DNA from: Candidatus Firestoneibacteriota bacterium
GTDB lineage: Bacteria; Oederibacteriota; D2-FULL-39-29; JBDRBU01
NCBI GenBank assembly: GCA_043822305.1
Contig: JBDRBU010000121.1
Coordinates: 1-21,327, forward strand
Length of the DNA stretch: 21,327 bases
Reading direction: 5' to 3'
This document shows, piece by piece, positions 1-21,327 of this stretch. Numbering within the stretch: position 1 is the stretch's first letter; each line of letters opens with the position of its first letter. The notes beneath the pieces are model-generated. The model saw only the letters and a list, made by a program, of their open reading frames with translations. It ran no database searches and was not told the origin of the DNA. Position numbers and translations under genes: made by a program.

Positions 1-5
1 ATTGT

Positions 6-166
6 ATTCCCCCTTTGTTAAGGGGGATCAAGGGGGTTGTTGTTATGAATGTTTATTATAATCCAAAATTGAAATTTCGTGTAAGAGGACTTAACCATAA
101 AATATTATTTAGCAAACTGAAACTTGTAATTAAACAACCCCCTAACCCCCTTTATTAAGGGGGAAT
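6..166. repeat. Inverted pair of REP-like palindromes (6-41 and 133-166)
   Basis: ATTCCCCCTTTGTTAAGGGGGATCAAGGGGGTTGTT (6-41) is a near reverse complement of AACAACCCCCTAACCCCCTTTATTAAGGGGGAAT (133-166); each contains a CCCCCTT..AAGGGGG hairpin. Confidence 0.8.
45..158 (+). pseudogene. Remnant of a DUF559 (Vsr-like) endonuclease gene
   Basis: 37-aa ORF MNVYYNPKLKFRVRGL... resembles the typical DUF559 N-terminus (YNPKLKxRARxLR); lies exactly between the inverted palindromes. Confidence 0.4.
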
Positions 167-237
167 TAAAAAATAGAGGGCTCTCACTGAATACTTACAT
201 TTTTACTGCATAGGTCTGTCCCCTTTTAGGAGAATAT

Positions 238-636
238 ATGAGGAAGCAAAAAAGATTTATACTTTTTGTGGTTATACCTGGAGTTTTAATAGGTATATTT
301 ATCACGCTGGGTGTTAATATTTCTATTAAAAGATTACAAGTTATGGGCGAGGAGAAGATTACTCCTTCTCAAGAAGCACTTTCCTTACAAAGTTCTTTTG
401 TGGAAATCTCGAATAAAGTTGGTCCGGCGGTAGTTAATGTAAGCACAGAGCAGGTATTAAAATACAAATACTTTGGTTATGATTTTGAAGATTTTTTTAA
501 CAGATTTTTTGATGAAGATGAGAGTCCATTTTTAAAAAGAAAGCCGAAAGAAAGAATATATAAAAGACAAGGTTTAGGAACAGGAATGATAATAACAGAA
601 GATGGTTATATACTTACTAATTACCATGTGGTTTAA
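238..636 (+). pseudogene. degP: DegP/HtrA-family serine protease, 5' fragment only
   Basis: AGGAG RBS, N-terminal TM segment, PAVVNV, GLGTGMIITEDGYILTNYHVV (catalytic His motif), then a stop; catalytic Asp/Ser and PDZ domains missing. Confidence 0.85.
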
Positions 637-1862
637 GATCCTTGAGATTGCTTAATGAAAAAGGAATTCATACTTTTGTATGTTCAAACTCCTGGTTAGA
701 TGTGGGTTATGGCGCATGGTTGCAGAAATTTTTTATAAATCATGCTCATATTCGGCTAATAATAGACAATCTTGTAAAAAGAAGTTTTGCAGAAGCGGAT
801 ATAAACACTATAATTTCTGTAATAGATGCTCCCGCAAAAAAAGTATCAGATGATTCAATAACGAAATTCGTTGCATTTAAGAAACCGTTTGAACAATCTA
901 TTTTTACAGAAAACCTGTTGGCAATAGAGCAAGTCAAAGAAGAAAGAAATATTACGGAAGATTTTAAAGTTGTTTGCAAAACGAATAAACAATTGCTTGA
1001 AGAAGGCACCGAATATGATAAGGACGAAGAACATAAAACAGTGAATGGCTTTAACACTTATGTTGGCAACAAATGGGGCGGTATTTATTTAAGAGCGCCG
1101 GAAATATATTTTAAGATACTGGAAAAAGGAAAAGGAAAACTTGTCAGGTTGGGCGATATTGCAGATAAAACACAGAGAAATAATCTTCAATCATTTGATA
1201 AAATAGTAGAAATTGATGAAAATTATTTAATAAATGGTAATTATCCGTATTTGTCATCTGTTAAGGATATTAGTACCATAAAGGTAAATACAAGAAAGCT
1301 GCCAAAATCTATAAAGAAAACGACAAAAGAGAATAAGACATATCTTATTCCTGATTTGATTTCAAATAGATTTCTGGGTGAAAAACTTTATTTTATAGAA
1401 GGTGGTGACTTTCTTATAGGTGATACATTTTTTGTTATTAAACTTAACTCAAAATATAGTAAAAAAGAAGTGGTTTTAAGTTTAAACAGTACTTGCAGCT
1501 TGTTTCTAATAGAGTTAATAGGTAGAAGAAATTTAGGTGGAGGACTACTGACAATTTATGGCCCGGAATTAATGAATATATCATTAGTAAATCCACAAAC
1601 AATATCTTTTAAGCAAATTAATAAATTTGACTTAATATATAAAAACTTAGCATATAGAGAAATAAAACCCATTTTTGAAGAATGTGGAATTGACCCTGAA
1701 AAAAATATTCGAGATCAAATTCCAAAGCCTAAACCAGATCGCAAAGAACTTGACGACATAATATTTGATATTATTGGTTTAACAAAGGATGAACGCAACG
1801 AAGTTTATTGGTCAGTCTGCGAACTCGTCCAATCTCGCCTTTCCAAAGCCGGGAGTGTTTGA
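633..1862 (+). pseudogene. Type IIG (Eco57I-like) restriction-modification enzyme / N6-adenine methyltransferase, 3' fragment
   Basis: LRSLRLLNEKG..F.CSNSWLDVGYG, RSF..ADINT.I, GNKWGG.YLRAP, C-terminal PDRKELDDIIFD..GLT; no RBS; SAM-binding and NPPY motifs absent, so it begins mid-domain. Confidence 0.75.
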
Positions 1863-1883
1863 TGTTATAAATGAGATGATAAT

Positions 1884-2612
1884 ATGAAAGATAAAGAAGT
1901 TATTAATAAGTTTGTTGAGCATCTTCAAAACAATGGTTATCCAAACCTCAAAGTGGATTGTTGGCCGGACGAAGAAAATCGAAATTTCCCCGATATAGAT
2001 GCAATTGCTGGTCGGTTTGCCATTGAGCACACAAGTATAGATACAATTGAAGATCAACGTTCAGATTCATCTTTGTTTATGGAGGCAGTTGGAAAACTCG
2101 AAAAGGAAATATCCCTTTTTGAATATAGATTGCGAATCACTATTCCTTATGAGGGCATTCGCAAGGGTCTTGATTTTAAAAATATTAAAGAGGGTTTCAG
2201 AACATGGATACTTAATGATTCCAAAAATTTGTCTGATGGCAGACATAAAATAAGTAATGCCGTAGGGATTCCATTCAATTTCAGTGTTGGAAAAGCCAGC
2301 GACCGACCAGCAGGTCTAAAATTTCGTCGTAGTGAATCTGAGGATAAATCTTCTATATATCGTCAGAAACAACTTGAGCGGAAGGTAAAAAAGTTAGCCC
2401 CTTACAAGAAAAAAGGCAAGACAACAATACTTCTTGTTGAGTCAAGTGATATGGCTCTTATGAACGAAGATAAAATGATTAAATACCTGCAAACTGCCTT
2501 TGGTAATAATCTGCCAACAGATATAGATCAAATATGGTATGCCGATACTTCTATACCATCTGAAATATGGTTTCACGATTTCACAAACGATATTCAAAAA
2601 GATGGTAATTAA
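1884..2612 (+). CDS. Hypothetical protein, possible PD-(D/E)XK-fold nuclease
   Basis: 242-aa ORF; PDIDAIAGRFAIEHT resembles a PD..ExK/T nuclease motif; defence-like context. Confidence 0.55.
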   Translation: MKDKEVINKFVEHLQNNGYPNLKVDCWPDEENRNFPDIDAIAGRFAIEHTSIDTIEDQRSDSSLFMEAVGKLEKEISLFEYRLRITIPYEGIRKGLDFKNIKEGFRTWILNDSKNLSDGRHKISNAVGIPFNFSVGKASDRPAGLKFRRSESEDKSSIYRQKQLERKVKKLAPYKKKGKTTILLVESSDMALMNEDKMIKYLQTAFGNNLPTDIDQIWYADTSIPSEIWFHDFTNDIQKDGN

Positions 2613-2613
2613 T

Positions 2614-2697
2614 GACAGCAACTAATTATTTATTGACTGAAGAAAAGAATTTTATTAATATTGTTGTGTGTTATGAGTAGCAGGAATGATAAAAGCA
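2614..2697 (+). repeat. 84-bp direct repeat, copy 1
   Basis: Matches 3970-4054 with 3 mismatches and a 1-nt indel; contains TTGACT-N17-TAATAT (2633-2661). Confidence 0.9.
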
Positions 2698-2726
2698 GGG
2701 GAAAAATGTAAATCCTTATTGAATAC

Positions 2727-2854
2727 TGTCATTGCGATTTGTCAAATTGCGGAAGCAATGCTATCTTTTGTTTGAAATGTAATGCCATCGAAGTATTTTG
2801 AAGGGATGAGATTGCCACGCCCTGCATCATTACGGTACAGGGCTTGCAATGACA
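2727..2854. repeat. REPIN-like element (TGTCATTGC...GCAATGACA class)
   Basis: Terminal inverted repeats TGTCATTGC/GCAATGACA, inner GAAGCAAT/ATTGCCAC arms and a GCCCTG..CAGGGC hairpin (2819-2843). Confidence 0.65.
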
Positions 2855-2868
2855 CAAGCAGATTAATC

Positions 2869-2897
2869 TTGACATATGTATATTGTTATAGTATACT
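2869..2897 (+). promoter_or_regulatory. Sigma70-type promoter of brnTA
   Basis: TTGACA (2869-2874)-17 bp-TATACT (2892-2897), 6 nt before the brnT ATG. Confidence 0.75.
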
Positions 2898-2903
2898 AAC
2901 ATT

Positions 2904-3206
2904 ATGGATAATATTAGAATTGTTTCCGATATCAACGGCTTTGAGTGGGATAAAGGAAATATGTTTAAAAACTGGCAGAAACACAAGGTGTCAGATATGG
3001 AGTGTGAGCAGGTGTTTTTTAATCAACCGTTGATAGTTCTTGATGATGCAAAGTACTCTACAAAAGAGAAAAGATATTATTGTCTTGGTAAAACAAACGA
3101 TAAAAGAATGCTGTTCCTTGTTTTTACATTAAGAGGCGAACTAATAAGAATTATTTCAGCAAGAAATATGAGCAAAAAAGAGAGGGTATCTTATGAAAAA
3201 CACTAA
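2904..3206 (+). CDS. brnT: BrnT family toxin (DUF497)
   Basis: FEWDKGN..KNWQKHKV, E.RY..LGKT, LFLVFT.R...IRIISAR.M..KER..Y. Confidence 0.9.
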   Translation: MDNIRIVSDINGFEWDKGNMFKNWQKHKVSDMECEQVFFNQPLIVLDDAKYSTKEKRYYCLGKTNDKRMLFLVFTLRGELIRIISARNMSKKERVSYEKH

Positions 3207-3468
3207 AATTAAAAAGTATAGAACAAAGGAAGATAAAGAAAGAGAATATTGGGCGGTAAATGATTCTACGGTTACTCTGGATTGGAGCAAGGCAAAAAAG
3301 ACAGTATTTCCAAACCTCAAGCCAACTTATTTGAGTATTTCATTAAGAATGCCAAGGATATTGCTTGAGGATCTCAAAATGATTGCAAACAGGAGAGATA
3401 TTCCCTACCAGTCCTTAATGAAGAGTTTTATCGCGGAACGTGTAAAACGGGAATTGGTGCACAAGTAA
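3193..3468 (+). CDS. brnA: BrnA/CopG-like antitoxin
   Basis: Overlaps brnT; E.EYW..DS, FPNLKP, ISLR.P..L..LK..A....IPYQSL RHH signature. Confidence 0.85.
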   Translation: MKNTKIKKYRTKEDKEREYWAVNDSTVTLDWSKAKKTVFPNLKPTYLSISLRMPRILLEDLKMIANRRDIPYQSLMKSFIAERVKRELVHK

Positions 3469-3487
3469 TTAATTCTCTAATAATGGC

Positions 3488-3709
3488 TGCTTATTTGAAG
3501 AAATTCCACATAAAGAAACTTTCCCTGTGGTAGAGGTTACACCAGGATTAGTAGGCGTATTACAGGCATTAGAAGTTATAAAGTATTTGACAGGCAAAGG
3601 TGAAAATCTAAAGAACGAACTATTAATATGGGATGGTTTAACTAATGATTTTCAAAAGGTATCTGTTGGAAAAGACCCATCCTGTGAAGTTTGTGGGAAT
3701 TCTTCCTAA
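3488..3709 (+). pseudogene. ThiF/MoeB/HesA-family protein, C-terminal fragment
   Basis: In-frame CLFEEIP..TFPV..TPG.VG.LQALEVIKYLTG.G..L...LLIWDG and terminal DPSCEVCG zinc motif; N-terminal nucleotide-binding part absent. Confidence 0.75.
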
Positions 3710-3743
3710 TATTCAGGCTGTTGAAATAATCTGATTTAGAGAT

Positions 3744-3851
3744 ATGGCGGAAATGAAAAAATATAAAACAATAATATTAACAGTATTTATTCTCTTAATT
3801 TCTTTTGTTCCGGTGTATCTTTATATTCAGCACAACAGCGATAGAGAATAA
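3744..3851 (+). pseudogene. Short ORF resembling the N-terminal anchor of an exported/membrane protein (probable fragment)
   Basis: MAEMKKYKTIILTVFILLISFVPVYLYIQ: basic start plus hydrophobic helix, then it runs into an unrelated fragment. Confidence 0.3.
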
Positions 3852-3921
3852 TATAGCCAAATTGAAAGACAAAAAGATTTTAAAACATGTTGGTTCTGAT
3901 AAAGGCGGGTATTGGGAAGTA
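3829..3921 (+). pseudogene. C-terminal winged-helix fragment of the type found on Fic or AlbA_2/HATPase proteins
   Basis: Start-less frame STTAIENNIAKLKDKKILKHVGSDKGGYWEV; the G.DKGG.W.V ending is characteristic. Confidence 0.55.
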
Positions 3922-3926
3922 TCTGA

Positions 3927-3953
3927 TGTCATACTGAGTAAATCGAAGGATCT
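3927..3953. repeat. Degenerate REP-like half element
   Basis: TGTCATACTGAGTAAATCGAAGGATCT resembles GTCATCCTGAG..CGAAGGATCT-type repeats; related in form to the left arm at 2727. Confidence 0.35.
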
Positions 3954-3969
3954 ATTTCCGGCAATTATG

Positions 3970-4054
3970 GACAGCGACTAATTGTTTATTGACTGAAGAA
4001 AAGAATTTTATTAATATTGATGTGTGTTATGGAGTAGCAGGAATGATAAAAGCA
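3970..4054 (+). repeat. 84-bp direct repeat, copy 2
   Basis: Matches 2614-2697. Confidence 0.9.
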
Positions 4055-4070
4055 AATTTTCCCCTACTTG

Positions 4071-4099
4071 TTGACAAACATTATTATAAATGATAAAAT
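4071..4099 (+). promoter_or_regulatory. Sigma70-type promoter
   Basis: TTGACA-17 bp-TAAAAT with extended TGn, upstream of the wHTH gene. Confidence 0.65.
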
Positions 4100-4155
4100 G
4101 CTTATATACAATAAGTATGTACATATAAACATAAAATATGTACATGGAGGGAAAA

Positions 4156-4485
4156 ATGCTTGAAGCAATATTAGGAAACAGAGTTGCAGAAAAAGTGCTT
4201 CTTTATATTCTGATTTATGAAAGAGGGTATATCAGAGAGATATCTTATTGCTTTAATGCTCCAGTTAATGGGGTAAGACAGCAGTTAAGAAGATTGGAAA
4301 ATGGCTCTGTGCTTGTGAGTTTTTTAAAAGGGAAAATAAGGGTTTATGAATTTAATCCAAGATTCGCTTTTTTATCGGAATTGAAATCTTTACTTAAAAA
4401 GGCATATGAAAGTTTGCCCGAAAAAGATATAGAAAGATATTATAAGAAAAGAACAAGACCAAGAAGAGCAGGGAAACCCCTGTGA
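4156..4485 (+). CDS. Winged-helix (ArsR-like) DNA-binding protein, probable antitoxin/regulator
   Basis: GGAGGG RBS before ATG 4156 (ORF track starts at 4138); EKVLLY, V..QL.RLE...VL.S...GK.RVY.FNPR, RTRPRR.GKPL; overlaps the next gene. Confidence 0.7.
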   Translation: MLEAILGNRVAEKVLLYILIYERGYIREISYCFNAPVNGVRQQLRRLENGSVLVSFLKGKIRVYEFNPRFAFLSELKSLLKKAYESLPEKDIERYYKKRTRPRRAGKPL

Positions 4486-4688
4486 AGATAGATTTTAAAA
4501 ATATAAAAGCAAAGGAGCTGGCCGGACTTATATCTGAAGAACTAAGGAAAGAGGATATAGATACTACGCTTGTAGGCGGGGCATGTGTGACCATATATTC
4601 AAGAAACAAATATGTATCAGCAGATTTTGATATTTTTCTTTACAAAGAAATTATTATACTTTATAATATAGAAAGATACAGGGTCTAA
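4482..4688 (+). pseudogene. Nucleotidyltransferase-fold protein, 5' fragment
   Basis: LVGGAC..IY....Y.S.DFD (GG..DxD NTase motif); the sequence then turns into promoter-like DNA and stops at 68 aa. Confidence 0.6.
4639..4667 (+). promoter_or_regulatory. Sigma70-type promoter for the lipoprotein-ftsK operon
   Basis: TTTACA-17 bp-TATAAT. Confidence 0.55.
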
Positions 4689-4702
4689 AGACCCTTGACT
4701 AC
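4680..4702 (-). repeat. GTAG-family REP-like hairpin
   Basis: Minus strand GTAGTCA-AGGGTC-TTTA-GACCCT; same architecture as 5421-5443. Confidence 0.6.
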
Positions 4703-4705
4703 AAA

Positions 4706-5386
4706 ATGGCTAACATATTACAAAAATTTAAAGCAGTTTGGGAAGAAGTAATAATTCTTTTAGTCATAGGAGTATTTCTTGGCGGTTGTACTATGAAATG
4801 GGTACCACCTCCGCCAAGGAAACCACCTTTGCAAGTTGCGGTGCTTCCTATGGAAAATCTTAGTAATGATGTGAATGGTCCCCCTGTAGTCAGGGAGGCA
4901 TTTAATAAAGCCATTGCTCGTAATGGATATATAACTTTAGATTTAGAGATAATAGACAAAGTTTTAAAAGAAGATTTTGGAGTTACTGATGGTGGTCAAC
5001 TTAGAATTGTTGATGATAAAGAATTAGCCAGAAAATTAGGAGTTAATATTTTGATTTATGGTGAAGTTGTACAGTTTTTTCAAGGGACTTCTTTTGAGGT
5101 TATTCCTTTTGGATTAGTGTATAAAAGAGAAGTAAAAGTACATTTTAAAATGGTAAATGTTGAAACAGAAAAAGTAATCTGGGAAAAAGAACATTGTCTA
5201 TCACAAAAAGATCCTCTGGGAGAAAAAAAGAATAAAAAAGGCAAGAAAGATAAAGAAGAAGGGAATTTTTTCGGCGATTTATTAGGGAATGTTGTAGCCG
5301 ATACAGTAAAATCCGGATTAGAGATAATTACTGATAAACTTGTTGAGAAAATGGCAAATAATATGCCTTCTCCATATTATTATTAA
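4706..5386 (+). CDS. Lipoprotein, DUF799/GNA1162-like (CsgG-like fold)
   Basis: Lipobox LGGC; VAVLPMEN.S.D..GP, LGV..LIYG.V, V.....MV...T..VIWE. Confidence 0.65.
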   Translation: MANILQKFKAVWEEVIILLVIGVFLGGCTMKWVPPPPRKPPLQVAVLPMENLSNDVNGPPVVREAFNKAIARNGYITLDLEIIDKVLKEDFGVTDGGQLRIVDDKELARKLGVNILIYGEVVQFFQGTSFEVIPFGLVYKREVKVHFKMVNVETEKVIWEKEHCLSQKDPLGEKKNKKGKKDKEEGNFFGDLLGNVVADTVKSGLEIITDKLVEKMANNMPSPYYY

Positions 5387-5388
5387 TG

Positions 5389-5443
5389 ATAATCGCAACT
5401 TTTAGGTTGCGATTATAACCCGCAGGCTAAAGCCTGCGACTAC
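5389..5443. repeat. Inverted REP doublet (GTAG family)
   Basis: 11-bp stem ATAATCGCAAC/GTTGCGATTAT (5389-5416) and CGCAGGC-TAAA-GCCTGCG-ACTAC (5421-5443); the two are diverged inverted copies. Confidence 0.7.
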
Positions 5444-5462
5444 CTATAAGGGAGGTAAAATT

Positions 5463-6383
5463 ATGGTAAGAAAAATTGTAATAATAGGAATTGCAGGTTT
5501 TCTAATTGGTGGATGTGGCACGGCGACGAGGGTGACAAAAGAAGATGTTATGTCCGTTAAGCAGACCGAGAAAGTTGAAAGTAAATATACAGGACCTAAA
5601 AGAAGAATTGCTGTTATTGATTTTGAAACTAAAGAAGGTTATGCAAAAAGACTTGGCACAACTGCTTCATCAATTTTAATGACCGAAGTAGGGAAATCAG
5701 GAAAATTTATTCTAATTGAAAGGGAAAAAATAAATAAATTGTTAGAAGAACAAAAATTAGGGCAAACAGGTATAATTGACTCAAATACTGCTGTATCTGT
5801 TGGTAGAATTTTAGGATTAAATGCTTTAATTACTGGCTGTGTATCTCAGTTTGGTGTAAATACCGAGTCATCACATGCTTTAATTGCCCAGAGCAAAAGG
5901 CAGATTGCAGAAGCAACGGTTGATATCAGGATAATAGATGCTACAAATGGTAGGGTTTTATATGTGGATTCGGGAAGTGGGAAAGCAGAAAAGTCAACAG
6001 GAACATTTCTGGGAATGGGTTCTTCAAGTGGGTATGATGAAAGAATAGAAGGAGATGCTTTAAGAGCGTCAATAGTTAAAGTTATAGAAAATATAATATA
6101 TCAAATTAATAAAACTCCTTTTACCTGCAGGGTGGCTGATCTGGAAAGTGAAAAGTTGTACTTAGATGCGGGTAAAGAGTCCGGACTTCAAACGGGTATG
6201 AATCTAACAGTTTATAAATTAGGCAGAGAGATTACAAGTCCGACAACAGGATTAGTGATTGGAAGGGTTGAGGAAAAGTGCGGTGTGATTCAAATTATAG
6301 ATTTCTTTGGCGAAGATGGTTCTATGGCCAATATAGTTTCAGGTAAAGCAGGTAAGGGAGATTTGTGTAAATTAAATGAGTAA
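5463..6383 (+). CDS. CsgG/HfaB-family lipoprotein with FlgT_C-like C-terminal domain
   Basis: GGGAGG RBS; lipobox IGGC; IAVIDFE, F.LIER..I..LL.EQ.L, G..LG...LITG.VSQFG, VDIRIID..G; C-terminal YLDAG..SGL..G..L.VY..G.EI.SP.TG. Confidence 0.8.
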   Translation: MVRKIVIIGIAGFLIGGCGTATRVTKEDVMSVKQTEKVESKYTGPKRRIAVIDFETKEGYAKRLGTTASSILMTEVGKSGKFILIEREKINKLLEEQKLGQTGIIDSNTAVSVGRILGLNALITGCVSQFGVNTESSHALIAQSKRQIAEATVDIRIIDATNGRVLYVDSGSGKAEKSTGTFLGMGSSSGYDERIEGDALRASIVKVIENIIYQINKTPFTCRVADLESEKLYLDAGKESGLQTGMNLTVYKLGREITSPTTGLVIGRVEEKCGVIQIIDFFGEDGSMANIVSGKAGKGDLCKLNE

Positions 6384-8415
6384 AAAACATGAGTTAATAG
6401 GGATATTGTGGTTTGTCTTGAGTATTTTTTTAATGATTTCATTATTGTCTTTTTCAGGTGGTAATTACCTTGGATTAATAGGCAAGTATGTGCAATCGGT
6501 TTTTCTTTATTTATTTGGTTTATCTTCTTATCTTTTTCCATTTATATTTGGTGTAATTGGTTATTTTACATTTGTAGATAAGAAATTTGAAAAACCACAT
6601 TTTAAGATAATTGGTAGTTCTTTGTTTATTATTGCTTTATGTTTGCTGTTTTATTTGCTTGGGTTATCGAACTCTGAAAGCAATATGCTTGGATTTTTAA
6701 TTGGTTTGGGAGTTATTAAAACAACAAGTAGATTAGGAGGATATATATTTTGTGTTATAACTTTTGTTCTCTCTATTTATTTTTTAGAATTCGAAGAAAT
6801 TTTCAAAAATCTTTTAAGTAATATTATCCAGATTCTTAAACAAAAATTTAATAAGCCGGTGAAGATTGAAGACAAAATACAGAAAAAAGATGAACATAAG
6901 GAAGAGATTAAGCCAAGGAAGTTGCAAAAGAAAGATATAAAAAAAGAGATTAAAGAAGAAAAACCTTCTTTGGGGACACCATTAGTTAGCCCCGCATCTT
7001 CTGGTGCATGGGTAAAGTATGAGTTACCTCTAATGGATCTTTTAAATAATATACCGACTACTGTTTCTTTTAAGGAAGATTTAAGGGCAAATGAAGAAAC
7101 AATTAAAAAGACTTTGAAAAATTTTGGTATTGATGTAGAAATTTCAAGAACAGTTAAAGGTCCTGTCGTTACGAGATACGAAATTAAACCAGCACCCGGA
7201 ACAAAAATAAATAAAATAGTTAGTTTATCAAATGACTTAGCCCTCGTACTTAAAGCAACGCATATCAGGATCATTGCTCCTATTCCAGGCGAATCTGCCG
7301 TGGGTATTGAAATTCCTAACAAAAAATATAGTCTAGTTACTTTAAAAGAAGTAATTCAATCAGATAGGTTTGCAAATTTTAAAGGGGTTCTCCCTGTTTC
7401 AGTAGGTAAAAGTGTAGATGGCGAAGTCCTGGTTTATGATTTAGCCGAGATGCCGCATTTGCTTGTGGCCGGGGCAACAGGTTCAGGGAAAAGTGTATGT
7501 TTAAGTACAATAATAATTAGTTTGCTTTATAAGTTTACCCCATATGAATTAAAACTTTTATTAATCGACCCTAAAAGAGTTGAATTATCTTTGTATAAAG
7601 ATTTACCTCATTTATATTCTCCAGTGATAAATGATGCTAAAAAAGCTACAGATGCTTTGAAACTACTTAATAAAGATATGCAGGATAGGTACAACAAATT
7701 ATCTCAGGTTAATGCGCGAGATATAATTTCTTATAATAAGGTGGCCAAAGAAAAATTACCATATATAGTTGTGGTCATAGATGAATTAGCAGACTTAATG
7801 TTGGTCTCAGCCAGAGAAATAGAGGAGGCTATAACCAGACTGGCCCAGATGGCCAGGGGAGTTGGAATTCATCTGATTTTTGCTACACAAAGACCATCTG
7901 TTGATATTATAACCGGAGTTATAAAAGCAAATTTTCCTTCAAGAATTGCGTTACAGGTTTTTTCCAAAGTAGACTCAAGGGTTATACTTGATACGGGAGG
8001 AGCAGAAGATTTACTTGGTAAGGGAGATATGTTAATGTATTTAGCCGGTTTTCCAAAACCAGTTAGAGCCCAAGGTGCATATGTGTGTGAATCAGAGGTT
8101 AAAAAAATTATTAATTTTTGGAATGGACAGGGAAAACCAATTTATTATGGTCCTGACGAGAAAGAGAATATTAGCCTTAGCGATACAGAAGAAATGGATG
8201 AATTATTTAAGAAAGCATTAATACTTATAAAAGAAAGAAAAAGGGCATCGGCTACATTGATTCAAGGGGCATTGCATATCAGTGGAGGAAATGCATCAAA
8301 TCTAATAAGCATTATGGAAACAAAAGGTTTAATAAGTCCAAGTACTGGCTCAAAATCAAGAGAAATTTATTTTGACAAGATCGATGAATTATTGGACAAG
8401 TTTGATAAAAAATGA
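6376..8415 (+). CDS. ftsK: DNA translocase FtsK/SpoIIIE
   Basis: N-terminal TM domain, GPVVTRYE, RIIAPIPG, PHLLVAGATGSGKS (Walker A), IDPKRVEL, VVIDELADLM (Walker B), ATQRPSVD, GAEDLLGKGDM, C-terminal gamma domain. Confidence 0.97.
   Translation: MSKKHELIGILWFVLSIFLMISLLSFSGGNYLGLIGKYVQSVFLYLFGLSSYLFPFIFGVIGYFTFVDKKFEKPHFKIIGSSLFIIALCLLFYLLGLSNSESNMLGFLIGLGVIKTTSRLGGYIFCVITFVLSIYFLEFEEIFKNLLSNIIQILKQKFNKPVKIEDKIQKKDEHKEEIKPRKLQKKDIKKEIKEEKPSLGTPLVSPASSGAWVKYELPLMDLLNNIPTTVSFKEDLRANEETIKKTLKNFGIDVEISRTVKGPVVTRYEIKPAPGTKINKIVSLSNDLALVLKATHIRIIAPIPGESAVGIEIPNKKYSLVTLKEVIQSDRFANFKGVLPVSVGKSVDGEVLVYDLAEMPHLLVAGATGSGKSVCLSTIIISLLYKFTPYELKLLLIDPKRVELSLYKDLPHLYSPVINDAKKATDALKLLNKDMQDRYNKLSQVNARDIISYNKVAKEKLPYIVVVIDELADLMLVSAREIEEAITRLAQMARGVGIHLIFATQRPSVDIITGVIKANFPSRIALQVFSKVDSRVILDTGGAEDLLGKGDMLMYLAGFPKPVRAQGAYVCESEVKKIINFWNGQGKPIYYGPDEKENISLSDTEEMDELFKKALILIKERKRASATLIQGALHISGGNASNLISIMETKGLISPSTGSKSREIYFDKIDELLDKFDKK
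6985..7016 (-). repeat. Short palindromic element inside the ftsK linker
   Basis: Reverse complement TTTACCCATGCACCAGAAGATGCGGGGCTAAC aligns to 20261-20295 (27/32 matches, one 3-nt gap). Confidence 0.65.
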
Positions 8416-8443
8416 TAAAATAAGGGCATGGGGAGGTTTTAAT

Positions 8444-9715
8444 ATGGAAAGCAATAAATTAGACATAACTATAGTTGGTGGAGGAATGATAACGGCTGTT
8501 CAGATACTTCCTTCTATTTATCAACTTAAAAAATTGGGACTAATTAAAGATATAAATATAGTGGCCTTAAATGGTGGCTTTCTTAAATCCCTGGCTGAGA
8601 ATAAAACATTAAAAGACGCATTTCCGAATCAATCATTTACTCCTTGCCCTGATTATAAAAAAATTGATATAAATAAAAATTTTCCAGACCTTTATAAAGA
8701 AGTTATAAAAAAAATGAAACCTAAAAATCTTGTTGTTGTGGCTACACCAGACAACCTTCATTACAAGGTAATCAAAGAAGCATTATCAAATGACCAGAAT
8801 ATTATGAGTGTAAAACCACTTGTCTTAAATTATAAAGAATCAAAAGAGATTGAGAATTTAGCTTATAAGAAAGGTTTATTTGTAGGAATTGAATATCACA
8901 AGAGATTTGATGATAGAAGTCTTATGGCCAGACGTCGATACCGCAGTGGTGATTTTGGGGAATTTAAATTAGGGCAGGCACATTTGATGGAAAAATGGTA
9001 TTACAGACATTCTAATTTTCAAAACTGGTGTACTGTAAAAAATTCTGATGTATTTTCATATGTTGCCTGTCATTATATTGACCTGGTAGCATTTATAACC
9101 GGATTACTTCCTACTCAAGTTTCAGTTTATGGGATAGTTGATAAATATCCTAATGGTTATGAAGGATTCTTATGGACCGATGGTAAAGTAATCTGGAATA
9201 ATGGTGCTTGTTTAAATGTTCAAAACTCGTTAAGTTATCCAGACAAAAGTCCGGGTGGTAACAGTCAAGGAATGGTTTTATTTACACAAGGGAAAGACGA
9301 TGGTGGAGTAATATCTCATTCTGACCAGTTTAGAGGAGTAAAGCATTCTTTTTTAACAAAAGGGACTGACCCGGGTGATACATTTTATAATGAACCAAGC
9401 CCAGATTATTTTCAATATGTGTCTAAAGGAGGTATTGGATTAGTTCCTGTCGGTTATGGTTATCGCTCAATAGAAGCTATTGTTCATTCGACTTTAAAGG
9501 TAAATGAAGCAACTGCTCTTGAAAAAAGAAAAAAAATCATAAAAGAAATTGATAAAGAAGGAATCATAGCCACACCGGCAAATAGTTTTTATAATGAACT
9601 CGTAATGGAAGCGGGTAGGTTGTCTATATTAAATGAAGGTAGGGATGTAGTGATAGAATATGGTCAAGAACCAAAAGTAAGATTTAAAGAAATTTCAGAA
9701 TACAAAAAATATTGA
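8444..9715 (+). CDS. Gfo/Idh/MocA-family NAD(P)-dependent oxidoreductase
   Basis: GGGAGG RBS before ATG 8444 (ORF track starts at 8372); IVGGGMI Rossmann motif, VATPD.LH, VKPL, EYHKRFD, CHYIDL. Confidence 0.85.
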   Translation: MESNKLDITIVGGGMITAVQILPSIYQLKKLGLIKDINIVALNGGFLKSLAENKTLKDAFPNQSFTPCPDYKKIDINKNFPDLYKEVIKKMKPKNLVVVATPDNLHYKVIKEALSNDQNIMSVKPLVLNYKESKEIENLAYKKGLFVGIEYHKRFDDRSLMARRRYRSGDFGEFKLGQAHLMEKWYYRHSNFQNWCTVKNSDVFSYVACHYIDLVAFITGLLPTQVSVYGIVDKYPNGYEGFLWTDGKVIWNNGACLNVQNSLSYPDKSPGGNSQGMVLFTQGKDDGGVISHSDQFRGVKHSFLTKGTDPGDTFYNEPSPDYFQYVSKGGIGLVPVGYGYRSIEAIVHSTLKVNEATALEKRKKIIKEIDKEGIIATPANSFYNELVMEAGRLSILNEGRDVVIEYGQEPKVRFKEISEYKKY

Positions 9716-9719
9716 AATA

Positions 9720-9778
9720 GGTCTAATTGCTTCGCAATTAACCATGACCAATATTATATTTTACACTAAGGAAAGTCA
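9720..9778 (+). repeat. 60-bp structured repeat, single copy (59 bp)
   Basis: GGTCTAATTGCTTCGCAATTAACCATGACC...AAGGAAAGTCA; 1 deletion and 1 substitution versus the other copies; ends directly at the ATG of 9779. Confidence 0.95.
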
Positions 9779-11764
9779 ATGCAAAAACTTGATTATACTA
9801 AATATAAATTAAAACCAAAAGAAGAAATTTTAGATATTCTATCTTCTAAAAATAATATCTTTATTATTTCTTGTAATAAATGTTTTAAAGAATTTACCCC
9901 GGAAATAGAACCAGAATGTGAAGAATTAACAAATATTTTAAAAGAATCTGGAAAAAATATAGTTAGATGTCTGCCTTTGGATTTCCTGTGTAACAAATAT
10001 TTAACCAAGAAAGAAATAGAAAAAGTAAATAATGATATATCAAAATCAGATGTAGTTGCTGTAATTTCATGTGGCTTGGGGATTCAAACAGTGGCTGACA
10101 TATTAAGTAAGTCAGTATATGGTGTTACTGATTCATTAGATCAAGGTGGTTATCATGGGATTACACTTTCAGCTGAAAAATGTAATGCGTGTGGGAATTG
10201 CTTTCTAACTCTAACTTCTGGTATCTGCCCTGTAGTTCATTGTTCAAAAAGTTTAGTTAATGGACCTTGTGGAGGAGCAAAAAATGGTAAATGCGAGATA
10301 GACAAAAATAAAGAATGTGCCTGGGAAAATATATATAAAAGATTATCGGTTCAGAATAGAACAAAAGAGATTGTAGATAAAAAACCACAGTTAAGAGACT
10401 ATTCAAAAGGTGATTTTAATTTTATTAAATCATATCTAGATAAAATAAGAGAAAAAAGATACGAAGGATTTTATGGTGGACTTTATCCAGAAGAAAAAAA
10501 GGAATTAACCAGGGCTAACTCAATAGAAAAATTCCCCGAAGTTAATACATTTATTATCCCGCTTTTACAGCATACTGGTGCAGTTTGTGAGCCACTTGTC
10601 CAAACAGGAGATATGGTTAAAGTTGGGCAGAAGATTGGAGATTCAAAAGCATTTGTATCATCACCAGTTCATTCAAGTATAAGTGGGAAAGTAATTGCCA
10701 TTGAGTTAAGAAAACATCCCTTACTTCCTATCCCGGTAACTTCTATCGTTATTGAATCTGATAAAAAAAGAACATATGATGATTCAATAAAGCCATCTGG
10801 AACTATTGAAAGTTTATCAAAAGAAAAAATTATTGAAATTATTAAAGATAAGGGTATTGTCGGTCTGGGTGGTGCTCAATTTCCAACATATGTTAAACTG
10901 AAATCTCCTAAGCCAATAGATACTATTATTATAAATGGATGCGAATGTGAACCATTTCTTAATTCTGATTACAGGATAATGATTGAGTACTCAAAAGAAA
11001 TAATATCCGGGTTAAAACTTATAATGAGATCGGTAGAGGCAAAAGATGGAATTATAGCCATTGAAGATAATAAACCAGAAGCAATATCTAAATTAAGCGA
11101 GTTGGTCTCTAACGAATCCAATATTAAAGTAGTAAGTGTTAAAACAAAATATCCTGAAGGTGCTGAAAGAATGCTTATTAAAAGAGTTCTTAATCGAGAG
11201 GTGCCATTAGGAGGACTTCCTTTTGATGTTGGTGTTGTAGTTAATAATGTAAGCACTGTTTATGCCATATGGGATGCTGTCTATAATGGTATGCCTTTAG
11301 TAAAAAGAATTGTAACAGTTGCTGGTGAAAATGTAGGTAAACCAGGAAATTATGAAATACTAATTGGAACACCATTAACAGATATAATAAAGTATTGTGA
11401 TATAAAAATGAAAGATGAATTATTATTAAAAATGGGCGGTCCTATAATGGGTATTTCTCAGTTTGATTATAATGTTCCAATTATTAAAGGAACAACAGGT
11501 ATGGTTATAGTTAAAAAATCGGATATTACTGATGTGGAAACTTCTTGTATAAAATGTGGAAGATGTGTAGATGTTTGTCCAATGGAATTAAAGCCTTCTT
11601 ATTATGTGTTATTAGCAAAAGAGAATAATTTCACTGAGATGGAAAAACACGGTGTACTAAATTGTATTGAATGTGGGTGTTGTGAAAATATATGTTCTTG
11701 TAAGTCATCTATAATGGAAATAATAAAAAAAGCAAAAAAAATTATCAGGGAGAAGAAAAAATAA
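9779..11764 (+). CDS. Fusion of a MetV-like (MTHFR small Fe-S/Zn subunit) domain and an RnfC/RsxC-like NADH/FMN-binding domain
   Basis: aa ~1-210: CNKC, SCGLG, CxxCxxC, GICP...CSKSLVNGPCGG...CE...CAW; aa ~230-661: F.GG..P.EKK, GIVGLGGAQFPT.VK, NGCECEP, KYP.GAE, MGGP.MG and two 4Fe-4S motifs. Confidence 0.9.
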   Translation: MQKLDYTKYKLKPKEEILDILSSKNNIFIISCNKCFKEFTPEIEPECEELTNILKESGKNIVRCLPLDFLCNKYLTKKEIEKVNNDISKSDVVAVISCGLGIQTVADILSKSVYGVTDSLDQGGYHGITLSAEKCNACGNCFLTLTSGICPVVHCSKSLVNGPCGGAKNGKCEIDKNKECAWENIYKRLSVQNRTKEIVDKKPQLRDYSKGDFNFIKSYLDKIREKRYEGFYGGLYPEEKKELTRANSIEKFPEVNTFIIPLLQHTGAVCEPLVQTGDMVKVGQKIGDSKAFVSSPVHSSISGKVIAIELRKHPLLPIPVTSIVIESDKKRTYDDSIKPSGTIESLSKEKIIEIIKDKGIVGLGGAQFPTYVKLKSPKPIDTIIINGCECEPFLNSDYRIMIEYSKEIISGLKLIMRSVEAKDGIIAIEDNKPEAISKLSELVSNESNIKVVSVKTKYPEGAERMLIKRVLNREVPLGGLPFDVGVVVNNVSTVYAIWDAVYNGMPLVKRIVTVAGENVGKPGNYEILIGTPLTDIIKYCDIKMKDELLLKMGGPIMGISQFDYNVPIIKGTTGMVIVKKSDITDVETSCIKCGRCVDVCPMELKPSYYVLLAKENNFTEMEKHGVLNCIECGCCENICSCKSSIMEIIKKAKKIIREKKK

Positions 11765-11769
11765 GTGGT

Positions 11770-12606
11770 ATGAATAGAACAAAGTTAGGTTCTGCAACGG
11801 CTAAAGGTGGATTTGCTAATGAAAGAAGTATTTGCAAAAAGTTTAATAATTGGGAAAAAGATAATGAAGTACAAATGTGGTTTGACATTATGGGATATGA
11901 CTTAAACAAGGTTGATTCTGTAAAAGCCATTCAGGTTCCTACGAGAATCAAAAAAAGCGAGATAAATAAATTTGGAGTTAACGAAGAGCAATATGATAAA
12001 TTTATTCGGTTTAAAAAAGCAGATGCTCAATTAAGAATAGTTATTGTTATTAGCAAGATATTGAAAATAGAAAATCTATCGCTTAAAAAAGCCAACTCTG
12101 ATGCCGATTATAACCAGGTAGATAAAAGAACAGTAGATATTTATCAAAAAATGTGGGGTTTTGATGACGAAATATTTTGCTGGTTAAGATTATTTACCGG
12201 AGAAAGTAATCCAAAACGGTTTAGTAATATAATAGGGAAGATTAAATTAAAGGACAAGAGAAGAATCTTCTTTGATGAAATGCCTGAAAGTGTGCAAAAC
12301 AAAATTATAAAGTTCTTTAATAACAATAAAATAATAGTTATCAGTGATATCCTAAAAGGAAGAGGAGGACTTTCTGCTAATTGGATGTTAGTTACAAAAT
12401 ATAATAGAAAAGATGATACAACAAGTTGGGTGCTTAAAGATATAAATGCAGTTATGAATTTCTTTGGTAATGGTAATGTAATAATGTCACCAAAAGGGAG
12501 TCTTTACATTGGTAGAATTACTATGCAAAGGAAAGGTGGGACTCCAGACCCTACAAAACTACAATTTAAGATAAAGCCATGTCAATTATTTGAAATAGGA
12601 ATATAA
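11770..12606 (+). CDS. Type II restriction endonuclease, HinP1I-like
   Basis: GS.TAK.GF.NE, AD...LSLK catalytic region, NQ.DK, FTGE, DKRR.F, DIL.GRG..A.W, SP.GS...GR.T.QRKGG, LQFKI.P..LF match my recollection of R.HinP1I. Confidence 0.8.
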   Translation: MNRTKLGSATAKGGFANERSICKKFNNWEKDNEVQMWFDIMGYDLNKVDSVKAIQVPTRIKKSEINKFGVNEEQYDKFIRFKKADAQLRIVIVISKILKIENLSLKKANSDADYNQVDKRTVDIYQKMWGFDDEIFCWLRLFTGESNPKRFSNIIGKIKLKDKRRIFFDEMPESVQNKIIKFFNNNKIIVISDILKGRGGLSANWMLVTKYNRKDDTTSWVLKDINAVMNFFGNGNVIMSPKGSLYIGRITMQRKGGTPDPTKLQFKIKPCQLFEIGI

Positions 12607-12608
12607 TT

Positions 12609-13427
12609 ATGGAAATTAATAAAGTATTTTTAGGTGATTGCATAGAAACAATGAAAAAGTTACCTGCTAAAACTATAGATTTGATATTTGCTGATCCTCC
12701 ATTTAATATTGGTATTAAGTATGATGAGTATAAAGACAACATACCATATGATAAGTATTATAACTGGTCAGAAAAGTGGATAAAAGAAATTTATAGACTG
12801 CTGAAAGATGATGGGACGATTTATATTGCTATAGGTGATGAGTTTGCAGCAGAAATTAACTTAATATTAAAAAAAGCAGGATTTCATTTTAGAAACTGGA
12901 TTATTTGGTATTATACTTTTGGGCAAAGTCAAAGAAAGAAGTTTAATCGATCACATACACACATTTTATATTTTACCAAAGATAAGAGCAGATTTACATT
13001 TAATGATAAGAATATTAGAATTCCTTCTGCGAGGCAACTTGTTTATAGAGATAGACGAGCAAATCCTATTGGCAAACTACCAGACGATGTTTGGAAGTTT
13101 TCCAGGGTTTGTGGAACATTTAAAGAGCGTATAATAAACCATCCATGTCAAATGCCCGAAGATTTATTAGAGTTAATAATAAAGGCAAGTTCTAATGAAG
13201 GGGATTTAGTGTTAGACCCATTTGGGGGAACAGGAACAACAGCGGAAGTTGCAAAAAGATTAAAACGGGATTATATAACAATGGAAATATCTGAGGATTA
13301 TTATAATATTATTATCAAAAGGTTAAACAATAAACTTAGTTATATAAAAAGGAATGGAAAAACTGATTTATCGGAAGAACAAAAAACTTTGTTTGATGCA
13401 ATTAAGGGAGAAATAATATGCTTATAA
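12609..13427 (+). CDS. Beta-class N4-C/N6-A DNA methyltransferase
   Basis: IDLIFADPPFN (motif IV) precedes HPCQMP and VLDPFGGTGTT (motif I); adjacent to the endonuclease. Confidence 0.92.
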   Translation: MEINKVFLGDCIETMKKLPAKTIDLIFADPPFNIGIKYDEYKDNIPYDKYYNWSEKWIKEIYRLLKDDGTIYIAIGDEFAAEINLILKKAGFHFRNWIIWYYTFGQSQRKKFNRSHTHILYFTKDKSRFTFNDKNIRIPSARQLVYRDRRANPIGKLPDDVWKFSRVCGTFKERIINHPCQMPEDLLELIIKASSNEGDLVLDPFGGTGTTAEVAKRLKRDYITMEISEDYYNIIIKRLNNKLSYIKRNGKTDLSEEQKTLFDAIKGEIICL

Positions 13428-14029
13428 CTCAACTTAAAAATAAAGAAGAAATTATTCCATATATAAAAGAAAAGGTGCTATTAATAAGTTGTTCGGGATG
13501 CCGTGAGGTGTATTTCCCGATAAAAGAGATGGAAGAACTTAAATCAGAGTTGAAGAAGGGCGGGTTGGTTATATCTGATGAGTTAATATTTGACTATATA
13601 TGTAATGAAGATTGGACAAGAAAAAGATTTGAAATATATAAAGATAAAATAAACGAGGTAAATACAATTCTTGTTTTTTCCTGTGGAGTTGGAATACAAA
13701 CAGTTGCTTCTTTACTTCCTGAAAAAATCATAATTTCTGGAAGTGATACTTTTTATTTACCAGGTTTTTCTGGTATTACTCCTTTAGAGTATGACTGTGA
13801 ACAGTGTAGTGAGTGTATGTTGGGCTACACGCTTGGGATTTGTCCAATAACGGCTTGCTCAAAAGGTTTACTTAATGGACCGTGTGGTGGGGCAAAAAAT
13901 GGAAAATGTGAAGTAAGCAAGGATATGGAATGTGGTTGGCAGAGGATACTTGATAAAAGTAAGAATCTGAATGAAAAGATTAAGATAACAGAAAAAATTA
14001 GATTAAGAAATTATTCGAAATTAACATAG
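13418..14029 (+). CDS. metV: MetV-like methylene-THF reductase small subunit (MTHFR C-terminal domain protein)
   Basis: AAGGGAG RBS; CSGC, SCGVG, CEQCSEC, GICPITACSKGLLNGPCGG...CE...CGW; directly upstream of metF. Confidence 0.88.
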   Translation: MLITQLKNKEEIIPYIKEKVLLISCSGCREVYFPIKEMEELKSELKKGGLVISDELIFDYICNEDWTRKRFEIYKDKINEVNTILVFSCGVGIQTVASLLPEKIIISGSDTFYLPGFSGITPLEYDCEQCSECMLGYTLGICPITACSKGLLNGPCGGAKNGKCEVSKDMECGWQRILDKSKNLNEKIKITEKIRLRNYSKLT

Positions 14030-14207
14030 TCTGTTCGCTTTGGCGAACAACTATTCCTAATATTATTATTTACATTAAGGAAAGTCAGGTCTAATTGCTT
14101 CGCAATTAACCATGACCAATATTATAATTTTACATTAAGGAAAGTCAGGTCTAATTGCTTCGCAATTAACCATGACCAATATTATAATTTTACATTAAGG
14201 AAAGTCA
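14028..14207 (+). repeat. 60-bp structured repeat, three tandem units (14028-14087 divergent; 14088-14147 and 14148-14207 identical)
   Basis: Exact 60-bp periodicity; the divergent unit keeps the hairpin with a different stem sequence and the same 3' TTTACATTAAGGAAAGTCA. Confidence 0.95.
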
Positions 14208-14225
14208 TAATTAACGGAGGTAAAA

Positions 14226-15110
14226 GTGAGATTAGCTGATTTGACCAAGAACGGTAAATTTGTAGTAACTTCAGAAGTAGGACCGCCAAAAGGTTTTCAA
14301 ATAGATAAAATGCTGCATGAAGCAGAAATTTTAAGAGGTAAAGTAGCGGCCATAAATGTTACGGATAATCAGTCATCAGTTATGCGACTTGGTTCATTAG
14401 CTGTTTGTAAGGTCCTGAAAGACAAAGGACTTGAGCCAGTTTTTCAGATTACCTGTAGAGATAGAAATAGATTGGCGTTACAATCTGATATTTTAAGTGC
14501 GGCTTTATTCGGCATAGAGAACTTATTGCTTTTAACCGGTGACCATGTAAAATTAGGTGACCATAAGGATGCAAAGCCTGTATTTGATTTAGATTCAGTA
14601 TCATTAACATATGCTGTAAAGAAACTTGAAGAAGGTTTTGATTTAGCTGGAAATAAACTTGATGGAGAGCCACCAAAGTTTTGTAAAGGTGCAGTTATTT
14701 CTCCTTGTGCAGAGCCATTAGAGCCACAGCTTTTTAAAATGGAGAAAAAAATAAAAGCAGGGATAGAATTTTTTCAAACACAAGCAGTTTATGAGGTAGA
14801 TAAGTTTGATAAGTTTATGAAAAGGGTAAAAGATTTTGGAGTTCCGATATACGCTGGTATTGTTATTTTAAAATCAGTTGGAATGGCTAAATATATGAAT
14901 GAAAATGTTGCTGGTATTTATGTGCCGGACAATCTTATAGAGGAATTAAGAAAAGATAAAGAAAAAACAAAGTCTGGACAGGTAGGTATTGAAATTGCGG
15001 CTAAGTTAATAAAAGATCTAAAACCTCTTTGTCAGGGAATTCATTTAATGCCACTTGGCTGGGATGATAAAGTTCCAAAAATATTAGAATTGTCTGGATT
15101 GAAGGTCTAA
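14226..15110 (+). CDS. metF: 5,10-methylenetetrahydrofolate reductase
   Basis: GGAGG RBS, GTG start; E..PPKG, INVTDN, CRDRNRLALQSD, LTGDH, FFQTQAVY, GIHLM. Confidence 0.95.
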   Translation: MRLADLTKNGKFVVTSEVGPPKGFQIDKMLHEAEILRGKVAAINVTDNQSSVMRLGSLAVCKVLKDKGLEPVFQITCRDRNRLALQSDILSAALFGIENLLLLTGDHVKLGDHKDAKPVFDLDSVSLTYAVKKLEEGFDLAGNKLDGEPPKFCKGAVISPCAEPLEPQLFKMEKKIKAGIEFFQTQAVYEVDKFDKFMKRVKDFGVPIYAGIVILKSVGMAKYMNENVAGIYVPDNLIEELRKDKEKTKSGQVGIEIAAKLIKDLKPLCQGIHLMPLGWDDKVPKILELSGLKV

Positions 15111-15223
15111 TTGCTTCGCAATTAACCATGACCAATATTATAATTTTACATTAAGGAAAGTCAGGTCTAATTGCTTCGCAATTAACCATGACCAATATTA
15201 TAATTTTACATTAAGGAAAGTCA
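15104..15223 (+). repeat. 60-bp structured repeat, two identical tandem units
   Basis: 15104-15163 and 15164-15223; the first supplies the metF stop, the second ends at the nuoA ATG. Confidence 0.95.
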
Positions 15224-15580
15224 ATGATAAACGAATATCTTTCTGTGTTTATTTTTTTAATATTAGCCTTGGGTTTCACGATAGGTGGACTAGCATTTTC
15301 ATTTTTAGTAAGAGATTCAAATCCATCTAATAAAAAGTCAAGCACATATGAATGTGGAGAAGAGCCTATAGGAACTGCCTGGATTCAGTTTAATATGAGA
15401 TATTACCTGTTTGCACTTGTTTTTGTTATATTTGATGTTGAGGTTATATTTTTATACCCTTGGGCTATAGTTTTTAAAGAAACAGGACTTCTTGCATTTT
15501 TTGAAATGATTGTATTTCTGGGAGTTTTAATTATAGGACTTGTTTATGTGTGGAAAAAAGATGCTCTTAAATGGGAGTAA
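15224..15580 (+). CDS. nuoA: NADH-quinone oxidoreductase subunit A
   Basis: Three TM helices, K..TYECG, YYLFALVFVIFDVE..FLYPWA, GL.YVWKK.AL.W. Confidence 0.95.
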   Translation: MINEYLSVFIFLILALGFTIGGLAFSFLVRDSNPSNKKSSTYECGEEPIGTAWIQFNMRYYLFALVFVIFDVEVIFLYPWAIVFKETGLLAFFEMIVFLGVLIIGLVYVWKKDALKWE

Positions 15581-15582
15581 TT

Positions 15583-15774
15583 ATGATAAAGTTAAAGAAG
15601 ATAACCGGTGAAGAAATATTAGTTAATCTTGATCTAATAGAGACAATTGAACGACATTCCGATACAGTCATTTCTCTAACAACAGGAAATAAACTCCTGG
15701 TAAAAGATTCTTTAGATGAAATTACTAATAAAATAGTTGAATATAAACGTTCGATAAAGAGTCAAAATGCCTAA
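15583..15774 (+). CDS. flbD: FlbD/SwrD-family protein
   Basis: GGGAG RBS before ATG 15583; MI.L....G....N.DLIETIE...DTVI.LT.G.K..VK.S..EI...IVEYKR. Confidence 0.8.
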   Translation: MIKLKKITGEEILVNLDLIETIERHSDTVISLTTGNKLLVKDSLDEITNKIVEYKRSIKSQNA

Positions 15775-16351
15775 TCAAATTTCACTTCTAAAATCAAAAT
15801 TACGCAATGAAATCGAGAAAAAAAGGAATTTGCTTTCGCAAAAAGAAATAATAAAAAACAGTGCAATAATAAAAAAAAGATTGTTTGCAACTAATGAATT
15901 TAAACTTGCAAAAAATATTATGTTTTATGTTTCATTTAGAAGTGAAGTTGTAACTTACGATATGATAAAAGAATCTTTACAAAAAGGCAAAAGGATATTT
16001 GTTCCAATCACTAAATTAGAAGAAAAAAAACTTATAATATCCGAAATAAAAGATTTCGATAAAGAATTAGAGGTATCAACATATAGAATATTAGAGCCAA
16101 AAATTAAGTTTCAAAGAGTTTGTGATGCTAATTTATTAGATCTAATTATAGTTCCAGGTGTTGCTTTTGATTTGAAAGGCAATCGTTTAGGATATGGTGG
16201 AGGGTATTATGATAAATTCTTAAAGAATATGCCTTCTAATATTCCCAGAATCGGCTTATGTTTTAAGTGTCAAATTATAAAAGAAATCCCGGTAGATATA
16301 CAAGACGAAAGAATTAATATACTTATAACCGAAAAAGGCAAAATCAAATGA
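15767..16351 (+). CDS. 5-formyltetrahydrofolate cyclo-ligase
   Basis: K..LR, FYVSFRSEV.T, ILEP, DLIIVPGVAFD..GNRLGYGGGYYD. Confidence 0.95.
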   Translation: MPNQISLLKSKLRNEIEKKRNLLSQKEIIKNSAIIKKRLFATNEFKLAKNIMFYVSFRSEVVTYDMIKESLQKGKRIFVPITKLEEKKLIISEIKDFDKELEVSTYRILEPKIKFQRVCDANLLDLIIVPGVAFDLKGNRLGYGGGYYDKFLKNMPSNIPRIGLCFKCQIIKEIPVDIQDERINILITEKGKIK

Positions 16352-17643
16352 AGAACATATTTATTCTTTTTTCTCTTGTTTTTTTATTAGTGATAAAAGT
16401 AAATGGAGATACTTCTTTGGATGTTATTTCTATTAGTAAAATAAAACTAATAATTGAAGAGAAAGAATATGTGTGGGATGAAAAAGATAAAATTCCAGAA
16501 AAAGGAGAAGAAGATATTACATCTCCTTTTACTATAATTTCATTTTTAAATATTTTTCCCGGTCAAAAAATATCTTTATTAGAATTAGAAAAAGAAGTAA
16601 AAACTGCGAAAAATAGACTTATAAACTCTGGTTTCTTCTATAAGGTGAATGTAGTTATAATACCACCCAGGGAAAAATTAGATTACCGCACAATTTTGAT
16701 AAAAACAAAAGAAGGATTTCTTTACCGTTTTGGTGGAGGGAAGATATATGGAATGTTCGGGATGGATAATCTTGATGGGAAAAGAAAATCTTTTAAAGTT
16801 TTTCTGGGTACAAACCCAACTGGTATAGAATTCATAGATGAATCATTTTTAGAAAGTCATTTTCTTATGGGGGCAAAAGCACATTGTTTTAATATTTTTG
16901 ATTCCCCTGTGGCGAACTATCAGTTATTTAAAGCATCTTTTTTAAGTGGATATTTTATTCATTCAGATATATTTTTAGGTCTTGATTTCTTTTTAAAATG
17001 TATGAAGATTTTAGAGATTAGTTCTAATATTACTCCGGAATTTCTTGGAGGATTAGAAAGAAACGATATTGTTATAAGTCCAAATTTTTCTTTTAAATCA
17101 TATGAGGAAACTTCTTTGGCGCAATTTGAGTTTAATATAAACGGAAGGGTTAATTTCATTCTTCCATTAAAAGAAAGTGAGAGTAAGATTTCATACATAG
17201 TTAGAGGAGCAGCCAAGATGAAATTTTCAGAAGAACATTCTGTCAATCTTCAGGTTTCTACAGGAGGAGCAAACGAAACTTTACCTTATATGGAAAAGTT
17301 TAATCTTTACGATACCCAGGACATCTCTATTAGAGGTGGGTATAATGCTTTAGATTTATTGGTAGATAGATTCTTGTTAATTAATACGGAGTGGCGATTC
17401 TGTCTTGCTAAATTTTTTGTTCCCCCATTTTTCAATACACGAATAGAAGGATTTATATATTTAGATAATGGTTGGATAGGAAAGATTGGTGAAGAGAAAT
17501 ATCTTACAAATTATTATGATGGATATGGACCCGGCATAAGGTTATTATTTGATAATCCAGTGTTTGCTTATTTTTCTTTTTCATATGGTACGAATCTAAG
17601 CGGCCAAACACGGTTCATTTTCACAGGAACAGCAGGATTTTAA
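16348..17643 (+). CDS. Omp85/BamA-TamA-like outer-membrane beta-barrel protein with a POTRA-like segment
   Basis: Signal peptide; RL.NSGFF..V...I..KEG POTRA-like end, NL.G, IRGGY, E.RF, F..D.G, G.GIR; C-terminal Phe. Confidence 0.7.
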   Translation: MKNIFILFSLVFLLVIKVNGDTSLDVISISKIKLIIEEKEYVWDEKDKIPEKGEEDITSPFTIISFLNIFPGQKISLLELEKEVKTAKNRLINSGFFYKVNVVIIPPREKLDYRTILIKTKEGFLYRFGGGKIYGMFGMDNLDGKRKSFKVFLGTNPTGIEFIDESFLESHFLMGAKAHCFNIFDSPVANYQLFKASFLSGYFIHSDIFLGLDFFLKCMKILEISSNITPEFLGGLERNDIVISPNFSFKSYEETSLAQFEFNINGRVNFILPLKESESKISYIVRGAAKMKFSEEHSVNLQVSTGGANETLPYMEKFNLYDTQDISIRGGYNALDLLVDRFLLINTEWRFCLAKFFVPPFFNTRIEGFIYLDNGWIGKIGEEKYLTNYYDGYGPGIRLLFDNPVFAYFSFSYGTNLSGQTRFIFTGTAGF

Positions 17644-17677
17644 AATTTCGTTAAGACGAACAGATTAGGAGGTTAAT

Positions 17678-18364
17678 ATGTTTAATAAAATATTCCTTGT
17701 CGTGTGTGTTTTTATCAGCACAGTATACGGGGAGACTCTTTTAGAAAGGGTACAAAATGAGTTTGATGAAAAAGAAGCACAGAATTTGATAAAGGAAGTT
17801 AAGACAAATTTGACGGATAAAGACAAAGATCTTTATTTGGGAATTATCTATCACAATTTAGCCATAAAAAGTCCAGAGAAATATGTTAAAGAGGCAATTC
17901 AATATCTTGAAAAGGAATGTAAAGAAACAAAAAATGTTTTAGCCCGTGGGTATTATGGAAGTGCGATTACTATTGAAGGTGGATTATGCGAAAAAAAGAA
18001 GGATATTCTAACTGCTTCAACAAAAGTAGAAGAGGGACTTACATTGATTGATGATGCGATAAAAGTTGAATCGACTAATGTTAATTTAAGGTTTTTAAGA
18101 TTAAATAATGCTATTGCTGTAAGTTTGTCTTCCCCTTTTAAACGATATAATATTGCCAGAGAGGATTTGAAATTTTTAAAAGAAAAATATGATAGTTTTA
18201 GTTCGGAAATAAAAGCATTTTACCATTTTTGTTTTGCACAGGTATCATTTGGAGAAGATAAAGTTGAAGAATCTATTTTTCATTTTGAAAAAGCGGTCTC
18301 TGTATCTCCGAACTCTATTTATGCTAAAAAGGCAAAAGAATATTTAAAACAATTAGAGGAGTAG
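17678..18364 (+). CDS. Exported TPR-like protein
   Basis: AGGAGG RBS, signal peptide, helical repeats (YLG.IY, A..YLEK, G...ID.AI, FEKAV.VSP.S). Confidence 0.7.
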   Translation: MFNKIFLVVCVFISTVYGETLLERVQNEFDEKEAQNLIKEVKTNLTDKDKDLYLGIIYHNLAIKSPEKYVKEAIQYLEKECKETKNVLARGYYGSAITIEGGLCEKKKDILTASTKVEEGLTLIDDAIKVESTNVNLRFLRLNNAIAVSLSSPFKRYNIAREDLKFLKEKYDSFSSEIKAFYHFCFAQVSFGEDKVEESIFHFEKAVSVSPNSIYAKKAKEYLKQLEE

Positions 18365-18365
18365 A

Positions 18366-19607
18366 ATGAAAAAAGGATTTTCATTACTAACAAGCATAAT
18401 TCTTACATCATTCATTGGATGTAATATTTATTTTTTTGTTGTACTTAGAACAACCGGATTAGAAGAAGTAGCCGGATGGATTATGTTTGTATTTTTTCTC
18501 TGGCTTTATTTTATGATTCTTCATACAGGAAATGTATCAAAGTATCGCAGGATGCTTCTTGTTGCTTCTGCTATTCTTTTTGTGCCTTCTTTTGTTGCTC
18601 TTATTTATGAAGAGGGAAGGACTATGGGTTTAACTTATATCGAAATTTTAAAAACTGAAGTTCCATTCTGTCATATTGTTATACCAGTGATTATTCTGCC
18701 ATATATACTGTTTAAAATTATTATTTTTCCTGCAAGACTTACCGGTCATTTTGCTTCTCTTTATTCAATGCTTGGCATCTGGCTAATGGCTACACTTGTT
18801 ATTGGAAGAGGATGGTGTAGCTGGATATGTTTTTTTGGGGGATGGGACGATGGAATTTCCCGTCTTTCTAAAAAACCTGTTTTAAAAATAGATTCCAAAA
18901 ATAATAAAGTCCGTTTTTTCAACTTTGCTATTTTAATATTTGTTGTATTTGCTTCTTTATACACTTTAACTCCGGTGTATTGTACTTGGCTTTGTCCTTT
19001 TAAACTTATTACTGAATATGAACAGCCTGTCAATCTATCTACTTATATTGCCATGATTATCTTTGTTTTAACATTCTTTGGGCTTGTAGTTGTTCTTCCT
19101 TATTTAACCCGTAAGAGGTTTCAATGTATGTCTTTTTGTCCTTTTGGAGCATTTCAATCATTAATGGGTTTTTTTAGTTTTTATCGTTTACGAATAAATA
19201 CTGAAAAATGTACTCAATGCTTACGATGTGTCTCAGAATGTCCTACTATGTCATTAACAGAGGATATTATAAAAGAAAAAAAAGGCAAGCCTTCAATTAC
19301 CTGTACAAAATGTGGAGAATGTATAGGAGTTTGTTTAAATGGCGCCGCTAATTATGAGTTTGCCATATGTAAAACTCCGAAAGAAAAGTTCTGGATAAAA
19401 TGGTTAAACAAAATTTCCTTAAAAGATGGATTATTTAATAAGATTCTAATGAAAGTAATTATTGCTTTTGATGAGATTCTTTCTCCATATGCGCTTTTAA
19501 CTTTTAGTGCATTTACATTTGGAATGGTTATTTGTTCTGGTTTTGGTACAGGAACTATCCATCGGTTATTAAATCTGATTTTAAAGGGCTCGTTTTTACT
19601 AAAATAG
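18366..19607 (+). CDS. Membrane polyferredoxin, NapH/MauN-like 4Fe-4S protein
   Basis: Multiple TM helices; GRGWCSWIC, YCTWLCP, RFQCMSFCPFG, CxxCxxCxxxCP and CxxCxxCxxxC. Confidence 0.85.
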   Translation: MKKGFSLLTSIILTSFIGCNIYFFVVLRTTGLEEVAGWIMFVFFLWLYFMILHTGNVSKYRRMLLVASAILFVPSFVALIYEEGRTMGLTYIEILKTEVPFCHIVIPVIILPYILFKIIIFPARLTGHFASLYSMLGIWLMATLVIGRGWCSWICFFGGWDDGISRLSKKPVLKIDSKNNKVRFFNFAILIFVVFASLYTLTPVYCTWLCPFKLITEYEQPVNLSTYIAMIIFVLTFFGLVVVLPYLTRKRFQCMSFCPFGAFQSLMGFFSFYRLRINTEKCTQCLRCVSECPTMSLTEDIIKEKKGKPSITCTKCGECIGVCLNGAANYEFAICKTPKEKFWIKWLNKISLKDGLFNKILMKVIIAFDEILSPYALLTFSAFTFGMVICSGFGTGTIHRLLNLILKGSFLLK

Positions 19608-19612
19608 GTGAA

Positions 19613-21172
19613 ATGATGAAAAGTGTCCGATATCTATTTACAGCTATATCTTTAGTTGTTGTTGCTTTTCTTATTCCCATGACATTTATTTTTTCTAACT
19701 TAATTACAGGAGGATTAGATAAAGTCCTTCATCTTAAAATTAATCCAAATTTTAGTGGAGGAGATATAATATCATCTTTTATGGATGAAATAGGAGATGA
19801 TTATGGTGAAGGAGGGCTAACATATCCAATGCATCCGGATTTCAAAGGAAAAGGATATCTGGATATTATTAGATACAATGTTTATAAGCCAGTTATAAAT
19901 GCTCCGTGGTCAGAAGATAAAGATTTTTGGCAGTTAAGTTTTACTTTGGCCAATATGGGTGCCTTTGAAACAGTCCATAATTTTTCTCATCCAGTGATAC
20001 ATGTTTATATTGATTTAGATGGCAAAAAAGGAGGTTCTACTGAAACTCTCAATCCCATGTCAGAACTTGTAAGGTTTGATGAAGAACATCCCTGGGATTT
20101 TATGGTTCATATTGATGGCTACCATAAGTTCGGTAAATTAGTTTCGTTTGATAAAACCATTGAAGAGAAAGTAAGAGTTTATTCTATTCCGGAAAGGAAA
20201 ACAATCTATGCCAGGATTTTGCTTAACAATGAAAGAATAAAAAAAGTTTTAGGTGCGGGGTTTACCCACGCACCACCAGAGGGTGCGGGGTTTACTTACC
20301 ACTATGTTTTTGTTGGATGTTATGATTCATATTCTATGGGAAATTTCATGCCAGTAAAGTATAAATCTGGACTTAGAAATGGTGGAGGAGCAAAATCTTC
20401 TTTAACTCCAAAAGTGTACGATTATATTCCGCCGGAAGGAATGAACCAGAAGGAAATTCTTTCATCATACAATGAAGAAAAACATCTTTATGCAAAGGTT
20501 TATCCATTGGTCGTAGGAAAAAGTTGTATAAAAAAAGAATCTTTAATAAATATTGAAGAATATAAAAAATTATCTCAAAAGGAAATAGAGTGTGAACAAG
20601 CATCTGCCTTAAAAGAATTGGATAAAACAAAATCTTCCAATAAAGAAAAAGTAGCAGAAGTTTATTTTAGGGCTGGAAGATATGATGAAGCAGAGAAAAT
20701 CTTTAATAGTCTTCTCGCAGAAAATCCAGAAAATGTACCGGCTAATGCTTACAAGGGTTCTCTGGTGGCTATGAAAGCAAAAAGTTCAACGACCATACAA
20801 GCAATTAAGTATGTAAAAGAAGCATATAATTATTTAGATAAAGCAGTGAAATTTGCAAAAAAGAATGATGAATTAATTACAGCATTTATTAACAGGGGCT
20901 CTGTCTCTATGAATATTCCCGAGATGGTTTTTCAGAAGTCTAAAGAAGGGGCATCTGATTTTTTAAATGCAGTAACCCTTTTAGAACAGATTGGCTGGAA
21001 GGACCAAAAATTAATAGTTGATTGCTACTTAAATGTAGCCATATGTTATGAAAATGCAAATATGATAGAATCAGCAGAGATTTATTTTATGAAAGTTAAG
21101 AGTTTTCCCGATATTTCTGCTAAGGCAAGATATGAATTAGCAAAAAGAGGTTATCTTTATATCCAAAAATAG
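19613..21172 (+). CDS. Membrane-anchored glucodextranase DOMON-like domain + TPR protein
   Basis: AGGTG RBS before ATG 19613 (ORF track starts at 19532); N-terminal TM; D..GDD.G.G..TYP, LDI, FS...I.VYID, HPWDF, VG.YD, P.VYD...P...Q..IL; C-terminal TPRs. Confidence 0.75.
   Translation: MMKSVRYLFTAISLVVVAFLIPMTFIFSNLITGGLDKVLHLKINPNFSGGDIISSFMDEIGDDYGEGGLTYPMHPDFKGKGYLDIIRYNVYKPVINAPWSEDKDFWQLSFTLANMGAFETVHNFSHPVIHVYIDLDGKKGGSTETLNPMSELVRFDEEHPWDFMVHIDGYHKFGKLVSFDKTIEEKVRVYSIPERKTIYARILLNNERIKKVLGAGFTHAPPEGAGFTYHYVFVGCYDSYSMGNFMPVKYKSGLRNGGGAKSSLTPKVYDYIPPEGMNQKEILSSYNEEKHLYAKVYPLVVGKSCIKKESLINIEEYKKLSQKEIECEQASALKELDKTKSSNKEKVAEVYFRAGRYDEAEKIFNSLLAENPENVPANAYKGSLVAMKAKSSTTIQAIKYVKEAYNYLDKAVKFAKKNDELITAFINRGSVSMNIPEMVFQKSKEGASDFLNAVTLLEQIGWKDQKLIVDCYLNVAICYENANMIESAEIYFMKVKSFPDISAKARYELAKRGYLYIQK
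20252..20295 (+). repeat. In-frame 30-bp palindromic unit bounded by a 14-bp direct repeat
   Basis: GGTGCGGGGTTTAC at 20252-20265 and 20282-20295; hairpin CGCACC..GGTGCG; encodes GAGFT-HAPPE-GAGFT. Confidence 0.75.
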
Positions 21173-21190
21173 AAAAATTCAAAGGAACTT

Positions 21191-21254
21191 GTTGCCTCAC
21201 ATAAGAATCGATACGAAATAAGGTATCGTTGCCTCATATAAAATCTATATGAAA
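21191..21254 (+). repeat. Imperfect direct repeat pair in intergenic DNA
   Basis: GTTGCCTCACATAAGAATCGATACGAAA (21191-21218) and GTTGCCTCATATAAAATCTATATGAAA (21228-21254). Confidence 0.6.
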
Positions 21255-21327
21255 CTTTTATTGGATTTAATAAAAATAGGTGAAAAAGTGAAACCCCCAT
21301 CTTTACCACTAAAACACTATCAAGTTT

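Follow-up and report, generated by a model that had tools for sequence, protein, structure and literature searches.

A genome-wide family of REP-like hairpin-tail units, probably selfish in origin, at operon junctions around metF in a Candidatus Firestoneibacteriota bacterium

The window analysed here, 21,327 nt of contig JBDRBU010000121.1 from a Candidatus Firestoneibacteriota bacterium, contains metF and its neighbours, among them two genes with MetV-type domains, an oxidoreductase gene, and nuoA. Six short repeat units stand head to tail at three of the gene junctions (Table 1), which agrees with what an earlier note had read from the sequence; the unit size of 60 bp given there holds for five of the six, the copy at 9720 being 59 nt long. 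Two types of unit, A and B, are distinguished below.

Table 1. Repeat units and neighbouring genes in the window
Feature	Position	Strand	Remark
GFO_IDH_MocA-type oxidoreductase gene	8372..9715	+	upstream neighbour of the 9720 unit
Type A unit, single, 59 nt	9720..9778	+	75.1 bits (covariance model)
MetV-like domain (DUF5981) fused to RnfC/Nuo51-like domains	9779..11764	+	start codon directly 3' of type A unit
MetV (MTHFR C-terminal-domain protein, DUF5981)	13418..14029	+	stop codon from type B unit
Type B unit	14027..14087 (60-nt unit 14028-14087 plus preceding T)	+	84.4 bits (covariance model)
Two identical type A units, tandem (14088-14147, 14148-14207)	14088..14207	+	78.7 bits each
metF (MTHFR)	14226..15110	+	identical 120-nt array on each side
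Two identical type A units, tandem (15104-15163, 15164-15223)	15104..15223	+	
nuoA	15224..15580	+	Shine-Dalgarno AAGGA, 6 nt before ATG, within type A unit

At the first junction, the unit starts 4 nt past the TGA stop of the oxidoreductase gene and its end abuts the ATG at 9779; it consists of the hairpin GGT-C-TAATTGC/GCAATTA-ACC, the linker ATGACC, and a tail that ends in AAGGAAAGTCA and has one A fewer and one T>C change. At the second junction, the TAG stop of MetV (14027-14029) is formed by the first bases of the type B unit, whose hairpin (AGT-C-TGTTCGC/GCGAACA-ACT, with linker ATTCCT) differs from that of the other window units while its tail is the same. The array that follows leaves the native spacer TAATTAACGGAGGTAAAA on its 3' side, and then comes the GTG start of metF. 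At the third junction, metF ends on a TAA stop (15108-15110) that lies in the first unit of the array, and the nuoA ATG (15224) follows directly on the second. Tandem Repeats Finder reports a period of 60 at 14059-14207 (2.5 copies, 97% matches) and at 15103-15223 (2.0 copies, 100%). Furthermore, with up to 3 mismatches allowed, the window contains six occurrences of the 16-nt tail core, as compared with a mean of 0.64 in shuffled sequences, none of which (0 of 100) reached six.

The last four window units are identical 60-mers, and the two arrays that flank metF are identical over 120 nt, which makes them a ready substrate for deletion or amplification of metF. Because the genome is a 2.15-Mb draft in 125 contigs and the four copies are 100% identical, the doublets and the identity of the arrays might be attributed to an artefact of short-read metagenome assembly. 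However, gene order across both arrays is the same as in all relatives, tandem or stacked units with non-identical copies are found at many other loci, and assemblers usually collapse tandem repeats rather than invent them; such an artefact is therefore very improbable.

The hairpin, 25-27 nt in length, is built of three outer pairs, an invariant unpaired (bulged) C, and seven inner pairs. In 36 distinct units, all 360 of 360 cells of this helix are paired, with a single G-U, and both-sided changes are seen in 8 of the 10 pairs; the strong structural constraint that had been proposed for the hairpin is thus borne out. In a second set, collected by the tail alone, 45 of 70 tails had a hairpin of 9 bp or more immediately 5' of the linker, and these hairpins comprised 447 Watson-Crick pairs and one G-T. 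Variation in the hairpin takes the form of Watson-Crick double changes, giving about nine stem variants in the genome; the 14028 hairpin, whose compensatory changes relative to the other window units had been correctly noticed before, is one of them. These variants, with their invariant bulged C and hardly any wobbles, constitute a clean natural data set for enzymes that read folded single-stranded DNA.

Each unit joins such a REP-like hairpin to a conserved AT-rich tail of 36 nt ending in TTACATTAWGGAAAGTCA, and conservation is higher in the tail than in the hairpin. In the whole genome, the tail pattern gives 45 matches at one mismatch or fewer, and the reversed pattern gives none. Because the tail motif is also present, in 1-5 copies, in four of six genomes of a sister family, the tail is older than the hairpin variants and might serve some purpose independent of them. 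Within it, an imperfect inverted repeat, ACT(A)TTCC ... GGAA(A)GT, encloses an AT-rich spacer. This repeat, together with a conservation that exceeds that of the hairpin and extends to the sister family, would fit a tail that is bound by a chromosomal protein, be it a nucleoid-associated protein, gyrase, or a regulator, and for which the hairpin is only the vehicle. E. coli BIMEs carry IHF and gyrase sites, and the reverse strand of one tail variant, AATCAATATATTA, would fit the IHF consensus. However, the IHF-like word is confined to a minority variant, and the putative second helix formed by the inverted repeat has only 80.6% of its cells paired, with little covariation. We consider this explanation quite improbable.

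A covariance model of the unit yields 79 matches at E<=0.01 among 150 scored candidates in this genome, including 51 full-length units (at least 56 bits) spread over 30 contigs. The copies lie between open reading frames, and some are next to tRNA genes. The downstream genes that were examined include those for L20, S12, HU, ACP, GMP synthase, SerRS, FeoB, PilO, a DEAD helicase, the CCA-adding enzyme, and a TRAP transporter, among others. The alternative put forward in the earlier note, an undescribed cis-regulatory RNA dedicated to C1/folate genes, might draw on the six copies around metV, metF, and the RnfC-type gene and on one further copy that precedes a RACo corrinoid-activation gene. However, the units form a genome-wide family adjoining unrelated genes and so do not represent a control element of folate genes. 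No unit is seen in relatives that possess these C1 genes either, and this alternative is hardly credible. It should be noted for annotation that a covarying hairpin beside metabolic genes need not be a riboswitch-like regulator. No Rfam family matched at the gathering score in the whole window, or at E<=1 in 13950-15300.

The units had also been described as keeping a single orientation and standing at gene junctions alone. This is true within the window, whereas in the genome as a whole 11 of 44 loci run antisense to the genes on either side. Another 29 are co-directional with their neighbours, so that 40 of the 44 loci are unambiguous, and a binomial test of the bias gives p=0.006, although the loci are related copies and hence not independent.

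In addition, unit modules occur stacked on one another and nested within elements of another REP family. Among 75 sites with the REP tag, 56 are plain REPs, 6 have a hairpin-and-tail unit in the REP loop, and 9 have another small hairpin, X, which is also placed 3' of CTAA within type B units. All stacked or tandem units run head to tail, with conserved linkers. As a separate observation, a true MITE with a 9-bp duplication is found inside one unit.

Comparison with relatives shows the same junctions without units. On a metagenomic contig whose MetF is 95% identical in amino acid sequence and whose DNA is 77-86% identical over the four main aligned segments, with 83-86% in the two largest, the gap between MetV and MetF is 15 nt as compared with 196 nt here, and MetF and NuoA overlap by ATGA where 113 nt separate them here. 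The 181-nt block TAGTC...GTCA lies exactly between the last sense codon of MetV and the old TAA, which is still present 3' of the block; the insertion is clean, with at most a possible TA duplication. Nine genomes of the same order, with the same gene order, have no units at the MetV|MetF and MetF|NuoA junctions, and none of 80 metagenomic metF loci has a unit. The junction that holds the 9720 unit measures 0-10 nt in four relatives (f3), 50 nt in another (G003), and 63 nt here, and four others lack a close upstream gene. Overall, the relatives' junctions are mostly compact (0-18 nt) and several are longer (up to ~310 nt), none of them with a unit. Because all three junctions are free of units in relatives, including the contig with about 85% identical DNA, the units of the window are insertions. 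This nearest unit-free relative is only about 85% identical, and neither presence/absence polymorphism within a species nor a transposition event has thus been seen.

Genome-wide spread, nesting in other repeats, and empty sites in relatives together support the proposal, already made in the earlier note, of non-autonomous inserted DNA of the REP/HUH-substrate kind. We therefore regard it as probable that the six units are members of a family of small, selfish, REP-like DNA repeats dispersed between genes throughout the genome. The family would be a lineage-specific variant of the REP/BIME kind. As described for E. coli, Pseudomonas, and Stenotrophomonas, REPs, including those with a GTAG tag, are likewise short palindromic hairpins in tens of intergenic copies, often starting at a stop codon with TAG (Di Nocera et al., 2013, PMC3733652; Corneloup et al., 2021, PMC8266576). 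Further likenesses are the stem irregularity (here the bulged C), the 5' [A/G]TAGTC, a candidate tag common to the genome's own GTAG-type REP, the mosaic build with conserved linkers, and the presence of Y1 (RAYT-like) genes in the genome. On the other hand, every hairpin here is tied to a conserved 36-nt tail, the units run head to tail and not in the alternating inverted pairs of BIMEs and REPINs, the putative tag is partly paired, its last bases forming part of the stem with the 3' strand, and TAG is missing from type A.

Like the ends of IS200/IS605 elements and their gene-less PATE-type derivatives, the units are asymmetric and strand-specific, lack terminal inverted repeats and a clear target duplication, and have a hairpin with an unpaired base, and the companion module X is inserted 3' of a fixed CTAA in two contexts. 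They have one hairpin per unit, however, as opposed to one at each end, and the end hairpins of the single IS200-like TnpA copy in the genome are unlike those of the units. Correia/NEMIS, ERIC, and RUP repeats of the MITE type are also small and non-autonomous; they are co-transcribed with their neighbours and can alter expression, and some carry promoter-like or protein-binding motifs (Delihas, 2008, PMC2229807). Unlike the units described here, they have terminal inverted repeats, target duplications, and end-to-end folding (PMC2229807); the ends of the unit, AGTCTG... and ...AAGTCA, are not inverted repeats.

With respect to mobility, the genome has seven Y1_Tnp matches, six of them above the cut-off. 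A copy of the unit beside a TnpA or RAYT gene, an arrangement that a mobile element of this kind might have shown, was not found. All seven Y1 genes are flanked by other inverted repeats, with neither this hairpin nor the tail, and no cognate transposase gene lies beside any unit copy. Therefore, there is no REPtron for this family, that is, no RAYT gene flanked by inverted copies of the unit hairpin. Mobilisation by the Y1 (RAYT-like) enzymes of the genome is an inference. According to the available description, RAYTs act on folded single-stranded REPs through a 5' tetranucleotide and stem irregularities (Corneloup et al., 2021, PMC8266576). The units would spread as folded single-stranded DNA, handled in trans by a Y1 (RAYT/TIRYT-like) HUH enzyme of the genome or a similar hairpin-specific enzyme, and would then be amplified locally, head to tail, through unequal recombination or slippage. 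One such event could account for the four identical 60-nt units on the two sides of metF. The fixed GTCA with which the tail ends might be a cleavage site. The 5' flanks of the units show no fixed word beyond T, and TA is found at the 3' flank of 20 of 37 type B units, as compared with a genomic TA frequency of 0.098.

The two types differ in the signals that they bring to a junction. Type B is preceded by T, which gives [A/G]TAGTC, and the same TAGTC heads the ordinary GTAG-type REP of the genome. In 29 type B units, AGTC is preceded by AT (20), GT (5), CT (3), or AC (1), so that ATAGTC occurs in 20 and GTAGTC in 5, the tagged strand of the plain REP reading GTAGTC. The AGT of type B pairs with ACT in the stem, the last bases of the putative tag thus being paired. 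A TAG stop is formed by 10 type B units with the preceding T, in line with the statement that TAG stops are often supplied by REP ends (Di Nocera et al., 2013, PMC3733652). Type A, by comparison, starts with GGTC preceded by A and carries TAA near its start; an ATG of an open reading frame lies at offset 0 in eight units or loci, and the tail word AAGGA is present in 12 of 14 type A units as compared with 2 of 37 type B units. UUCC and GGAA are paired when type B is folded as RNA (z -3.05), whereas type A is without such pairing. Because the UUCC linker is lost and AAGGA lies 6 nt from the 3' end, type A is positioned as the ribosome-binding site of the gene with the abutting ATG.

These features may also be read as those of an expression cassette that is primarily functional and not selfish. 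As portable modules between cistrons, the units would have a hairpin that shields the 3' end of the upstream message or insulates the two cistrons, a tail that is a ribosome-binding site, and an AT-rich middle that is a promoter, with spread by recombination between copies. We regard this as possible but doubtful. Its model would be the PeSL cassettes of T4-type phages, described as small repeated intergenic stem-loops with sigma-70-like promoter modules, identical copies of which stand on both sides of a gene and might undergo recombination (Arbiol et al., 2010, PMC2839356); the arrays bracket metF in the same manner. In that description, PeSL hairpins are terminators, their promoters have been shown to be active, and the host is a phage (PMC2839356), whereas here, on a bacterial chromosome, the promoter is a consensus match only and a U-run is absent 3' of the hairpin, which is therefore not an intrinsic terminator; no terminator-like site was called in any unit. 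Type A contains TTCGCA-18-TATAAT on the plus strand (10 of 12) and TTGACT-16-TATAAT on the minus strand (11 of 12), and a real tRNA-Gly promoter of the genome reads TTTACA-17-TATAAT. However, the best match faces away from the downstream gene, and the 41 promoter-like sites of the region are not clearly above the 29.5 (sd 6.3) of shuffled sequences. The Shine-Dalgarno word of type A at eight loci, the type-specific GGAA-UUCC pairing, the predominance of co-directional loci, and the tail conserved in the sister family would suit a cassette; the antisense loci, the unit-free junctions of relatives, and the units in REP loops and beside tRNA genes, where a translation start is not needed, would not. 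In addition, G-U pairs are nearly absent (1 in 360; 1 in 448), which is unusual for an RNA helix evolving under selection.

On the preferred reading, the units would be selfish in origin, and type A would since have been co-opted as a stop-hairpin-Shine-Dalgarno adaptor. They would persist in tight operon junctions because they supply the signals needed there, a stop in type B and TAA with AAGGA in type A. A compact genome with overlapping or near-touching genes may thus still be open to repeats, with only those elements fitting that bring a stop codon and a ribosome-binding site. Two points speak against this reading, the orientation bias and the exact abutment of type A on ATG, which is hard to obtain via random insertion and selection alone; they would rather fit an element that chooses its target or acts as RNA. 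The units might also be single-strand DNA elements of a class apart, adapted to the junctions between stop and start codons. Such a self-spreading "intercistronic adaptor" would insert exactly before the stop or start codon, bring its own stop, hairpin, and Shine-Dalgarno sequence (perhaps also a promoter), and be moved by an enzyme other than a classical RAYT that reads the bulged-C hairpin and the ancient tail; this idea is tentative and, in our estimation, unlikely. Whatever its origin, type A, one subfamily, now appears to give the translation start signal to at least eight genes.

The units in the window belong to a family spread over the whole draft genome, and they are taken as a variant of REP/BIME-like repeats. 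Each unit consists of a hairpin (consensus in alignment A1: NNT, unpaired C, T(G/A)NNNNN, a loop of 3-6 nt, NNNNN(C/T)A, and ANN), followed on its 3' side by a linker, an AT-rich stretch, and the tail TTACATTAWGGAAAGTCA; the linker is ATTCCT in type B and ATGACC in type A, whose hairpin starts with GGTC. The sequence places the six units of the window exactly where the earlier note had put them, and the length of 60 bp stated there stands for five copies, the exception being the 59-nt copy beside the RnfC-fusion gene. The tail core occurs six times in the window at no more than three mismatches, against 0.64 expected, and 0 of 100 shuffles reached six. The two 120-nt arrays, which flank metF on both sides as direct repeats, are identical. 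An Rfam scan, as had been proposed, matched the unit to no family, giving 0 matches at the gathering score over the whole window and 0 at E<=1 over 13950-15300, and no description of the unit was found in the literature searched, within the scope of that library.

Coordinates of repeat units and neighbouring features in the window
Feature	Positions	Length	Source
Plain GTAG-type REP copy	~5419-5443
CsgG-like gene	at 5463
Single unit, oxidoreductase/RnfC-fusion junction	9720-9778	59 nt	reading of window sequence
R.HinP1I-like restriction endonuclease gene and N4/N6 DNA methyltransferase gene	11770-13427
Unit with differing hairpin, MetV/MetF junction	14028-14087		reading of window sequence
Two identical 60-mers, MetV/MetF junction	14088-14207	120 nt	reading of window sequence
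Same two 60-mers again, MetF/NuoA junction	15104-15223	120 nt	reading of window sequence
Period-60 array, 97% matches	14059-14207		Tandem Repeats Finder
Period-60 array, 100% matches	15103-15223		Tandem Repeats Finder
First ORF 3' of nuoA	15571-15774	67 codons
Second ORF 3' of nuoA	15767-16351

In the source genome (2.15 Mb, 31.6% G+C, a draft of 125 contigs of which the window is contig C121), the tail at no more than one mismatch was counted 45 times, 27 times forward and 18 times in reverse, and a reversed control pattern of the tail gave 0 occurrences. A covariance model (R1), built from the 36 distinct units of A1, gave 79 matches at E<=0.01 among 150 candidates scored (3732 were seen in a first look), and 51 of these 79 are full-length (at least 56 bits). 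Outside the window, the products of the genes directly 3' of 18 units are, by Pfam, L20, HU, GMP synthase, acyl carrier protein, RACo, FeoB, an amine oxidoreductase, S12, PilO, SerRS, an ATPase-operon protein, a DEAD helicase, a CCA-adding/polyA-polymerase-type enzyme, a TRAP transporter, a HAMP protein, and three proteins without a Pfam match. Because copies occur genome-wide and these downstream genes are functionally diverse and unrelated, the family is not tied to C1/folate metabolism, which contradicts the restriction to C1/folate genes considered in the earlier note. With regard to tRNA genes, a unit follows tRNA-Arg(CCT) at a distance of 5 nt, and another lies between tRNA-Gly and tRNA-Tyr. 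RNA repeats in the style of type III toxin-antitoxin systems were dropped as an explanation, as the arrays are dispersed and no toxin gene adjoins them.

The units also show a bias in orientation. Among 44 unit loci, the unit points the same way as both neighbours in 24 and is antisense to both in 11, and 7 loci are mixed or lack one neighbour; with one-sided cases included, 29 co-directional loci stand against 11 antisense loci (binomial p=0.006). Since the GC skew is tied almost completely to the coding strand (r=0.98 across 55 contigs), origins of this bias in replication and in transcription are inseparable.

In A1, the hairpin is paired in all 360 cells, with both-side changes at 8 of the 10 pairs and one G-U, but this count is to be read with the selection script in mind, which demanded pairing of the six variable inner pairs and left free only the variable outer two (GGT/ACC, AGT/ACT, ACT/AGT, GCT/AGC). 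Shifting the partner by 1-3 columns lowers overall pairing in A1 from 94% to 27-47%, and RNAalifold predicts the same helix; about nine inner-stem variants are present. As a control, 70 sites were picked by the tail alone at no more than two mismatches. In 45 of them the linker is directly preceded by a hairpin with the same bulge and 9 bp or more, and these hairpins together contain 447 Watson-Crick pairs and a single G-T pair; the remaining 25 sites represent the second copy in a doubled tail, units with an additional hairpin, degenerate copies, or chance hits. The near lack of wobble pairs would fit a DNA hairpin, or arms copied from each other, better than an RNA helix that drifts under selection. 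Integron attC sites are probably unlike these units, which have no end-to-end fold into a single imperfect palindrome.

Comparison with relatives provides the simplest reading of the junctions, namely that the units were gained in the source lineage. The order comprises 12 genomes, with the source family represented by the source genome alone; nine same-order genomes keep the MetV-MetF-NuoA order, and a unit is present at these junctions in 0 of the nine. Between MetF and NuoA, eight of these relatives have 0-18 nt and the ninth has 91 nt of unrelated sequence, against 113 nt in the source genome, and their MetV/MetF gap holds 18-310 nt of unrelated sequence. Against 80 metagenomic metF loci, the covariance model gave a best E of 0.96. 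The closest of these loci, on metagenomic contig L122, shares 95% protein identity in MetF and 77-86% DNA identity over four main aligned segments, and its MetV/MetF junction reads ...ACA TAA TAAATGGAGGG...ATG, where the window has ...ACA [TAGTC ... GTCA] TAA TTAACGGAGG...GTG. The window therefore differs from L122 by a clean insertion of 181 nt, made up of a T and three units, between the last sense codon of MetV and its old stop; the old TAA persists 3' of the insertion, and the new TAG comes from the unit. At MetF/NuoA, L122 has an ATGA overlap, and the window has two units between a shortened MetF end, with its TAA stop within the unit, and the same ATG. Empty sites are thus found in the nine same-order genomes and in L122; the earlier note had suggested seeking empty-site alleles. 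The oxidoreductase/RnfC-fusion junction was compared with relatives more distant than L122, and its gap is 0, 1, 9, and 10 nt in four relatives of the sister family f3, 50 nt in genome G003, and 63 nt in the window.

The restriction endonuclease and methyltransferase genes of the window are both missing from L122, where metV lies directly 3' of the RnfC-fusion gene, and an imperfect direct repeat of ~15 nt (around GGGAGAA...ATAA) stands at both borders of the pair; because of this absence and this repeat, the restriction-modification pair is itself regarded as a gene-junction insertion. In place of nuoB, two ORFs lie 3' of nuoA, the second of which, judging by its sequence, probably encodes a 5-formyltetrahydrofolate cyclo-ligase, and nuoA appears to stand alone beside metF, in relatives too.

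Beyond the source genome, the exact tail was sought in one genome from each of 185,579 species, with nothing beyond 19 single hits; these were rejected as chance matches, as hairpin or linker is present in 0 of the 19, and two hits in viral contigs were tail-only matches. A looser tail pattern gave 37 matches in the source genome, 1-5 in each of four of the six f3 genomes, and 0 in the five genomes of family f2, with 0 for the control in every case. The f3 tails again lie 3' of a hairpin and linker, in mosaic intergenic repeats, and because the tail is also present in these genomes, it predates the expansion of the units. Several f3 copies lie beside tRNA-Arg(CCT), between the tRNA and an adjoining 22-nt duplicate of its 3' end that matches each species' own tRNA, and others lie beside tRNA-Ala(CGC), one of them upstream of it amid duplicated 5' fragments of the same tRNA; such tRNA-adjoining unit-like copies are at loci L090 (genome G008, 1478-1720), L091 (G004), L092 (G010), and L093 (G006). 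These arrangements look like remnants of integration or decayed tRNA copies.

A mobile-DNA core of the unit family is well supported. Among seven Y1_Tnp matches in the genome, six exceed the cut-off, namely one IS200-like gene (146 aa), four genes of 223-237 aa, and one of 323 aa, located on contigs C51, C100, C81 (two), C68, and C64; the seventh is sub-threshold, within a 606-aa ORF. The flanks of all seven genes contain no unit hairpin and no unit tail, and the copy beside a TnpA/RAYT-type gene that had been envisaged was therefore not found at any of them. RAYTs, according to published work (PMC8266576), bind folded single-stranded REPs, use a 5' tetranucleotide as guide and stem irregularities for recognition, and cleave next to the hairpin at the dinucleotides CT or CA. 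The (A/G)TAGTC head of type B, the GTCA end, and the TCT that surrounds the bulge without variation are, by resemblance, compatible with this model. Two small GIY-YIG genes were excluded as unit-linked, as other repeats, not units, lie at their flanks, and a group II intron origin was also excluded, the sole intron found (contig C32) having an unrelated 3' end.

Comparisons of filled and plain sites show that modules have inserted into one another. Hairpin and linker modules stack (H-ATTCCT-H-ATTCCT-...-tail), and doubled tails also occur. The genome further contains an ordinary GTAG-type REP, CGCAGGCTAAAGCCTGCGACTAC, and of 75 REP-tag sites, 56 are plain, 6 have a hairpin-linker-tail unit in the loop, 9 have another small hairpin, X (CCTGTACC...ACAGGAC), and 4 have other sequences. 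All six REP-borne units share the same hairpin, so they may go back to one event, after which the composite spread. The X module, ~36-38 nt long (for example at C41:21458-21554 and C78:14077-14173, and at C32:6875 among the REP sites), lies 3' of CTAA in REP loops and within about eight type B units, a placement like insertion beside a fixed tetranucleotide. A true MITE of ~200 bp, bounded by terminal inverted repeats and accompanied by a 9-bp target duplication (CTGGTTGCC), breaks the hairpin of one unit (source genome G000, C34:20670-20900, locus L001), and the same MITE end adjoins the tail of another unit at C10:4678. In the window, the plain REP copy CGCAGGCTAAAGCCTGCGACTAC precedes the CsgG-like gene by a short distance, and a second small hairpin, GCAACTTTTAGGTTGC, lies upstream of this copy.

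The unit family works in the manner of REP/BIME and has a 5' word in common with the GTAG REP of the same genome, but there are also differences. Unlike REP/BIME, it has no REPtron at the flanks of the seven Y1_Tnp matches and no inverted pairing, and unlike the GTAG REP, its tag is partly paired, or missing in type A. Di Nocera et al. (PMC3733652) report few REP dimers arranged head to tail and frequent donation of TAG stops by REP ends; the donation of TAG matches the unit family, whereas the rarity of head-to-tail dimers does not.

The fit of units to stops and starts was surveyed over the 51 full-length units and ORFs of at least 60 codons, with counts that are descriptive, as unit copies are related and not independent tests. 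In 18 of the 51, a same-strand ORF ends between -12 and +10 nt relative to the unit start, and 10 of these 18, all type B, have a TAG stop made by a preceding T and the unit's AG; the base before AGTC-starting type B units is T in 28 of 29. Eight of the 14 type A units have the ATG of an ORF (118-661 codons) at offset 0, two are internal to tandem arrays, and the others comprise one at +18 from metF's own GGAGG-GTG, one at +3, one nested in another element, and one with no gene 3' of it. The tail word AAGGA is found in 12 of 14 type A units versus 2 of 37 of type B, which mostly have ATGGA. A second helix between linker UUCC and tail GGAA, paired in 80.6% of A1 cells with weak covariation, was dropped as a whole-family feature and kept for type B only, where the RNA fold pairs ACU-A-UUCC with GGAA-A-GU (-13.8 kcal/mol, z -3.05, matched by 0 of 200 shuffles); the type A fold, with linker AUGACC, has no UUCC/GGAA-type pairing (z -1.2 to -1.8). 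Because of the AAGGA word and this lack of type B-like pairing, type A appears to be a variant with a Shine-Dalgarno that would be both improved and unmasked, and its putative co-option as a ribosome-binding adaptor is well supported at the sequence level.

Type A also has promoter-like motifs, with TTGACT-16-TATAAT on the minus strand of the tail in 11 of 12 and TTCGCA-18-TATAAT on the plus strand in 10 of 12, each a consensus match only. For a hairpin combined with a promoter-like part, the nearest functional analogue is the PeSL cassette of T4-type phages (PMC2839356). An extra A, giving a perfect TATAAT on both strands, occurs only in the four type A copies of the two 120-nt arrays, and type A copies elsewhere in the genome measure 56-59 nt.

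Follow-up and report, generated by a model that had tools for sequence, protein, structure and literature searches.

A probable type III methylene-THF reductase operon with an inserted restriction-modification cassette in Candidatus Firestoneibacteriota

We analysed a 21,327-nt stretch of DNA from a Candidatus Firestoneibacteriota bacterium, hereafter the window, in which the genes rnfC2, metV and metF lie in this order on the + strand. Together they very probably encode a type III methylene-THF reductase, with the methyl branch of the Wood–Ljungdahl pathway as its likely place, in an operon that has received a restriction-modification (R-M) cassette. A MetV–RnfC fusion accompanied by free metV and metF is an already described and common architecture, and there is nothing new in it. 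The modest interest of the locus lies rather in an RnfC2-type reductase from a lineage outside Bacillota in which searches for Rnf membrane genes (RnfD in 31 genomes, RnfA/E in this genome) found none, and in a clean case of an R-M cassette set between two genes that are translationally coupled, within a central metabolic operon.

The locus and the fused RnfC2 protein

The features that bear on this reading are as follows.

8372–9715, + strand: GFO/IDH/MocA-family oxidoreductase gene (PF01408, E 6e-9), its true start probably near residue 25
9719–9778, + strand: a single copy of a dispersed intergenic repeat of 60 nt that runs right up to the rnfC2 ATG
9779–11764, + strand: rnfC2, a MetV–RnfC fusion of 661 aa (Pfam and NCBIfam domains)
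11770–12606, + strand: type II restriction endonuclease of the R.HinP1I family (PF11463, E 1e-54; PADLOC REase_II, E 4e-66)
12609–13427, + strand: N6/N4 DNA methyltransferase of the same R-M pair (PF01555, E 2.6e-62; PADLOC MTase_II, E 4e-73)
13418–14029, + strand: metV, small Fe-S/Zn subunit, 203 aa (PF12225, E 1.5e-28)
14027–14207, + strand: the 60-nt repeat in about 2.5 tandem copies, separating metV from metF
14226–15110, + strand: metF, catalytic methylene-THF reductase subunit, 294 aa (PF02219, 132.7 bits)
15103–15223, + strand: the 60-nt repeat in two tandem copies, reaching right up to the nuoA ATG
15224–15580, + strand: nuoA (PF00507, E 1.5e-38)
15767–16351, + strand: 5-formyl-THF cyclo-ligase (TIGR02727, 169 bits)

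The rnfC2 reading frame is uninterrupted over its 661 aa and, as a preliminary description of this DNA had claimed, joins a MetV-like domain to a full RnfC. The N-domain occupies residues 1–210 (nt 9779–10408), matches PF12225 (MTHFR_C/DUF5981) at residues 120–207 and ends in the motif LRDYSK (residues 205–210, nt 10391–10408). A conserved connector of about 20 aa (residues 211–230), free of stop codons and of Met as previously stated, leads into the RnfC part (residues 231–661), where RnfC_N (231–330), Complex1_51K (355–498, E 5e-50), SLBB (511–540) and Fer4 (586–641) follow one another and the NCBIfam model TIGR01945 (rnfC) scores 488 bits over residues 231–660. This part comprises an FMN/NADH domain and two C-terminal four-Cys motifs, all predicted to bind cofactors. 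Across 20 fused proteins, the residues G362/G364/G365/A366/F368/P369, the Cys residues C590, C593, C596, C600, C629, C632, C635 and C639, and the twelve Cys of the N-domain are invariant. The free MetV (13418–14029) is 42% identical to N-domain residues 10–210 and carries a matching set of twelve Cys, itself invariant in 28 MetV homologues; a sequence search of the PDB returned no structure for any relative of MetV. Identity to the corresponding proteins of relatives is 56–63% for MetV and 80–83% for MetF, and to those of Acetobacterium (A. tundrae) 53% and 65%, respectively. The metF gene, which starts with GTG preceded by GGAGG, is the sole methylene-THF reductase gene found in the genome (a single match).

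This arrangement is widespread. PF12225 and RnfC domains occur together in all 120 of the 120 best database homologues, and a fused rnfC2 is present in 46 of the 80 genome loci kept, three of them from Acetobacterium. Two proteins, P0004 and P0005, are 82–85% identical. Of the 46 fused loci, 43 have metV downstream and 42 have metF, and all but one of the misses are loci that end early. A. tundrae, A. paludosum and an Acetobacterium MAG each carry the fused gene followed by metV and metF; the A. tundrae protein is 50% identical to that of the window, collinear with it at the cost of 4 gap positions, and has an identical Pfam set, so that, judged by sequence, the window copy has the same domain content as the Acetobacterium proteins. 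A. woodii itself is absent from the loci compared, and the link to it runs through published work and these three other Acetobacterium genomes. In the available text of two papers, A. woodii RnfC2 is described with a MetV-like N-terminal extension of 220 aa (Poehlein 2012, PMC3315566; Oeppinger 2021, PMC8760232). The earlier view that the architecture differs from that of the A. woodii enzyme, and that it had not been characterised, therefore has to be given up: A. woodii RnfC2 has the same N-domain, and the papers and the three Acetobacterium genomes with fusion, metV and metF establish the fusion as common and described.

The window RnfC domain belongs, by its position in a sequence tree, to the RnfC2 lineage and not to the RnfC of Rnf operons. 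In a quick, unrooted IQ-TREE run, one branch (SH-aLRT 100) splits 54 fused from 33 unfused rows, and the window domain falls inside the fused side together with three Acetobacterium rows; the named relatives within its own clade are Firestonebacteria, with Elusimicrobia basal. For 28 of the 33 unfused genes, the ORF on the 3' side encodes RnfD. The preliminary identification of an RnfC2-type enzyme in which one MetV module is fused to the NADH/FMN subunit and a second one is free is thus borne out, also by the phylogeny of the RnfC domain that it had proposed as a check.

Electron path, partners and physiological role

If the enzyme works like the one purified from A. woodii, NADH would be oxidised at an FMN in the RnfC part of RnfC2. 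Electrons would then pass to the [4Fe-4S] clusters of RnfC2, putatively held by the two C-terminal four-Cys motifs and the MetV-like N-domain, then to those of MetV and finally to the flavin of MetF, where methylene-THF would be reduced to methyl-THF. The enzyme would be soluble and would not need an Rnf membrane complex. Homology likewise suggests its NADH specificity, cofactors, stoichiometry and direction of flux. For A. woodii, the available text of PMC8760232 reports a purified soluble trimer for which NADH alone suffices, with neither reduction of ferredoxin nor stimulation by it, and it summarises Bertsch 2015 as giving an RnfC2:MetV:MetF ratio of 1:1:1. A 1:1:1 complex with FMN and ferredoxin-independent NADH:methylene-THF activity are known for the A. 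woodii enzyme alone.

An alternative is that RnfC2 replaces RnfC on a membrane complex and that methylene-THF reduction is thereby coupled to ion translocation. In this genome, which is 96.8% complete, RnfD (PF03116) and RnfA/E (PF02508) gave no match while both control sets were detected, and RnfD was likewise found in none of the 31 genomes of a phylum sample; the earlier statement that the window holds no rnfD, rnfA or rnfE is correct, and these genes were not found in the rest of the genome either. The lack of any detected Rnf membrane gene in the lineage argues against docking on Rnf and leaves a complex-I-like Nuo module as the docking site that this alternative would require. The idea has a history, as Poehlein 2012 (PMC3315566) proposed RnfC2 at the RnfC site and Oeppinger 2021 (PMC8760232) revived a membrane link, in so far as their available text goes. 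Gene order also lends it something: nuoA, of which this is the genome's only copy found, lies directly 3' of metF, as it does in all six relatives' loci, and nuoBCDHI adjoins an acsE-like gene. However, the nuo genes are spread over at least four contigs, so that metF and nuoA may simply be neighbours in gene order, and the A. woodii enzyme described in PMC8760232 is a soluble trimer. We regard membrane docking as very unlikely.

The presence of two MetV modules, both with all twelve conserved Cys, could also point to a variant enzyme, in which the extra module binds a second MetF or a different redox partner, or takes part in ferredoxin-dependent or bifurcating chemistry. In a complex prediction of MetF and MetV with the N-domain as the scored partner, the N-domain scored 0.48 against 0.01 for the best control, with contacts agreeing by at least 45% between runs and a partner pLDDT of at least 71, and its score dropped to 0.01 once MetF was replaced. 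The mark was passed by 116 of 157 solved complexes and by 2 of 215 mismatches, and passes at or below 0.60, as here, are wrong more often than right unless the proposed complex was already likely on other grounds; the prediction thus gives a faint hint that the N-domain sits against MetF/MetV. Such a contact would suit the type III trimer as well as a variant enzyme; the characterised enzyme has the same two modules at 1:1:1 with no ferredoxin effect (PMC8760232, available text), and the domain content here is no different from that of the Acetobacterium proteins. Departure from the known chemistry is accordingly hard to credit, and the docking of a second MetF, put forward in the preliminary description, finds no support in the 1:1:1 stoichiometry of the A. 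woodii enzyme (Bertsch 2015, via PMC8760232).

A further alternative concerns the physiological role and not the mechanism of the enzyme, which could serve C1 anabolism (methyl-THF for methionine) or methyl-group oxidation instead of the Wood–Ljungdahl pathway. The rnfC2 cluster is present in 10 of 11 relatives of the same order, whereas acetyl-CoA synthase was detected in none of the 11 (completeness 80–98%), and 5-formyl-THF cyclo-ligase, an enzyme of folate metabolism, is a conserved neighbour (near the cluster in five of six relatives' loci). In this lineage, then, the enzyme is not tied to acetogenesis, and rnfC2–metVF is no marker of it. The window genome nevertheless encodes CODH, AcsB, AcsC, an AcsE-like protein, FolD and FTHFS; its CODH/ACS genes sit on contigs other than that of the window, in a metagenome-type assembly, and their composition fits the genome, with some residual chance of a binning error. 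Since metF is the only MetF of a genome that has a CODH/ACS set, it would have to serve the Wood–Ljungdahl pathway in any case, and a purely non-acetogenic role seems to us very improbable; the methyl branch would remain the most likely place of the reductase.

The GFO-family gene also recurs directly 5' of rnfC2 in all six relatives' loci, at gaps of about 3–215 nt, and a protein atlas search with it returned generic Gfo/Idh/MocA clusters only. That the whole block from this gene through rnfC2, metV and metF to nuoA is one functional unit, its reductase tied to Nuo via NuoA physically or by obligatory co-expression, would amount to the membrane-linked, energy-conserving methylene-THF reduction long postulated for acetogens, and we consider it extremely unlikely.

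The restriction-modification cassette and the 60-nt repeat

The preliminary description had separate metV and metF genes following rnfC2, which holds for the genes and their strand; it missed the type II R-M pair that intervenes at 11770–13427 in the same orientation. The last 10 nt of the methyltransferase gene overlap the start of metV, and the insertion puts 1.65 kb between rnfC2 and metV. In the 10 same-order genomes with the fusion, metV begins at most 17 nt after rnfC2 with no R-M genes in between, the two genes are joined by a TAATG stop/start overlap in four of six relatives, and none of the 43 other fused loci with metV has R-M genes at this position. The endonuclease was found in a single genome, G000, of the 31 in the phylum sample. 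At 30% G+C the R-M genes resemble their neighbours and show no sign of foreign origin; it is their presence and absence among relatives, not their composition, that suggests acquisition. We infer that the cassette was horizontally acquired and inserted exactly between the rnfC2 stop and the metV start.

The cassette is flanked by AATTATCAGGGAGAA (11740–11754) and AATTAAGGGAGAA (13400–13412). For mobile type II R-M units, the available text of Furuta, Abe and Kobayashi 2010 (PMC2853133) describes target duplication at gene boundaries, where the repeats extend across the start or stop of translation and the target genes are not disrupted, and it includes a type II R-M unit inserted in an operon-like structure. 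The window cassette likewise has a stop codon on one side and a start codon on the other; unlike those units, it has a short and imperfect flanking repeat and no mobility gene is present. Since all reading frames remain intact, metV and metF are probably still expressed by read-through transcription, and a consensus scan of the + strand found no terminator-like site at the gene junctions from 11764 to 14226, which is weak evidence in the same direction. The translational coupling of rnfC2 to metV is lost through the insertion, and the subunits may no longer be made in balanced amounts. A metagenome scan for close kin returned only loci about 48–55% identical and no near relative.

The 60-nt repeat copy at 9719–9778 supplies an AAGGA Shine–Dalgarno-like motif for rnfC2. 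The repeat does not belong to a known RNA family, as Rfam gave no match anywhere in the window at E ≤ 1. A relationship of the repeat to the group II intron of this genome was considered and rejected, the intron on C32 showing no resemblance.

Comparison with known systems

The RnfC chains of solved Rnf complexes (9eri_C, 7zc6_C and 8ahx_C) match residues 229–660 of the window protein (E 9e-111 to 7e-88) and share with it RnfC_N, the FMN-binding domain, SLBB and two [4Fe-4S] motifs; covering these residues only, none of them has the N-terminal MetV-like domain. Among other methylene-THF reductases, the type IV systems (MetFV-HdrCBA-MvhD) find no counterpart here, with no Hdr or MvhD domain in the 14 window ORFs scanned. 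The type II MetVF reductases of Clostridium ljungdahlii and others have MetV and MetF of the same families as those of the window. According to the available text of PMC8760232, they lack the NADH module RnfC2 and NAD(P)H is not a substrate for them, whereas the window does carry an RnfC2 gene.

The closest correspondence is with the type III enzyme of A. woodii (Awo_c09290 and the following genes). The host belongs to another, diderm-type phylum, and its genome, unlike that of A. woodii, has no Rnf complex that could be found. The surroundings differ as well: a GFO-family oxidoreductase gene takes the upstream place of fhs/fchA/folD, nuoA lies downstream, and an R-M pair separates rnfC2 from metV. 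Common to both are the order rnfC2–metV–metF and an RnfC2 with a MetV-like N-domain of about 220 aa.

The fused RnfC2 protein

The reading frame at 9779-11764, one of a run of plus-strand genes in a window of about 32% G+C, translates stop-free into 661 amino acids. As the preliminary description held, it joins a MetV-like domain to RnfC within a single protein, which is borne out by Pfam, by the NCBIfam rnfC model TIGR01945 (488 bits, residues 231-660) and by the free MetV encoded downstream (13418-14029), whose alignment covers the full length of fusion residues 10-210 at 42% identity (E 1e-43). The linker of residues 211-230 indeed holds neither a stop nor a Met, and the second MetV and MetF (14226-15110; PF02219, 132.7 bits) do follow the fusion.

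Pfam domains of the 661-residue fusion protein
Residues 120-207: PF12225 (MTHFR_C/DUF5981, MetV family)
Residues 231-330: RnfC_N
Residues 355-498: Complex1_51K
Residues 511-540: SLBB
Residues 586-641: 4Fe-4S dicluster domains

The RnfC2-type identity proposed earlier was upheld by an unrooted tree of the RnfC part (window residue 231 onward; 87 proteins; quick IQ-TREE search, LG+G4; truncated rows L024, L037, L040, L046 and L065 left out), in which a single branch splits 54 fused from 33 unfused proteins (SH-aLRT 100). The window protein belongs to the fused half, where it and its relatives' proteins make up a 10-row clade, and the sister of this clade is a Bacillota clade that includes Acetobacterium. 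The unfused side is the membrane Rnf kind, because the 33 reading frames downstream of unfused genes are mostly RnfD (28, next to three RnfG-like, one RnfB-like and one without a match). Matches of the solved RnfC chains 9eri_C, 7zc6_C and 8ahx_C are confined to residues 229-660 of the fusion. In the same tree, rnfC2 from a contig labelled Prevotella sp. (L012) nests among Blautia/Clostridia sequences, probably through a binning error in that MAG.

Twelve N-domain cysteines (C32, C35, C71, C98, C135, C138, C141, C150, C155, C164, C172 and C180) are invariant in 20 fused proteins, as are the eight Cys of the paired C-terminal motifs and, in the FMN domain, the GxGGAxFP stretch; the twelve matching Cys are also all invariant in free MetV (n=28 proteins). 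Because these twelve are invariant in both, the fused and the free MetV modules look, from sequence, as if each carried a full ligand set.

We modelled the fused N-domain against MetF plus MetV. The predicted complex scored 0.48 (three runs: 0.46-0.48) against 0.01 for the best control. In calibration, 116 of 157 solved complexes and 2 of 215 mismatches reach this mark, yet in the range at or below 0.60 most passes are false unless the pairing was already likely. Contacts agree between runs to at least 45%, partner pLDDT is at least 71, and replacing MetF lowers the score to 0.01. The prediction hints that the fused N-domain may sit against MetF and MetV, and it adds little beyond the purified A. 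woodii complex.

The rnfC2/metV junction and its surroundings

Particular to this locus are a restriction-modification insertion, a host genome that yielded no Rnf genes, nuoA and a GFO-oxidoreductase as conserved neighbours, and a 60-nt leader-supplying repeat. Two genes overlooked in the preliminary description stand between the fusion and metV.

Restriction-modification genes between rnfC2 and metV
11770-12606, + strand: restriction endonuclease, R.HinP1I family (Pfam; PADLOC REase_II)
12609-13427, + strand: N6/N4 DNA methyltransferase (Pfam; PADLOC MTase_II)

In ten fusion-bearing relatives the MetV match begins at most 17 nt past the fusion. The six relatives' loci that were fetched share the gene order GFO-oxidoreductase, rnfC2, metV, metF, nuoA; none of the six holds restriction-modification genes, and in 4/6 the rnfC2 stop and metV start overlap as TAATG. 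In the window, the pair occupies this junction with next to no spare sequence: a 5-nt spacer follows the rnfC2 stop before the endonuclease ATG, a 2-nt gap parts endonuclease and methyltransferase, and the last 10 nt of the methyltransferase gene overlap metV. The endonuclease was found in just one of the 31 genomes of the phylum sample, the window's own, and in G+C the cassette is like its neighbouring genes. Immediately 5' of the metV ATG, AATTAAGGGAGAA (13400-13412) repeats the rnfC2 3' end AATTATCAGGGAGAA (11740-11754), and since it resembles the ancestral rnfC2 end as seen in relatives, a short target duplication at insertion is plausible, though not proven. Passages of Furuta et al. 2010 (PMC2853133) describe insertions with repeats across start or stop sites that keep genes intact, and also an insertion into an operon-like structure; as such insertions are described there, the one at rnfC2/metV is an event of known kind.

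The GFO/IDH/MocA-family oxidoreductase gene (8372-9715) lies directly upstream of rnfC2 in the window and in 6/6 relatives' loci, with a gap of just ~3-16 nt in four family f3 loci, and may belong to the same operon. Directly 3' of metF, likewise in 6/6 relatives' loci, lies nuoA (15224-15580), the sole copy found in the host genome, whose other nuo genes are scattered (nuoBCDHI by an acsE-like gene on contig C102, nuoM/N-like on C32, nuoL-like on C114).

The 60-nt intergenic repeat, dispersed or tandem, is found at 9719-9778, 14027-14207 and 15103-15223, with 10 matches on 9 other contigs; blastn counts 17 copies in the genome. It has a hairpin, TAATTGC-TTC-GCAATTA, and a tail, AAGGAAAGTCA, with a promoter-like TTCGCA-18-TATAAT within every copy. 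Six copies end exactly at the ATG of ORFs of at least 60 aa, rnfC2 and nuoA among them, and the repeat therefore supplies a Shine-Dalgarno-like motif. No Rfam family matches it, and kinship with the group II intron of C32 was rejected. A separate 72-nt direct repeat (2604-2675 and 3960-4031; 92% identity) recurs at a distance of 1356 nt.

Host metabolism and same-order relatives

The host assembly, of which the window is contig C121, spans 2.15 Mb at 96.8% completeness; neither RnfD nor RnfA/E found a match in it, with positive search controls, and RnfD was found in 0/31 genomes of the phylum sample. Contig C52, whose G+C and tetranucleotide usage match the rest of the genome, encodes AcsB, CODH, two CooC, AcsC and FolD; an AcsE-like protein (C102) and two FTHFS genes are also present, and no MetF other than the window's was found. 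Given these CODH/ACS-set genes and the single MetF, the enzyme most likely serves the Wood-Ljungdahl methyl branch in an organism in which no Rnf was found. In the acs cluster on C52, CsgG-like and Yip1-domain genes (L106:6321-8255) part the CODH gene from that for AcsB, and NuoE-like, NuoF-like and 2Fe-2S/4Fe-4S proteins follow AcsB.

Among 11 same-order relatives (G001-G011; completeness 80-98%), 10 carry the fusion with an adjoining MetV, and in none was acetyl-CoA synthase (PF03598) found, which is present in the host, G012 and G014. In this lineage the rnfC2 cluster therefore has no fixed link to acetogenesis, and the type III reductase is no marker of the Wood-Ljungdahl pathway here. The fusion was not found in the 19 genomes sampled outside the order (same class or phylum).

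Comparison with known type III reductases

The architecture had been taken as a variant not known to be characterised, a view that the survey overturned: PF12225 and RnfC domains occur together in 120/120 best protein-database homologues (653-823 aa; named sources include Oxobacter, Blautia, Sporobacter, Alkalibaculum, Lachnospiraceae, Firestonebacteria and Elusimicrobia), and the fusion is common and already described for A. woodii. A scan of species genomes matched at least 597 stretches. The 80 loci kept divide into 46 with the fusion and 34 with an unfused gene. Downstream of the fusion, 43 of these 46 have a MetV gene; of the remaining three, two end too early to show one and the third, L040, looks like a deletion. 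MetF follows in 42, and the other four loci end before reaching it. A metagenome scan added 556 stretches encoding relatives.

Two loci depart in layout. In L040 (Blautia difficilis, 3859-5903), rnfC2 is cut short near residue 346 of its RnfC part and continues directly as MetF residues 173-290, metV being absent; this is an apparent deletion or assembly join. L016 (Lachnospiraceae) has a second, diverged metV-metF pair at 3961-5528, ~2.5 kb upstream of its own rnfC2-metV-metF set.

The window set is a type III RnfC2-MetV-MetF reductase of known architecture. The 220-aa MetV-like N-terminal extension of A. woodii RnfC2 is described in passages of Poehlein et al. (PMC3315566) and Oeppinger et al. 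(PMC8760232), and the summary in the latter gives the purified enzyme as RnfC2:MetV:MetF = 1:1:1 with 2 FMN and about six [4Fe4S], high in NADH:methylene-THF activity, and neither stimulated by ferredoxin nor reducing it. Acetobacterium is represented among the fused loci by A. tundrae, A. paludosum and a MAG. Aligned over residues 5-660, the window protein and that of A. tundrae share 50% identity with just four gap positions; the latter also conserves the "linker" and has the identical set of Pfam domains. The count of six clusters for the A. woodii enzyme is consistent with full ligand sets in both MetV modules of the window.
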